Positions 1-64,000 of a stretch of 64,000 nt of DNA are shown here, in pieces. The stretch spans positions 160,001 through 224,000 of the forward strand of contig CAVPZX010000003.1 in assembly GCA_963710375.1 (NCBI GenBank). The letters are read 5' to 3'. A model generated the notes under the pieces. It saw only the letters and a list, made by a program, of their open reading frames with translations, searched no databases and was not told the DNA's origin. This DNA is from Nitrospirota bacterium (lineage in GTDB: Bacteria; Nitrospirota; Thermodesulfovibrionia; Thermodesulfovibrionales; Dissulfurispiraceae). Within the stretch, counting starts at the first letter, position 1. The number at the start of each line of letters is the position of its first letter. Made by a program: the position numbers and the translations under genes.

Positions 1-1145
1 TTGCGGTATGTCTGAGCCTATCCGTCCTTGCGGCCTGTGCAACTGATACAACAGCGTTAAAACAGCAGACGCTTCCGGAACAGTTCGGACCCGGTCCACT
101 CCGGATAGCAGTCCTGCCATTTGAAAATATGAGCGGAAAGGCCGCTCCCCTCAAGCCCCTCAAGCAATCGGCAGTTAATCGACTTAAGGCCCTGGGATTT
201 TCCATTTTGGACGATACAGCGCTTGATCGGTTCATGACAGCGCACAGACTGCGTTATACCGGAGGCGTAGATGCCCAGACAGCGCAGCAGTTCAAGAGCG
301 AGTTAGGCGTCGATGCAGTGCTTATCACCAATATCGAATTATACGATGATGCGGCGCCGCCGAAAATAGCCTTGCTCAGCCGCCTCGTCTCGACGGGTGA
401 ACCGCCGTCTATTCTTTGGATGAACGGTGTATCGCTTGCAGGCGATGAATCACCCGGGATATTAGGCGTGGGGTTGATCGAAGACCCCTCAAAACTGACA
501 GAAAAGGCATTGGGGAGTCTTTTCGGCTCCATGATGGATCATAGTTCCGGAAAAACAGGAACGATGAATATAGGCAGATGGGGGTATGGTCCCAGAGCTG
601 TCTTCGCATCTCCAGTTCTTCAAAGAGGCAAACGGTACACTATCGCTATAGTCCCGTTTACAAACAAGAGTGCGAGGCGGAATGCGGGCGACCTTGTTGA
701 ATTGCATTTTGCGGAACAACTCGTGAGGCGCGGAGATTTTGAGGTTGTCGAGCCTGGAATTGTGCGTCAGAACCTTTTAAACCTGAGACTGGTAATGCCC
801 GAAGGCATATCTCTTTCCGATATTGACGTTCTCTTTGACCTCCTCAACACTGACCTTGTGTTGATCGGAACTGTTTTCGAATATCAAGACCAGCAGCAGG
901 GCCGAACCGGGACGCCAAAAGTAGGATTTTCGACGTTTCTTATCGACAGGGCAAGCCGGAGGATAATCTGGTCATCCGGCAGCCATAATGGAGGCGATGA
1001 CTACATTTACGCCTTTGATTGGGGGAAGGTATACACTGCCCACGAGTTGATGTCGAGAATGGCCGCAAAGATCGTGCGCATACTGCATGAAAAACTCTAC
1101 TCAGAGCCGAAGGGCATGCTGACAGGAACGTTGCCGAAATCATGA
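1..1145 (+). CDS. Outer-membrane lipoprotein with two tandem alpha/beta (CsgG/TolB_N/GNA1162-like) domains; 5'-partial
   Basis: The frame of ORF 129..1145 is open back to the window start, reading AVCLSLSVLAA-CATD (lipobox LAAC). Two repeats begin with IAVLPFEN and IAIVPFTN. Confidence 0.75.
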   Translation, partial: AVCLSLSVLAACATDTTALKQQTLPEQFGPGPLRIAVLPFENMSGKAAPLKPLKQSAVNRLKALGFSILDDTALDRFMTAHRLRYTGGVDAQTAQQFKSELGVDAVLITNIELYDDAAPPKIALLSRLVSTGEPPSILWMNGVSLAGDESPGILGVGLIEDPSKLTEKALGSLFGSMMDHSSGKTGTMNIGRWGYGPRAVFASPVLQRGKRYTIAIVPFTNKSARRNAGDLVELHFAEQLVRRGDFEVVEPGIVRQNLLNLRLVMPEGISLSDIDVLFDLLNTDLVLIGTVFEYQDQQQGRTGTPKVGFSTFLIDRASRRIIWSSGSHNGGDDYIYAFDWGKVYTAHELMSRMAAKIVRILHEKLYSEPKGMLTGTLPKS

Positions 1146-1314
1146 ATCTGAGTTGCAGACAGGTGGGGTTCAAAATTGAAAATGGTATGCTCAATGTGAT
1201 AGCATATTATCCTGTGGTTACATTCATTTATTCAAACAAATTCCCGGAACAAGCTGTCAAAGATTCTAATGGTTTGCTGTGAGGATTCCGGAATTGCACA
1301 TAGGGGGAAATCCA

Positions 1315-3108
1315 GTGGAGAAAATTACTTGTAAGATAGTTGTGTTTGTTTGTGCACTTATGCTGCCTATGTATTTTGCGGTCCCGGCGCGCGCAGAAGA
1401 TAAAAAAGTGAATGCAGAAAACGCTGTCCCTGCGCATGAGGCTGCCGGCGCTGAGGCAAAACCTGCACCGCAGGCCGGCGCAGGCGAGGTGGTTATAGGC
1501 CTGAATATACCGCTTCTCTCACCGCTTTTTTCCGAAGTCCCCCTGGCAAAGGTAAACGACGAGACGGTCACAGTGAAGGAAATCAGGGATGCAGTTATCG
1601 CTTCGCACGAAGAAAGGACTGAAGAGAAGGCCGCTCAAAAGATAAATTATGTTGAAATACTTGACCGGCTGATTAACTCGAAGCTTATCCTGCAGGAGGC
1701 CCGCGGAATGGGCATCGACGAGCTGCCTGACATAAAAGAGGCGATTTCCGCCTATGGGAAAGAAATGCGCAAAAATCTGCTGCTGATGCGGGCCACGAAA
1801 AACGCGAAGGCGGACCCTGCAGAAGTCGATAAGATATATAAAGATATGATCAGGGAGTGGAAGATCAAATCTGTGCTCTTTTTCCAGGAAGAGGATGCGA
1901 AGAAGATGCTGGAGGGCATCAAGGCAGGAAAGAGCTTTGATGAACTGGCTGAAAAGGCGGTAGCAGACAAAAAAGCTAAGGGAAATTTGAAGGAAGATTT
2001 CATCGGGCCGGCCAATCTACTGCCGCAGGTGACTCAAGCTGTTGCGTCGATAAAGATCGGTTCAGTAACTCCCGTCGTCAAGATTTTGGCAGGCAAGGAA
2101 AATTCCGGATATGCCGTGCTCAAGCTTGTTGACGTGCGTTATGTAGACAATAAAGAGGCAAAAGAAAAAGCTGAGCAGGAGTCGCTTCAACACCAGAAGG
2201 CCAAAATGATTCAGGAGTATGGTAAAACGCTTATCAAGAAATACGATGTAAAAGTCAATAAGCAGCTCCTTAAGCAACTTGATTTTACCGCAAAGAAGCC
2301 CGGGATCGAAAAACTCTCGCAGGACAGGCGGGTACTTGCGGTAATAAAGGGAGAAAAGCCGATCACTATTGGGGTTGTCACCGTTGAGGTCAAGAAGTCC
2401 TTCTTTCATGGGTTAAAGGAGGCGCTCGCCGAAAACCGGGTCAATGACAAGAAATTTGAAGTCCTGGAGGGCTTGATCGACAAAGCACTAGAGGAAAAAG
2501 AAGCAGCCAAGCAGGGTTTGGACAAGACTGATGAATATAAGAACATGATGAAAGAATATGGGAACTCCGTTATTTTCGGCACTTTTATAGAAAAGGTCAT
2601 AGCTCCTGATGTGAAACTTACGAAGGAGGAAATTGAAACATATTACAAGGAACATATAAGCGAATACACCACTCCCGCGATGATCAGTTTAGACGGTCTG
2701 GCCTTTGCAAAAAAAGAGGATGCCGAAAATGCCATAGAGAAACTGAGGAAGGGCACCGATTACAACTGGCTGGTCAGCAACGCCGAAGGGCAGGTAAAAA
2801 AGGACGCCAAGAACCTGCTCTCTTTTGAGGGTAATCTGCTTACTGTTAAGAGCATGCCTGAGGGATTACAGAAAGTTTTAGCCGGGGCGAAAGAGGATGA
2901 GGTGAAACTCTATGCTAGTCCCGATGGCTACTACTATGTAGTTGTTGTAAAACATATAGTTGCTCCTGAGTCTAAACCACTTTCTGAAGTTCAGCAGGAC
3001 ATAGCCGGCAAGGTATACGGCGGGAAGCTTAAAGATTCTGTGGAAGAATATGCGGCCAAGCTGAGAAAGGCCGGTGACGTTAGGATTTACCTTTCTAAAA
3101 CCGAGTGA
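1315..3108 (+). CDS. Periplasmic PpiC/SurA-type peptidyl-prolyl isomerase/chaperone with duplicated domains
   Basis: Signal peptide (ARA-ED), SurA-like N-domain (LAKVNDETVT..LDRLINSKLILQEA), two parvulin-like segments (GKSFDELA, GTDYNWL). GTG at 1315 follows a GGGGG RBS; the ORF track starts at 1279. Confidence 0.8.
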   Translation: MEKITCKIVVFVCALMLPMYFAVPARAEDKKVNAENAVPAHEAAGAEAKPAPQAGAGEVVIGLNIPLLSPLFSEVPLAKVNDETVTVKEIRDAVIASHEERTEEKAAQKINYVEILDRLINSKLILQEARGMGIDELPDIKEAISAYGKEMRKNLLLMRATKNAKADPAEVDKIYKDMIREWKIKSVLFFQEEDAKKMLEGIKAGKSFDELAEKAVADKKAKGNLKEDFIGPANLLPQVTQAVASIKIGSVTPVVKILAGKENSGYAVLKLVDVRYVDNKEAKEKAEQESLQHQKAKMIQEYGKTLIKKYDVKVNKQLLKQLDFTAKKPGIEKLSQDRRVLAVIKGEKPITIGVVTVEVKKSFFHGLKEALAENRVNDKKFEVLEGLIDKALEEKEAAKQGLDKTDEYKNMMKEYGNSVIFGTFIEKVIAPDVKLTKEEIETYYKEHISEYTTPAMISLDGLAFAKKEDAENAIEKLRKGTDYNWLVSNAEGQVKKDAKNLLSFEGNLLTVKSMPEGLQKVLAGAKEDEVKLYASPDGYYYVVVVKHIVAPESKPLSEVQQDIAGKVYGGKLKDSVEEYAAKLRKAGDVRIYLSKTE

Positions 3109-3119
3109 GGAGCCTGCAC

Positions 3120-5108
3120 ATGTGGCGGATCTTAATTGCAAAACACAGGAGAGGGTTGGCAGGGGCGGCATTGCTACTGTTGTGCATGATAGCAATCCTC
3201 TCTGCGGCGCTTGGTACTGCGCTGGCAGAGAGGAAATTTACCCGCAAGGAGTGCCTGGACTGCCATACGAAGTTTGCTGAAAAATACCTTTCCATGAAGA
3301 GCGTTCATGCCGTGGTTAAAGAAAAAAAATGCGAGGAATGCCACATAAGGCATGGACTGGTGCCTAAGAACGTCCTGAAAAAAGCGGGCAACGAGCTCTG
3401 TTTTACCTGCCACACAATAGAGAAGCTCGGCCTGACTAAGCCGCAGGTACATTCCGCATTGAAGTCAGGCAGTTGTACGCAGTGCCATAATCCCCACGCA
3501 TCGCAGGCCAGCCATCTGTTGAAAGCGGAAGGCAACGAGGTCTGTTACCAATGCCATAAAAAAGAAATTTTTGAAAAGAAGGTTGTGCATAAGGTGATGC
3601 AGACAGAGGGCTGCAAGGCTTGCCATTTCTCGCACAGCTCCGACGAGAAAAATCTCCTCACCAAGCCGGAGACGCAGTTGTGTCTTTCCTGTCATGACAA
3701 GGGCGCTGAAGCTTTTAAGAAGGCACACGGCGGATATCCGGTGGAGACAAAACTGTGTTCGGTCTGCCATAATCCACACTCATCAGAGCAGCCGAAACTG
3801 CTGAAAACGAGCGTTCATAACCCTGTGGCATCGGGCACGTGCGATGCCTGCCACGCCGATGCAAAATCCGCGAAACCGTTCGCCGTAACGCAAAGCGGCG
3901 GGAAGATGTGCGAGATGTGCCATGATTCAGAATCGTTAAGGGCAGGGGGAACGGTTGATCACGTCCCGTTCAAAAACGGACTCTGCCTCGAATGCCATAA
4001 TCCGCACGCCTCGGAAAATTTCAGGCTGCTCATGCTTGGCGGCAACAATCTTTGTTTCAAGTGTCATAAAGAAAAAGGTGTAAAGCCGATGTTCAGCCAC
4101 CCCGCGGTTTCCGGCGGTAAGGGCTGCCTCTCATGCCATGCACCCCATGCTGCAAAGAATCCGCGGCTCCTCCAGGTCAAAGATGGAGATATCTGCCTGA
4201 CCTGCCACGTAAAAATGAAAGAGGTGCTTAAGAGCAAAGTCATTCACCCGCCGTTTGCCGAGCAGATGTGCAGCACCTGTCACGATCCCCATGGTTCAAA
4301 TCTGACGGCCATGCTAAGGGACAGAATGGACAAGGTCTGCTACGGGTGCCATACCGATGCCGAAACACAGTTCGAAAAAACCTATATCCATAAGCCGGTG
4401 CGGACTGCACAATGTACTGCCTGCCATAGTCCTCACGGCTCTGCAAATGAGAAACTGCTGAAGGCTGAGGGGGCGGAGTTGTGCGAAAAGTGCCACAGCG
4501 AGCTTATGAAAGAAGTTAAAGGCGGAACAAACCACGTGCCATTTGCGGGAGGGATGTGCCTTACATGTCACAAACCTCACGCCAGTGATGTTTCCGGAGT
4601 GCTTGTCAACAAGCAGATTACACTATGCCTTACCTGTCATCCGGAAATCGGCAAAGGACTGGACGGGAGCATGAGCAAACACAAGCCTGTTGCGGCTGGT
4701 GAGTGCACAAAATGCCATAGCCCCCATAAGTCGAAAATAAATAAGCTGCTCCTCGCAGAGGGTCCTGATCTCTGCTTCTCCTGTCATAAGGACAAAAAGG
4801 AGAAAATGGAAAAGGAAAAGGCGCATCCGCCTGCTACCAGCGATTGTCTGACCTGCCACAAGCCGCACTATTCAGGCGAGAGGACACTGCTTGCCCAACC
4901 TGTTAAAGATCTCTGCAGCCAATGCCACGACCTGAAAGAAGAGACGTTCAGCAAGGCGCATATAGGGATTAATCCCGACGTCATCGACTGCAGGACGTGT
5001 CATGACCCCCATGCGTCGAACGACCCGAACTTCTTCAAGGACACCGTTCATCCGCCTTTTGCCGCCCGCACGTGTGAAGAATGCCACGTGGTTGGAGGTA
5101 AGAAATGA
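3120..5108 (+). CDS. Multiheme c-type cytochrome, 26 CXXCH, doubled-CXXCH repeat family
   Basis: 26 CXXCH motifs counted by hand in a repeating H-P-x4-CxxCH-xPH-x15-CxxCH pattern; signal peptide ALA-ER; GAGGAG RBS before ATG 3120. Confidence 0.95.
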   Translation: MWRILIAKHRRGLAGAALLLLCMIAILSAALGTALAERKFTRKECLDCHTKFAEKYLSMKSVHAVVKEKKCEECHIRHGLVPKNVLKKAGNELCFTCHTIEKLGLTKPQVHSALKSGSCTQCHNPHASQASHLLKAEGNEVCYQCHKKEIFEKKVVHKVMQTEGCKACHFSHSSDEKNLLTKPETQLCLSCHDKGAEAFKKAHGGYPVETKLCSVCHNPHSSEQPKLLKTSVHNPVASGTCDACHADAKSAKPFAVTQSGGKMCEMCHDSESLRAGGTVDHVPFKNGLCLECHNPHASENFRLLMLGGNNLCFKCHKEKGVKPMFSHPAVSGGKGCLSCHAPHAAKNPRLLQVKDGDICLTCHVKMKEVLKSKVIHPPFAEQMCSTCHDPHGSNLTAMLRDRMDKVCYGCHTDAETQFEKTYIHKPVRTAQCTACHSPHGSANEKLLKAEGAELCEKCHSELMKEVKGGTNHVPFAGGMCLTCHKPHASDVSGVLVNKQITLCLTCHPEIGKGLDGSMSKHKPVAAGECTKCHSPHKSKINKLLLAEGPDLCFSCHKDKKEKMEKEKAHPPATSDCLTCHKPHYSGERTLLAQPVKDLCSQCHDLKEETFSKAHIGINPDVIDCRTCHDPHASNDPNFFKDTVHPPFAARTCEECHVVGGKK

Positions 5109-6394
5109 GAGGAACTGCGATGTATTTTAGATACACATTGCTCCTTCTGATTTCCGTTGCCTGTGTCCTCTCATCCGGGACGCCTGCCCATTCAGAGGAA
5201 AATAAGTTCAACCTGAAGCTGGGGGCCAGAGGGAAGGTCTGCCTGAATTGTCACGTTGAAATGCAGGACAAGCTAAAAAATCCCTTCGTACACACCCCTG
5301 TCAAGGTCGGTGACTGTACTGGATGCCATAACCCTCACACGTCTTCTCACGGCAAACTCCTTGCCGCAGATCCCAGCAAGATATGCCTTACCTGCCATAA
5401 AGCGATGGTGCCTGAAAATGCGCGCAGCGCCCATAAAGTTGTTGTGGACAATAACTGTATCAAGTGCCATGACCCTCATTCCGCAAAGAACAAGTTTAAT
5501 CTGCTGCAAAGCGGCAATGAACTCTGTTTTGGCTGCCACAAAGATATGGGTAATGTGGTTACAAAAGTAAAGTTCAAGCATTATCCGGTGGAAAAAGGAT
5601 GTCTCACCTGCCACAACCCACATGCCTCGATAAAGGCAAAATTCCTCTTGAAGGACGAAGTGCCTTCGCTTTGCCTTGGCTGCCATAAGACCAATCAGCC
5701 TATGTTTACGAAAGCTCATATGAACTACCCGGTGCAAAGGGCACGTTGTACAACATGCCATAACCCTCACGGCTCTGACAGACCCGGCATTCTCTTTAAT
5801 AATGTCCATAAACCTGTTGCCGGCAAGATGTGCAACCAATGTCATGAAGACCCTTCATCCAGCAATCCTTTTGCTACCAGGAGGCCCGGTTTTGAACTAT
5901 GCCAGGGGTGCCACAGCGGTTTGATCAAGGATGTCTTCAGCAAGAACAGGATACACTGGCCTCTGTTGGACAAAAAGAGCTGCCTGACCTGCCACAACCC
6001 GCATGCTTCACCTGAACCCAAACTCCTTAAAGCCTCGATGCGGCAGGTATGCGGCGCTTGTCATGCCGACAGTATCCAGCGGCAGGACAGGTCACAGACC
6101 AAGCATCCGCCGATAAAGGATGGGATGTGCACCTCATGCCACGAGCCTCATGCCGGTGACAGTCCATACTTTTTCATAAAGCCGACAGTTATCGAATTAT
6201 GCGGCACATGCCATGATTGGGAAAAGCATTCATCGCACCCGCTCGGTGAAAAGTTCATCGACCCGCGGAACAAGAATCTGACGATTCAGTGCCTTAGCTG
6301 TCACCGGGCTCACGGCACCGAACATAAGTCCTTTATTTATGCTTCACCGGTTAGTGCGTTATGCACACAGTGCCACGTTAAATATCAGAGGTGA
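5105..6394 (+). CDS. Multiheme c-type cytochrome, 16 CXXCH, doubled-CXXCH repeat family
   Basis: 16 CXXCH motifs counted; signal peptide AHS-EE; ATGA overlap with the upstream stop. Confidence 0.95.
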   Translation: MRGTAMYFRYTLLLLISVACVLSSGTPAHSEENKFNLKLGARGKVCLNCHVEMQDKLKNPFVHTPVKVGDCTGCHNPHTSSHGKLLAADPSKICLTCHKAMVPENARSAHKVVVDNNCIKCHDPHSAKNKFNLLQSGNELCFGCHKDMGNVVTKVKFKHYPVEKGCLTCHNPHASIKAKFLLKDEVPSLCLGCHKTNQPMFTKAHMNYPVQRARCTTCHNPHGSDRPGILFNNVHKPVAGKMCNQCHEDPSSSNPFATRRPGFELCQGCHSGLIKDVFSKNRIHWPLLDKKSCLTCHNPHASPEPKLLKASMRQVCGACHADSIQRQDRSQTKHPPIKDGMCTSCHEPHAGDSPYFFIKPTVIELCGTCHDWEKHSSHPLGEKFIDPRNKNLTIQCLSCHRAHGTEHKSFIYASPVSALCTQCHVKYQR

Positions 6395-7308
6395 TGAATA
6401 TGATAAAAAACATAATGAGACTTTTTGCTGTCATAGTGGTACTGCTCCTGCCGATTGGCGCATTCAGCGCCGACATTCCCAAGTTCCGCTTCATAACCTC
6501 AATATACACTGACAGTAAGGGAGACTCCTTAAAGCAGCCGGAGGGGGTGGCCTGCAACTATAAATCGCTTGTTGTTGTGGCCGATACGGGGAAAAACCGT
6601 CTAATTAAATATACCTTCTCTGACGGCTCATTGCAGGGGGGAGACGAGCTGCCTGTTTCAGGACTGTCCAATCCGCTGCGGGTCCAGGTGAATTCAAAAG
6701 GAGAGATCTTTGCCCTTGACGGAAAAGAGCGCCGTATTGCACGGATAAGCCGGGAGGGTGCATTAATGGGTTATGTCACACCCCAGGGGCTGCCGGCTCC
6801 CCCTGATTTTATTCCGAGGAGCTTCAGGATCGATGGAAACGATGCTATTTACATCATCGATATATTTAATGCACGCGTGCTGGTCCTCGATCCGTCGATG
6901 AAATTCATACGGCTGCTGCCATTCCCCGACAACTATGGTTTTATATCGGACCTTGCAGTAAATGCGCAGGGCACTATTTTTTTGATCGACAGCGTGAACT
7001 CTGTAGTGTATTCGGCCGACAAGAATGCGAGCGGTTTTGCGCCGCTGACAAAGCCTCTGAAAGAAAATATAGCCTTTGCCGCCAATATCGCCCTTGATAA
7101 CAATGGCACGATCTACCTGGCTGACCAAAACAGCAGTACTATAGTCACCATCAATAAAGACGGTTCTTTTCAGACAAGGCATTTGAGCATGGGATGGAAA
7201 GACGGTATGCTTCACTATCCCACTCAAATGTGCATCACCAACAGCGGTGACATGTTCATTGCAGACAGGGACAACAACAGGATTGGGATATTCAACATTG
7301 TCCAATAG
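6391..7308 (+). CDS. NHL-repeat beta-propeller protein, exported
   Basis: Repeats PEGVA..VVADTGKNR, IYIIDIFNARV, IYLADQNSSTI, MFIADRDNNRI; signal peptide. Confidence 0.9.
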   Translation: MMNMIKNIMRLFAVIVVLLLPIGAFSADIPKFRFITSIYTDSKGDSLKQPEGVACNYKSLVVVADTGKNRLIKYTFSDGSLQGGDELPVSGLSNPLRVQVNSKGEIFALDGKERRIARISREGALMGYVTPQGLPAPPDFIPRSFRIDGNDAIYIIDIFNARVLVLDPSMKFIRLLPFPDNYGFISDLAVNAQGTIFLIDSVNSVVYSADKNASGFAPLTKPLKENIAFAANIALDNNGTIYLADQNSSTIVTINKDGSFQTRHLSMGWKDGMLHYPTQMCITNSGDMFIADRDNNRIGIFNIVQ

Positions 7309-7370
7309 AAAATATCAGGTCCTGGCCGGCAAGCTCGTTCAGAGTATTTGAATCCTGGTTGAAATTGTGA

Positions 7371-8027
7371 TTAAGGCTTTTGCAGCTGAAGGCCGCTCAT
7401 TTTAAGTCCGTCAATAAGGCTTTTGAACCTCTTGTAGGATTCTCCGGATTTATTTCCGTCCAGCGCCACAATGTCTCTGACTTTTGCATTCGCCGAGAGG
7501 AGTGCGCCTTCAAAGCGTTCAGCCTCTTCCCGTTGACGTTCTGTTTTTGTTCTTTCTGTTTTTTCTGTTTCTATTTTCTCCTCATCCGCAATTTTTCCGA
7601 TAGTATCGACATCCGGTCTTTGTTTGGTTTGCTCCTTATTTTCAGGTGATTGTTCAACTTTGTCCTCTTGCGCGCCATCCGGTTTTGCCATAGCAGCAAC
7701 AGCATCGCTGATAAACCTGTCAAGATCAGCGGAAGCACTGCTTGTGTAAAACGCGCTCAGCGGAACATCCACGACATTTACGGATTTCTCTTCTATAGCA
7801 TCCAGAAATGAATTCACGGATAAAGCTGCCCTGTTATATGAATCAACAAGAGGTTTGCGTTTATCGCCGGTAAGGTCTTTTCTTGCGCTTACCTGATCAG
7901 CCAAGTAGTTTGCAAGCAGGATTTTCTCGCATGCCGCCCTCAGCCCGTCAGTCCTTTTGACTTCGTAGCACCCTGCCAAAAACAGGCATACTGCTATAAT
8001 AAATGCAATACAAACTGTTTTCTCCAT
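7371..8027 (-). CDS. Hypothetical lipoprotein
   Basis: Lipobox LAG-C after a hydrophobic stretch (from MEKTV); helical body with a charged low-complexity insert (EKIET EKTER TKTER). Confidence 0.65.
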   Translation of the reverse strand: MEKTVCIAFIIAVCLFLAGCYEVKRTDGLRAACEKILLANYLADQVSARKDLTGDKRKPLVDSYNRAALSVNSFLDAIEEKSVNVVDVPLSAFYTSSASADLDRFISDAVAAMAKPDGAQEDKVEQSPENKEQTKQRPDVDTIGKIADEEKIETEKTERTKTERQREEAERFEGALLSANAKVRDIVALDGNKSGESYKRFKSLIDGLKMSGLQLQKP

Positions 8028-8055
8028 AGACGCGACTTCCTGTTCCCAGGACATG

Positions 8056-8628
8056 TCAAAGCTGGTGGAATGCGCGGATTTCTTCCTTCATTCTCTCCAC
8101 AGCAGACTGGAGCGATAGGGCGCTCGATAACGATGGAGTACCCGTGAGCATTGATGTGCTGAGTTCTGTTGACGCTGCGGACAATGCCGGCTGCTGCTCT
8201 TTAATCCGCAGAATTTTTTCCCGAAGACTTGCCCGCATCTCATCCAAACCCATGGCCAGGTCCTGAAACTCATCCCCCTTTCTGAGGACGACCTTGCTTG
8301 CAAGGTCGCCGCCGGCAATCCCTGCAAGGCTTCTTTTGATCGCAAAAAGCGGCGGGGAAAGCCGCTTCAAAAGCGAATGAATAATCTGAGCAAGAATGCC
8401 TGCAAAAACTACAAGCGTAACCACCTGCACGCCGATAGTAAGGGGGAGGAGCAGTTCGTTTATTGTAGAAATATCGCAATAGGACGAATAACACAAGACC
8501 GTCAGCTTTTTCTGGGCAACATAGATAAACAGCATGACTGTGACAGCCGCCCATATTGTCGCAAGGACGACAAACCGCATAATGAAACGGGATTGAAGAT
8601 CTTTATTGATAAAATAATTTCTTCTCAT
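8056..8628 (-). CDS. Two-TM HAMP-domain membrane protein without output domain
   Basis: N-terminal RRNYFINKDLQSRFI, two TM helices, HAMP motif (PLFAIKRSLAGIAGGDLASKVVLRKGDEFQDLA), short coiled coil. Confidence 0.8.
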   Translation of the reverse strand: MRRNYFINKDLQSRFIMRFVVLATIWAAVTVMLFIYVAQKKLTVLCYSSYCDISTINELLLPLTIGVQVVTLVVFAGILAQIIHSLLKRLSPPLFAIKRSLAGIAGGDLASKVVLRKGDEFQDLAMGLDEMRASLREKILRIKEQQPALSAASTELSTSMLTGTPSLSSALSLQSAVERMKEEIRAFHQL

Positions 8629-8664
8629 TATTCACCTTTACCTATGCCTGTGTCCCTGCCTGTG

Positions 8665-9243
8665 TCATGTCCTGATTTCCGAGAGGCTCCTCTCGATTTT
8701 TTTTATATTGCTTTCCATTTCTTCTGCCGACTGCCTGATTGCTGCAGTATCATGGCCATTCCGGATAATTTCGGCTGCAGCCCTTGACTGCATCTCAAGA
8801 GTGTCGAGACAGGCCGTAATTTCAGAAATACGGGACCTGTACCGGCTCGCCACATCATTTAGAAAAATCTTCATGTCCTTCAGGTTGTCCTTTGAGCGAA
8901 AAGAGAAATTGCAGGTCAGATCGCCCTGAGCGATTTTGGCCGCCTCAACTCCGAGGCGATAGGCAGGGCCGGCTATGCGGTGAGAATAGAACAAATGAAA
9001 CACAGCCAGAGCCAGAGCAATAACAATAGAAATGGCCGCATAGACGCTTGCCACTTTCCATATAAGGTCTTTCCGGATCGATTGCACTGCTGCCAATGTG
9101 TTATGAAAGCCCTGACCCAGGTTTGCCGGAAACAACAAAGAGACTGCCCAACAGGCCATAGCAGCACCGAGCGAAACAATTACGAATGTAATTATATATA
9201 AGAATATTCGATAATTTTTCTGTGTAACGAGTCCCTTCTGCAT
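8665..9243 (-). CDS. Two-TM HAMP-domain membrane protein without output domain
   Basis: Two TM helices, SHRIAGPAYRL..IAQGDLT..RSKDNL HAMP motif. Start at MQKGL (9243) preferred because the longer ORF runs toward the MITE. Confidence 0.75.
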   Translation of the reverse strand: MQKGLVTQKNYRIFLYIITFVIVSLGAAMACWAVSLLFPANLGQGFHNTLAAVQSIRKDLIWKVASVYAAISIVIALALAVFHLFYSHRIAGPAYRLGVEAAKIAQGDLTCNFSFRSKDNLKDMKIFLNDVASRYRSRISEITACLDTLEMQSRAAAEIIRNGHDTAAIRQSAEEMESNIKKIERSLSEIRT

Positions 9244-9332
9244 ATGCGCCCTTTCAATAACAATATCATCAGTCTTCCAGCTACAAGATACTTTAACAGA
9301 TGAGTAATCATAGTGCAAGTGGCGCCACCGCT

Positions 9333-9546
9333 GGGTAGTGGGCCAGTTTGTTTTTGTTCTGTATCACCTGGGTTATCAGTAGTGGGCGAGTAACCTGCAC
9401 CCCAAAAAGTCTTACGACTTGTTGGGGACCCCGTCCGCCGAGCCCACATATATAGAAGTGGCGACCACAGATAATGCTCAATATAGGCCAGTGATTGAAT
9501 TGAACGGCTAATTGATACAGAGCAAAAACAAACTGGCTCACTACCC
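9333..9546. mobile_element. MITE-like element family A, copy 1 (with 42-bp internal insertion)
   Basis: About 34-bp imperfect terminal inverted repeats gggtagtgggccagtttgtttttgttctgtatca / tgatacagagcaaaaacaaactggctcactaccc; near-identical inverted copy at 39729-39900. Confidence 0.85.
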
Positions 9547-9661
9547 AAAGGAATGATGGTGGAGGCGGCAGATCAATACATGTTAAAATTAAAGTGATAT
9601 ACTTTCTTTAATAATCGAATGCGTTGCTGTAAAATGAAACTGAATGAATCAGGCAAAGGCC

Positions 9662-10912
9662 ATGAAAAAAAGTATAAAACTTTATGTATCCCTTATAGTA
9701 GTATGTTTTGTCTGTAGCCGGCTGAGTCCGGCTGGTGCAACCCCTTCCCCTGCCTTTCATAGGGGAGGGACTAATGAGTGTCAGGAATGCCACACCAACA
9801 AAAATGCCGACTCAAGAGATTTTGCTCAAATGCTCCGTGAAATAAAAGGGTTGAACAGACCTCGATCGGACAAGAGCAGCGATTTAAGAGGATCGGATGA
9901 GAGTTCGACCTGCCTTCGCTGCCATGAGGCTCCCAGAGGCACACGGAACCCTACCGGACATTATGTCGCAACCAATATCTCCGATTTGCGCGGCGGCCTG
10001 CCTCCTTCACAAATGACGCCCGGGGGAGACTTCGGATGGTTAAAGAAGAGTTACTTCTGGAAACCGCCTGACGAACGAGGTCCCGGTCATTGGAGCTCCG
10101 GCTTCCTGCACGGGCATAGTATTTTAGCAATGGACTACGGATATGACGGCAATAGCGACTACTATACTGCACCGGGTGGAAGCTATCCGGCAAGAAATCT
10201 TTCCTGCATTAGCTGCCACGATCCGCATGCTACAATTGCTAAAGGTCCTGGAGATAGAGGCTCTTATCGCTTGCTGGGCGGGAAGGGCTATTCACCTAGC
10301 TCAGCCGGAGGTATGGCGTTCGCTATTGACCCGCCTGTGGCTGTTGCTCCGCGCGGCTATAACAGGGCCGAGTATGCAACCGAGACCAGGGTTGCTTATG
10401 GAAAGGGAATGTCAGAATGGTGCACAAATTGCCATGCAAACAGTTGCTCAGGAAGTTACGGCCATGCCGTCTGCAATAATGCCAGGTTCGGCGTGGTAAT
10501 TGCCGCCAATTATAACGCATATCGGAAAACAGGAGACCTCAACGGAATGGAAAGCAGATCATTCACCTCGCTTGTACCGTTCGAGGAGGGTACGGATAAC
10601 ATTTCGTTTCTCCATCAGCACGCGAACACAGATGGAAGATACACCAGCGGCCCTGGCCCGAGTGCCAATGTAATGTGTCTGACCTGCCATAGGGCGCATG
10701 CATCTGCCTGGGACAACATGACACGATGGAACATGACCACGCCGTTTATCGTTTATAAAGGTAATTACCCGGGGATCGATAACGGTTCGCCTGTGAGATT
10801 GGCGCAGGGACGTACTTCCGCCGAGACAAAAAAAGCATATTATGACAGGCCCGCTACCTTTTTTGCCTCGTATCAAAGGAGCCTGTGTGATAAGTGCCAC
10901 CCAAAGGACTGA
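9662..10912 (+). CDS. Hexaheme OmcS/OmcT-family (cytochrome nanowire family) c-type cytochrome
   Basis: 6 CXXCH plus OmcS hallmark motifs in the OmcS order: FHxGG..ECxxCH, QMTPGGDFGWxKK, APGGxYP, YRxLGG, AVAP..YNR.E...TRVAYG.GMSEWC.NCH, SLxPFEEG, CLxCHRAHAS, QGR, YQRxLCxKCHxKD at the C-terminus. Confidence 0.93.
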   Translation: MKKSIKLYVSLIVVCFVCSRLSPAGATPSPAFHRGGTNECQECHTNKNADSRDFAQMLREIKGLNRPRSDKSSDLRGSDESSTCLRCHEAPRGTRNPTGHYVATNISDLRGGLPPSQMTPGGDFGWLKKSYFWKPPDERGPGHWSSGFLHGHSILAMDYGYDGNSDYYTAPGGSYPARNLSCISCHDPHATIAKGPGDRGSYRLLGGKGYSPSSAGGMAFAIDPPVAVAPRGYNRAEYATETRVAYGKGMSEWCTNCHANSCSGSYGHAVCNNARFGVVIAANYNAYRKTGDLNGMESRSFTSLVPFEEGTDNISFLHQHANTDGRYTSGPGPSANVMCLTCHRAHASAWDNMTRWNMTTPFIVYKGNYPGIDNGSPVRLAQGRTSAETKKAYYDRPATFFASYQRSLCDKCHPKD

Positions 10913-10962
10913 AACCGGGCAGCAAAGAAATTATCACTATAAAGAGGGGGAATTTTCAGACA

Positions 10963-12381
10963 GTGAGCGGCGATGAAAAAAGCAAGAGTATAGTCGACAG
11001 GATTTGGGATTTATTTTCTTCCATAAAGCTTGCGGTGGTAGTTTTCACCATTATCTCGGCCACCTCTATCGTGGGCACCGTAATTGAACAACAAGCCGAA
11101 CCTGAGCAGAATATAAAACTGCTGGCAAAGTTTGTAGGTGTGGATTTTGCTCCAACTGCCTTTCGCATATTGGATACGCTGGGTTTTACCGATATGTTCC
11201 GCTCCTGGTGGTTCATGGCCCTACTGTTCATATTCACGGCTAATCTGGTCATCTGTTCTTTTGAGAGACTTCCCAAGATATGGAAGCTTGTCAAGGAGCC
11301 GGTCAAGCCTGTAACAGCTGAACGGTTAAATGCCCTGTCGATAAAACGGGAGATTATTTTAAAAGAGAAAGTTGACAAAGCCGCAGAGCATGCCGGGGCT
11401 GTACTGAAGAGGAATGGATTCAGGGCCGGCGAGAGGAAAGAGGACAACGGGGTCCAGTTATACGCTGAAAAGGGCAGATACAGCAGGCTTGGAGTATACA
11501 TTACACATCTGAGCATACTGCTGATATTGGGTGGAGCGGTAATAGGGATGATTTTCGGGTTCAATGGCTCGCTTAATTTACCGGAAGGGATGTCATCCGT
11601 TGTAGCCTATAAGAGCAGCGGAATGCAGATACCGCTGGGGTTTGAGGTCCGGTGCGATAATTTCAATGTTTCATTTTACGACAATACTGATACTCCCAAA
11701 TCATATAAAAGCTGGCTGACTATAATAGAGAGCGGTAAGGAAGTAAAGGGAAAGGTGATAGATGTGAACAACCCATTACAGCATAAAGGGATTACATTTT
11801 ATCAGGCCAGTTACGGGTATGCTCCGTCGAGGAATTCGATATTTAAATTCAGCGTAACATCGAATGCCGGGACAAGAGGAGATGTGAATGTTAAATTTGG
11901 AGAACCGTTCACGATACCCGGGACAGCAGTGACCGGGAAAGTTATTGACTTTAGTCCTGCAATCGGTATGGACGAGTCCGGGAAGCTGTATACGTATGCG
12001 GAAATGATGAATAACCCGGCAGCATTTGTGGAATTTACAGAGAACGGGAAAATGAAATACCGGCAGTGGATACTGGTGCGGTTACCGCAGACATGGAAGG
12101 TGGCGGATGGGACAGTTGAGTTCAAGCATTTATGGGGAGCACAGTATACCGGATTGCAGGTGAGGAAAGACCCTGGAGTATGGCTTGTCTATCTGGGGTG
12201 CATGGTTATGGCCATGGGACTGTATACCGCATTTTTCATGGGACATAGCAGGGTATGGATATGGGTGAGGGAAGACAAGGGCGGAGCAAAGGTTACGATA
12301 GCCGGGTCAGCGAATAAAAATAAGATCTCTTTTGAACAGAAGATAGATAAAATGACAAAAGAAGTAAGCAGTAAGCAGTAG
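10963..12381 (+). CDS. resB: Cytochrome c biogenesis protein ResB/CcsB (System II)
   Basis: FSSIKLAV..SIVGTVIEQ, DMFRSWWF, EKGRYSRLGVYITHLSIL, IDVNNPL..GITFYQASYG, TGLQVRKDPG. GTG 10963 is the likely start. Confidence 0.93.
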   Translation: MSGDEKSKSIVDRIWDLFSSIKLAVVVFTIISATSIVGTVIEQQAEPEQNIKLLAKFVGVDFAPTAFRILDTLGFTDMFRSWWFMALLFIFTANLVICSFERLPKIWKLVKEPVKPVTAERLNALSIKREIILKEKVDKAAEHAGAVLKRNGFRAGERKEDNGVQLYAEKGRYSRLGVYITHLSILLILGGAVIGMIFGFNGSLNLPEGMSSVVAYKSSGMQIPLGFEVRCDNFNVSFYDNTDTPKSYKSWLTIIESGKEVKGKVIDVNNPLQHKGITFYQASYGYAPSRNSIFKFSVTSNAGTRGDVNVKFGEPFTIPGTAVTGKVIDFSPAIGMDESGKLYTYAEMMNNPAAFVEFTENGKMKYRQWILVRLPQTWKVADGTVEFKHLWGAQYTGLQVRKDPGVWLVYLGCMVMAMGLYTAFFMGHSRVWIWVREDKGGAKVTIAGSANKNKISFEQKIDKMTKEVSSKQ

Positions 12382-12397
12382 GCAAAGGAGGTTATAC

Positions 12398-13483
12398 ATG
12401 GACAGTTCTCAGTTTTTCGGCATAGCGAGCATTGCGTATATACTGGCAATGGTTGCGTATATAGCGTATCTGGCATTCAAGAATTCCGTGGTCGGGGTTA
12501 TCGCGACAACAATAACAGTGGTTGGATTTATCTCGCATACAATAGCATTTATTCTGCGTTGGAAAGAGTTTTACGAAATCGGCCAAATGGGGATACTGAG
12601 AGCGATACCCCTTACGAACCTCTATGAATCGCTGATATTCTTTGTCTGGTGCGTGATACTGGCGTATCTGATCATCGAGTGGAAATACAAGAACCGGTCG
12701 TTCGGAGCTTTTATCACCCCCATCGCGGGAATGGCGCTGGCGTTTATCGACATATCGGGGATGGATAAAAATATACACCCTCTGATACCTGCGCTTCAGA
12801 GCAACTGGCTGCTGGCGCATGTAACAATGAGTTTTCTCTCCTATGCAGCCTTTGCCATATCCTTTGCCACATCCATGATGTACCTGATTATTACGACTGA
12901 AGACAAAAAAAGCGCTCCTTATATTTTCTGGACGATTGCCTTGGGAGTATTTGTTTCGGTGTTTCTGGCCATGGGCATAGATTTTTTAGTATTCAAAGTT
13001 GCGATGAGTTCACCGGAATCGTTCATAAAGAGCTACCTGTTCAAGGCTACTTACAGGAACAGTTCAGGGGCGGTATCGCTCGTCAGTTATTTAGGGACGG
13101 CTGTTTTTATCTTCGTAATCTGGAAGTACGGCTATTTATTAAGAAACGTTATAACATCGTTCTCTATCTCACAGGATCTGCTTGATGACCTGACATATAA
13201 GAGTGTAGCAGTGGGGTTTCCGATATTCACACTTGGCGGACTGATATTCGGTGCGGTATGGGCAGACCAGGCGTGGGGCAGGTATTGGAGCTGGGACCCG
13301 AAAGAGACATGGTCATTGATAACGTGGTTTGTATATGCTTTTTATCTGCACGCGAGGTTTTTAAGAGGCTGGAGGGGCAGGAGGATAGCGGTAGTTGCGG
13401 TCGTGGGATTTGTCTGCACGGTCTTCACCTACCTGGGTGTTAACCTTCTGCTGAGCGGCCTGCATTCATATGGGGGAGGGTAA
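12398..13483 (+). CDS. ccsA: Cytochrome c biogenesis heme-handling protein CcsA/ResC (System II)
   Basis: WWD motif WADQAWGRYWSWDPKETWSLITW, PALQSNWLLAHV, GLHSY. Confidence 0.95.
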   Translation: MDSSQFFGIASIAYILAMVAYIAYLAFKNSVVGVIATTITVVGFISHTIAFILRWKEFYEIGQMGILRAIPLTNLYESLIFFVWCVILAYLIIEWKYKNRSFGAFITPIAGMALAFIDISGMDKNIHPLIPALQSNWLLAHVTMSFLSYAAFAISFATSMMYLIITTEDKKSAPYIFWTIALGVFVSVFLAMGIDFLVFKVAMSSPESFIKSYLFKATYRNSSGAVSLVSYLGTAVFIFVIWKYGYLLRNVITSFSISQDLLDDLTYKSVAVGFPIFTLGGLIFGAVWADQAWGRYWSWDPKETWSLITWFVYAFYLHARFLRGWRGRRIAVVAVVGFVCTVFTYLGVNLLLSGLHSYGGG

Positions 13484-13486
13484 AAG

Positions 13487-13563
13487 ACAAGGTTAAGGCT
13501 AAGGTTGAGGTTAAGCAAGGTTTCTTTTTTTCCCCTTAACCTTAACCTTGACCTCAACCTTGT
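13487..13563. repeat. Hexamer-repeat palindrome (GGTTAA/GGTTGA)n ... (TTAACC/TCAACC)n
   Basis: Directly visible; related copies at 37225-37350 and 57498-57590. Confidence 0.85.
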
Positions 13564-13569
13564 TTTATT

Positions 13570-14571
13570 ATGAATATTCTCGGTATCGATACATCTTGCG
13601 ACGATACATCTGCCGCGGTAGTTTCGCACGGTGAGCAAATACTTTCTTCTATTGTTTCTTCTCAGACGGATATCCACAATAAGTATGGGGGCATTGTTCC
13701 CGAATTGGCGTCGCGCCGTCATGTCGAAATGATATGGCCTGTTGTCTATGAAGCCCTGAGTGCGGCAAATATTTCCATTGACGCAGTCAATGCCATTGCC
13801 GTGTGCTGCGGTCCAGGACTGATCGGATCGCTGCTGGTAGGATGCGGCTTTGCAAAAGCTGTGGGGTACGCACGAAACATTCCTCTTGTTGGAGTGAATC
13901 ATCTGGAGGGACATATTTTCTCGGTGTTCCTCGAAAAGGAGAAGCCTGAATTCCCTTTTTTGTCTCTGATCGCCTCTGGAGGACATACGACCCTTTTCAT
14001 TATCAACGGGTTCAGGCAATACAAGGAATTGGGCAGGACAAGAGATGATGCAGCAGGCGAGGCATATGATAAGGTTTCAAAGCTGCTGGGGCTTGGATAT
14101 CCCGGCGGTCCTCTTATAGACAGACTGGCCGGGGAGGGGAACGCCGGAGCATTTGAATTTCCCCGTGCCTGGCTGCCGGAATCCTTTGACTTCAGTTTCA
14201 GCGGCGTCAAGACAGCGGTCAAATTAGTTGTCGCTAAGGGCGCAGGATCGCTCAAAAATCAGGTCTTCCTGGCTGACATTGCCGCTTCCTTTCAGGCATC
14301 GGTGATCGATGTGCTCGTGAGAAAAGTTGAATTGGCTATAATAAAAACTGGAATACGCACTGTTGTGCTCTCGGGGGGTGTTGCCTCAAACAGTGGCCTG
14401 AGGAAGAAGATCAACGAGATGGCACATGAAAGAGAGGCAAAGGTTTTTTTGCCTTCGCCAGAACTCTGTACCGACAATGCCGCCATGATAGCGTCTGCCG
14501 GATACTATCATTACATTGCCGGAAATACAGCATCGCTCGACTTGAATCCCAAGGCTTACCTGCCGTTATAA
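13570..14571 (+). CDS. tsaD: tRNA N6-threonylcarbamoyltransferase
   Basis: ILGIDTSCDDT, GGIVPELASRRH, VNHLEGH, DDAAGEAYDK, CTDNAAMIA. Confidence 0.97.
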   Translation: MNILGIDTSCDDTSAAVVSHGEQILSSIVSSQTDIHNKYGGIVPELASRRHVEMIWPVVYEALSAANISIDAVNAIAVCCGPGLIGSLLVGCGFAKAVGYARNIPLVGVNHLEGHIFSVFLEKEKPEFPFLSLIASGGHTTLFIINGFRQYKELGRTRDDAAGEAYDKVSKLLGLGYPGGPLIDRLAGEGNAGAFEFPRAWLPESFDFSFSGVKTAVKLVVAKGAGSLKNQVFLADIAASFQASVIDVLVRKVELAIIKTGIRTVVLSGGVASNSGLRKKINEMAHEREAKVFLPSPELCTDNAAMIASAGYYHYIAGNTASLDLNPKAYLPL

Positions 14572-14595
14572 TTATTTTTAGAGAAGTGTAAGGAG

Positions 14596-15843
14596 TTGCT
14601 GATGCATTTTCAGGGAGTGGCAGGATTGCTGGTACTGACAGGACTTGCGTGGGCTCTAAGCGAAAACAGGGGTAAGGTCAATTATTATGGAGTGCTTGCA
14701 GGCATTGCTGTTCAGATATGCATTGCGGCTCTTCTTCTGTATGTCCCGGTCTTCAAGAGTTTTTTCCTGTTGTTGAACGGCCTTGTTCTTTCGCTTGAAG
14801 AATCTACCAGGGCTGGAACCTCATTTGTGTTCGGTTATATAGGCGGCGGTACTCCGCCATTTTTTGTCAAAGACCCCGGATCATATTTCATACTGGCTTT
14901 CCAGGCGCTTCCTTTAGTATTGGTGATCGGCGCTCTTTCATCCCTTTTCTTCTACTGGAGAATCCTGCCGTATATTGTCAGGGCCTTTTCTCTGGCGCTG
15001 CAAAAGACGCTGAATATAGGCGGTGCGTTAGGGCTCGGCGCTTCGACTACGATTTTTTTGGGCATGGTCGAGTCTCCCCTTGTTATAAAACCGTATTTGC
15101 AGGAAATGACAAGGAGCGAGATTTTCTCTCTGATGGTATGCGGAATGGCGTGTATAGCCGGAACAGTAATGGTTTTATATTCAACTCTCCTGAAAGGGGT
15201 CATCCCTGATCCGTTGGGAAATATTCTGACTGCCTCCTTTATTCATGTCGCTGCTGCCATCACGATCTCGCGTATCATGATTCCGGAGGTCGAAAAGCAG
15301 ACGAGCGGAACTTTTATCCCAAGGCAGGATGCTAACAGCTCCATGGATGCAATTGTGAAAGGAACAATTAACGCGCTCTACCTTCTTTTAAACATCGTGG
15401 CAATGCTTATAGTCATGGTTGCATTGGTCCATCTTGTTAACATGGCGCTCGGCCTTCTTCCCGCTGTGGCAGGGAGAGATGTCACACTGCAGCGGTTGTT
15501 AGGCTTCGTTATGGCCCCTGTTGTTTGGCTTTTCGGTATCCCTTGGGCAGAGGCGCAAACCGCAGGATACCTGATGGGCACGAAGACAATGCTTAATGAA
15601 CTACTGGCCTTTGTTGATCTCTCCAATCTTCCGCCGGAAGCACTAAGTCCCAGGAGCAGATTGATTATGACCTATGCTCTGAGCAGCTTCGCAAATTTCG
15701 GCAGCCTGGGCATACTGATCGGAGGACTGGGGAGTATGGTCCCCGAACGCAGCAGTGAGATCGTGGGACTGGGCATCAGGTCTCTTGTCGCAGGAACACT
15801 GGCAACCTGTATGACCGGAGCTGTAATAGGGATTCTTCAATAA
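14596..15843 (+). CDS. nupC: CNT/NupC-family nucleoside:cation symporter
   Basis: FLGMVESPL, GMACIAGTV, KTMLNE, SFANFGSLGILIGG; multiple TM helices. Confidence 0.9.
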   Translation: MLMHFQGVAGLLVLTGLAWALSENRGKVNYYGVLAGIAVQICIAALLLYVPVFKSFFLLLNGLVLSLEESTRAGTSFVFGYIGGGTPPFFVKDPGSYFILAFQALPLVLVIGALSSLFFYWRILPYIVRAFSLALQKTLNIGGALGLGASTTIFLGMVESPLVIKPYLQEMTRSEIFSLMVCGMACIAGTVMVLYSTLLKGVIPDPLGNILTASFIHVAAAITISRIMIPEVEKQTSGTFIPRQDANSSMDAIVKGTINALYLLLNIVAMLIVMVALVHLVNMALGLLPAVAGRDVTLQRLLGFVMAPVVWLFGIPWAEAQTAGYLMGTKTMLNELLAFVDLSNLPPEALSPRSRLIMTYALSSFANFGSLGILIGGLGSMVPERSSEIVGLGIRSLVAGTLATCMTGAVIGILQ

Positions 15844-15847
15844 AATT

Positions 15848-16420
15848 ATGGATATAAGCACTATTCTTCGTTCACTTGTCGGAACATACGGCTACTATGC
15901 CTTGCTTGCCGGGACGTTTCTGGAGGGAGAAACGATATTGCTGATCGGCGGGCTCGTCGCTAATTTGGGGTATCTGGATCTGCGCGCCGTGATGCTTGTT
16001 GCATTTATCGGAAGTTTCTCCGGCGACCAGTTATACTTCTGTCTGGGACGGCTCAAAGGCAGGGAATTGCTGGCACGGCACCACAAATGGGAAAAACGGG
16101 TGGATAAAGTGCACTGCCTGATGGAGCGATATCATGACCTCATAATGGTCGGATTCAGGTTTGTGTACGGCATCAGAATTTTGACTCCCATAGTCCTCGG
16201 CATGAATAAAGGTGTAAAAACTCTCCGTTTCTTCGTCCTCAATGCCATAGGGGCGATGATATGGTCTGTAGTAATCTCCTCCGCCGGCTATTTTTTTGGG
16301 TATGCTATTGAAAGTCTTATCAAGGCTGTCAAACACTACGAGATCATTGTGCTGTTTGTGATTGCCGGAACAGCTATTGCCCTCTGGGCTGTCCGCCGGT
16401 TCAGGCGAAAGAAGTGCTAA
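15848..16420 (+). CDS. DedA-family membrane protein
   Basis: GTFLEGET, GDQLYFCLGR, RFVYGIR motifs. Confidence 0.9.
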   Translation: MDISTILRSLVGTYGYYALLAGTFLEGETILLIGGLVANLGYLDLRAVMLVAFIGSFSGDQLYFCLGRLKGRELLARHHKWEKRVDKVHCLMERYHDLIMVGFRFVYGIRILTPIVLGMNKGVKTLRFFVLNAIGAMIWSVVISSAGYFFGYAIESLIKAVKHYEIIVLFVIAGTAIALWAVRRFRRKKC

Positions 16421-17037
16421 AGAACTTGTTCTATTCCTATCGCAATTAATGCAAGACCGGCTACGACTGTGGCCTTCTTATTTATGTTCCACTTAATAAA
16501 GTATTCGGCAATGTAGTTTCCTGACCAAAGGGCGATAAAGCTTATGACCGCAGACAAGAAGCCCACCAATAATGAGCTTAGGCCCATCATCCCCGCACTC
16601 AATCCTCCGCCAACATTGTTTATTGATAATGCTATTCCAAGGATCGTCGCCTCTTTGAAGTCAATATGTTTTGACCTGTCCATATCGGCATTTTCGGGCT
16701 TAACCAGGACATGCAGAATGTTCGATGCATTTTCCTGGTCAGGCTCTTCGGCAGGGTCATTCTTTACTCTTCTTATGTATTGTTCCAATATCATCCATAA
16801 CCCGATAGCTGAAAGAAGCAACATGGCTATAATTGACGAGAGATGTTTGCCGAAAAATCCTGTTATCATCGATCCTGAATAAGCGGCAAAATATGAAATG
16901 AAAAATGTAATGACAGAAATCCAGAGATTTATTAAAGTGGATATTTTTATTCCCCGAATGCTATAGGCAATCCTGACTCCTATATTATCAAAGTTATTTG
17001 ATAACGCTATAAAAAATGTATAGAAAATGTCATGCAT
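16417..17037 (-). CDS. MntP/YtaF-family membrane protein (putative Mn efflux)
   Basis: Duplicated ALSNNFDNIGV / LGIALSINNVGGGLSAG motifs; 6 TM helices. Confidence 0.75.
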   Translation of the reverse strand: MHDIFYTFFIALSNNFDNIGVRIAYSIRGIKISTLINLWISVITFFISYFAAYSGSMITGFFGKHLSSIIAMLLLSAIGLWMILEQYIRRVKNDPAEEPDQENASNILHVLVKPENADMDRSKHIDFKEATILGIALSINNVGGGLSAGMMGLSSLLVGFLSAVISFIALWSGNYIAEYFIKWNINKKATVVAGLALIAIGIEQVL

Positions 17038-17284
17038 GTATATATCCTTTTGGGAGAGAGTTCCTCCTGCAGCATACTAATATAACCAATATATGTTAAA
17101 AGAATATTTCGACATGATTACTATAATGTTAAATAAATAGCGCAGCCTCTATAAATGCTGTTATATAAATGTTATTATATCACAATGTGCCAGCCGGGGC
17201 AGGCGTTCGCCATTAGCTCATAGTTTTTTAACTTTTTCCTGTGATATAATGTTCTGACTCTGACAATAAGTTTGGAGGTTATCA

Positions 17285-17581
17285 TTGAAAAGGGTTTCTG
17301 TGGAGCTCCTGAAACCGGGAGCTAAACTGGCAAAACCGGTTGTTAATGACAGCGGCATGATTCTTATCGGCGAGGGCACGGTACTGAAGGATTCCCATAT
17401 AGACCGCCTTCAGAGTATGAGCATAAGCACTGTATTTGTAGAGGGGACAGCAGGGCCTTCAAAAACCAGGGAGGAATTGCTGGCCGAACTTGATGACAGG
17501 TTCAAAAAGACAGAAGATGAGCCGTACATGCAGACATTGAAAAGAGTATTCAAAGAGTATATAGAAGGGATGAGCATCTGA
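17285..17581 (+). CDS. Small protein resembling the N-terminal domain found on HD-GYP proteins
   Basis: LKPGAKLAKPVVNDSGMILIGEGTVL pattern; GGAGG RBS; coupled to the HDOD gene. Confidence 0.65.
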   Translation: MKRVSVELLKPGAKLAKPVVNDSGMILIGEGTVLKDSHIDRLQSMSISTVFVEGTAGPSKTREELLAELDDRFKKTEDEPYMQTLKRVFKEYIEGMSI

Positions 17582-17582
17582 T

Positions 17583-18425
17583 ATGGACGTTCGGGACATG
17601 CGAAGTCAGATCGAGAACATCGATACGCTGCCTACGATACCCAGCATTTTGAGAAAGTTGTTGGCTGTTATCGAGAAGCCGAGGATTTCAATTAACGAGA
17701 TAGGCAGTTTTATTGCCAATGATCCTGTGCTTACTTCAAGGGTGCTCAAAGTGGTCAATTCACCTATTTACGGCTTTCCAGGGAGGATATCCTCGTTAAA
17801 TCAGGCTTTGATACTGCTCGGCCTCAATGTGGTGAGAGGCATGCTGCTCGGCGTTTCTGTTTTCGAGGCGATGCAGAAGACCATGGTCGGCCTATGGGAG
17901 CATTCACTTGGCTGTGCCATTGCATCACGTATTATTGCAAAGAAAAAGGGATTGAAAGAACCTGAAGAGGTTTCTATTGCCGGTTTGCTGCATGACATCG
18001 GCAAGGTGGTCATGGGGCTCAAATTTCCGGAGGAGTACGCTCTTGCCATTGCTGACGCTCAAAATGGACATATATTCATGATAGATGCAGAGAAGAGGCA
18101 ATTTAATATAAGCCATGCCGATGCCGGGGGATGGATATCCCTGAAATGGAATTTCCCTCAGAATCTTGTTGAGCCGATAGAATATCACCACAAGCCGCAT
18201 CTCGCAAAAGTGGTCCCGCTTCAGACCGCAGTCGTACATTTTGCTGATGTGCTGACGAGAGCAGCCGGATTCGGTTTTTCCGGCGATATCTTTGTCCCTG
18301 CAGTGCATCCATCTGTGTGGCAGTTGCTCGACCTGTCCGACGATGACTTGAAGGATATAGTAGCAGAATTCGAAGACTCATTAGGCCAGGCCGAGGACTT
18401 TCTGCTTTCCGATGAGCAATCCTAA
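17583..18425 (+). CDS. HDOD-domain protein
   Basis: LPTIP, DPVLTSRVLKVVNSPIYG, AGLLHDIGK, WNFP..IEYHH. Confidence 0.92.
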   Translation: MDVRDMRSQIENIDTLPTIPSILRKLLAVIEKPRISINEIGSFIANDPVLTSRVLKVVNSPIYGFPGRISSLNQALILLGLNVVRGMLLGVSVFEAMQKTMVGLWEHSLGCAIASRIIAKKKGLKEPEEVSIAGLLHDIGKVVMGLKFPEEYALAIADAQNGHIFMIDAEKRQFNISHADAGGWISLKWNFPQNLVEPIEYHHKPHLAKVVPLQTAVVHFADVLTRAAGFGFSGDIFVPAVHPSVWQLLDLSDDDLKDIVAEFEDSLGQAEDFLLSDEQS

Positions 18426-19347
18426 AACCGTCGTTGTTATCTCCAGGGACCAGGTACTAACCAGTTTAATCAGTAAATTCCTTATAGGGTTAGGTCAAAT
18501 AGTCGAATTTGCCACTCTTGGATCTTCACTGGACTATGTGTATAGTTCAAGTCCCGATATACTGCTCATAGACATAACTTCCGACGATCCCTCTACCGTT
18601 TCGATGCTGAATGATTTAAAGAGCGATCCGGTTTTGGGTCACTTAGCGGTGTTTGCTGTTTTCGGCGATGCCTTTATTGTTCCGGGCTGGGACTATCTTC
18701 TTGTAGACGATTACATTAAGCGGTCATCTCTCGAAGTGGAATTACGGTCGCGGATTGAATTGTGCATACAAAGGGCGGAGAGGGCCATCGAAGTAAATCC
18801 GCTGACAGGGCTGCCGGGTAATATTCAAATCACAAAGCAGATACAAAAACGGCTCGACGCAGGTGATCAATTTGCCCTTGCTTACGCCGACCTGGACTTC
18901 TTTAAACCTTACAATGACCGCTACGGGTTCAGCCGGGGCGATGAGGTCCTGAAGATGCTCGGCAGGCTTATTCTCAATACTGTAAAAGAGAGGCAGCCTC
19001 ACGGCAGTTTTGTCGGCCACATCGGTGGAGATGATATCGTATTTATTATGGATTGCGATACTGTTGAAGAGACTTCCGGCAAGATCATCGGTTATTTCGA
19101 CACTATCATCCCAACTTTTTATGATATTGAGGACAGGACGAAAGGTTTTATAGAATCGGTAGACAGGGAGGGAGAAAAAAAAGTATTCCCTCTTATAAGT
19201 ATCTCAATAGGTATTGTTTGCAACGATATAAAACACTTTGACCATTATGGGGAGATTGCTGAAGTTGCATCCGAAATGAAGAAGTTTGCCAAAACGGTAA
19301 CAGGTAGTTGCTTCAAGGTCAACAGGAGACACCCGTCCCCAGCCTAA
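18412..19347 (+). CDS. Receiver-like + GGDEF-family protein (GGDDI variant)
   Basis: NPLTGLPGN, YADLDFFKPYNDRYGFSRGD, GHIGGDDI. Confidence 0.88.
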   Translation: MSNPKTVVVISRDQVLTSLISKFLIGLGQIVEFATLGSSLDYVYSSSPDILLIDITSDDPSTVSMLNDLKSDPVLGHLAVFAVFGDAFIVPGWDYLLVDDYIKRSSLEVELRSRIELCIQRAERAIEVNPLTGLPGNIQITKQIQKRLDAGDQFALAYADLDFFKPYNDRYGFSRGDEVLKMLGRLILNTVKERQPHGSFVGHIGGDDIVFIMDCDTVEETSGKIIGYFDTIIPTFYDIEDRTKGFIESVDREGEKKVFPLISISIGIVCNDIKHFDHYGEIAEVASEMKKFAKTVTGSCFKVNRRHPSPA

Positions 19348-19351
19348 AGAA

Positions 19352-19430
19352 ATGTTGAATGTCGAATTTTGAATGATAAATTATGGACTTTTTCATTAAT
19401 TCAACATTTAGCATTCAACATTCAAAATTA
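19352..19430. repeat. Heptamer-repeat palindrome (TGTTGAA-like)n...(ATTCAAC-like)n between convergent genes; possible bidirectional terminator
   Basis: tgttgaa tgtcgaa ttttgaa tgataaa ... attcaac atttagc attcaac attcaaa. Confidence 0.7.
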
Positions 19431-19436
19431 TTTGGG

Positions 19437-19715
19437 TCAGTCAAAAAGTTTTATTATTGAGTCAGCCTTGTCCTCAATACTCTTCATGCTCTGGGACATC
19501 GATTTGTGGTCTTTTTTTATCGTGTGCAGTTCGTCGGAGATATTCAAGGCAGCGAGGATAACGGCCTTAAGCGGTGTTATGTTAGGGGCTGTGGCATATA
19601 TTTCTTTTAATTTTCCCTCTACGAATTCGGCGAGCTGCAGCAGGTATTCGGGGGATTCATTGTCCCCTTTTATTAAATACTTTTGCCCGAGGATATGTAC
19701 TTCCACCTTTCCCAT
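19437..19715 (-). CDS. zapA: Cell division protein ZapA
   Basis: VEVHILGQKYLI..LAEFVEGKL..AVILAALNISDEL. Confidence 0.9.
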   Translation of the reverse strand: MGKVEVHILGQKYLIKGDNESPEYLLQLAEFVEGKLKEIYATAPNITPLKAVILAALNISDELHTIKKDHKSMSQSMKSIEDKADSIIKLFD

Positions 19716-19721
19716 GCAGGT

Positions 19722-19937
19722 CTATTTGAGCTCGATCAAATCCAATTCATTGAATAAATCCTCGAGCTGGGTTTTTATCGAGGCTTTCTCGGCCATTAAT
19801 TTATCGATTTCATTGTCCTTTGATTCTATAATGCTTTCGAGCTCTTCCAGTTGTTTCACGAGATTGTTTTTTTCTTCTTTCAGCATCTTAATTTTTTCAA
19901 CGGCATAGGTTATCTTCTCTTCAAAAGTCTTTAACAT
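19722..19937 (-). CDS. zapB: Cell division coiled-coil protein ZapB-like
   Basis: Coiled coil MLKTFEEKITYAVEKIKMLKEE directly upstream of zapA; GGAGG RBS. The ORF-track N-extension is MITE-derived. Confidence 0.75.
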   Translation of the reverse strand: MLKTFEEKITYAVEKIKMLKEEKNNLVKQLEELESIIESKDNEIDKLMAEKASIKTQLEDLFNELDLIELK

Positions 19938-19955
19938 ATTAACAATTCCTCCCCT

Positions 19956-20137
19956 AGGGCTCGCGAATAAATAACTTGCACATTGATGCATCTCAGATTT
20001 AGGCCATCTTTGCCCGATCCTCAGTCGCAAAATCCTCAACGTAGCGCTGCTACGCCTGCGGTTTTGCTCGGTCGGATCAGCCAAATCTGACCCAAATCTG
20101 AGCGCCTGAATGCACTAGTTATTTATTTGCGAGCCCT
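19956..20137. mobile_element. MITE-like element family C
   Basis: TIRs agggctcgcgaataaataact / agttatttatttgcgagccct; internal hairpin cgtagcgctgctacg. Confidence 0.75.
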
Positions 20138-20192
20138 TATGTAAAAATAATACACAATTTCATAGGCTATGGGCAATAGCTTATTGCCCGTA

Positions 20193-22229
20193 TTAAAGTT
20201 CCCCGATGTGCGTATGGGCCATGGAAACGCCGCCATCTCGGTTCGACCGCAAATACTCGAAATAAGTTGTCAAGACTTTTTTGACATAATTTCTCGTCTC
20301 GTGATAAGGAATGTCCTCTATGAACTCGTCTACGGTCCTGTAATTCCCGTTTTTCAACCAGTCCCTTACTGCATCCTCTCCTCCGTTGTATGATGCAAGC
20401 GCAAAAGGAATAGATCCTAATTTGTTGAGCAGCTGCCTGAAATAAGAGCTTCCAAGCATTATGTTGGTCCGGGCATCGTATAGCTCCGGAGAATTTTTGA
20501 GATGCACCTTGATATTTTTATTGCACCGGCGAGCGGTCTGTGGCATGAGCTGCATCAGTCCGATCGCACCTGCAATAGACCGTGCTTCAGGCTCGTATCG
20601 TGATTCTTCACGTATTACAGAGAGGATCAAATAAGGATCCAGCGATGTCTCTTCCGAGGCCTCTTTCACTTCGGGCCAGAAGGCAAGAGGGTAATATAAT
20701 TCGTGCAGTTCCTCGTTATAGGGGAGTTTTGATATAAGCATCTCAGCGCTCTTGTAATGGCCCATTTTCTCAAGATACGAGCTGATAGAAATGAGATCGC
20801 CGGGAGCAGGATTTTTTCTTGACAGCAGCAGCAATTCAGCGGCTGCCTCGTTTGTCAGCCCGATCTCCGCCAATATTTCGACCCTTTCAGCAACAGGCGA
20901 CATCAACGAGGCTTTCAAATAAGTCCTGCTGATGGCCGGAGGTTCCTGTTTATTTTTCAGGAAGGTCAAATAAGCATAAAAATCGTGGAAGTTCTCGCGG
21001 TCTGCAGGCGGCCTCAAGGGTTCTCTATTGCCAAGCAATTCCCTGCACTTTTGGCTCCAGTAAAGATATTTTGAATCCCCGTATGTCTGAGCAAGCTGAG
21101 AGAACAACCTGGATGCATTTTTATAATCCCTCGATAGATAGTACGTCCAGCCTGTTGCCCACAGAACATCTTCTCTGGCCGACGGATAGCGTGAAAGAAC
21201 ATTGTTGAAAATTTTAATTGCCTCGTCGCTATTGCCCTGCCGTCTTTTCAATGAACCATATGCTATCATCACCCCTGCTATCCTTTTGTCGGCAGTTTTG
21301 CTGAATTCGGGCAGTTCGGCCTGAAAGTCGTCGATATCCCCAGCCCTGAAAAGCGATCGTGCCCTCCAGAGACTGTTCTTTGTTTTTTTAAAGAGTGCCG
21401 CTGCTTCCTTGTATCTTTTCTGGCTGAATAGTGAGTAGGCGAGGCTGTCTGTTATTTCATTTTTGTCCCGATGGTTATCGGAGCGAGTGAGAGCTTCCCT
21501 GAGGACTTTTTCAGCTTCTTCGAACTGCCACGCGGCATTCAGGGCTTTCCCCCTTTTGAGAAGGTCACCGACAGTAATGTCAGACGGCGAGAGTTCATTA
21601 GACGCATTGGCCGACATCGGGCAGGCGGATATAAACACTTCCCTGAACAGCTCTTTAGCCTTTTTCGAGTTGTTGTTCTCTTTAAGATACTGTGCATAGC
21701 TGTATTTGATCTCCATATTCGAGGGGCTGTCTTTGATCATCGCTTCAAGCAAACCGCCAACCGACGGGTCGTTCTTTTTTATCATCAAGTCTATCTCTAT
21801 AAGCCTGGCTTTTTTGACGAGCGGGGATTCCTTATATTTTTCTGTGATTGTCTTCAGGTCCTCAAGGGCCTTATCACGGTCTCCGTTGCCCTCGTAAGCT
21901 CTGGAGCGCCACAGCAGCGCATAGTCGCCAAGCAGGGGCAATTTCTCATAGGCCGCGGTCAGCAGGGCGATTGATTTTTGATAATCACCTTTTCCCATGC
22001 TGTTTTTGCCTTCGATAAGTGCCTGCTCCCCCGCACGATTTATTTCATCGACGGCATTGGCCCTTGCCGTATTCGTCAACTGTTCCGACGCAGACGTAAA
22101 CACCGGCATAAAGCAGGGCACAAGGAGGACCGCCAGCAGTAAGGAGTAAAAGAAGAGTCCCGAACGTCGCCGGTTAAAACTTGCCGAGGTAATCAATGTA
22201 TTTGTCATAATTTCTTTTCGTTTCATCAA
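20193..22229 (-). CDS. slt: TPR-containing soluble lytic transglycosylase (Slt70-like)
   Basis: IREESRY, GAIGLMQLMPQTA, ASYNGG, IPYHETRNYVKKV; TPR-like helices. Exact start uncertain. Confidence 0.9.
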   Translation of the reverse strand: MMKRKEIMTNTLITSASFNRRRSGLFFYSLLLAVLLVPCFMPVFTSASEQLTNTARANAVDEINRAGEQALIEGKNSMGKGDYQKSIALLTAAYEKLPLLGDYALLWRSRAYEGNGDRDKALEDLKTITEKYKESPLVKKARLIEIDLMIKKNDPSVGGLLEAMIKDSPSNMEIKYSYAQYLKENNNSKKAKELFREVFISACPMSANASNELSPSDITVGDLLKRGKALNAAWQFEEAEKVLREALTRSDNHRDKNEITDSLAYSLFSQKRYKEAAALFKKTKNSLWRARSLFRAGDIDDFQAELPEFSKTADKRIAGVMIAYGSLKRRQGNSDEAIKIFNNVLSRYPSAREDVLWATGWTYYLSRDYKNASRLFSQLAQTYGDSKYLYWSQKCRELLGNREPLRPPADRENFHDFYAYLTFLKNKQEPPAISRTYLKASLMSPVAERVEILAEIGLTNEAAAELLLLSRKNPAPGDLISISSYLEKMGHYKSAEMLISKLPYNEELHELYYPLAFWPEVKEASEETSLDPYLILSVIREESRYEPEARSIAGAIGLMQLMPQTARRCNKNIKVHLKNSPELYDARTNIMLGSSYFRQLLNKLGSIPFALASYNGGEDAVRDWLKNGNYRTVDEFIEDIPYHETRNYVKKVLTTYFEYLRSNRDGGVSMAHTHIGEL

Positions 22230-23382
22230 GACTGTCTCCCCCGAATTTTACTAGGAGCGCATCGGCAAGTACCAGCGCTGTCATTGCCTCGCAGATTACT
22301 GCAACTGCCGGTACGGCACACGTATCGGAGCGCTCATAGGCCGCTTCAAAAGGTTCTTTGGATATTATATCGACTGACCTGAGTGGTTTTTTCAGAGTCG
22401 GGATCGGCTTCATTACTGCTTTAATGACAACAGGCATTCCGTTGGTGATACCGCCTTCGATCCCTCCGGCGTGGTTTGTCCTCCTGAAGAAAGGCGAGCC
22501 GCCTGTTTCAGACAAAGAACGGTCATAGAATATTTCATCCATTACCTCAGAGCCGAATTTGTCCGAATAAGCAAAACCATCGCCTATTTCGACACCCTTG
22601 ACGGCCTGAATTCCCATTAATGCATGTGAAAGGATGCCGTCCAGCCGACGGTCCCACTGAATGTGGCTGCCGAGTCCAGGTGGTACGCCGGTTGCCAGCA
22701 CCTCGAACCTGCCGCCTACAGAGTCCCCGTTCTGAGCTGCCTTGTCTATCACCGCTATCATAGCATGCGCAGCTTCATCATCAGGACACCGTACAGTAGA
22801 GGCATCGATCTTTTCGAGAGAATCCTGCACTGCAAAGCTATCCCGGAATTGTTTGAGCAGCTCATCTGCAACCCGGATGCTGCCGATCTGGGTCACATAG
22901 CTTCCCACATGCATAGAAAACACGGAAAGGAATTTTTTCGCTATTGCACCCAGTGCAACTTTCATTGCTGTTTCCCTGGCGCTGGAACGCTCAAGGATAT
23001 TCCGTATGTCCTTGTGATTGTATTTTAGTGCGCCGCTAAGGTCTGCATGTCCTGGACGCGGTCTTGTCACCGGCTCAATGCAACCCTCATGGGTGCTTTC
23101 CGGCGACATGCCTTCCTGCCAGTTTTTCCAGTCCCTGTTTTCGATGAGAAGCGCGATTGGAGAGCCGAGGGTTTTCCCCCACCTGACGCCTGATAGTATT
23201 TGTGCACGGTCCTGCTCTATTTTCATTCTGCCGCCTCGTCCGTATCCCAACTGTCTTCTTTTGAGTTCTTTGTCAATGTCCCCGGCTGACAGCGGAAGCC
23301 CGGAGGGGATTTTTTCGATAATACCGGTAAGCGCTTTGCCGTGCGATTCCCCGGCTGTTAAAAACCTGAGCACATTCATCAT
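22174..23382 (-). CDS. aroC: Chorismate synthase
   Basis: LRFLTAGESHG, RPRPGHAD, ERSSARETA, NHAGGIEGGITNG, MKPIPTL. Confidence 0.97.
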   Translation of the reverse strand: MMNVLRFLTAGESHGKALTGIIEKIPSGLPLSAGDIDKELKRRQLGYGRGGRMKIEQDRAQILSGVRWGKTLGSPIALLIENRDWKNWQEGMSPESTHEGCIEPVTRPRPGHADLSGALKYNHKDIRNILERSSARETAMKVALGAIAKKFLSVFSMHVGSYVTQIGSIRVADELLKQFRDSFAVQDSLEKIDASTVRCPDDEAAHAMIAVIDKAAQNGDSVGGRFEVLATGVPPGLGSHIQWDRRLDGILSHALMGIQAVKGVEIGDGFAYSDKFGSEVMDEIFYDRSLSETGGSPFFRRTNHAGGIEGGITNGMPVVIKAVMKPIPTLKKPLRSVDIISKEPFEAAYERSDTCAVPAVAVICEAMTALVLADALLVKFGGDSLDETKRNYDKYIDYLGKF

Positions 23383-23657
23383 TCTTTAAAATAACGTTAA
23401 CCGGCAGTCAGCGTCAATCTTTTTATACGGGGAACTTCCCCTCCTTCCTGCTAATTCACGCCGCAGAAATTTGATATAATATGTTTAGTACTAATGGTAT
23501 CGGCAATTGCATTGCCGGCGCGAAAGAAGGTGAGGCCTTCTTAGATGAATTTCGAGCAGCCGGTTTCAGCGGAGCCGGAAGTCGCAATGCACGAACTTAC
23601 AACCCCAATATATTAGCTGCAGATATATACGCTAAAAAATAGTGGATATTTTATAAA

Positions 23658-24467
23658 ATGAATATGTTCATCATCGATCACGAGATCTTTATCCGGCTAG
23701 GCTCTTTCTTAGGAGTTTTTTCCCTTATGGTCTTCTGGGAGTCCAGAGCCCCGCGGCGGGTCTTGACGCAATCTAAGGGCCTTCGCTGGTTCGGCAACCT
23801 CTCGATAACCTTTCTCAATAGCCTGATAGTTCGCGTAGTTTTCCCGATAACCGCCATCGGAGTTGCCATCCTTAGCGCTAAATCAGGCTGGGGAGTTTTT
23901 AACAATATAACTCTGCCCCCTTGGATGGCAGGGCTCGCCGCGCTCGTGGCGCTCGATTTGACCATCTATACCCAGCATCTTCTATTCCATAAAATTCCAC
24001 TTTTCTGGCGTCTCCACCGGATGCACCATACCGACCTTGATATCGATGTAACTACTGGAGCCAGATTTCATCCTGTCGAGATAGTGCTTTCGATGGGTAT
24101 TAAAATGTCGGTGGTAGTTATTCTCGGAGCCCCGGCCTGGTCCATCCTCGCCTTTGAGTTACTGCTGAATGCCACATCGATGTTTAATCACAGCAATATC
24201 TTGATGAATAGTAACATTGACAGAATATTGAGAACCTTTCTGGTTACGCCGGATATGCACCGAGTGCACCACTCTGTGATCAGGCTGGAAACGGACAGCA
24301 ATTTCGGTTTCAACCTACCCTGGTGGGACCGCCTCTTCGGCACCTACCATGCTCAACCCGCAACAGGGCATGAGGCAATGACGATCGGGTTAGCGAATTA
24401 CAGGGACCCAAAATGGCTGACATTGCCATGGATGTTGGCCGTGCCATTCGCCGGCAAATATCGTTAG
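23658..24467 (+). CDS. Sterol desaturase / fatty-acid hydroxylase family protein
   Basis: His boxes HLLFH, HRMHH, HRVHH; NFGFNLPWWDRLFGTY. Confidence 0.9.
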   Translation: MNMFIIDHEIFIRLGSFLGVFSLMVFWESRAPRRVLTQSKGLRWFGNLSITFLNSLIVRVVFPITAIGVAILSAKSGWGVFNNITLPPWMAGLAALVALDLTIYTQHLLFHKIPLFWRLHRMHHTDLDIDVTTGARFHPVEIVLSMGIKMSVVVILGAPAWSILAFELLLNATSMFNHSNILMNSNIDRILRTFLVTPDMHRVHHSVIRLETDSNFGFNLPWWDRLFGTYHAQPATGHEAMTIGLANYRDPKWLTLPWMLAVPFAGKYR

Positions 24468-24492
24468 GATGCCTCGTCCATCCACATACAGG

Positions 24493-24720
24493 CTACTTGG
24501 CCTCCGGTTCATGCAATGCGCTCTCTACCGCATCTATGCCCTGTCTGAGTATGTCTACTAACTCGACGATTCTCAAAAAGCGCCCTTGCCTCTCTTCTGG
24601 AGTGATATCGCGGAGCGCAAAACGCAACGCTTGCATGCGCTCTTTTGCTACATGCAGCGCCTCTTTTGCTTTCGCAATCTTATAGTGGGCATCTTCCTGA
24701 TCGATGGCCTTAGCCTCCAT
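24493..24720 (-). CDS. Small helical hypothetical protein
   Basis: 75-aa ORF filling the gap, with amphipathic helices. Confidence 0.45.
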   Translation of the reverse strand: MEAKAIDQEDAHYKIAKAKEALHVAKERMQALRFALRDITPEERQGRFLRIVELVDILRQGIDAVESALHEPEAK

Positions 24721-24829
24721 TTTTAAAACTAATCTAAGATTATAAAAATTGCTTTATATTATACCTTTTTATAATAACAAAATTCTGAGCCACCCCTGGC
24801 ACACTCGGGAATTATGATATAATGGGCAA

Positions 24830-25189
24830 ATGGAAAATTATAAACTGGTCCTTCCGGAACATCTTAATCAATTCGGTTATTTATTTGGCGGAAACCTATT
24901 AAAATGGGTCGATGAAATAGCCTGGATAGCTGCGAGTCTGGACTTTCCGGGATGTAAATTTGTTACCATCGGAATGGATAAAATTGAGTTTCGGAAGAGC
25001 ATAAAAAAGGGTTCTATCCTTAGGTTCCTTGTGGAAAGAGTTAAAATCGGAAAAACGTCGGTGCAGTATGCCGTAAATGTTTTCAACGAGGATATTGAGA
25101 GTGGAGACGCAGAAGGAGTGTTCTCGACAAACTTGACGTTTGTCCGTGTGGACGACGAGGGGAATAAGGCTGGTATTCCCAAACCCTAA
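24830..25189 (+). CDS. Acyl-CoA thioesterase (hotdog fold)
   Basis: [28 protein letters not shown]. Confidence 0.88.
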
Positions 25190-25268
25190 ACTTATTTATG
25201 TATTCTTCCGATAATAATAATGAGATGCTTTTTATGGTCACTAAACAGCTGCAAGGAGCGATGAGAAA

Positions 25269-26240
25269 ATGACAGGAGATAAGACCTTTCCGCTAAGCAA
25301 ATCAGAATTCGCTGAAAGAGAATTATCCAGTATGATAAGACTTATGCCTAACCACAACGAAGTGGAAAGGGCATTCCATATTATGGCGGACTTCGCGCCT
25401 GTTTTTATTTGGATAGCTGAAGCCGGCAATATTAAGCGTTTTTATTTCAATAAAGTCTGGCTTGACTACAGGGGCAGGTCGCGTGCCGAGGAGGCAGAAG
25501 AAGGGTGGCTGGAAGGAATCCATCCGGATGACTATCAGGCCTTCCGCGCCGAATGTTCTGAAGCTTGTCTGGAAAGAAGGCCTTATAAGGTCCAATATCG
25601 TTTCAGAAGAAAAGACGGCGTTTTCAGGTGGGTCTTGGAAACCGGCGTCCCTTATGGTCGTCCTGATGGGGAATTAGATGGATTTGTCGGCTCCTGTGTG
25701 GGCATCGGTGAACAAAAGGAGCTGGAAGACCAGCTTTTTAAAATGGCGCATTACGACATTCTTACAGGTATCGCAAACCGCAGTCTCTTCATTAACAGGC
25801 TGGAACATGCAATTTCGATGTCGCTGCGTTATAAGACGATGTTTGCTCTTCTTTATATCGACCTTGACGGATTTAAAGGTGTTAATGACCAATATGGACA
25901 TAAGGCAGGAGACATTCTTTTGGTTGAAACAGCCCGAAGGCTCGATTATTGCGTTCGGGAGTCTGATACTACGGCGCGTATTGGAGGCGACGAATTCACA
26001 GTGATTTTGTCCCGGATCAATGGGGAAGAAGATGCATTCTCGGCTGCCCGAAAAATTGCTGAAGAAATCGCAAAGCCCTTTGTCATATTTGACCGGACAT
26101 GTTCTGTTGCAGCGAGCATAGGCATAGGGATTTTTCCAAGTGACGCCTTTGATGCCGAAACCCTGATGAAAAAGGCGGATATGGATATGTACCGCAGAAA
26201 GGGGAGCAGGCAGGATATGTGCAGGAGCACCTGTAGTTAA
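25269..26240 (+). CDS. PAS/PAC-GGDEF diguanylate cyclase
   Basis: PAS (YFNKVW..IHPDD..YRFRRKDGVFRWV), DILTGIANR, DLDGFKGVNDQYGHKAGD, RIGGDEF. Confidence 0.93.
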   Translation: MTGDKTFPLSKSEFAERELSSMIRLMPNHNEVERAFHIMADFAPVFIWIAEAGNIKRFYFNKVWLDYRGRSRAEEAEEGWLEGIHPDDYQAFRAECSEACLERRPYKVQYRFRRKDGVFRWVLETGVPYGRPDGELDGFVGSCVGIGEQKELEDQLFKMAHYDILTGIANRSLFINRLEHAISMSLRYKTMFALLYIDLDGFKGVNDQYGHKAGDILLVETARRLDYCVRESDTTARIGGDEFTVILSRINGEEDAFSAARKIAEEIAKPFVIFDRTCSVAASIGIGIFPSDAFDAETLMKKADMDMYRRKGSRQDMCRSTCS

Positions 26241-26345
26241 GTACTTTCGACTCAGCAGACTTCTCCTTCCTGATTACCGCCTGTTACCGTTACTTGTCTC
26301 ACGCATGATTTGTCTCCCGCCCACCGTTGTGATAGAATAGCGGTC

Positions 26346-28556
26346 ATGAAGTTAAACAAGGAAATACAGGCCCTGTTAAAGGGAGAATCCGGCGATCCTT
26401 TCTCGATCCTCGGCGTGCATCGTTCTGAAGGCGCGTTCTGCATAAGGGCTTTTTTGCCCGAGGCAAAGGCAGCATGGGTTTTACAGCACAAGGGGCCGGC
26501 AAAAAAACGTTTTATTAAAATGGCTAAGCGGCATAAGGAGGGTTTGTTTGAGGCGGTTACTGAGCGTCTTTCCAGGCCATTCAGATACACGTTAAGGACC
26601 ACCAATAGCCGGGATGAGGTCCGGGAATTTTATGACCCTTATTGCTTTCCGCAGGTTCTGACTGATTTTGATCTGCACCTAATCGGAGAGGGGACGCATT
26701 ACCAGAACTATGAAAAACTCGGCTCCCATGTGAGGGAAATAGGGGGCGTACGCGGGGTACATTTTGCGGTCTGGGCCCCTAATGCCAGGAGGGTAAGCGT
26801 TATAGGAGACTTTAACGAATGGGACGGGAGGCGGCATCCCATGCGCTTTCTGGTCGATTCAGGGATTTGGGAGCTTTTTATCCCCGGGCTCGGAGAGGGG
26901 ACATTATATAAATTCGATATTTTATCGAAGTACAGTGAATGGAGGGAGCAGAAGACCGATCCGTTTGCATTCTTTTTTGAGGTACGTCCGAAAACCGCTG
27001 CGATTGTTTACGATTTAGGGAACAAACACAAATGGAATGATGCGGCCTGGCTTTCTTCGCGCAGTGAGCTGAACTGGTTCGAGTCGCCGGTTGCGATCTA
27101 TGAGGTGCATCTGGGCTCCTGGATGCGCGTTGCCGAAGAAAATTCACGTTTCCTCACATACAGGGAGTTTGCCGATAAACTGATACCGCATGTCAAGAAG
27201 CTTGGATATACGCATATAGAGTTTCTGCCCATGGCAGAGCACCCGCTCGATGCATCGTGGGGGTATCAGCCGATCGGCTATTATGCGCCGACCAGCAGGT
27301 TCGGCAAACCTGAAGACTTTATGTATTTTATCGACTGTTGTCATCAAAACGGAATAGGCGTTATCGTTGACTGGGTACCGGCCCATTTCCCCAAGGATGC
27401 TCACGGATTGGCTTACTTTGACGGCACCTGCCTTTATGAGCATGCCGACCCACGGAAAGGAGAGCACAAGGAGTGGGGAACACTGGTGTTTAATTATGGC
27501 AGGAATGAGGTAAAAAATTACCTTATATCAAACGCGCTCTTTTGGCTCGAAAAGTATCATATTGACGGTCTGAGGGTCGATGCTGTCGCATCAATGCTCT
27601 ATCTCGATTATTCCAGGCGGCAAGGGGAATGGATACCGAACAAATACGGCGGCCACGAAAACCTTGAGGCGATAGATTTCCTCAAAACTTTTAACGAGGT
27701 GGTGCACAGGCTTCATCCCGGCGTGCTCACTATTGCGGAAGAGTCAACTTCATGGGCTGGAGTTTCAAAGCCGACCCACCTCGGAGGCCTCGGTTTCAGT
27801 ATGAAGTGGAACATGGGTTGGATGCATGACACTCTTATGTTTTTTTCCTATGAGACCATCCATAGAAAGTACCACATGAACAATCTCACGTTCAGCATGA
27901 TATACGCATTCAGCGAAAATTTTATTCTTCCTTTTTCCCATGATGAGGTAGTTTACGGCAAGCGGTCAATGCTTAATAAAATGCCTGGAGATATGTGGCA
28001 GAAATTCGCCAACCTAAGGGCGTTGTACGGCTATATGTACGGTCATCCCGGTAAAAAGCTTATGGTTATGGGCTCTGAATTCGGACAATGGAATGAATGG
28101 AATTTTGACAAGGGTCTCGATTGGGACCTGATTCAGCACGAGCCGCATAAGAAGTTGCTGAAATACGTTACCGACCTGAACGCCCTTTATGAGAGTGAGC
28201 CTGCTCTGTACGAGGTATGTTTCGATTGGCATGGTTTTCAATGGATCGACTTCCACGACGCCGATAACAGCATTCTTGCTTTTATCAGGAAGGCAAAGGA
28301 CGAGGATGATTTTCTTGTCTTTGTGTTCAATCTTACGCCGGTGCCACGCTTCGGCTACCGTATTGGAGTGCCCCGGGACGGCTTTTATAAAGAGATACAC
28401 AACAGCGACTCATTAATATACTGGGGCGGAAACATTGGTAACGGCGGTGGTTTAAGCGCCGAGAAGATTATCTCTCACAAGGGCTTTCCATTTTCTCTGA
28501 ACCTCATCCTGCCGCCGTTGTCCGTACTTGTTTTCAAACCTGGGCAGCAGGTTTAA
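26346..28556 (+). CDS. glgB: 1,4-alpha-glucan branching enzyme
   Basis: FAVWAPNA, IYEVHLGSW, SWGYQ, DGLRVDAVASMLY, AEEST, FSHDEVV. Confidence 0.97.
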   Translation: MKLNKEIQALLKGESGDPFSILGVHRSEGAFCIRAFLPEAKAAWVLQHKGPAKKRFIKMAKRHKEGLFEAVTERLSRPFRYTLRTTNSRDEVREFYDPYCFPQVLTDFDLHLIGEGTHYQNYEKLGSHVREIGGVRGVHFAVWAPNARRVSVIGDFNEWDGRRHPMRFLVDSGIWELFIPGLGEGTLYKFDILSKYSEWREQKTDPFAFFFEVRPKTAAIVYDLGNKHKWNDAAWLSSRSELNWFESPVAIYEVHLGSWMRVAEENSRFLTYREFADKLIPHVKKLGYTHIEFLPMAEHPLDASWGYQPIGYYAPTSRFGKPEDFMYFIDCCHQNGIGVIVDWVPAHFPKDAHGLAYFDGTCLYEHADPRKGEHKEWGTLVFNYGRNEVKNYLISNALFWLEKYHIDGLRVDAVASMLYLDYSRRQGEWIPNKYGGHENLEAIDFLKTFNEVVHRLHPGVLTIAEESTSWAGVSKPTHLGGLGFSMKWNMGWMHDTLMFFSYETIHRKYHMNNLTFSMIYAFSENFILPFSHDEVVYGKRSMLNKMPGDMWQKFANLRALYGYMYGHPGKKLMVMGSEFGQWNEWNFDKGLDWDLIQHEPHKKLLKYVTDLNALYESEPALYEVCFDWHGFQWIDFHDADNSILAFIRKAKDEDDFLVFVFNLTPVPRFGYRIGVPRDGFYKEIHNSDSLIYWGGNIGNGGGLSAEKIISHKGFPFSLNLILPPLSVLVFKPGQQV

Positions 28557-28567
28557 GCAAAGTACCT

Positions 28568-29716
28568 GTGGTCAGTGAGATCATGATTGAATTTGCAGGG
28601 CTGAGCGGCCTCTCGCCGGCAGGGGCTTCTCCTCTGCGCTACTTATGGACGGATGCCTTTGCCGTCTGCAATTTCCTCGGTCTTTATCACCAAACGAAAA
28701 ATGAGCATTACATGCGTCTCGCATCCATGCTTGTTGATCAGGTGCATGCGGTACTTGGTCGTCATCGTCCTGATGACTCACGTACGGGCTGGATCAGCGG
28801 CCTTGGTGAGCAGGAGGGCGCAAAGCACCCCACAAAAGGGGGACTGAGGATCGGGAAAGAGATAAACGAGCGTAGGCCGGCGGAGCCCTTTGATGAGCGA
28901 TTTGAGTGGGACCGGGACGGGCAGTATTATCATTACCTGACACAATGGATGCACGCTCTCGATTGCCTGAGCCGGGTCACCGGAGATCAGACATTTAACA
29001 TGTGGGCAATAGAGCTGGCAAAAACGGTTCATGCAAAATTCACCTACGTCCCGCCGCGCGGGGAAGAAAAGCGCATGTACTGGAAGATGAGCATAGATCT
29101 ATCGTATCCGCTAGTGTCGTCCATGGGTCATCACGATCCTCTTGATGGATTGATCACTTACAGCGAGCTTCAGTCCACTGCTGGGAAGTATTCGCGACGG
29201 TCGCCGGACCTCAGCGCAGAGATTGCCGACATGGGCATGATATGTGAAGGTAAAGACTGGACCACTGATGACCCCCTTGGCATAGGCGGTCTCTTGATCG
29301 GCGCGTACAAGATGGCACAGTTAATTGCAGCAGGCAGCTTTATACGACCTGACCTCCTCGATACTGTTTTGGTTGCTTCCCTCAAGGGCTTAGACTATTT
29401 TGCTGCACAATCCACTTTGAATCTCCCGGCAGATTATCGACTCGCATTTCGGGAACTGGGATTGTCGATCGGATTACAGGCCATTGAGAGACTGCAGGGC
29501 TTGCTTGAGCAGTATCCCGGCGTCTTCAAGAACAAATCCCTTGTTCATTCGCAAATGCGAAGCCTCAGGCGGTATGCGCGGCTCAGCGGACTGATCAATG
29601 CATTTTGGCTCGAGAGTGAAAACAGGGAATCCAACAGCTGGACGGACCATCGAAACATCAATATGGTGATGCTTGTCACCAGCCTGTCTCCTGATGGGTA
29701 TCTCTCTCCTCTATGA
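28568..29716 (+). CDS. Conserved hypothetical protein (possible alpha/alpha-toroid fold)
   Basis: Long ORF with RYLWTDAFAVCN, DRDGQYYHYL, YRLAFRELGL; function unknown to me. Confidence 0.7.
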   Translation: MVSEIMIEFAGLSGLSPAGASPLRYLWTDAFAVCNFLGLYHQTKNEHYMRLASMLVDQVHAVLGRHRPDDSRTGWISGLGEQEGAKHPTKGGLRIGKEINERRPAEPFDERFEWDRDGQYYHYLTQWMHALDCLSRVTGDQTFNMWAIELAKTVHAKFTYVPPRGEEKRMYWKMSIDLSYPLVSSMGHHDPLDGLITYSELQSTAGKYSRRSPDLSAEIADMGMICEGKDWTTDDPLGIGGLLIGAYKMAQLIAAGSFIRPDLLDTVLVASLKGLDYFAAQSTLNLPADYRLAFRELGLSIGLQAIERLQGLLEQYPGVFKNKSLVHSQMRSLRRYARLSGLINAFWLESENRESNSWTDHRNINMVMLVTSLSPDGYLSPL

Positions 29717-29726
29717 CATATTCTGC

Positions 29727-29938
29727 TCAGCAATTCAGACAGTGTAATGAAGGATATGTCTCTTACGCTCAGGCGCTACGTCCTGACAGTTCTAACGGCT
29801 TGTTCGCTACAGGCGCAAAACTCGCCCTTCGGGCTCAGACATTGCGCCTGTTAGACGCTCACTTCGCCGAGAACTGTTACCAGGACTCCGCGATTCGCTT
29901 CAGAGGCACATCCTTCATTACACTGTTTGAATTGCTGA
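29727..29938. mobile_element. MITE-like element family B, copy 1
   Basis: TIRs gcaattcagacagtgtaatgaaggatatgtctct / agaggcacatccttcattacactgtttgaattgc; nearly identical to 39507-39717. Confidence 0.88.
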
Positions 29939-29998
29939 TTCTGCTATCTGAGTTTGGGGTGTAAGTGATATACTGTTTATAAGCTGACTGCCTGCGTT

Positions 29999-31228
29999 AT
30001 GCAATATCCATCTGTGTTAAATACGCTTTTCCGCTCCCTCCGTCACCGGAACTTCCGGCTTTTCTGGTCCGGGCAGCTCATATCCCTCATCGGCACGTGG
30101 ATGCAGAACTTAGGTCAGGCATGGCTCGTGCTGGAGTTGACCCACTCGTCCTTCAAACTCGGCATTGTCTCGGCCCTGCAGTTTTTACCGATGCTTTTTT
30201 TGTCTTTTCCTGCCGGCGTGTTGATCGACTATTTCCCGAAACGGATGATCATCATCGCAACCCAGACCGTAATGATGGTCCTCGCCTTTACGTTGGCTGC
30301 CCTGCAGTGGTCCGGTGTTGTCCAGTACTGGCATGTGCTGGTCCTCGCCACTATACTTGGCGTGGCCAACACCGTCGACATGCCTGCGCGCCAGGCTTTT
30401 ATCATTGAAATGGTCGGGAAAGAGGACCTGATGAACGCTATCGCGCTCAATTCCTCCATCTTCAACGCTGCCCGGGCCGTAGGGCCCGCCATAGCCGGGC
30501 TTTTAATAGGGGCTCTGGGCACAGGCGCCTGTTTCTTCGTTAACGGCCTGAGCTATCTAGCAGTCATCTGGGGCCTCTGGCTCATCAGTTTCGCTGAGCC
30601 CAGGACAATGAGGCAGGGGACCTATCACATCATGGTCGATATCCGCGAGGCGATGAGATACATCAGAAATACCCCTGTCGTCATGGTCACTATCCTGCTT
30701 GTGGCGGTCGTCAGCATTTTCGGAACTAACTTCAACGTCCTGGTGCCTGTATTCGCTCGCCAGGAACTCCATCGTGACGCTGCAGCTTTCGGATTTCTAA
30801 TGTCGGCCTTCGGCACAGGAGCGCTCATCGGAGCGGTATCACTGGCAGCCCTAAGCAGACAGGGCCCGAAATCGTCCTTTCTCCTGGGCGGAGGCATGGC
30901 ACTTTCATTGATCCTCATCCTTATCGGGACCCAGCATTCGTACGCCTGGACCGCACTGCTGCTGGCCCTGGCCGGCTGGTGCCTGGTCACTTTTTTCGGC
31001 ATGGCCAACTCCACTGTACAATTGAACACCGAAGACCAGCTTCGCGGACGGGTGATGAGTGTTTACACCTTTACCTTCGGCGGGCTCACGCCCTTCGGCA
31101 GCCTGTTTGCAGGGTCTGTTGCCCACTATGTTGACGCTCCATTTACGTTCGCCCTAGGCGGGTTAATAAGCGGAATAGTTTTTTTTGCGGTAATACTGAA
31201 GCGGAAGAAGATCGCGGCTTGGCGGTGA
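29999..31228 (+). CDS. MFS transporter (EntS/DUF894-like)
   Basis: SLRHRNFRLFWSGQLISLIGTWMQ, DMPARQAF, NAARAVGPAIAG, LRGRVMS. Confidence 0.9.
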   Translation: MQYPSVLNTLFRSLRHRNFRLFWSGQLISLIGTWMQNLGQAWLVLELTHSSFKLGIVSALQFLPMLFLSFPAGVLIDYFPKRMIIIATQTVMMVLAFTLAALQWSGVVQYWHVLVLATILGVANTVDMPARQAFIIEMVGKEDLMNAIALNSSIFNAARAVGPAIAGLLIGALGTGACFFVNGLSYLAVIWGLWLISFAEPRTMRQGTYHIMVDIREAMRYIRNTPVVMVTILLVAVVSIFGTNFNVLVPVFARQELHRDAAAFGFLMSAFGTGALIGAVSLAALSRQGPKSSFLLGGGMALSLILILIGTQHSYAWTALLLALAGWCLVTFFGMANSTVQLNTEDQLRGRVMSVYTFTFGGLTPFGSLFAGSVAHYVDAPFTFALGGLISGIVFFAVILKRKKIAAWR

Positions 31229-31252
31229 TGCAGAAGAGTACTCAAGGCTCTA

Positions 31253-32701
31253 TTAGCAGTGTATCGACTGTTCGGGTGCAGCTTCTTTCACAAATTTTTT
31301 CCGTTTTGCCCTGAGACTGAGATACTCTTTTGCTTCTTTGTACAAGCGGCTCCGCTCGCTTCTGTCAAACATGGCCCGCCGTACAATTCTGAATATGATC
31401 CTGGGCCTGAAGTAATATCGTCCGTAAAAACGCTCGACAGCATCGACAATCTCGTGCCGGGTCAGGCCCGGATATTTTATGTTGGCAAGCTGGTGCCCCA
31501 ACTCATCGAACATATCATCGTCCGTGAGGTAGCCATGCGTGCGCATGTAATCATGGAGTGCAGTCCCAGGGAAGGAATGGGCGATCGATACCTGTATAGT
31601 CTCGCAGTCAAGCTCTTCAGCAAACTTAATAGTCTGTTCGATGGTGTCACGTGTTTCACCCGGAAGACCTATTATGAAATCCCCGTGCACGAGCATCCCA
31701 AGCTTCTTGCAGTTCTTCATGAACGTCTTTGCCTGTTCAACCGAGGCCCCTTTGGAGATATTCTGAAGTATGGTCGCGTTGCCCGATTCGAAACCCACGA
31801 TCAGCAGCCGGCAGCCTGCTTCCTTCATGGCCTTCAGTGTTTCATAATCGCAGTGGGCCCGTGAATTGCACGACCAGGTAAAATTGATCGTTTTCAGTTT
31901 CGCACATAAATCAAGGACACGGCGTTTGCCCCAGGAAAAAGTATCATCGTCAAAAAATATTTCCTTCACGTTTGGAAAAAGTTCGAGCGCCCGGCGTACC
32001 TCGGCTGCCACATTATCGCTGCTGCGCGTCCGCCAGCGATGGCCGCTGAACGTCTGGGGCCATAGACAATAACTGCATTTAGCCGGACAGCCGCGAGACG
32101 AGTAAAAGGCGACGAACGGATGGAGCAGGAACGGAATATTATACTTTGTTATGTCGAGATCACGTTTATAAGTTTCGACCGCAAACGGGAGGGAATCCAG
32201 GTCTGCCAGAGGTTCGCGATCAGCATTATGTATGAATTGTCCGTTCTTCCGAAAGGTGATCCCTTTGATTGCATCCAGGCCCTTGCCGTGGGCGAACTCC
32301 ACTACACTGTATTCAAATTCTTTCCTTGCAACAAAATCTATTGCCGCGGAAGCCATTAGACTCTCCTCGGGCAGGACGCTCACATGCGGCCCGACAAATG
32401 CTATCTTGATGTCGGGCTTTGCAGCCTTGATCCTTTCGGCCAGGACTACGTCGCTTTTAAACCCCGGTGTACTAGTAAATACAACGACAAAATCATATGC
32501 CCCGGATATTTCTATCGTTTCATCGGGGGTCACACCATGGGAAGGCGCATCCAGCAAACGGCTTCCTTCCAGCATGCCGGCCGGATAAGTTAACCAGACC
32601 GGGTACCAGAATGAGGTAATTTCACGTCTGGCAGGCCAGCGTGAACCAGCGCCCCCATCGAAGTTCTCGAAAGAGGGAGGATTGAGCAGCAGTGTTTTCA
32701 T
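31253..32701 (-). CDS. hpnJ: Hopanoid-associated B12-binding radical SAM protein HpnJ
   Basis: MKTLLLNPPSFENFDGGAGSRWPARREI, RGCPAKCSYCLWPQT (CxxxCxxC), FFDDDTF. Confidence 0.88.
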   Translation of the reverse strand: MKTLLLNPPSFENFDGGAGSRWPARREITSFWYPVWLTYPAGMLEGSRLLDAPSHGVTPDETIEISGAYDFVVVFTSTPGFKSDVVLAERIKAAKPDIKIAFVGPHVSVLPEESLMASAAIDFVARKEFEYSVVEFAHGKGLDAIKGITFRKNGQFIHNADREPLADLDSLPFAVETYKRDLDITKYNIPFLLHPFVAFYSSRGCPAKCSYCLWPQTFSGHRWRTRSSDNVAAEVRRALELFPNVKEIFFDDDTFSWGKRRVLDLCAKLKTINFTWSCNSRAHCDYETLKAMKEAGCRLLIVGFESGNATILQNISKGASVEQAKTFMKNCKKLGMLVHGDFIIGLPGETRDTIEQTIKFAEELDCETIQVSIAHSFPGTALHDYMRTHGYLTDDDMFDELGHQLANIKYPGLTRHEIVDAVERFYGRYYFRPRIIFRIVRRAMFDRSERSRLYKEAKEYLSLRAKRKKFVKEAAPEQSIHC

Positions 32702-32916
32702 TGGTTTTCCGTTTTTTGACACATTCCCCCCAAATATAATCTCATGATTGTGGATAGATGATTCTAGCACGTTTCACAAACCATTTTCAAAATCACTGCA
32801 AGCGCCGTGCAAATATTACTCTTGCCATATTTGAATCATTTCGATTAGATTTTTCATGTGTCAATTCGTTATTATTAATAGAAGTAGCTGCTATCGTTAA
32901 ATAATCGGGGGCATTT

Positions 32917-34197
32917 TTGATGATCGAAGAGACGAAGCTCATGCTATTGGATTTGGTCATGTGTCTATCGGACGTCGTTGATTTAGTTGCCCCTGCTGTG
33001 GCCAATCATCACAAACAAGTGGCCTATATAGCTTTCTGTCTGGGCAGGGAGTTGGGCTTCTCAATGAAACAGCGGACCGACCTGGTGCTTGCCGGGGCTT
33101 TGCATGATATAGGGGCCCTTTCTCTCAAAGATAAAATAGACGTTTTGCGATTTGAAGACAATGGCTTCTTTAAGCATGCTGATCTGAGCTACTCGTTGCT
33201 AAAAATGTTCGAACCTCTGTCCGGGATAGCTGACATTGTGCGCTTCCATCATGTCTCATGGAAAGACATGGATAAATATGAATCAAAGGGGATCATAGTG
33301 CCGATGGATAGCCATATCCTGCATCTGGCAGACCGTGTAAGTGTGCTTGTAGACAAACGGAAAGAAATCCTCGGACAGGTCTCTGTGATATGCAAGAAGA
33401 TCGAGAAACAATCAGGAGAAATGTTTATGCCGGAAATAGTTGACGCCTTCATGAGGTTGTCTGTGAAGGAGAATTTCTGGTTTCAAGTTGCTTCCCAATC
33501 GATAAGCTCTCTTTTGATCCGGGAAATAAGGCAGTATCCAAATCAAATGGAAATTGAAATGGATGCCGAAGCACTTCTCGGCGTATCCAGGCTTTTCAGC
33601 AAAATTATAGATTTCAGGAGCCATTATACTTCAACTCACTCCAGCGGGGTTGCCGCAAGTGCTGAGGGATTGGCCAGATTAGCCGGATTCTCTGATCAGG
33701 AGTGCCAGATGATGAAGGTTGCGGGATATTTACACGATTTGGGCAAACTTGCTGTGCCGACCGAAATTTTGGAGAAGCCTGCAAAGCTGACAAAGAAAGA
33801 GATCAATATAATTCGAAGTCATACCTTCCATACATGCAATACTCTGCATTCTATCCACGATTTCGCTATGATCAATACATGGGCGTCATCTCATCACGAA
33901 CGGTTGAGCGGTGATGGATACCCGTTTCACATAAAGGCCAAAGACCTGTCGCTGGGGTCGAGAATTATGGCAGTTGCGGATGTTTTCACAGCCATTACAG
34001 AGGATAGACCGTACAGGAAGGGAATGCCTGACGAAAAGGCATTACAGGTCCTCCAGGACATGGCGGACAATTCATTATTGGATCCCGGTGTCGTATCTTT
34101 GCTGAGGCTTCATTTTGAAGAAATCAATTCCCTGCGGATAGCGGCCCAAAAGGCTTCGATCGAAGATTACAAACAGTTCCTGCATTCACCGAACTGA
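32917..34197 (+). CDS. Tandem HD / HD-GYP cyclic-dinucleotide phosphodiesterase
   Basis: First HD (LHDIG, RFHH, LADR); second HD-GYP (LHDLGK, HHERLSGDGYP, DRPYR). Confidence 0.9.
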   Translation: MMIEETKLMLLDLVMCLSDVVDLVAPAVANHHKQVAYIAFCLGRELGFSMKQRTDLVLAGALHDIGALSLKDKIDVLRFEDNGFFKHADLSYSLLKMFEPLSGIADIVRFHHVSWKDMDKYESKGIIVPMDSHILHLADRVSVLVDKRKEILGQVSVICKKIEKQSGEMFMPEIVDAFMRLSVKENFWFQVASQSISSLLIREIRQYPNQMEIEMDAEALLGVSRLFSKIIDFRSHYTSTHSSGVAASAEGLARLAGFSDQECQMMKVAGYLHDLGKLAVPTEILEKPAKLTKKEINIIRSHTFHTCNTLHSIHDFAMINTWASSHHERLSGDGYPFHIKAKDLSLGSRIMAVADVFTAITEDRPYRKGMPDEKALQVLQDMADNSLLDPGVVSLLRLHFEEINSLRIAAQKASIEDYKQFLHSPN

Positions 34198-34223
34198 ATT
34201 TCGTATACGTTTAAAAGGTATTA

Positions 34224-35501
34224 TCAGGAAAGTTCGGAGAGGAGCGTAATGAATGTCGTGAGATAGTCGGGATCAAAGTCGCCGGTTTCTTTTGTTTCTC
34301 TGGTCAGCAAAGTCAGTGCCATATAAGGAGTGTAAGCATACCGAAAGGGACGGGGGGTTATCAGACAATCATAACAGTCCACCATTGCGGCGATGCGGCC
34401 GAAAACCTTCACTTTTTCACCGTTGAGCCCAAAAGGATATCCTTTGCCGGACAACCGCTCATGATGTTGAAGGACCACGACTAGCGACTCTTTCTCCATC
34501 TCCTTAGCAGCTTCAAGTATTCTGAATCCCTCGATCACGTGAGTTTTCAGAAGTGAAAATTCTTCCTTGGTGAGTCTGCCCTGCTTATTTATCAAATCCT
34601 TCGGCAGTATGCTTTTCCCTATATCATGCATAAGTGCGCCTACTCCGAGCTTTTCGATTTTTCTCCTCTCGAATCCGAGTGCGGAACCGATGGCGATGCA
34701 TAAGACCGCAACATTCACTGAATGCGTATATGTATATAAATCATAAGTCTTAAGCGACATCATGTCATAAACACTGACCTGTTTCTTTAATATAGAATCG
34801 GTTATCTCAGCGACTGCTGTTCCGACCTCATCCATCTTGTCAATGACATGGGGGCTCGAAAGGACATCCCTCACCAGTATTTTCGAATTTTCTTTTAGTG
34901 AGATTGCCTTGCATTTCTGTCTCATTTCCTCGGGGATATCCGGCGATGAAAGGAGGTTGTTCAAATATTCCTTATATAAATTAATATCAGAGGTCCTGAT
35001 GGCGAGATCTCCTCTTGCCTTAAATACTCTATCGGGAATCTCTATCGGCTCTTCCACAGCGGCCTCGGCGAGTAATTCAATAAGCATATTATTGATCAGG
35101 TAAATATTGAAATTGATTTTTGTGTTTCTTATAAAGCTGCTCTTATCTATCAACAGAGTTTTATCAATGTTGTGATACATCTCTTTGTTGCGCGAGTAGA
35201 CGTAGAATTTTTCCGTATCCACTGCTTCATATTGCGGTCCGGATGAATTATCCAGGTACTCTTTAATATTTGACGGGGTGCCTTCTATATATACCGTGTT
35301 TATTCCCTTGATGTCCAAAGTCTCTTTTGTCCTCTGATCGAAAAGCGTCCATTTGGTGAAAAGATGGATAAAATTCCGGCCATCCTTCAGGTATACGTCA
35401 AAAGGGATACGTAAACCCAAAAGCAGCATGTTTGTGGGCAGCGGAACTTTTAACATCCGCGCATCCGTGGTAGTTGGGGTCTCTGTTGTTTTTTCGTCCA
35501 T
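34224..35501 (-). CDS. HD-GYP phosphodiesterase
   Basis: YTYTHSVNV, MHDIGK, HHERLSGKGYP, PRPFR. Confidence 0.92.
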   Translation of the reverse strand: MDEKTTETPTTTDARMLKVPLPTNMLLLGLRIPFDVYLKDGRNFIHLFTKWTLFDQRTKETLDIKGINTVYIEGTPSNIKEYLDNSSGPQYEAVDTEKFYVYSRNKEMYHNIDKTLLIDKSSFIRNTKINFNIYLINNMLIELLAEAAVEEPIEIPDRVFKARGDLAIRTSDINLYKEYLNNLLSSPDIPEEMRQKCKAISLKENSKILVRDVLSSPHVIDKMDEVGTAVAEITDSILKKQVSVYDMMSLKTYDLYTYTHSVNVAVLCIAIGSALGFERRKIEKLGVGALMHDIGKSILPKDLINKQGRLTKEEFSLLKTHVIEGFRILEAAKEMEKESLVVVLQHHERLSGKGYPFGLNGEKVKVFGRIAAMVDCYDCLITPRPFRYAYTPYMALTLLTRETKETGDFDPDYLTTFITLLSELS

Positions 35502-35543
35502 AAATGTCCAAATATAGTGTCAGACTCAGTATACCAATTCGTG

Positions 35544-36014
35544 TCACTTCTTGCCAATTTTCACAAGGCTTTCCCTGAATACCTTGTAAAACTGGTCATT
35601 ATCGGCAATGGATTTTTTCATTGTCGCCTTGAAGTTCCGGATGTCTTTTTCATTCACAGTAATGTTTGAGCTTTTTGCAAAAGCGGTCATATTGTCGCCG
35701 GTTTTGAAGTCCTTTCCTATCAGAGCCAAAAAGATTCTCCTCCGCGCTGACATGGGCATAAACTGCAGGAATTTATAAACTGCATTGTTTTCGGGGGAGC
35801 TTCCGCCAAAGCGCTCGTTGAGGACTATGACCCCGTACTGGTTGAACTTCAGTTTTTCAAAGGCATCCTCAGCGCTTTGTGCAAACTCTATGCCGTATTT
35901 AAGCCCTTCGAGAGCAGCGTTTATGGCGCTTTTAAATTCAGCATTATCTTCGCATACCAGTGCACTACGCAGTTCCTCTTCATACTCCTCTGCATCTGCC
36001 GTACGTGATTCCAT
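35544..36014 (-). CDS. Receiver-like hypothetical protein downstream of pilT/pilU
   Basis: ALVCEDN.., AFEKLKFNQYGVIVLNE, MPMSARRRIF; operonic with the PilT genes. Confidence 0.7.
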   Translation of the reverse strand: MESRTADAEEYEEELRSALVCEDNAEFKSAINAALEGLKYGIEFAQSAEDAFEKLKFNQYGVIVLNERFGGSSPENNAVYKFLQFMPMSARRRIFLALIGKDFKTGDNMTAFAKSSNITVNEKDIRNFKATMKKSIADNDQFYKVFRESLVKIGKK

Positions 36015-36027
36015 AGGCCTCCGTAGA

Positions 36028-37209
36028 TTAACGTTCCTTAAGCCGTTTATCGTAACTTTTATCGAGTTTCAGCCCCTCGATATCGGTTGTCTTCTCGCCT
36101 TTGGCGCCCTTGATCCTGTCGATGCCCCTGCCGACAACGGCTTTTTTAGACGCATAAGCCATGGCGGTTTCCTCAGTTATCAGCCCGTCCTGGTATAACT
36201 TGAGTATGGCTTTGTCAAAGGTTTGCATGCCATAGGCGTCGCCGGCCTCGATTAGCTCATAGAATGTCTTGCCCTCGGATTCGCCGGTAAATATCGATTC
36301 TTTCACTCTCAGATTTGTCCTCATGATTTCGATGGCCGCTATTCTGCCTCCTCCCACCTTGGGCAGCAATCGCTGGCTGACGACCCAACGTATTGTATCG
36401 GCAAGGCGGGTGCGTATCTGCTTCTCTTCATCCCTCTCGAACATGCCGACTATTCTGTTGATCGTCTGTCCGGCATCTATTGTATGCAGCGTAGAGAGGA
36501 CCAGGTGGCCTGTTTCAGCAGCGGAGAGAGCTATCTCAAAGGTTTCCCTGTCTCTCATTTCTCCGACAAGTATTACTTTGGGGGCCTGGCGGAGAGCTGC
36601 TCTCAACCCATTTGCGAAGGTATCAAAGTCTGTGCCCAGCTCTCTCTGGTTAAAGGTTGCCTTTTGGTGCTGATGGGAGAACTCGACGGGATCTTCCAGC
36701 GTTATGATATGAACGGTATTTGTCTCATTAAACAGCCGCAGGATAGCAGCAAGTGTCGTCGTTTTTCCGTTTCCGGTCGCTCCGGTAACCAGCACCAGCC
36801 CGTTTTTTTCTTGAGCTATTTCCGACAACACCTCAGGCACATTAAGTTCGGCAATGGTTGGAATGACTGTTGAGAGTCTCCTCAGCACTACGGAATACGA
36901 CCCGCGCTGTGAGAATATATTCACTCTGAACCGGGCTTTTTCCGGCAAGGCATAAGACAGGTCGCATGAACCCTGGCTTATGAGTATCTCGCTAAGGCGG
37001 CGGTCAGAGTTCACTAGGTTCAGCGCCAGGATTTCGGTCTGAAAAGGAGTCAGGTTGTCAAACTGCGCCACGCCGGTAAAAGCAACCGGCATCAACTGGC
37101 CCGAGGCCTCAACCTGCAACGGCTTTCCTACAGTGAGATTGAGGTCGGATACATCCGGCTGACTATCCAGCATCGTATTAAGGATATAATCGAGCTCTGC
37201 CCGTCGCAC
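36028..37209 (-). CDS. pilU: PilT/PilU-family type IV pilus retraction ATPase
   Basis: Walker A GATGNGKT, LEDPVE, ALRQAPKVILVGEMRD, GHLVLSTLH; GTG start after GGAGG. Confidence 0.85.
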   Translation of the reverse strand: MRRAELDYILNTMLDSQPDVSDLNLTVGKPLQVEASGQLMPVAFTGVAQFDNLTPFQTEILALNLVNSDRRLSEILISQGSCDLSYALPEKARFRVNIFSQRGSYSVVLRRLSTVIPTIAELNVPEVLSEIAQEKNGLVLVTGATGNGKTTTLAAILRLFNETNTVHIITLEDPVEFSHQHQKATFNQRELGTDFDTFANGLRAALRQAPKVILVGEMRDRETFEIALSAAETGHLVLSTLHTIDAGQTINRIVGMFERDEEKQIRTRLADTIRWVVSQRLLPKVGGGRIAAIEIMRTNLRVKESIFTGESEGKTFYELIEAGDAYGMQTFDKAILKLYQDGLITEETAMAYASKKAVVGRGIDRIKGAKGEKTTDIEGLKLDKSYDKRLKER

Positions 37210-37224
37210 AAAAACCTCCAAAAA

Positions 37225-37350
37225 ACAAGGTTAAGGTTGAGGTTGAGGCTGAGAAAAAACTCAACCGCCACCCCCGCAAATATTTTTTAATGTTTCTTTC
37301 TTAACCTTAACCTTAACCTTAACCTGAGCCTTAACCTAAACCTTAGCCTG
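37225..37350. repeat. Hexamer-repeat palindrome (GGTTRA)n...(TTAACC)n
   Basis: Visible tandem hexamers in inverted arms between pilT and pilU. Confidence 0.85.
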
Positions 37351-37354
37351 ATTT

Positions 37355-38428
37355 TCAAAAATCCGGAGGCGGTTCTTTCAGGAACCCCACAAACTTCTGC
37401 TTGTCAATTGACTTGTCGTAAGCATCTTCAGGGCTTATCCATTTTTTGAGCAGTAGTTCCATTATGGCGTCGTCAAGCGTCTGCATGCCGTATTTCTTAC
37501 CGGTCTGCATGGCAGAGAGAAGCTGGTGGGTCTTGGACTCCCTTATGAGATTTGAAACCGCATAGGTTATAACCAGTATTTCCAGCGCTGCGCACCTGTC
37601 TTTCTTATCTATGCGCTTGAATAGGTTTTGCGCTATGACTCCCTTTAATGACTCAGAGAGCGTCGTGCGGATCTGTGCCTGATGACTAGAGGGAAAGACG
37701 TCCACAACCCTGTCCACGGTCTTTGGCGCACTCGTCGTATGCAGTGTGCCGAAAACCAGATGCCCTGTTGAAGCAGCCTCAAGGGCAAGCTGAATGGTTT
37801 CGAGGTCTCTCATTTCTCCGACAAGGATGATATCCGGGTCCTCGCGCAGCGCACCCCTGAGCGCAGACGCAAAAGATTTAGTATGGGTGCCGATTTCACG
37901 GTGGTTGACAACGCAGCCCTGGCTCTTGTGAACAAATTCAATGGGGTCCTCCACTGTAATTATATGGTCTTTCCTCATCTTGTTGGCGTAATCGATGATA
38001 GAGGCCAGAGTTGTGGATTTCCCGCTTCCAGTAGGGCCTGTAACAAGTACCAGTCCTTTCTGCAGCATAGCAAATTTCTTGCATACCGGCGGAAGACCGA
38101 GCTGCTCAAAGGTCAGTATGTCATTGGGAATCTCCCTGAAGACTGCTGCCACTCCGTATTTTTGCCGGAAAAAATTGGCACGGTAGCGTGCAAGCCCCGG
38201 TATTTCATAACCGAAGTCGATATCACCGGTCTCCTCAAATAATTTTACCTTTTCTTCCGGAGCAATCTCGTAGAGCATAGCCTTGAGGTCGTCGTTTTCC
38301 ATGATGTTATACTGCACCCTTTGCATTTCTCCCCTGATCCGGAGTATGGGCTGGGAGCCTGATACGAGGTGCAGGTCAGAGGCGCCCTGTTCATGCATAA
38401 GCTTGAAAAAAGCATCGATCTTTGCCAT
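37355..38428 (-). CDS. pilT: Type IV pilus retraction ATPase PilT
   Basis: ASDLHL, GPTGSGKST, EDPIE, ALREDPDIILVGEMRD, GHLVFGTLH, GMQT. Confidence 0.95.
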   Translation of the reverse strand: MAKIDAFFKLMHEQGASDLHLVSGSQPILRIRGEMQRVQYNIMENDDLKAMLYEIAPEEKVKLFEETGDIDFGYEIPGLARYRANFFRQKYGVAAVFREIPNDILTFEQLGLPPVCKKFAMLQKGLVLVTGPTGSGKSTTLASIIDYANKMRKDHIITVEDPIEFVHKSQGCVVNHREIGTHTKSFASALRGALREDPDIILVGEMRDLETIQLALEAASTGHLVFGTLHTTSAPKTVDRVVDVFPSSHQAQIRTTLSESLKGVIAQNLFKRIDKKDRCAALEILVITYAVSNLIRESKTHQLLSAMQTGKKYGMQTLDDAIMELLLKKWISPEDAYDKSIDKQKFVGFLKEPPPDF

Positions 38429-38473
38429 TGCGCAACTCCTGAGCGAAGATATTTGTCGCTTGGAAACTAATGG

Positions 38474-38502
38474 TTTATATCAGACTTTTAAGGTTTTGTC
38501 AA
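38474..38502 (-). promoter_or_regulatory. Sigma70-type promoter of pilT
   Basis: TTGACA-N17-TATAAA with TG extension on the minus strand. Confidence 0.65.
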
Positions 38503-38557
38503 GAAAACAACATTTAACTTGAAAGTTGTCTGGTGGTGTGATAAATTGAAATTGAGA

Positions 38558-38638
38558 GTACCGAAAAAGCCAAACCCTTTGCGAAGAGGGGGCGGAAAGC
38601 GGCGGGTCTTTGAACTGGAGATGGCCGAGCTGCCGAAT
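38558..38638 (+). ncRNA. GEMM-I (c-di-GMP-I / c-AMP-GMP class) riboswitch aptamer
   Basis: GCCAAACCCTTT-GCGA-AGAGGGGGCGGAAAGC...GGGTCT...AGATGGCCGAGCTGCCGAA matches the GEMM-I P2 (GNRA loop), AAAG junction and P3. Confidence 0.88.
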
Positions 38639-38670
38639 GATCTAGAGTGGGCAGCTCGGTTTTGTTATTT
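38625..38670 (+). terminator. Riboswitch expression-platform intrinsic terminator
   Basis: CCGAGCTGCC...GGCAGCTCGG followed by TTTTGTTATTTT; the 5' arm overlaps the aptamer 3' end. Confidence 0.8.
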
Positions 38671-38708
38671 TAGAAACGATTTTGGGCATAAGCAAGGGGA
38701 GGGACATT

Positions 38709-39402
38709 ATGAACTATAAGGCAGCCAGTGACATACAATACGAAGACAGAATCGGCAAGGCGGGAATTGCGGTCAAAGAAGGCATCATCAGCAGCCTGCA
38801 AGGTATTAACGAGATCGAGGCAGAGATCGTAAGCCTTGTACGGAATACCGTATCTAATACCCTGCGGGCCGGCGAGAAAGTGGCAGGAGAGAGTCTATCA
38901 ATTACAAAGGACGTTGTAAAAGGCGCCATAACCGCCACAGAGGAGGTCGGCACGGGTCTCATTTTGAGCACGAAGAGCGTGGCCAAAGGCATTGTGATGG
39001 GAGTGAGCGACATGGGCGGGGATATTGTGGCTGTTGCGAGCCAGACCGTCAAGGGAGCGGTCAAGGGAGCAGCTCGAGATCGGGGCAGATGTGGCTCTTG
39101 TCGCACGGAGGGCGGTTGACGGCGTTATCGAGGCGACTAAGGAAGTCGGAGGAAACGTCACGGAAGTTGCCAAGGCTGCTGTGGGTGGAGCGATCGAAGC
39201 GGCAGGCAGCATCGGGAACACAGCAGTAAAAGCGGTGACTGACATGCTGGTGGGGGTTGTTGAGGGCGTTAAGGAGATCGGAAGAGCAGCCTTTCCGAAG
39301 CCGCGACTGGTAAAAGGATCACACGAGGCAGATTCCTCTTTTACCGAAGGGGAATTCGCCGAACCTGCGATAAGGAGGACGAGTCATAAAAAGTCGAAAT
39401 GA
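38709..39402 (+). CDS. Unknown Ala/Gly/Val-rich protein with 22-aa amphipathic repeats; +1 frameshift near 39075 (probable sequence error)
   Basis: ORFs 38682-39119 and 39025-39402 join into one continuous repeat register if one base at gctCgag is removed; GGAGGG RBS before ATG 38709. Confidence 0.75.
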
Positions 39403-39506
39403 ACATAATGGCTCAGCAGTGGGGACTGCCGACCCACTGCTGCCAAAAGTAGGCGCTTCTAAGCGAGAACCAGGTGCTCTATTCATAATATAGGTTCTGT
39501 CCATTC

Positions 39507-39717
39507 CTGCAATTCAGACAGTGTAAATGAAGGATATGTCTCTTACGCTCAGGCGCTACGTCCTGACAGTTCTAACGGCTTGTTCGCTACAGGCGCAAAA
39601 CTCGCCCTTCGGGCTCAAACATTGCGCCTGTTAGACGCTCACTTCGCCGAGAACTGTTACCAGGACTCCGCGATTCGCTTCAGAGACATATCCTTCATTA
39701 CACTGTCTGAATTGCAG
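39507..39717. mobile_element. MITE-like element family B, copy 2
   Basis: Nearly identical to 29727-29938, same orientation. Confidence 0.88.
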
Positions 39718-39728
39718 TGTACATTCCC

Positions 39729-39900
39729 GGTAGTGGGCCAGTTTGCTTTTTGCTCTGTATCAATTAGCCGTTCAATTCAATCACTGGCCTGTATTGAGCA
39801 TTACCTGTGGTCGCCACTTCTATATATGTGGGCTCGGCGTTACTCGCCCACTATTGATAACCCAGGTGATACAGAGCAAAAAGCAAACTGGCCCACTATC
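39729..39900. mobile_element. MITE-like element family A, copy 2
   Basis: Inverted copy of 9333-9546 lacking the 42-bp insert; TIRs tagtgggccagtttgctttttgctctgtatca. Confidence 0.85.
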
Positions 39901-39915
39901 TATATTCCTCAAGCA

Positions 39916-39945
39916 TTGACAAATATGTATAATTTTGTGTAACTT
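39916..39945 (+). promoter_or_regulatory. Probable sigma70 promoter of rplM-rpsI
   Basis: TTGACA-N18-TAACTT. Confidence 0.5.
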
Positions 39946-39995
39946 ATAAGGCTTGATTAATTCGTTGTATTTATATAGTAAGGGAAGGTGTTACG

Positions 39996-40440
39996 ATGAG
40001 AACCAGATTTGCCAGGAAAAGTGAAATTGAGCGCAAATGGTATGTTGTTGATGCAAAAGACAAGGTGTTGGGCAGGTTGGCCTGCAGGGTTGCATCGTAC
40101 ATACGGGGAAAGCATAAACCCATATTTACACCCAATGTGGATACCGGAGATTTTATCATAGTAATTAATGCTGATAAAGTTAAGGTCACCGGCAAGAAAC
40201 TTGTTGAACAAGCTGTATCAGCACCACACCGGCTATATCGGTAACCTGAAAGAAACTTCGCTTAGAGACAGGATGAGTTCAGAGCCTGAGAAGGTGATAG
40301 AAGATGCCGTATGGGGAATGCTTCCCAAAAACAGGCTCGGCAGGGCTATGATCAAAAAACTGAAAGTATACCGCGGTCCTGAGCACGGGCATGCAGCTCA
40401 GAAACCAGAGTTGATAGAAATCACAAAAGTAAGGAGTTAA
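39996..40440 (+). CDS. rplM: 50S ribosomal protein L13 (apparent +1 frameshift near 40200)
   Basis: [27 protein letters not shown] in one frame; [29 protein letters not shown] in the other. Confidence 0.95.
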
Positions 40441-40443
40441 TCA

Positions 40444-40836
40444 ATGGCTTCGATCAATTATAATTCAACAGGCAGAAGAAAGCGTTCAATAGCGCGGGTA
40501 AACCTGGTACCGGGCAAAGGCGTAATAACAGTCAATGACAGGGACATCGAGACTTACTTTCCGAGAGAGACGCTAAGGATGATTATCAGGCAGCCGCTCC
40601 AGCTTACCGGCACTGCAGGGAAATATGATGTGCTTGCCAGTGTAAACGGGGGAGGACTTAGCGGCCAGGCCGGCGCTTTGCGTCACGGCATTGCGCGGGC
40701 GCTCGTTGCCGCTGATGCCGACATGAAACCCAAGCTTAAAAAAGAGGGGATACTTACCAGGGACCCGAGAGAAGTGGAGAGGAAGAAATACGGCCAGGCC
40801 GGCGCTCGCAGAAGGTTCCAGTTCTCCAAACGTTAA
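40444..40836 (+). CDS. rpsI: 30S ribosomal protein S9
   Basis: [43 protein letters not shown]. Confidence 0.98.
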
Positions 40837-40856
40837 CAATTACCGCGAGGTGGGAA

Positions 40857-40913
40857 AAAATGAAGCCACAGAGACCACAGAGATAAACTCTGAGTTCTCT
40901 GTGGCTTCATTTT
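40857..40913 (+). terminator. Stem-loop / probable terminator after rpsI
   Basis: aaaatgaagccacagaga ... tctctgtggcttcatttt inverted repeat. Confidence 0.7.
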
Positions 40914-40946
40914 AACACTACCCAAAAATCTGAGGGGAGATAAACA

Positions 40947-42044
40947 ATGATAAAAGCAGGCATCTTTGGCGCTTCGAGTTTAACTGCCGGCAAACTCATT
41001 GAGTTGCTGTTAAATCACCCGGAAGTTGAAATTTCTTTTTTGGCAGCCGAAACATTTAGTGGACGAGGATTAGAAGCCTCTTTTCATGGCAGGTTCAAGA
41101 ATTTATTAGATCTTAAGTTTGAGTCATATTATTCCAACAAGAATAAGATGATGAGCAAATGCGATGTGGTTTTCTTGACAAAGCCTCATGGTAAACATGG
41201 CGATGTTGCTGCGGAACTCCTGGCAAAGAACATAAAAGTCATCGACCTAAGCGCCGATTTTCGGTTGAAGGACCTCAACGTGTTTGCTAAATGGTACAAA
41301 CCTGAGGGAGAACACGCAGCCTACTATTATGGCGGGGAATTTATAGACCTTCTGGGCAAAGCCGTTTATGGCCTGACCGAGATCCATTACGGGAAAATCG
41401 CCAATGCTAATCTGGTTGCTAATCCGGGTTGTTACCCCACAAGCGTTATTTTAGGGTTAGCGCCGTTGTTTAAAGAAAAATTGATCCTGGACGATTTCGT
41501 TGTCGCTGACTCTTATTCCGGAGTAAGCGGTGCTGGCAGGAGCCGTAAAGATGAAACACAGTTTATCGACCTCAACGAAAACATCCGGCCATATAAGATA
41601 GGCACCCACAACCATACGCCCGAAATGGAGCAAGAACTCTCAGAGCTGGGCGGAACGAGTTGCAAGGTGTTGTTCGCGCCCCATATCATGCCGATAGACG
41701 TGGGCATTATAAGTACAATTTACGTAAAATACGCAAAAAAAATGGACACCAAAGAATTGACGGATATGTATAGTACATTCTATGAGAATAAGCCGTTTAT
41801 TAGGATTTACAAAAACGGCGCCTTGCCGCAGTTAAAAGATGTTGCGAATACCAATTTCTGCGACATTGGTATTACGATTGACGAGAGAACTGACCGCTAT
41901 GTTATTACGTCCGTTATCGATAATACTATTAAGGGTGCAGCCGGTCAGGCAATTCAGAACATGAATTTGATGTTTGGACTTGATGAAACCGCCGGGTTGC
42001 CGTTCAGTCGCCCTTTGCAGAAGATGCGTGGTTATAGAGTATAA
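40947..42044 (+). CDS. argC: N-acetyl-gamma-glutamyl-phosphate reductase
   Basis: VIDLSADFRL, VYGLTE, ANPGCYPT, SGVSGAGR, IDNTIKGAAGQAIQNMN. Confidence 0.95.
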   Translation: MIKAGIFGASSLTAGKLIELLLNHPEVEISFLAAETFSGRGLEASFHGRFKNLLDLKFESYYSNKNKMMSKCDVVFLTKPHGKHGDVAAELLAKNIKVIDLSADFRLKDLNVFAKWYKPEGEHAAYYYGGEFIDLLGKAVYGLTEIHYGKIANANLVANPGCYPTSVILGLAPLFKEKLILDDFVVADSYSGVSGAGRSRKDETQFIDLNENIRPYKIGTHNHTPEMEQELSELGGTSCKVLFAPHIMPIDVGIISTIYVKYAKKMDTKELTDMYSTFYENKPFIRIYKNGALPQLKDVANTNFCDIGITIDERTDRYVITSVIDNTIKGAAGQAIQNMNLMFGLDETAGLPFSRPLQKMRGYRV

Positions 42045-42193
42045 ACCTCTTTCTAAGTTAATCCATAAAAGTCTTTGCCAAGGTCGAACCTCAGGGGTTG
42101 ACCTTGGCAGAAGCAACATTGAAATGTTCAATAATCTCGCGAAGCGTGCAGTCGCCTCGTTGCATAGCGTTTCCTCCCGTCATCCGGAAACGA

Positions 42194-42565
42194 TCATTCT
42201 TCTACGATTATCGTTCCTGTCATGTCCTCATGACCCTCTCCGCAGAAGATATCGCAATGGAAATCGTAAGTACCGGCCTTTTGCGGCACTATGCGCACGG
42301 TCGAAACCTGGCCTGGATTGACGTCGGTGCGTATATTCAAATCGGGACAATTGAACCCATGCAATCTGTCCAGTGAAGTGAATTCCAGAACAGCAGGCAC
42401 CCCTTTCTTCAGCCTGATCTCGTTAGGAGAGTATTCGAACTTCTTGGCCGTAATCTTGATTACTTGCTCTGTCTGGTCCTCCGCCCACACATTGACCGCA
42501 AAGAAAGTTAAAAAGAGTAGTATGAGTAAACCGCATGTCAACCTCTCTCCGCTTACGTATCTCAT
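42194..42565 (-). CDS. Cupredoxin (CuA-like) domain exported protein
   Basis: TSLDRLHGF..FHCDIFCGEGHEDM; signal peptide. Confidence 0.88.
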   Translation of the reverse strand: MRYVSGERLTCGLLILLFLTFFAVNVWAEDQTEQVIKITAKKFEYSPNEIRLKKGVPAVLEFTSLDRLHGFNCPDLNIRTDVNPGQVSTVRIVPQKAGTYDFHCDIFCGEGHEDMTGTIIVEE

Positions 42566-43476
42566 CTATATCCTCCCCCCTTATTTACCACAGAAAACCC
42601 GGTAAGTTGATATTCCGGATATCCTGTTTTTCCGGTACCTTTTGCCACACTGCGGAATCCGAGCCCTTTGTATGGGTCAGCGGCATCCCAGGGGAGTTGT
42701 ATGCGCTTGGGGAGTGAGCCGGGCGCAGGCAATGGATACATCAGGCCTTTGGCGGAATAAAGCGGAATATGACCTGCCACATGTTGGTTTTCCTGGTGAA
42801 TATGTCCGTATAAAACTACTACGTTTTTGAACGGCATGAGAAGTTCTATTGCCTTCGCTCCGTCCTGGGTCCACCAATCCCATTTTGGCAGCAAATCAAA
42901 AAGTGGGCGGTGCGTCAGGATTACGATCGGGGATTCTTTATCAAGAGGCTTCAGAATTTCGCTTAACCATTGCAACTGGGCATCTCCTATAGTTGAGGTC
43001 TTCTCCGAAACATTATCTATTGCTATGAAATGCACTCCCTTGTGTTCGAAGATGTAGTGGGTCTTGCCGAAAAACTCCTGGAATGCCTCACCATGATCAA
43101 ATGAGGCATCATGTTCTCCAGGCAAGAACTTAATATTCTTCACTTTCAGTTCGCTGACTATCTTACGGAATTCCGCCATGCGCTTTCTTCGTTCCTTGGG
43201 GTCTTCGGTGTTATGAGTCAAATCACCCGTAAATACGATGAAGTCCGGTTGAGTTTCCAGGCTGTTGACATACTCTATAGCTTTTTTGAGTGTGCCTTGT
43301 GAATCCGGGTTTATCTTCGGATCGTTGAACCCCCAGTGACTATCCGACATCTGGACAAAGGAGAAATCATCCTGTCCGGGTTTATCCATGGCACTCACAA
43401 AATTACGCGGGCCCAATACAAAGACTGCGCTGCCGATACCAATTAGCTTGAAAAAATCCCTCCTGTCCAGGTTCAT
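42562..43476 (-). CDS. Tat-exported metallophosphoesterase (CpdA/Icc-like)
   Basis: DRRDFFK Tat motif; SDSH, FTGDLTH, PGEHD, THRP, GHIH. Confidence 0.9.
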   Translation of the reverse strand: MNLDRRDFFKLIGIGSAVFVLGPRNFVSAMDKPGQDDFSFVQMSDSHWGFNDPKINPDSQGTLKKAIEYVNSLETQPDFIVFTGDLTHNTEDPKERRKRMAEFRKIVSELKVKNIKFLPGEHDASFDHGEAFQEFFGKTHYIFEHKGVHFIAIDNVSEKTSTIGDAQLQWLSEILKPLDKESPIVILTHRPLFDLLPKWDWWTQDGAKAIELLMPFKNVVVLYGHIHQENQHVAGHIPLYSAKGLMYPLPAPGSLPKRIQLPWDAADPYKGLGFRSVAKGTGKTGYPEYQLTGFSVVNKGGGYR

Positions 43477-44308
43477 AATCTTTCTCCTTGGCGATAAGTC
43501 GGGTTATTACAAATTACCTGTTTTGTCCCTTCACTTAGAAAACCCTATTCATACCATGCATCAAGGCAGATGGTGAATAATCCGCATAGCCATAGTTTAC
43601 AAGTTGTAAAATCAACTCTATCACAACTGTAAAATAAGTCAACTATCAAGGTAAAAATGTGTCAAGGCAAAATGAAAATGTCCGGTTTATACTGCCACCG
43701 GCTGCGGTGGTTTTTTATCGATGAGTAGGTTTCAGTGCAAAAAAGAAAAGGAAAAAATGGTCGCTGTCTCTATTTTCATACAATGTCAGATGCTCACACC
43801 AGTAATTGAAACCAAGCTTGTTTTTTTATACCTGATGAGTACGGGACATAACTTTACTCATCAGCCATGCTCCGGGTTGAGCTATTAGATTGAACGAGGA
43901 TCGGCTCAGATTTCCCTCCGTGTGAAATGCCGGGAGAAACCTTTAGTGATACCAACGTCAAGAGAAGTTATCCGATATTTTCAGCGAATTGATACTGATA
44001 TCACCGACGAGTCAACGGTAGTTGCAAAATGGATTGACTGCGGAGTTCGCTAAGAATGTGTGAAAATCAGTTTATGAATAACATATCGTAACAAAGACCG
44101 CTGGCATTCTTTGACCACTATAACTTTCTCCGCGTTACAGGCAAATTGAGATCTTTGTCATTGGTGAAGGTTAAGGAAGAAACATCTCACTATTAAAGAG
44201 TTCGCGACTGCGCGTCTGCCTTTCAGAAAATAAGGTATCAATTTTCTGCAGGAGGCTGCTTTCTCCGCACTAGATTTGCAAGCAACCGGGCACGCGTTGA
44301 AATGAGTG

Positions 44309-44662
44309 TTATCTTCTTACTCTGAACCTATTAGGTTCAAGTATTATCGTAGCATGCGAGATAATTTCTGAAGGATTGTTCTTGAGAAACAATTCGATGA
44401 GGTTGTTCATTTCAGAAGGCTTCATAGCTCGAACTTTAAGAACGATGATGCCTGGATATCTTTCAGGCGGATATAAGAGGATATTTGCAAAATCCTGGTC
44501 GCGGGTTATAATTATCCTGTTTTCATTTAATGCAAGAGAAGCAACTTCCGTATCGGGTGATGCAGACGGCAAAATGTCCCTAACGTCAGTAACGTCATGA
44601 CCGAGGGTTTCTACGATCTTATTCGTTGAACGGGGTACATTGGCGTCAATAAGGAATTTCAC
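44309..44662 (-). CDS. DUF5615 PIN-like toxin (VapC45-type)
   Basis: MKFLIDANVP..GHDV..DTEV..ENRIIITRDQDF. Confidence 0.88.
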   Translation of the reverse strand: MKFLIDANVPRSTNKIVETLGHDVTDVRDILPSASPDTEVASLALNENRIIITRDQDFANILLYPPERYPGIIVLKVRAMKPSEMNNLIELFLKNNPSEIISHATIILEPNRFRVRR

Positions 44663-44669
44663 TCAGAGA

Positions 44670-44897
44670 TCACCCTTGTTTGAGGGTGACTTCTTCCTCT
44701 TGAGCAAGAATGGCAGCATAATAAATACAAGCACGAATGTCGTCATCTGTAACCGGCGGATACTCGGCCTTTATTTCATCATAGTTCATGCCGGCTGAAA
44801 GAGAATCGAGGATGACAAAAACAGGGATCCGCGTTCCTTTAATGCAGGGTTTTCCGTGGCAAATAGCAGGATCTATAGATATTCTATCCAACAGCAT
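44670..44897 (-). CDS. DUF433 antitoxin (VapB45-type)
   Basis: RISIDPAICHGKPCIKGTRIPV..YPPVTDDDIRACIYYAA. Confidence 0.9.
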   Translation of the reverse strand: MLLDRISIDPAICHGKPCIKGTRIPVFVILDSLSAGMNYDEIKAEYPPVTDDDIRACIYYAAILAQEEEVTLKQG

Positions 44898-45037
44898 AAC
44901 TAAGAATATAATTTTGCAGGGAAAAAAGCAATGGGGCGGCATTTTTTCGGGGAACAGAGTAACGATCTGCTATAATTGTTTATAATGACGAATGGCATGT
45001 GAACAACCAGAACAACAAATATAAGGCAAACTAGTAA

Positions 45038-45643
45038 ATGCATTGGAAAGCTCAAAAGACGATTTTACCTGCACTTGTAATAGCAGGCCTTTTTTTTGAC
45101 CTATTGGCTCTATCTATCCCTGAAGTTTCTGCTCACGAGGTTGAACTAAGCAAAAAGATTATCATCGAGGAGAATCACATTCCTTCGGTAACTAAACCTG
45201 GGGATAAACCCATAACCTTAAACGAACAATTGCTAAGCAAACTTGTTCCAGAACTTAAGAATCCGAGGCTTATGCACTATGATGACTTGAGCGATCCTAG
45301 AGACAGGGAGAGCTTTATAGAGGGCGGTTATACATTTGTGCTAACAGGAGATTTTATTAGAAATGGTTTCGCAGATATAGCATTTGTTGGTAAATATGAC
45401 AATCCAGAAAGCTCTACTGAGAATTGCTTTTTTGCAGTGGTGAGTATTCAGGGGAAGAAAATAATTAGAGAGTATTTTTCAAAGCTTAAAACCAAAGAAG
45501 TCTCTCTAATACGCGTTTCAAATTATAAACCTAAAACTGATGCCATTGGTCTTGTATATAAGTTTGAGACGGAGGAGTGTGGATATTTTTTTTGGCTCAA
45601 GATGAAGCTTTATTATGAGCCATGTAAATCTGTATTTCCATAG
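45038..45643 (+). CDS. Exported hypothetical protein (AT-rich)
   Basis: Signal peptide VSA-HE; GDFIRNGFADIAF resembles a degenerate FG-GAP motif. Confidence 0.6.
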   Translation: MHWKAQKTILPALVIAGLFFDLLALSIPEVSAHEVELSKKIIIEENHIPSVTKPGDKPITLNEQLLSKLVPELKNPRLMHYDDLSDPRDRESFIEGGYTFVLTGDFIRNGFADIAFVGKYDNPESSTENCFFAVVSIQGKKIIREYFSKLKTKEVSLIRVSNYKPKTDAIGLVYKFETEECGYFFWLKMKLYYEPCKSVFP

Positions 45644-45964
45644 TTTTGCTCACATTCCGCTCAGGGAGCTGTAAAGTATACGAAGAGTACAGCCTCAGCC
45701 ACATTCGGCGCTTGTTAAGTACCGCCTGCAAATTGATGTGACCATGAGATCAAAAATTCGAGTGAATTGTATAAAGAAACTATCTCGAGTTCATGGCTTG
45801 TATTAGCGTTTCGCGATAAAACCTACTAGCACAGCTGATTGTCCTTCGCGAGGATTGTTAGAAGTACTCAATATACAGGGTGGCTATATTTACGAGAGTA
45901 CCCCTCATACAGTTGCGGCAATCTTAAACTGTTATGTTCAGGAAGAAGCCATATCTTTGGACAA

Positions 45965-45993
45965 AATAATGGGGTGGTGTTTCCACCACCCCA
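45965..45993 (-). terminator. Hairpin downstream of the micropeptide ORF
   Basis: GGGTGGTG-GAAA-CACCACCC followed by CATTATTTT on the minus strand. Confidence 0.6.
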
Positions 45994-46018
45994 TTCACAA
46001 ACGATGCCACATTTAAAA

Positions 46019-46081
46019 CTACTTCTTTTTGCTAACAGGCTTCTTTGAGGTTTTCTTAGACGGCTTCTTTGTTGCAGCCAT
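46019..46081 (-). CDS. 20-aa Lys-rich micropeptide MAATKKPSKKTSKKPVSKKK
   Basis: AGGAGG RBS 8 nt upstream of ATG; TAG stop; downstream hairpin at 45971-45992. Confidence 0.6.
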   Translation of the reverse strand: MAATKKPSKKTSKKPVSKKK

Positions 46082-46529
46082 TGTTGAGCCCTCCTGTTTT
46101 AGTATTTTGAATCGCGATGATCTCAAGCAAGCATCATCATTATTATTTATCGTGATTTTTTTACTTTTATCAAGTGGTTTAGTAAATTTTTAAAAATATT
46201 TTATTCTATTATGTGTTTTTTACATAAACTCCAAAGCTCTATTTGAGGCCCTTACCGCCAATTCGCAATAATCTCAACATGCTGAAATGTAATTGCCGCA
46301 ATTCGACTTAAAGGCCAGTGTACTACGGTAAAGTCCGCTTCTCGATAATACAAGCTTCATTCGGAAATGCAAGTAGCAGAGAAGATTCGAGTGACGTTTA
46401 GTGCACCGATTAATCTCGATTTTCAAATTTCACCAGGTATAATGCTTTCCGGTCGTACTATAGCTCACAGACAGAAGATTGACGTTATGTAATCAACATT
46501 CTGGTTTTTGATGGTAAGATAACAGTGCT

Positions 46530-47117
46530 ATGAAAAAGCTCGGCCGGTCATTTTTTCATCAAGACGCGATCAAGCTTGCGCGCGCTTTGATCGGAACAAT
46601 TCTCGTGCATCGTGTTCGGGGCAAGGAGTACCGGGCGCGCATCGTAGAAACCGAAGCATATCTCGGCCCCAATGACCTTGCTTCCCACTCCTCTAAAGGC
46701 AGGACAAAACGGACCGAGGTCATGTTCGGCCCTGCTGGTCATGCGTACGTCTACCTCATCTACGGGATGCACAACATGTTCAATATTGTGGTTGGTAAAA
46801 CCGGCAAAGCACAGGCCGTGCTCATCCGCGCGGCCGAACCTCTCGATGAGTGGCAAGCTGATCTTTCCGGCCCTGGCAAACTCACACGCGCTCTCAAAAT
46901 CACCCGATCTTACCATAGCATGGATCTATGCGGCGACAGGTTGTATCTTCTCTCAGGTTCCCGAATACGACTGCGGATAAAAAGAAGTGAACGTATCGGC
47001 GTTGAGTACGCAAAAGAATGGAAAGATAAGCTGTTACGTTTTTATGATGCGGATAGTCCAGCAGTGAGTGGCAATGTAAGCTGCCGGACACGCCCCAGTA
47101 ATGCCATGCTGATATAA
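46530..47117 (+). CDS. mpg: DNA-3-methyladenine glycosylase (AAG/MPG family)
   Basis: RIVETEAY, MFGPAGHAYVYLIYGMH, AVLIRAAEP, GPGKL, RIGV. Confidence 0.93.
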   Translation: MKKLGRSFFHQDAIKLARALIGTILVHRVRGKEYRARIVETEAYLGPNDLASHSSKGRTKRTEVMFGPAGHAYVYLIYGMHNMFNIVVGKTGKAQAVLIRAAEPLDEWQADLSGPGKLTRALKITRSYHSMDLCGDRLYLLSGSRIRLRIKRSERIGVEYAKEWKDKLLRFYDADSPAVSGNVSCRTRPSNAMLI

Positions 47118-47706
47118 AAAAGAAAGGAGCAGTAACGGGCATGGACAACACGGAAACAAGCGCAGGCATTACCGAACGGCGTGCGGATTACCAGGTACGG
47201 ATGAGCCCGCGATGCTCGCTCTTCAAAGACTTTCTGGAAAAAGAAGGGAAAGCTTTTTTAACAAAGAGATCGAGAGCAGAAGATAAGGGAGAAAAAACAA
47301 GATTAGTTTTAGCAAAAGCTTTCGGGTGCTGAGAGGCCTAACAACGGCTTGCAGTCTGACAAAAGCGGCGTGTTTGTCGCAGTGAGGCATGAGCCCTCGC
47401 CGACTGTGTGAATTTTCTCGATCGCTTATGCTAAGGCTCGCTTTGCATCTGAAGCCGGTGTTCTTGTGTACGAAGGCTTTGAAGAATCGTCCGCTCATTG
47501 CCAATTGCTTCTGGGGAAATCTTTCACTCACGGCAGAAAACTGACAGGAATGACTTCAGGAAGACATAAACAAATTTGCCTGACTTTTTATCATATCCTT
47601 TTTAAGCTGTAGTTGCCACTACTGTGCTGACCTTTCGGACGATGTTCGATCAGGTCTTGTCTTTCAGGATGGTGCATTCTGATGCAAAATGGTGTATAAT
47701 TATTTT

Positions 47707-47964
47707 ATGGCTACAACCGAAAAAACGATCCGCCAGAGCATCACCCTCCCTTCTCCACTGGCCAAGCGGGTGAAGACCTTGGCAAAAAGCCGAAAAGTGA
47801 GTTCGAATCGGATACTTGTAGAACTCGTTGAAACCGGGCTGCGAGCAAAAGAAGAGGAGAAGCGCAGATTCTTCGAATTGGCGGGTCGGTTAAGCACATC
47901 AACAGATGCGAAAGAACAGCAGGAATTGAAGGAACAACTTGCCCGAATGACTTTCGGAGAATGA
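47707..47964 (+). CDS. CopG/ribbon-helix-helix-like protein, candidate antitoxin
   Basis: IRQSITLPSPLAKRVKTLAKSRKVSSNRILVELVETGL (beta-alpha-alpha RHH pattern) with a helical tail. Confidence 0.7.
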   Translation: MATTEKTIRQSITLPSPLAKRVKTLAKSRKVSSNRILVELVETGLRAKEEEKRRFFELAGRLSTSTDAKEQQELKEQLARMTFGE

Positions 47965-48207
47965 GTGCTGAAGATCCAGTGGACCCGTCTTCCTATTGCA
48001 CTCCGAGATCATCTCTTTGATCGGCTTCGGGATCGTCAAATCACCGCTGAGGATCTCTACCAGCTGAAACTCTGGCGAGAATCTGAGCCTGAAGCCCCGG
48101 AAGGCGATTGGTATAAGGATTTCGGCTCATTCAAAGTCTGCGGCAGGGGGAAATATCCCAAGACATTTCTTCTTCGAGGACAACCCGCCAAGGGCCAAGA
48201 GTTGTAA
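47965..48207 (+). CDS. Small hypothetical protein, candidate toxin
   Basis: 80 aa; GTG immediately after the RHH gene stop, with GGAG upstream. Confidence 0.6.
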   Translation: MLKIQWTRLPIALRDHLFDRLRDRQITAEDLYQLKLWRESEPEAPEGDWYKDFGSFKVCGRGKYPKTFLLRGQPAKGQEL

Positions 48208-48357
48208 ATAGCTTCCTGTAATCTACCCTTTCATATTGCCGCAACTATATGCAGAGTACGAACGAAAATGCTTACCGCTCGATTGTGAAGTATGCACCGC
48301 TTTGCGTCACGTAAAAAAGTATTCGAAAATATTTGCTTATTGACATTCAATATTGTG

Positions 48358-48506
48358 GCGTCAAGAGCAGGCGGGACACAGCGCCTCGGCTAAATCTCAC
48401 AAGGCATCCAGCCTTGCTCGAAGGCGACGCCAGCCCGTTCAGCCATCCATGGCGTCTCGGGCTGCCAACGCCCGCTACGGCACCATGTCCCGCCTGCTCT
48501 TGACGC
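48358..48506. mobile_element. MITE/REP-like element family D
   Basis: Perfect 21-bp TIRs gcgtcaagagcaggcgggaca / tgtcccgcctgctcttgacgc; internal gccatccatggc hairpin. Confidence 0.7.
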
Positions 48507-48642
48507 AATTATACATTAAGCTACAAATTACTTCTTTGCTTTTGACGATGATAATTTAATAAGATTGTTCTGAAGTTTGCTTTTCTGCCTTCTTAATTCT
48601 GCTATATAAGCTAAGTATAAATGTCCCCATGTTGATAAAAAG

Positions 48643-48825
48643 TGCAATGAAGGATATGTCTCAGGGAGCGAATTGCGGAGCTTTGGTAATGATTCTTGGC
48701 GAAATGAGCGTTAAACAACCGCAAGTGTCTGAGCCCGCAGGGCGAGTTTTGCGGCTGTAGCGAATGAGCCTTTAGAATCGTCAAAGCGCAGCACCTGAGC
48801 GGAAGAGGCATATCCTTCATTACAC
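48643..48825. mobile_element. MITE-like element family B, diverged inverted copy 3
   Basis: TIR gtgcaatgaaggatatgtctc / gaggcatatccttcattacac; internal ctgagcccgcagggcgagttttgcg matches the family B core in reverse. Confidence 0.8.
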
Positions 48826-49337
48826 GGCCCACTACAAAGGAACTGAGAAATTAGAAGATAGCCGCAAAACAGGCGCAGGCAATTCGTGCAGTAACGTTCA
48901 TACAGTTGCGTGAATCACAAACGTGCGGACTTTAAGTAGTTATTCTCCGCAACTTGAAGTTCCTGACACTCTCTGTTCGTCGGTGAATCCGAGATTATGA
49001 GACAGCTTTACACGCAATCAAGGATTTGTGTGTACTTCGGGACATAAGTGGTTTTTCCACTTGCTGAGCCCCCTTCCGTTGATTTTCAAAAGAAACAGAC
49101 ACAGCCGATGATTGCCGAAGCCACGAGGCCTGATAATAGAAAGCTTTGTTCTCTCCTGTCAGGGGCCGCATGTTACGGGACAAAGTCTTTGTTAGTTGCG
49201 GATCCGCATACCTGTTGACTGTCAAGTGTATCAGAAATGTAAGATGATATCGGGAGCGTCTCTTAGGAGGAGCAGGGTGAACTTAACGGCAGCTTTTATT
49301 TCCAGATTTCGAGGCGATAGATCGTAAAGAAATAGAT

Positions 49338-50087
49338 TCAGATACCTGTCTTAATCTGTGCTTTGATGAATTCCCTGTTTAGTTTCGCAATGAACTGTAC
49401 TTTAATCCCTTTAGGACATGCCGCCTGACATTCGTAGTGGTTGCTGCAATTGCCGAAACCTTCCTTAAGCATTGCATCGGTCATCATGCAGACACGCCTT
49501 GCCGCCTCGGCACTTCCCTGAGGCAGGTTCGCAAGATGCGCCACTTTTGCTGCGGTAAAGAGCATTGCGGAACCGTTCGGACAGGCGGCTACGCATGCCC
49601 CGCATCCTATGCACTCCGCGGCATCCATCGCTTTATCGGCAGCGGACTTAGGGATAGGTATCGCATTTGCATCCGGAACACCCCCGGTATGGACCGATAC
49701 GTAACCGCCTGACTGCACGATCAGGTCAAGAGCGCTGCGGTCGACAATCAGATCTTTTATCACCGGGAAGGCCTTTGCGCGCCACGGTTCTATATAGATG
49801 GTGTCTCCATCCTTGAAGTGCCTCATGTGAAGCTGGCATATTGTGGTCTTCTCCTGAGGTCCATGCGGAACACCATTGACTACCTGCGAGCACATGCCGC
49901 ATATCCCTTCGCGGCAGTCGTGGTCAAAGGCTATCGGCTCTTTGCCGGTCTTGATCAGTCCCTGGTTAACGACGTCGAGCATCTCAAGGAAGGACATGTC
50001 GGGGCTTACGTCCTTTGCCCTGTATTCCTCAAGCTTCCCCGGTGAATCCGGGCCTTTCTGTCTCCATACGTATAGTGTCAAATCCAT
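49338..50087 (-). CDS. sdhB: Succinate dehydrogenase/fumarate reductase Fe-S subunit
   Basis: [34 protein letters not shown]. Confidence 0.95.
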
Positions 50088-52000
50088 TATTTGTAACTCC
50101 TCACGGCAAGTTGTACGTTTTCGAATATGAGAGGCTCCTTATGCAGCTCCGATTCTTTGCCAAGGCCTTTGAACTCCCAGGCAGCGACATAACTGAAATT
50201 CACGTCGTCGCGCATTGCCTCGCCTTCCGGCGACTGGTATTCTGTCCGGAAATGGCCGCCACAGGATTCATTGCGGTGAAGGGCATCCAGGGCCAGGAGT
50301 TCGCCGAACTCAAGGAAATCAGCCACGCGGCCGGCTTTTTCGAGCTCCTGGTTAAGGTCGGCTTCGTTTCCCGTGATACGGACGTTTTCCCAGAATTCTG
50401 CGCGGAGTTCAGGAATCATTTTGAGCGCCTTTTCCAGGCTTTCGCGGCTGCGCCCCATTCCTGCATTCTCCCACATGATACTGCCGAGTTCGCGGTGGAA
50501 CTCGTTGACAGTCCTCTTCCCGTTTATGGATAGAAGCCTTTTAATGAGCGTTTTGCTCTCTTCAATCGACTTCATGAACTCGGGATTCCCGGTATTCACT
50601 TTGCCCGGCTTTGTCCTGGCGAGATAGTTTGCTATCGTGTATGGTATTACGAAATACCCATCAGCGAGTCCCTGCATAAGAGCGCTTGCGCCAAGCCTGT
50701 TGGCGCCATGGTCCGAAAAGTTGGCCTCGCCCAGCACAAAGAGTCCAGGGATATTGCTTTCCAGATTATAGTCGACCCACAGGCCGCCCATAGCATAATG
50801 AGGCGCCGGATAGATGCGCATCGGCTGCTTATAGGCGTTTTCTCCGGTTATCTTTTCGTACATCTCAAATAGGTTCCCATAGCGCTCGCGTATCTTGTCT
50901 TCGCCGATGCGCCCGGCTGCGTCGGCAAAATCGAGATAAACGCCGCGACCGCTTGCTCCTACGCCGCGGCCTTCATCACAGACCTCCTTTGCTGCACGTG
51001 ATGAAATATCGCGCGGCGCAAGGTTGCCGAAGCTCGGGTACTTGCGCTCCAGGTAGTAGTCTCTCTCGTTTTCGGGTATCTCATGCGGAGCCCGTTTGTC
51101 TCCCTTGATCTTTGACACCCAAACTCTGCCGTCATTCCTGAGTGACTCGGACATCAGGGTTAGTTTTGACTGGTGGTCGCCGCTCACCGGGATGCAGGTC
51201 GGATGTATCTGTGTGAAACATGGGTTCGCAAAAAAGGCCCCTTTCTTGTAAGCCCGGTATGTTGCAGTCACATTGCTTCCCATGGCATTGGTCGAAAGAT
51301 AAAAGACATTAGTATAGCCGCCTGTGCAGAGACAGACAGCATCGGCTGCATAGGCTTTAATATCTCCTGTCACAAGGTCGCGCACAGTGATCCCTTTTGC
51401 CTCGCCGTCAACAATCACGAGGTCCAGCATTTCTGTGCGGGGATGGAGGGCCACCGTCCCAGCCTTTACCTGACGGGAAAGGGCCGAATATGCGCCTAAC
51501 AGCAATTGTTGGCCTGTCTGACCCCGCGCATAAAACGTCCGCGAGACCTGGGCCCCCCCAAAGGAACGGTTGTCCAGGTATCCGGCATAGTCACGCGCAA
51601 AAGGGACCCCCTGGGCAACACACTGGTCGATGATGTTGTTGCTCACCATCGCCAACCTGTATACATTCGCTTCACGGGACCTGAAATCCCCTCCCTTGAT
51701 CGTGTCATGGAAGAGCCTGAAGATACTGTCGCCGTCATTGGGATAATTTTTGGCAGCGTTTATGCCCCCCTGGGCCGCAATACTGTGAGCACGGCGGGCG
51801 CTATCCTGGTAACAGAACGCTTCTACGTTATAGCCGAGCTCCCCAAGCGACGCAGCAGCGGACGCGCCGGCAAGACCGGTGCCCACGACGATGATTCGGA
51901 ATTTCCGCTTATTTGCAGGATTGACCAGCTTCATTTCCTGGCGGTGCCTGTTCCATTTTTCAGCAAGAGGGCCGGATGGACATTTTCCATCAAGGATCAT
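50087..52000 (-). CDS. sdhA: Succinate dehydrogenase/fumarate reductase flavoprotein
   Basis: [40 protein letters not shown]. Confidence 0.96.
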
Positions 52001-52034
52001 AATTATCTCTCCAAATTAAAAGCCATATTTAACA

Positions 52035-52706
52035 TTACTTCACCAGTCCTGCGAGAATAACCACGGGAATTGCCGCGAAGCCGATAAAGATGATTATCGC
52101 GACAAGCGTTCCCACCTTCCTGATTGCCGGGAAACTCTTTTCGCCATTCAGTCCTATTGTTTGAAACAGACTCTGGATGCTGTGTGACAGATGAAGGCCC
52201 AGTGCGCACATTGCGCTTATATACACGAGGGAGATAAAGAAATTCTGGAAGCTGAGCACCGCCATAGTGAATACATCAGGGCGGCCCAATGCATCCAGAT
52301 GGCTTCTCGATGCAATATCGGGGTTAGTCACCTGAAAGGTGAAATGCAGCAGGTGATATATAACGAATGCCCCTATGAAGAGGCCTGTCCAGATCATGTT
52401 TCTTCCGGCAAAGGTTGTCTGGAGGTTCCCATTCACGGCATAGCCCTGCGGTTTTGCGGCCCGGTTTTCGAGGTAAAGTTGTATTCCGTAAAGCACATGC
52501 ACTGAAAACAGGGTGAACATTGTCAGACGAAAGGCCCAGACGAGGGAAGTGATTCGGTGAAGCGCCTTTGCGTAAGCATTAATCCCATCAGGACCATGAT
52601 ATATTGTCGTATTCCCTAAGAGATGCATCGCCACAAAGGCGATCATCCCAAAGCCTGTAACCGACATTATTAATTTTCGTCCAACACTACTTTTCAGCAA
52701 GTTCAT
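52035..52706 (-). CDS. sdhC: Succinate dehydrogenase cytochrome b subunit (5-TM diheme type)
   Basis: SSVGRKLIMSVTG..HLLGN, YHLLHFT, HLSHSIQSLFQTIG. Confidence 0.92.
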   Translation of the reverse strand: MNLLKSSVGRKLIMSVTGFGMIAFVAMHLLGNTTIYHGPDGINAYAKALHRITSLVWAFRLTMFTLFSVHVLYGIQLYLENRAAKPQGYAVNGNLQTTFAGRNMIWTGLFIGAFVIYHLLHFTFQVTNPDIASRSHLDALGRPDVFTMAVLSFQNFFISLVYISAMCALGLHLSHSIQSLFQTIGLNGEKSFPAIRKVGTLVAIIIFIGFAAIPVVILAGLVK

Positions 52707-52772
52707 ATATAGTCTTTCTCCCTCCCTCTCACTCCCTCCCATTACAGGAGGTGAGTGAGAGAGGGGTTTTAA

Positions 52773-54692
52773 TTAAAGAGAAATATTCTCGTCGATTATT
52801 TTAGCATATCCGATACATTTTAGCGCATCGCTTATCTCACCCAGGATCTCAGGATCGTCGATTGTCGAGGGTATTTTATATTTCTCACCATCGGCAATAT
52901 TCCGCATTATGCCCCGCAGTATTTTGCCCGAACGCGTCTTTGGCAGTCTTTTGACAACTGCTGTTTCCTTATAGCAGGCGATGGGGCCGATCTCGGACCT
53001 TATGAGTTTTGATAATTCTTTCACTATCTCTTCAGGCGCCTTTGTCACCCCTGCCTTGAGTACCACAAAACCGACCGGCAGCTGCCCTTTAAGATTGTCA
53101 TTGGCTCCTATTACTGCGCATTCGGCAACATCAGGATGGGTTGCGATGAGCCCTTCCATCTCGCCTGTCGAGAGCCTGTGCCCTGCAACATTAATAACGT
53201 CATCGACACGACCCATTACGAAGACGTAGCCGTCTTCGTCCCTATATCCTCCGTCAGCCGTAAAATAATATCCAGGGTACATATTACAATATGCCTCAAG
53301 ATATCTGTCATCCGCATTCCAGAGGGTAGGTGAGTTTCCCGGGGGGAGGGGAAGTTTTGCCGTGATGATCCCAGTCTGATTCGGCCCAACCTGTTTACCA
53401 TCGGTGTCGAGGATCGTTATATTATACCCCGGAACAGGCTTTGTGGAAGAGCCCGGTTTAATCGGCAACTGTTCGATCCCCATGCAGTTTGCCGTAATCG
53501 GCCAACCTGTCTCAGTCTGCCACCAGTGATCTATCACGTGTTTGTTAAGGAGGTCGTGGGCCCAGTGGTAGGTGTCGGGATCAAGCCGCTCACCTGCGAG
53601 AAAGAGGTATTGGAATTTCGACAGGTCATACTTCTTTATATATTCACCGTTCGGGTCATCCCTCTTTATGGCCCTGAAAGCGGTAGGAGCAGTGAACAGT
53701 GTCTTGACGCCATGCTGGGAGATGACCCTCCAGAAGGCGCCGGGATTCGGGGTGCCCACAGGCTTGCCTTCATATAATATCGATGTGCATCCGGTAAACA
53801 GCGGAGCATATACGATATATGAATGGCCGACTACCCACCCTACATCAGAGGCTGCCCAGTATACTTCGCCCGGATGGGTATCATATATATTCTCGACGCT
53901 CCATCTCAGTGCAACAGCATGGCCACCGTTGTCCCGGACAATACCCTTTGGGACGCCGGTAGTGCCGGAGGTGTAGAGTATATACAGAGGATCTGTCGCC
54001 TTTACCGGCACGCAGTCCGCAGGCTTGGCCTTTGATACCAGCTCTTCCCAGTCAACATCGCGACCCGCCATAGAAGCTGCAACAAATTGCCTCTGGAAGA
54101 TTATGCACTTTTCAGGTTTATGTTTGGCTAATTCAACGGCCTTGTCGAGCATAGGCTTGTACTCGAGTATCTTGGCCCCTTCCTTTGAACCGGATGCAGA
54201 GATTACCACCTTGGGTTTTGCATCATCAATGCGTATCGCAAGCTCATGCGGAGCGAACCCTCCGAACACGACTGAATGGATGGCTCCGAGTCTGGCGCAG
54301 GCGAGCATGGCGATTGCCGCCTGTGGAATCATCGGCATATAAATAACGACTGTATCACCCTTGCTGACGCCGAGCGACTTAAGCCCGCCTGCAAATACCG
54401 CGACTTTGTCGAGCAGTTCGGCATAGGTGAATTTCTGGACGGTGTCGGTAACAGGGCTATCATAAATGAGGGCGAGCTGGTTTGCCCTTCCGCCCTTCAC
54501 ATGCCTGTCAAGCGCATTGTAGCATGTGTTGAGCTCTCCGCCGACGAACCAGCGGTAAAAAGGTTTTTTTGAATCGTCGAGGACCTTGTCCCACTTTTTA
54601 TACCAGTCGATAGCTTCTGCCGCCTTTCCCCAGAAGGCCTCGGGTTCATTAATACTCTTTTTAAATACCTCGTCGTACTTTCCCATGGTCAA
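52773..54692 (-). CDS. prpE: Propionyl-CoA synthetase
   Basis: YTSGTTGVPKG, RDNGGHAVAL, DHWWQTETGW, RLPKTRSGKILR. Confidence 0.88.
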   Translation of the reverse strand: MTMGKYDEVFKKSINEPEAFWGKAAEAIDWYKKWDKVLDDSKKPFYRWFVGGELNTCYNALDRHVKGGRANQLALIYDSPVTDTVQKFTYAELLDKVAVFAGGLKSLGVSKGDTVVIYMPMIPQAAIAMLACARLGAIHSVVFGGFAPHELAIRIDDAKPKVVISASGSKEGAKILEYKPMLDKAVELAKHKPEKCIIFQRQFVAASMAGRDVDWEELVSKAKPADCVPVKATDPLYILYTSGTTGVPKGIVRDNGGHAVALRWSVENIYDTHPGEVYWAASDVGWVVGHSYIVYAPLFTGCTSILYEGKPVGTPNPGAFWRVISQHGVKTLFTAPTAFRAIKRDDPNGEYIKKYDLSKFQYLFLAGERLDPDTYHWAHDLLNKHVIDHWWQTETGWPITANCMGIEQLPIKPGSSTKPVPGYNITILDTDGKQVGPNQTGIITAKLPLPPGNSPTLWNADDRYLEAYCNMYPGYYFTADGGYRDEDGYVFVMGRVDDVINVAGHRLSTGEMEGLIATHPDVAECAVIGANDNLKGQLPVGFVVLKAGVTKAPEEIVKELSKLIRSEIGPIACYKETAVVKRLPKTRSGKILRGIMRNIADGEKYKIPSTIDDPEILGEISDALKCIGYAKIIDENISL

Positions 54693-54752
54693 CTCTCCTT
54701 TTGATAATTTTTGTCTGCCTTGATGGTTTTAAAGTCTGGTATGCAACAAGCC

Positions 54753-57467
54753 CTATTCACCTTTAACAAGCCCCCTGAGCACGAATGGAAGAATTCCTCC
54801 GTGCCTGAAATAGTCTGCTTCAATAGCCGTGTCTATGCGGCAGAGGAGTTTCACTTCCTGCCTCGCGCCATCCCTGCTTCTAACAGCAAGGGTGACGTAT
54901 TGCTGCGGCCTTATCCGGTCCAATCCCACAATATCGAACTCCTCGTCTCCGCGGATGTTTAGAGACTGGACAGAATCGCCCCCATCGAACTGAAGCGGCA
55001 GCACACCCATGCCTACAAGATTTGAGCGGTGGATTCGTTCAAAGCTCTTCGCTATCACTGCCCTGACACCAAGAAGCTGAGTGCCTTTGGCAGCCCAGTC
55101 CCTTGACGACCCGGTGCCATATTCTTCGCCTCCGAACACTACAGAAGGAACGCCCCGGGAAATGTAATTCATGGCTGCCTCATAGATCGACATCTGTTCC
55201 CCTGAGGGCTGCAGCAGCGTGAAGCCCCCTTCTGCAGATGTGCCGTCGTCTTTTGGAGGCAACATGAGATTCCTGATGCGCACGTTGGCAAAGGTGCCCC
55301 GAATCATCACCTTATGGTTTCCCCTGCGTGTGCCGTAACTCTGGAAATCAGTCTCGGCAACGCCGTTATCCATAAGATAGATTCCTGCCGGCGAGGTTTT
55401 CTTGATGGAACCGGCAGGACTTATATGGTCGGTAGTGACGGAGTCGCCGAAAATGCCGAGTGCTCTGGCTCCTGTGATATCGCTCACGCTGTCCGGCTGC
55501 ATACCGAAGCCCTGGAAGAAAGGAGGCTCCGCAATGTATGTCGATTTGGGCCAGTCATAGATATTCCCTGATACTGAGGACACGCTGTTCCAAAGAACAT
55601 TATCTTTGGTCAAGTCCGAATAAAGTCGTCTGAAGGTTTCGGGGTCAGTGGCATACTTCATGACAGCTGCCACTTCATCGGCGGAAGGCCATATGTCCCT
55701 GAGATAGATTTCCTCTCCGTCATTGCCTGTGCCCAGCGGTTCTTTTTCAAGGTTTTTAATCACGGTACCGGCTATGGCAAATGCCACGACGAGGGGAGGG
55801 CTCATGAGAAAATTGGCGCGCAGGTTTGCATGGATACGCGCCTCAAAGTTGCGGTTGCCTGAAAGCACTGCAGCGCAGACGAGGTTGTTCCGGACAATGG
55901 TCTCTTCCACAGCTTCATCAAGAGGACCTGCATTGCCGATGCATGTGGTGCAACCGTACGCAGCGAGATAAAACCCGAGCTTTTCGAGATAAGGCATCAG
56001 TCCGGCTTTATCAAGGTACTCGGCAACCACGCGCGAACCCGGCGCAAGGGATGTCTTTATGTGCTTCTTTACCGTAAGGCCTTTTTCCACAGCCTTCTTC
56101 GCAAGCAGGCCCGCGGCAAGGAGCACGCCCGGATTTGACGTGTTCGTGCATGAAGTGATTGCGGCGATAATAACGTCGCCTGAACCTATGTTGACCTGTC
56201 CTTTTGTCGTGAAGCGTCGTTGAAGGTCTTCTGACTTTATGGCAAAGCCGTTATCAGCCGAAGGCTTCATTAACAAGCAGGAGAAATTCTCTTTCAGAGA
56301 TTTAAGCTCTATGCGGTCCTGGGGACGCTTTGGTCCTGCAACGGAGGGTTTTACACCTGAAATATCCATCTCTATGACCCTGGAGTAATCCAGATCACCA
56401 GCCTTTGGTATGCCGAACATTTCCTGGTTTTTAAAATATTCCCGGAACGCTGAAACTTGATCGGCAGGATGGCCGCTGCTGCGGAAGAAATCCATGGTGA
56501 CGTCGTCTACAGGGAAGAAACCCATCGTAGCGCCGTATTCAGGCGCCATATTGGCAACCGTAGCCCTGTCAGGCAGGGTAAGGGAAGATGCGCCTTCGCC
56601 AAAGAACTCGACAAACTTGCCGACCACTTTTTCCCTGCGGAGCATTTCGGTGATGGTCAGGACGAGGTCTGTAGCGGTCACGCCTTCCCTGAGTTTGCCT
56701 TTCAGTTGCACACCCACGACATCCGGCGTGAGGAAATAAACCGGCTGGCCCAGCATACCTGCCTCTGCCTCTATTCCACCCACTCCCCATCCCACAACGC
56801 CGATACCGTTTATCATTGTGGTATGGCTGTCGGTGCCTACCAGGGTATCAGGATAATACACTCCTTTTTTGCTATGCACGCCCCTGACAAGGTATTCCAG
56901 GTTTACCTGGTGCACAATGCCGATGCCGGGAGGCACGACTTTAAAAGTCTCAAAGGCGTTCATGCCCCATTTCAGGAACTGGTAACGCTCTCTGTTGCGC
57001 TTAAACTCCATTTCCATGTTTTTCCGGAGAGCGCCGGGCTCGCCGTAGCAGTCGATCTGCACCGAATGGTCCACAACCAGATCAACAGGGACCAGCGGCT
57101 CGATGATTCGAGCATCCTTCCCCATCCTGGCAGCTGCACCGCGCATTGCCGCGAGATCGCACAGAAGAGGTACTCCTGTGAAGTCCTGAAGCAAGATGCG
57201 TGCTACTACGAAAGGTATCTCGCCGGTGCGGGGCGCAACAGGTTTCCAGTTGGCAAGCTGCGCCACATGCTCTTCGGTAATCTTCTTGCCATCGCAGTTG
57301 CGCAGCACCGATTCCAGCACTATGCGGATGGATATCGGCAGACGGGAAATTTTGCCGATCCCGGACTTTTCGAGCGCAGGGAGAGAATATAGCTTCCCTT
57401 TCCTGCCGCTGCCGGCGTCGAATTCCCGGATTATATTATTAAATGACGAACATATCGACGAATTCAT
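54753..57467 (-). CDS. acnA: Aconitate hydratase A
   Basis: [57 protein letters not shown]. Confidence 0.95.
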
Positions 57468-57497
57468 TCACCGGGGCCCCTTCCAATTTAGTCTGAT

Positions 57498-57590
57498 CAA
57501 GGTTAAGGCAAAGGTTGAGGTTAAGAAACAAACCTGCTTTCGCCTTATACCTTTTGTATTTTTTATTTTATATTTGCTTAACCTTAACAT
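57498..57590. repeat. Degenerate hexamer-repeat palindrome
   Basis: ggttaa ggcaaa ggttga ggttaa ... ttaacc ttaaca between prpC and acnA. Confidence 0.7.
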
Positions 57591-57591
57591 G

Positions 57592-58767
57592 TTATTTCCT
57601 TGCGCTCATCGGCACGTACGCTCGGTCTTCCGGGCCGAGGTAGTTGGCGGAAGGCCTGATGAGCTTGTTGTCCATCCGCTGTTCAATAACGTGAGCTCCC
57701 CAGCCGGTTGTACGTGAAATAACGAAGATTGGGGTGAACAGCGACGTAGGCACGCCCAGCATATGATAAGTAACAGAGGAATACCAATCAAGGTTCGCAA
57801 ACATGTTCTTCTCTCTCTTCATAACTTTTTCGATACGGTCGGCGATGTTGTGAAGATTCACATTGTCGCCGTCCTTACAGAGTTTTTTTGCTATTGCCTT
57901 GATCGTCTCATTTCTCGGATCGCTCACGGTATACACCGGGTGCCCGAAGCCGATGATGATTTCCTTCCTGGCCACCCTGGCCACGATGTCGGCCTCAGCT
58001 TCGTCAGGTGTGCTGTAACGCCTCTGGATCTCATGGGCTGCCTCGTTGGCGCCGCCGTGTTTAGGCCCCCTGAGTGCCCCGATCGCCCCTGTGATGGCGG
58101 AGTAAACATCTGCGAGTGTGCTTGTGATCACGCGGGCGGCAAAAGTGGATGCGGTGAATTCCTGTTCAGCATATAATATCAGGGACTGGTCCAAGGACCG
58201 TTTATGCGATTCCGATGGTTTCTTGCCGTGAAGAAGATGCAGGAAATGACCGGCCACGGTGTCGTCGTCTGTTTCTGCCTCTATCCTGTTTCCGTTCTGG
58301 GTGTAATGCCACCAATAAAGGAGCATCGAGCCGAAAGATGCAACCAGGCGGTCTATGATGCCTGCCGCTCCCTGCCCGGTTTGAACATCTTTCTCAGGCA
58401 GGACTGTACCGAGGTAGGAACACGCTGTACGGAGCACGTCCATTGGATGGGTCGAAGCTGGAATAAGTTCCAGTACTTCCTTCACCTTGGCTGGAACACC
58501 GCGAAGAGATATCAATTTTTTCTTATAGTCCTTCAGTTCAGACTCGGTAGGCAATACGCCGTGGATGAGGAGATGCGCCACTTCTTCAAAGGTGGACTGC
58601 ATTGCGAGCTCCACAATTTCATAACCGCGATAGTGCAGGTCATTTCCTGTACGTCCCAGGGTGCATACCGATGAGTTCCCAGCTACCACACCTGACAGGG
58701 CAACGGACTTTTTTACTGTTGGGGCTGCAGTTTCTGTCACAGCCGCACCTGATGCATTATTGCTCAT
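57592..58767 (-). CDS. prpC: 2-methylcitrate synthase / citrate synthase family (variant active site)
   Basis: [45 protein letters not shown]; the EHEFNAST motif reads EQEFTAST. Confidence 0.85.
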
Positions 58768-58774
58768 TACAGAT

Positions 58775-60754
58775 TTATCCTATAACACAGAGAACGGCAC
58801 CTCTTGCAACCGTTTCGCCACTGGCAAGCTTGATACCTTGAACCTTCCCATCACAGGGGGCGACAAGGTTGTTTTCCATCTTCATGGCTTCAAGGACAAC
58901 AATGGTATCACCTTTCTTTACAGCATCTCCGGTTTTTACCATATACTTGATGATCATCCCGGGCATCGGCGCAAGAAGGACTGTTCCTTCTCCTTGGTGT
59001 GCAGGTTCCGGGGCAGGTGCGCGAGCCGGGGCCTTCATAGGAGCAGCGGCGACCGGAGCCTGTGCAGCAGAGGCGACTGGTTGGGGAACCGACACAAGAT
59101 GTGTGTTGCCTACAGGATCAACCTCGACGGCAAAAAACTCCTCATCAACAAAAACGTTGAAGGTTCTGACTGCCTGTGACTTCGGCGGTTTTTCAACCTG
59201 TTTCACCTCAACGAGTTTACCAGCCAGGGCCTTTTTCACAAGTTCATCTCTTTTCTTAACATCCTCAATGGTGATCGGCTTCACACTGGCTGGAACCTCT
59301 GCTTTGCCATACTTCCACTCAAGAAATTTCTTACCGGTGACTGGAAACAGGGCATAAGTGATGACGTCATCGATATCTTTTGCCAAATCACTGATCTCGG
59401 CTTTCGCCTTGGCCAATTCCGGCTCGAGAACTTCTGCTGGACGACTGGTGATCGGCTTTTCTCCGCGGGGGTAGCCTTTCAGGGCCTTTGCTTGCACTTC
59501 AGGATTAATAGGCACAGCGGTCTTGCCGTACAAGCCGAAGCAGAGGTCCTTCACCTGCCCGGTGATCATCTTGTAACGTTCGTCGGGAGTGTCATGCAGA
59601 ACATTGTTGACGGTCTGCACACCAACTATCTGGCTGGTCGGGGTGACAAGGGGGATCTGGCCGAGGTCTTTGCGCACCCGCGGCAGTTCCTTGTAAACCT
59701 CATCAATTTTATCCAGGGCATCCATTTCCCGTAATTGATTGACCAGGTTCGACAACATCCCGCCCGGAGTCTGATGCAGCAAGACATTGATATCGATAAT
59801 CGAAACCTTCGAGTCATCGAGGAGGTGCTTATATTTCGGCATTACCTCTTTTTCAAGTATCTCATTGATTCGAGCTAATTTTTTAATATCAAAGCCGGTA
59901 TCGCGATTTGTCCCCAAAAGGGCCATAACCAAAGGCTCAACAGCAGCATGCGAAGTCCGGTAAGCATAAGGCGTCATGCAAGTATCGATAATGTCCACTC
60001 CTGCTTCAATGGCCTTGAGATGCGACATTGGCGACATGCCTGAGGTAAAATGGCTGTGCAGATGAATGGGTACTTTGACCGCTTTTTTCAGGGCCTTAAT
60101 GAGCGGATATGCATCATAGGGAGCCAACAGCCCAGCCATATCCTTGATACAGATGGAATCCGCCCCCATCGACTCAAGGGATTTTGCTCTATCAATATAA
60201 TATTCAAGATTGTAGACTTCTCCGCCAAGCCGTGGCTCGGTGAGGCTGTAACAGATGCAGCCTTGAAAATGTTTGCCGCTCTTTTTTATCTGTTTGACCA
60301 CCGTCTCGAAATTGCGATAGTCGTTCAAGGCATCGAAGGTCCTGAAAATATCCATACCGTTTTCGGCCGCGCGCTCAACAAAAACAAAGGCCAGGTCGTC
60401 GGCGTAATTTCGATAACCGACCAGGTTCTGCGCCCGCAGCAGCATAGAGAAAGGGGTCTTTTTAATATAGCGCTTCAAGGTGCGCAAACGTTCCCAAGGA
60501 TCTTCGTTGAGAAACCGGTGCATGGTATCGAAAGTGGCTCCACCCCAAGTTTCAATCGCCCAGAACCCGACCTCATCCATCAGTTCAGCTACCGGAATCA
60601 TATCCTCTGTACGCCCACGGGTAGCGAAAAGGGACTGATGGCCATCACGTAGGGACAGATCCATAATCTTAACAGGATTCTTTGCCTTTGGCCGGTCTGC
60701 GGAATAGTTCATCGCGGTCATCTTCACTTGATCGCTCATTTCTTGATCGCTCAT
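58775..60754 (-). CDS. Pyruvate/oxaloacetate carboxyltransferase fused to biotin carrier (PycB/OadA/transcarboxylase 5S+1.3S type)
   Basis: [38 protein letters not shown], Ala/Pro linker, EAMKM. Confidence 0.92.
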
Positions 60755-60796
60755 TGTATGTGCCTCCTCCTTCTTCTTCATTAACAATTGATGCTA

Positions 60797-61015
60797 TCAA
60801 AAGCGCGTAAACGCCCTCAGCTGGATTAATTTCCGCATGGCCATCATCTCCTGCCGCCCACTCTGTCCCCACTGGCTGAACTCGAAACTCCGAGGTTTCT
60901 TGAGAGGTGCTTGCTGCTCTTGCGCAGCCATAGCTTCCTCCTGTTGCAGATAGAGACTCACGGCAGCTAAGGCGGCAGCCATTTTCTTTCTTTGATCTGC
61001 CATCACATCACCCAT
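60797..61015 (-). CDS. Small carboxylase-associated subunit (epsilon/delta-like)
   Basis: KKMAAALAAVSLYL..SQWGQSGRQEMM pattern; lies between carboxyltransferase genes. Confidence 0.65.
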   Translation of the reverse strand: MGDVMADQRKKMAAALAAVSLYLQQEEAMAAQEQQAPLKKPRSFEFSQWGQSGRQEMMAMRKLIQLRAFTRF

Positions 61016-61101
61016 ATTTTGTATTAACTACACAACCCGGTACCCAAAAACAGCACCATGGGCAGCATGAAAATCCCGAGTCATTGTCTTTAAGACCACC
61101 A

Positions 61102-61386
61102 TTAGTAGCTGTAAATGGCGTATTCCGTTTCCTCGCCAAGCAGTCTATCTATCTCCGCCTGAACTTCGATGCGTTGCGGATTGTTTACCCAACTGTTCCA
61201 GTCTTCTAAGGAACTCCAGGTACCAATAACCATGCACTCATCTTTATTGTCTATTCTATGTAAGGTTTCTCCTGAGAGATAGCCGGGTTGACTGAGAGCG
61301 AGAGCCCGCAACTTATTAAGGAGGAGTGTCAGTTCAACGACATTATTATCCCGCACCTTTCGTTTAATAAAAATCTTCACTGTCAT
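61102..61386 (-). CDS. Antibiotic biosynthesis monooxygenase (ABM) domain protein
   Basis: QPGYLSGETL..TWSSLEDWNSW. Confidence 0.8.
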   Translation of the reverse strand: MTVKIFIKRKVRDNNVVELTLLLNKLRALALSQPGYLSGETLHRIDNKDECMVIGTWSSLEDWNSWVNNPQRIEVQAEIDRLLGEETEYAIYSY

Positions 61387-61424
61387 GTGGATCTCCTTAT
61401 GATACTCAGACGTATTTGCGACTG

Positions 61425-62975
61425 TTATAGTGGTATATTACCGTGCTTTTTCATCGGATTTGTATCGCGCTTATTCTGTAGCAGCCCCAGTGACCTGATT
61501 ATTCTTGCCCTGGTTTTCGATGGTTCGATAATATCATCGATGTAACCGCGTTGGGCTGCTACATAGGGATTGGCAACAGCATCCTGGTACTCCTTCTCCT
61601 TTTCTGCCAAAAATGCGCTTGGATCTGGGGCTTTTTGGGCATCCTTGCCATACAAAACTCCAACAGCACCTTTTGCCCCCATCACTGCAATTTCAGCGGT
61701 GGGCCAGGCATAGTTAATATCGCCGCGTAAATGTTTGGAGGACATGACGCAATAGGCTCCGCCATACGCTTTCCTTGTAATGACAGTTACCTTGGGAATG
61801 GTCGCCTCGGCAAAGGCATAGAGAATTTTAGCACCGTTACGTATTACTCCGCCAAACTCCTGAGCGGTTCCCGGCAAGAAGCCAGGAACGTCAACAAAGG
61901 TAACAACCGGAATATTGAAACAATCGCAGAACCTGACAAAACGAGCGCCCTTTATTGAGGAGTCTATGTCGAGGACACCGGAGAGATAGGCCGGCTGGTT
62001 GGCAACTATACCGACACTCATCCCGTTATACCTGGCAAACCCGACTAAGAGATTCGGTGCGAAGTTTTCCTTAACCTCAAAAAAATCATTGTTATCTATT
62101 GTTTGAAGGATAACATCTTTCATATCATAGGCAGCATTGGGATTTTCAGGAATAATCTGGTTGAGTGCGACACTCTCCCGATCTGGCGGATCGGTGCAGG
62201 GCACAAGGGGAGGATTTTCCATATTATTCTGGGGCAGAAACGAAAGCAGTCGGCGAATATAGGCGATGGCATCAGCACCTGACCCAGCAGGATAATCAAC
62301 AACTCCGCTGCGACTGGCATGCATCGCTGCCCCGCCTAAAGTTTCTTCGCTGACATCTTCATGGGTCACTGATTTGACGACTTTCGGGCCGGTGAGAAAC
62401 ATATACGATTTATTCTGGACCATGATGACAAAATCGGTGAGGGCCGGCGAATATACCGCTCCACCGGCACAGGGACCAAAAATCGCCGAGATCTGGGGCA
62501 CTACCCCCGAGGCCATGACATTGCGTTGGAATATCTCCGAATAGCCGGCGAGACTCTCAATTCCTTCCTGAATACGCGCCCCGCCGGAATCATTCAATCC
62601 GACCACCGGAGCGCCGTTTTTCATGGCAAGATCCATTATCTTACAGATTTTTTCCGCAAAGGTTTCTGACAGGGAGCCACCGAGTACGGTAAAATCCTGG
62701 GCAAAAACATAGACAATACGGCCATCGACAGTGCCATGCCCGGTTATTACACCGTCTCCCAGGAAGACCTGCTTGTCCATGCCGAAATCCCTGCATCTAT
62801 GGGTCTTGAACATATCGAATTCCTCGAAAGAGCCCTTGTCTAAAAGCAGATCAATACGCTCCCTGGCGGTCAAAAGGTATTTTTTATGATGTTTATCGAT
62901 TCTTTTTTGACCACCGCCCAAAAGGGCTTCTTCCCTGAGTTTGCTCAGATGTTCCAGTTGGTCATCGATCTTCAT
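61425..62975 (-). CDS. pccB: Acyl-CoA carboxyltransferase (PccB/MmdA/transcarboxylase 12S)
   Basis: [61 protein letters not shown]. Confidence 0.93.
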
Positions 62976-63011
62976 AGTCTCTCCTTGAAAAAAATATCAC
63001 TAGTGGATTTA

Positions 63012-63027
63012 TACAAGTCTCATGCCA
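63012..63027 (-). promoter_or_regulatory. Candidate sigma54 (-24/-12) promoter
   Basis: TGGCATG-AGAC-TTGTA about 37 bp upstream of the carboxyltransferase start; -12 is GT rather than GC. Confidence 0.5.
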
Positions 63028-63121
63028 GCTTTGTTGTGACTCGGTGTTTCCTTAATTTTTCAAAGCAGAACATGAGAGCAAACGGATTTAGCCATGCCAG
63101 CCCATGGCGATCTTCATGCTA

Positions 63122-63145
63122 TATACTGCACTAAGTTGCAGTATA
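63122..63145. promoter_or_regulatory. Palindromic candidate activator site
   Basis: TATACTGCA-ctaagt-TGCAGTATA, with a weaker related site at about 63160-63174. Confidence 0.5.
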
Positions 63146-63370
63146 AGCAAATATCTGCACGCATTAAATTGCAGGACTGACTTTTACTTGTTTGCACATT
63201 AACAAAAGATTTGTAATCAGTATAGCACACAATATCGTCGGTTAGAAAAATATAAGGTACAGTTATTGCACACCTCTATAGAGCCAGACTGTTTGAAAGG
63301 GCATAAGGATCGAGAAGCCTTTTGATACACCAGCTGGTACAAATAGCATTTTCTACCCTACACCCTTCCT

Positions 63371-64000
63371 TTATTTGCCGTTTTGGGTATACAAAAAGGC
63401 AAGAAGGCTATCGGCGGCTGCAGTCGGCGAAGTCTTTTTTTCTTCCACGTTTCTTCTTAACATTGGTAATGCCTCGCGGACATGGGGGCTGGTGTAGAAC
63501 CAGTGTCGTAATCCTTCATCAATAAGAAAGGCCATCCAGTCGAGGGCTTGGGTTTTTCTTTTTTCCGCCATTTCGCCGCTGACAGTCAATTTGTCGCGAT
63601 GGTCCAGGATAGTCTCCCAGATTTTGTCAATTCCTTTGCCTTCCGCGGCGCTGCAGGTAAGAACTGGGGGACTCCAATTCGGGCTGTGGGCCATGAGCAT
63701 GTGCAAAGCCGTCTGATACTCCCTCTGAGCTATCTCAGCCCGCAACAGATTGTCGCCGTCGGCTTTATTGATGACAATGGCGTCAGCCACTTCAAGCACG
63801 CCCTTTTTTATTACTTGAAGTTCGTCTCCCGCTCCGGCAATCATCAGCACCAGAAAAAAATCGACCATGGAGGCGACGGTGGTCTCCGATTGACCGACGC
63901 CAACCGTTTCGATTATCACAACATCATAGCCAGCGGCTTCGCAGACGAGCATGGTTTCTCGGGTTTTTCTGCCGACACCGCCGAGAGTTCCACTTGTTGG
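63371..64000 (-). CDS. meaB: Methylmalonyl-CoA mutase-associated GTPase MeaB (5'-partial)
   Basis: [39 protein letters not shown]; frame open to the window end. Confidence 0.93.

Follow-up and report, generated by a model that had tools for sequence, protein, structure and literature searches.

The hexaheme cytochrome OmcS (GSU2504) of Geobacter sulfurreducens (PDB entries 6EF8 and 6NEF) contains one heme that is ligated across the subunit border; we take the bridging ligand of this heme, heme 5, to be His16, which was reportedly described as the inter-subunit heme ligand by Wang in 2019. Eleven of the 12 axial histidines are intramolecular and the remaining one, on heme 5, originates from the neighbouring subunit (PMC6584659), a contribution also stated elsewhere (PMC12203936), and the hemes are stacked in sequence order (PMC6584659). 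The osc (omcS-companion) cluster comprises GSU2505-GSU2493 (PMC13194489, PMC12977616), and the OmcS-like paralog OscC (GSU2501), located just upstream of its eight-gene block, has no function assigned to it; the presence of such functionally unassigned OmcS paralogs renders annotation unreliable (PMC12977616). Initiation and termination of nanowires as well as electron hand-over have been posed as questions for OmcE (PMC13712944) and OmcS (PMC6584659). For OmcE filaments, "anchor" and "tip" cytochromes were proposed and a paralog-like tip with more exposed hemes was suggested, and no tip candidate was found in the OmcE operons (PMC13712944). This proposal addresses the same start/stop question as posed here, but for OmcE, and the discussion passages of that source do not mention OmcS paralogs devoid of His16.

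The analysed window, a stretch of 64,000 nucleotides from a Nitrospirota genome (G000:C3:160001-224000), harbours an ORF for 416 amino acids at 9662..10912 (forward strand), which qualifies as an OmcS-family hexaheme cytochrome gene by sequence homology and six CxxCH motifs in OmcS spacing. Models specific for OmcS were not present among those of Pfam and NCBIfam. A likely Sec signal peptide (9662..9754, forward) would be cleaved after AGA or after SPA; from the Phe encoded at 9755 the protein reads FHRGGTNECQECHTNKN, and the mature chain may begin five residues before this Phe, with cleavage after AGA leaving TPSPA in front of FH. The sole match among PDB sequences was OmcS 6EF8 (E 2e-90), with codon 16 (AAA, 9800..9802, forward) placing a lysine opposite His16. 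The original prediction of Lys at this position is thus borne out by alignment and translation, and also by contigs of other runs: those of run X4 (9635-10028) and of run X5 from a different study (9600-10738), neither run being flagged as the source, cover the codon, read AAA rather than CAY and contain 0 differing letters. The exact protein is present on 6 contigs, and the two closest relatives (92% and 82% identity) likewise possess K at position 16, so that a sequencing error is ruled out; close relatives carrying taxon labels are labelled Nitrospirota.

Exactly three OmcS homologs are encoded in this genome. The other two possess His16 and the AKD end and are located just upstream of the window, 15-19 kb upstream of the Lys16 gene, sharing the region G000:C3:151184-159986 with genes D, E and F. 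The 3' part of the osc-like block (1..7308, forward) continues with genes for a lipoprotein (G), a PPIase (H), a 26-heme (I) and a 16-heme cytochrome (J) and an NHL protein, letters being assigned by gene order. Following the two omcS genes, the block thus encodes a YncE-type propeller, a putative barrel, two lipoproteins, the PPIase, both multiheme cytochromes and the NHL protein, i.e. the order D-E-F-G-H-I-J-NHL of the osc cluster; the same gene order occurs in genome G441, the OmcS of which matches the 6EF8 chain. Unlike G441, which has no His16-less paralog, the island of the window has one, and its genome contains no OscC-type copy. The Lys16 gene is situated past the osc block and outside its co-oriented run, beyond three genes on the opposite strand: a 227-aa putative lipoprotein (7371-8054, reverse), a small membrane HAMP protein (HAMP190; 8056..8628, reverse) and a small membrane protein with a HAMP-like region (HAMP217; 8665..9318, reverse), the latter divergent from the cytochrome gene. 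In Pfam and NCBIfam the putative lipoprotein remained without a match, and its Atlas matches were all below threshold; the Atlas offered no function for it or for HAMP190.

The AlphaFold model (pLDDT 82; predicted without hemes) matches 6EF8 only (TM 0.82; Z 38.6, rmsd 3.6, 361 aligned residues), and the window protein has, as judged from this model, the OmcS fold. Likewise shared with OmcS are the six CxxCH motifs in order, the equivalents of five distal histidines, R397 and the xxD-stop. The two proteins differ by the absence of His16, M15, V6 and L37 from the window protein, an unrelated loop between hemes 1 and 2, the deletion of the lobe at OmcS 149-180 and two extra Cys, and their genes by the location of the former after the osc block and beside the HAMP pair. 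Along the gene (all forward), the heme 1 motif, a 39-residue His-free loop of low pLDDT and the heme 2 motif are encoded at 9779..9925, followed by the heme 3 motif with distal His158 and the position at which a lobe containing R151 and SGSY (about 149-180 in OmcS) is deleted at 10205..10270, the heme 4 motif with Cys231 and Cys240 flanking distal His237 (a candidate disulfide or thiolate ligand) at 10421..10474, the motif of heme 5, the neighbour-ligated one in OmcS, with distal His315 at 10676..10699, and finally Arg375 (corresponding to OmcS R397), the heme 6 motif and the PKD-stop (corresponding to OmcS AKD407) at 10877..10912, i.e. a retained C-terminal end.

The five distal histidines of the window protein are H2, H121, H158, H237 and H315, and we infer the pairing of each with a particular heme. 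Their OmcS equivalents (H2, H110, H147, H257 and H335) are 99-100% conserved in every clade of the family and invariant in all 69 members of the clade of the window protein, and H16 is 100% conserved in the OmcS and OscC clades; by elimination, this fits His16 as the bridging ligand. Since the other five distal histidines are intact, heme 5 of the window protein likely needs a ligand from outside. Compensating ligands considered were H119, which is also 100% conserved in OscC, H289, whose counterpart H309 exists in OmcS as well, and the loop residue M26, which is not conserved; all three were rejected, and a substitute His or Met specific to the window clade was not detected. The claim that the protein cannot supply the bridging histidine agrees with the His-free loop and with the clade-wide loss. 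A putative R151-D407 salt bridge at the OmcS interface was not found in the literature searched and is not used as evidence, and interface roles of R397, D407 and the lobe are presumed ones.

A tree was calculated from 322 non-redundant full-length homologs, taken from the best 120 of 2587 protein matches and from loci of Nitrospirota, Geobacterales and other genomes, after partial, frameshifted and over-520-aa homologs had been removed; the 132 His16-less proteins among them do not represent a family frequency, because relatives of the query are overrepresented in the set. The window protein resides inside a His16-less clade of 69 rows, apart from OmcS/T/J and OscC, with an SH-aLRT of 99 in an IQ-TREE check of 53 rows from which OmcS residues 13-98 were left out. 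Position 16 in this clade is occupied by K (24), D (10), T (8), E (7), N (4), R (4) or others (12), marking the lysine itself as incidental and uninformative, whereas the class without His16 and its mirror image would allow a direct test of wire ends. The alteration is more than a point change: heme 1 and heme 2 are spaced by 19-21 residues in 59 of the 69 members versus 38 in OmcS, the His16 loop having been deleted. The window protein is one of the ten members with a long loop; its nine long-loop relatives have K (8) or Arg (1) at position 16. The lobe is absent throughout the clade (69/69), 17 members possess an extra CxxCH N-terminal to heme 1, and the Ala directly before Phe1, present in 28/28 OmcS and 32/35 OscC proteins, is found in 49/69 members of the clade and in 2/51 of a sister His16-less group. 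A single clade for all His16-less rows was rejected (AU p 0.0007, for groups named after seeing a tree), hence the loss of His16 recurred; 22 members of a wider satellite clade have kept it. Seven-heme His16-less OmcS forms with the extra N-terminal CxxCH were encountered at L140:2073-3302, L148:1894-3135, L155:18129-19352 and in L061, and the genomes concerned often carry a second His16-less type.

The opposite end of the protein behaves differently. All 28 proteins of the OmcS clade stop three residues past the last CxxCH (AKD-stop), an xxD/E-stop is present in 131 of the 132 His16-less proteins (the exception having its His shifted by one), and 68 of the 69 window-clade members keep R397 together with the exact xxD terminus. 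In the OscC clade, His16 is present in 35/35 proteins and the xxD-stop in 0/35. Of the 188 alignment columns for which complete subunits have a consensus, V6, H16, N17, S18 and L37 are kept in both groups with His16 and an altered tail and lost in all three His16-less groups, while only S279 and R397 sort in the opposite way; V6, L37, R397 and S279, which had not been used to define the groups, thus follow the same division. R397 is found in 100% of the complete subunits, 9% of OscC, 0% of the second altered-tail group and 88-100% of the His16-less groups. In the window protein itself, R397 and D407 have their counterparts, S279 is replaced by Thr, and the Asn at position 17 is retained. Of 81 further sequences, 57 were complete, 12 lacked His16 (each of them having R/K397 and xxD) and 12 had an altered tail (11 without R397). 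Neither these nor the 322 homologs included a clear case without both His16 and the OmcS C-terminal end, counts which overstate independence as the sequences are related. The comparison thus points to a new reciprocal pattern, with His16-less proteins keeping the C-terminal end and OscC-type proteins keeping His16 and losing that end. It is limited to OscC-like groups, since 27 deep-branching altered-tail proteins keep R397, and there is no significant support for a separate origin of the second altered-tail group (AU p 0.17). OmcS, its paralogs and the osc cluster were known before; the His16-less class and its reciprocity with OscC appear to be new. No description of either was found in the portions of the literature covered by our search, to which Shen et al. 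2025 with its supplements, said to deal with the osc (omcS-companion) cluster, did not belong.

GSU2501 had been named beforehand as a paralog in which position 16 should be tabulated, and it does not exemplify the loss, as the GSU2501-position paralog keeps His16. OscC resembles the window protein as an osc-linked OmcS-like hexaheme cytochrome with 45% identity to it, but its clade retains His16 (35/35) and the lobe and lacks R397 and the xxD terminus, thus forming a mirror image of the window class. Orthology of the two was rejected on gene position and residues: the window gene is located downstream of the osc block, and the gene upstream of the block is a complete His16 copy. Both clades are separate in IQ-TREE, but the AU test does not reject joining them (p 0.36). 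A second triad, observed in L146, L188, L193 and L280, consists of a complete subunit before the block and, after it, a His16-bearing copy with an ENDxYKQ-type tail followed by a copy devoid of His16, whose conserved HxHP or HxHA motif could provide closure of heme 5.

The window protein is best explained as an acceptor-only end subunit, tip or base, of an OmcS-type filament and partner to the two complete OmcS proteins encoded upstream, a sequence-based reading to which we assign a probability of roughly 0.5. Given the stacking order, heme 1 of one OmcS subunit would meet heme 6 of the next, with His16 reaching heme 5 of that subunit. The open heme 5 of the window protein would then accept His16 from a complete OmcS, so that the protein would dock via the heme 5/6 face. 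Its heme 1 face would recruit no further subunit and may have been reshaped for electron transfer to a different partner or acceptor. Devoid of His16 but with an intact heme 5/6 end, the protein could be gripped and could not grip, and would therefore occupy the heme 1 end of the filament, at the distal tip or the cell-side base, and OscC-type proteins would occupy the opposite end. Deletions, inserts and the extra heme are all found at or near the freed heme 1 end, given the presumed position of the lobe. The reading is favoured by the tree, the kept tails, the reciprocal residues, the 81 further sequences, the recurrent loss of His16, the remodelled end and the co-occurrence described below. 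From the options offered by the original prediction, both a cap or terminal subunit and a monomer with an open heme remain viable, the former strengthened by the retained C-terminal face. Against the acceptor-only subunit, retention of the C-terminal residues could reflect no more than the wrapping of heme 6 by a monomeric protein, the gene diverges from the HAMP pair and lies outside the co-oriented osc run, the genome lacks an OscC type, and the 22 satellite-clade members have His16.

Occurrence across genomes was tallied from fetched regions only, and many assemblies are incomplete. On this basis, a complete copy was also seen in 35 of the 43 genomes having a His16-less copy, and all three types in 27 of 74 genomes, with triads in G467, G197 and G454 added later. 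The gene directly upstream of D carries His16 in every case scored (shifted by one in L077), and His16-less copies recur right after the osc block or elsewhere. G441 possesses four paralogs, all with His16 (omcS, omcT and the genes in GSU2501 and omcJ position), and a fifth was not found among all 39 candidates scored. His16-less copies were detected in neither G441 nor G433, G442 and G342; considering that the OmcS of G441 matches 6EF8, filaments do not need such a copy. Conversely, an intact His16-less gene is present in G033 (98% complete, 230 contigs) and in G469, and no ortholog of His16-bearing omcS, oscD or oscI was detected in either. Both the genomes without a His16-less copy and these partnerless copies count against the acceptor-only reading. 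A His16 copy was likewise not seen in G215 and G418, and the His16-less copy without partners in G245 is broken. G469 also encodes other, very distant hexaheme proteins (L219, L221, L222; E about 1e-10 to the OmcS profile), one of them beside an NHL gene, which by sequence possibly represent a further filament family.

The main rival, possible though on balance doubtful, is that the protein acts on its own as a cytochrome of the periplasm or cell surface. Its heme 5 would be open or self-closed, and it would provide the adjacent HAMP pair with a redox carrier or sensor input, substituting for the 7-heme and 4-heme cytochromes found elsewhere. The usual order in 34 HAMP190 loci is HAMP217, 7-heme, HAMP190, 4-heme, and 11 HAMP pairs near an OmcS-like gene constitute one branch (SH 84) missing the enclosed 7-heme gene; 10 of these adjoin the window's His16-less clade, with which HAMP190 is co-inherited. 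Moreover, all three strong HAMP190 matches in Geobacterales flank a gene of this clade, and G033 has kept gene and HAMP pair with no osc block found. Such a function would leave R397 and the exact xxD terminus in 68/69 members unexplained, given their loss in OscC; the HAMP pair is missing from the other His16-less lineages, the L263 pair of the same branch adjoins a His16-bearing gene, and the G033 assembly is fragmented and contains a further complete HAMP-cytochrome module (L264). This module (HAMP217, 7-heme with hydrophobic N-terminus, HAMP190, 4-heme), possibly a redox-sensing system, is widespread in Nitrospirota (L237-L258, L264, L265), and comes after a 13-heme gene in L264 and L265; HAMP190 matches occur in 83 of 401 genomes.

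An unlikely variant of a self-contained, possibly catalytic monomer would close heme 5 internally through a thiolate specific to the clade (Cys231 or Cys240), yielding a His/Cys heme. Two to three extra Cys within 25 residues past the heme 4 motif occur in 41 of the 69 clade members (three in 36 of these) and in none of the OmcS, OscC or other His16-less proteins. The remaining 28 members have none, however, and the presence of exactly two in the window protein suggests a Cys231-Cys240 disulfide. Polymerization without inter-subunit coordination, with which the predicted intact heme-stack fold agrees, has a precedent in OmcZ filaments lacking an inter-subunit His (PMC9473688). It is very improbable here, since OmcZ ligates all its hemes inside the subunit, while heme 5 would stay open in the window protein and the clade members show deletions, extensions or variation at the heme 1 end. 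Slightly harder still to credit is a dispensable duplicate drifting since the loss of His16: the gene is missing from several complete osc loci and the partnerless G245 copy is broken, but all six motifs and five distal histidines are invariant in 69/69 members, and the clade spans Nitrospirota and Geobacterales with a conserved position after the osc block. Lys16 replacing His16 in His/Lys-bridged filaments, another option of the original prediction, is the least credible and was rejected on conservation, because K, although the commonest residue (24/69) and present in 8 of 9 long-loop relatives, is replaced by other, mostly non-ligating residues in 45/69 members including the Arg of a close relative, and flanking M15, V6 and L37 are lost too.

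Returning to the acceptor-only end subunit, a tentative and possibly incorrect generalization would be that OmcS wires consist of three subunit types encoded around the osc block, i.e. a two-faced repeat, a donor-only end (OscC type) and an acceptor-only end, the latter repeatedly arising by loss of His16. The heme 1 end of this acceptor-only piece would be exposed and interchangeable, with a short loop, a long insert or a seventh heme setting the contacts of the wire; by analogy, anchor and tip pilins might be comparable. Two marks, His16 on the one hand and Arg397 with the xxD terminus on the other, sort the paralogs into complete, donor-only and acceptor-only candidates. They thereby name proteins for tests of initiation and termination as well as natural caps for the control of wire length, and imply that counts of omcS-like genes overestimate the number of wire formers.

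Next to the cytochrome gene, a resB-resC cytochrome c maturation pair is located at 10940..13573 (forward). A second copy (G000:C3:135282-137915; 2634 bp, 99.7% identical) is present on the far side, both copies bracketing the 33-kb omcS/osc island. Genome G386 of the same genus has one resB-resC copy and no omcS match, and the duplication suggests a recent gain or an excisable or amplifiable unit. A promoter scan yielded a result at chance level. A 216-bp MITE-like element with 35-nt terminal inverted repeats and about 20 related copies in the genome is located at 9332-9547, between HAMP gene and cytochrome gene, and could affect their shared promoter region. In L043-L044 and L036-L037, up to nine large genes for TPR-containing membrane proteins, possibly glycosyltransferases, lie between the osc block and the His16-less gene and resemble G000:C3:147211-149652. 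In G039, OscI and OscJ are fused into a single 42-heme ORF (L050:7967-11134).
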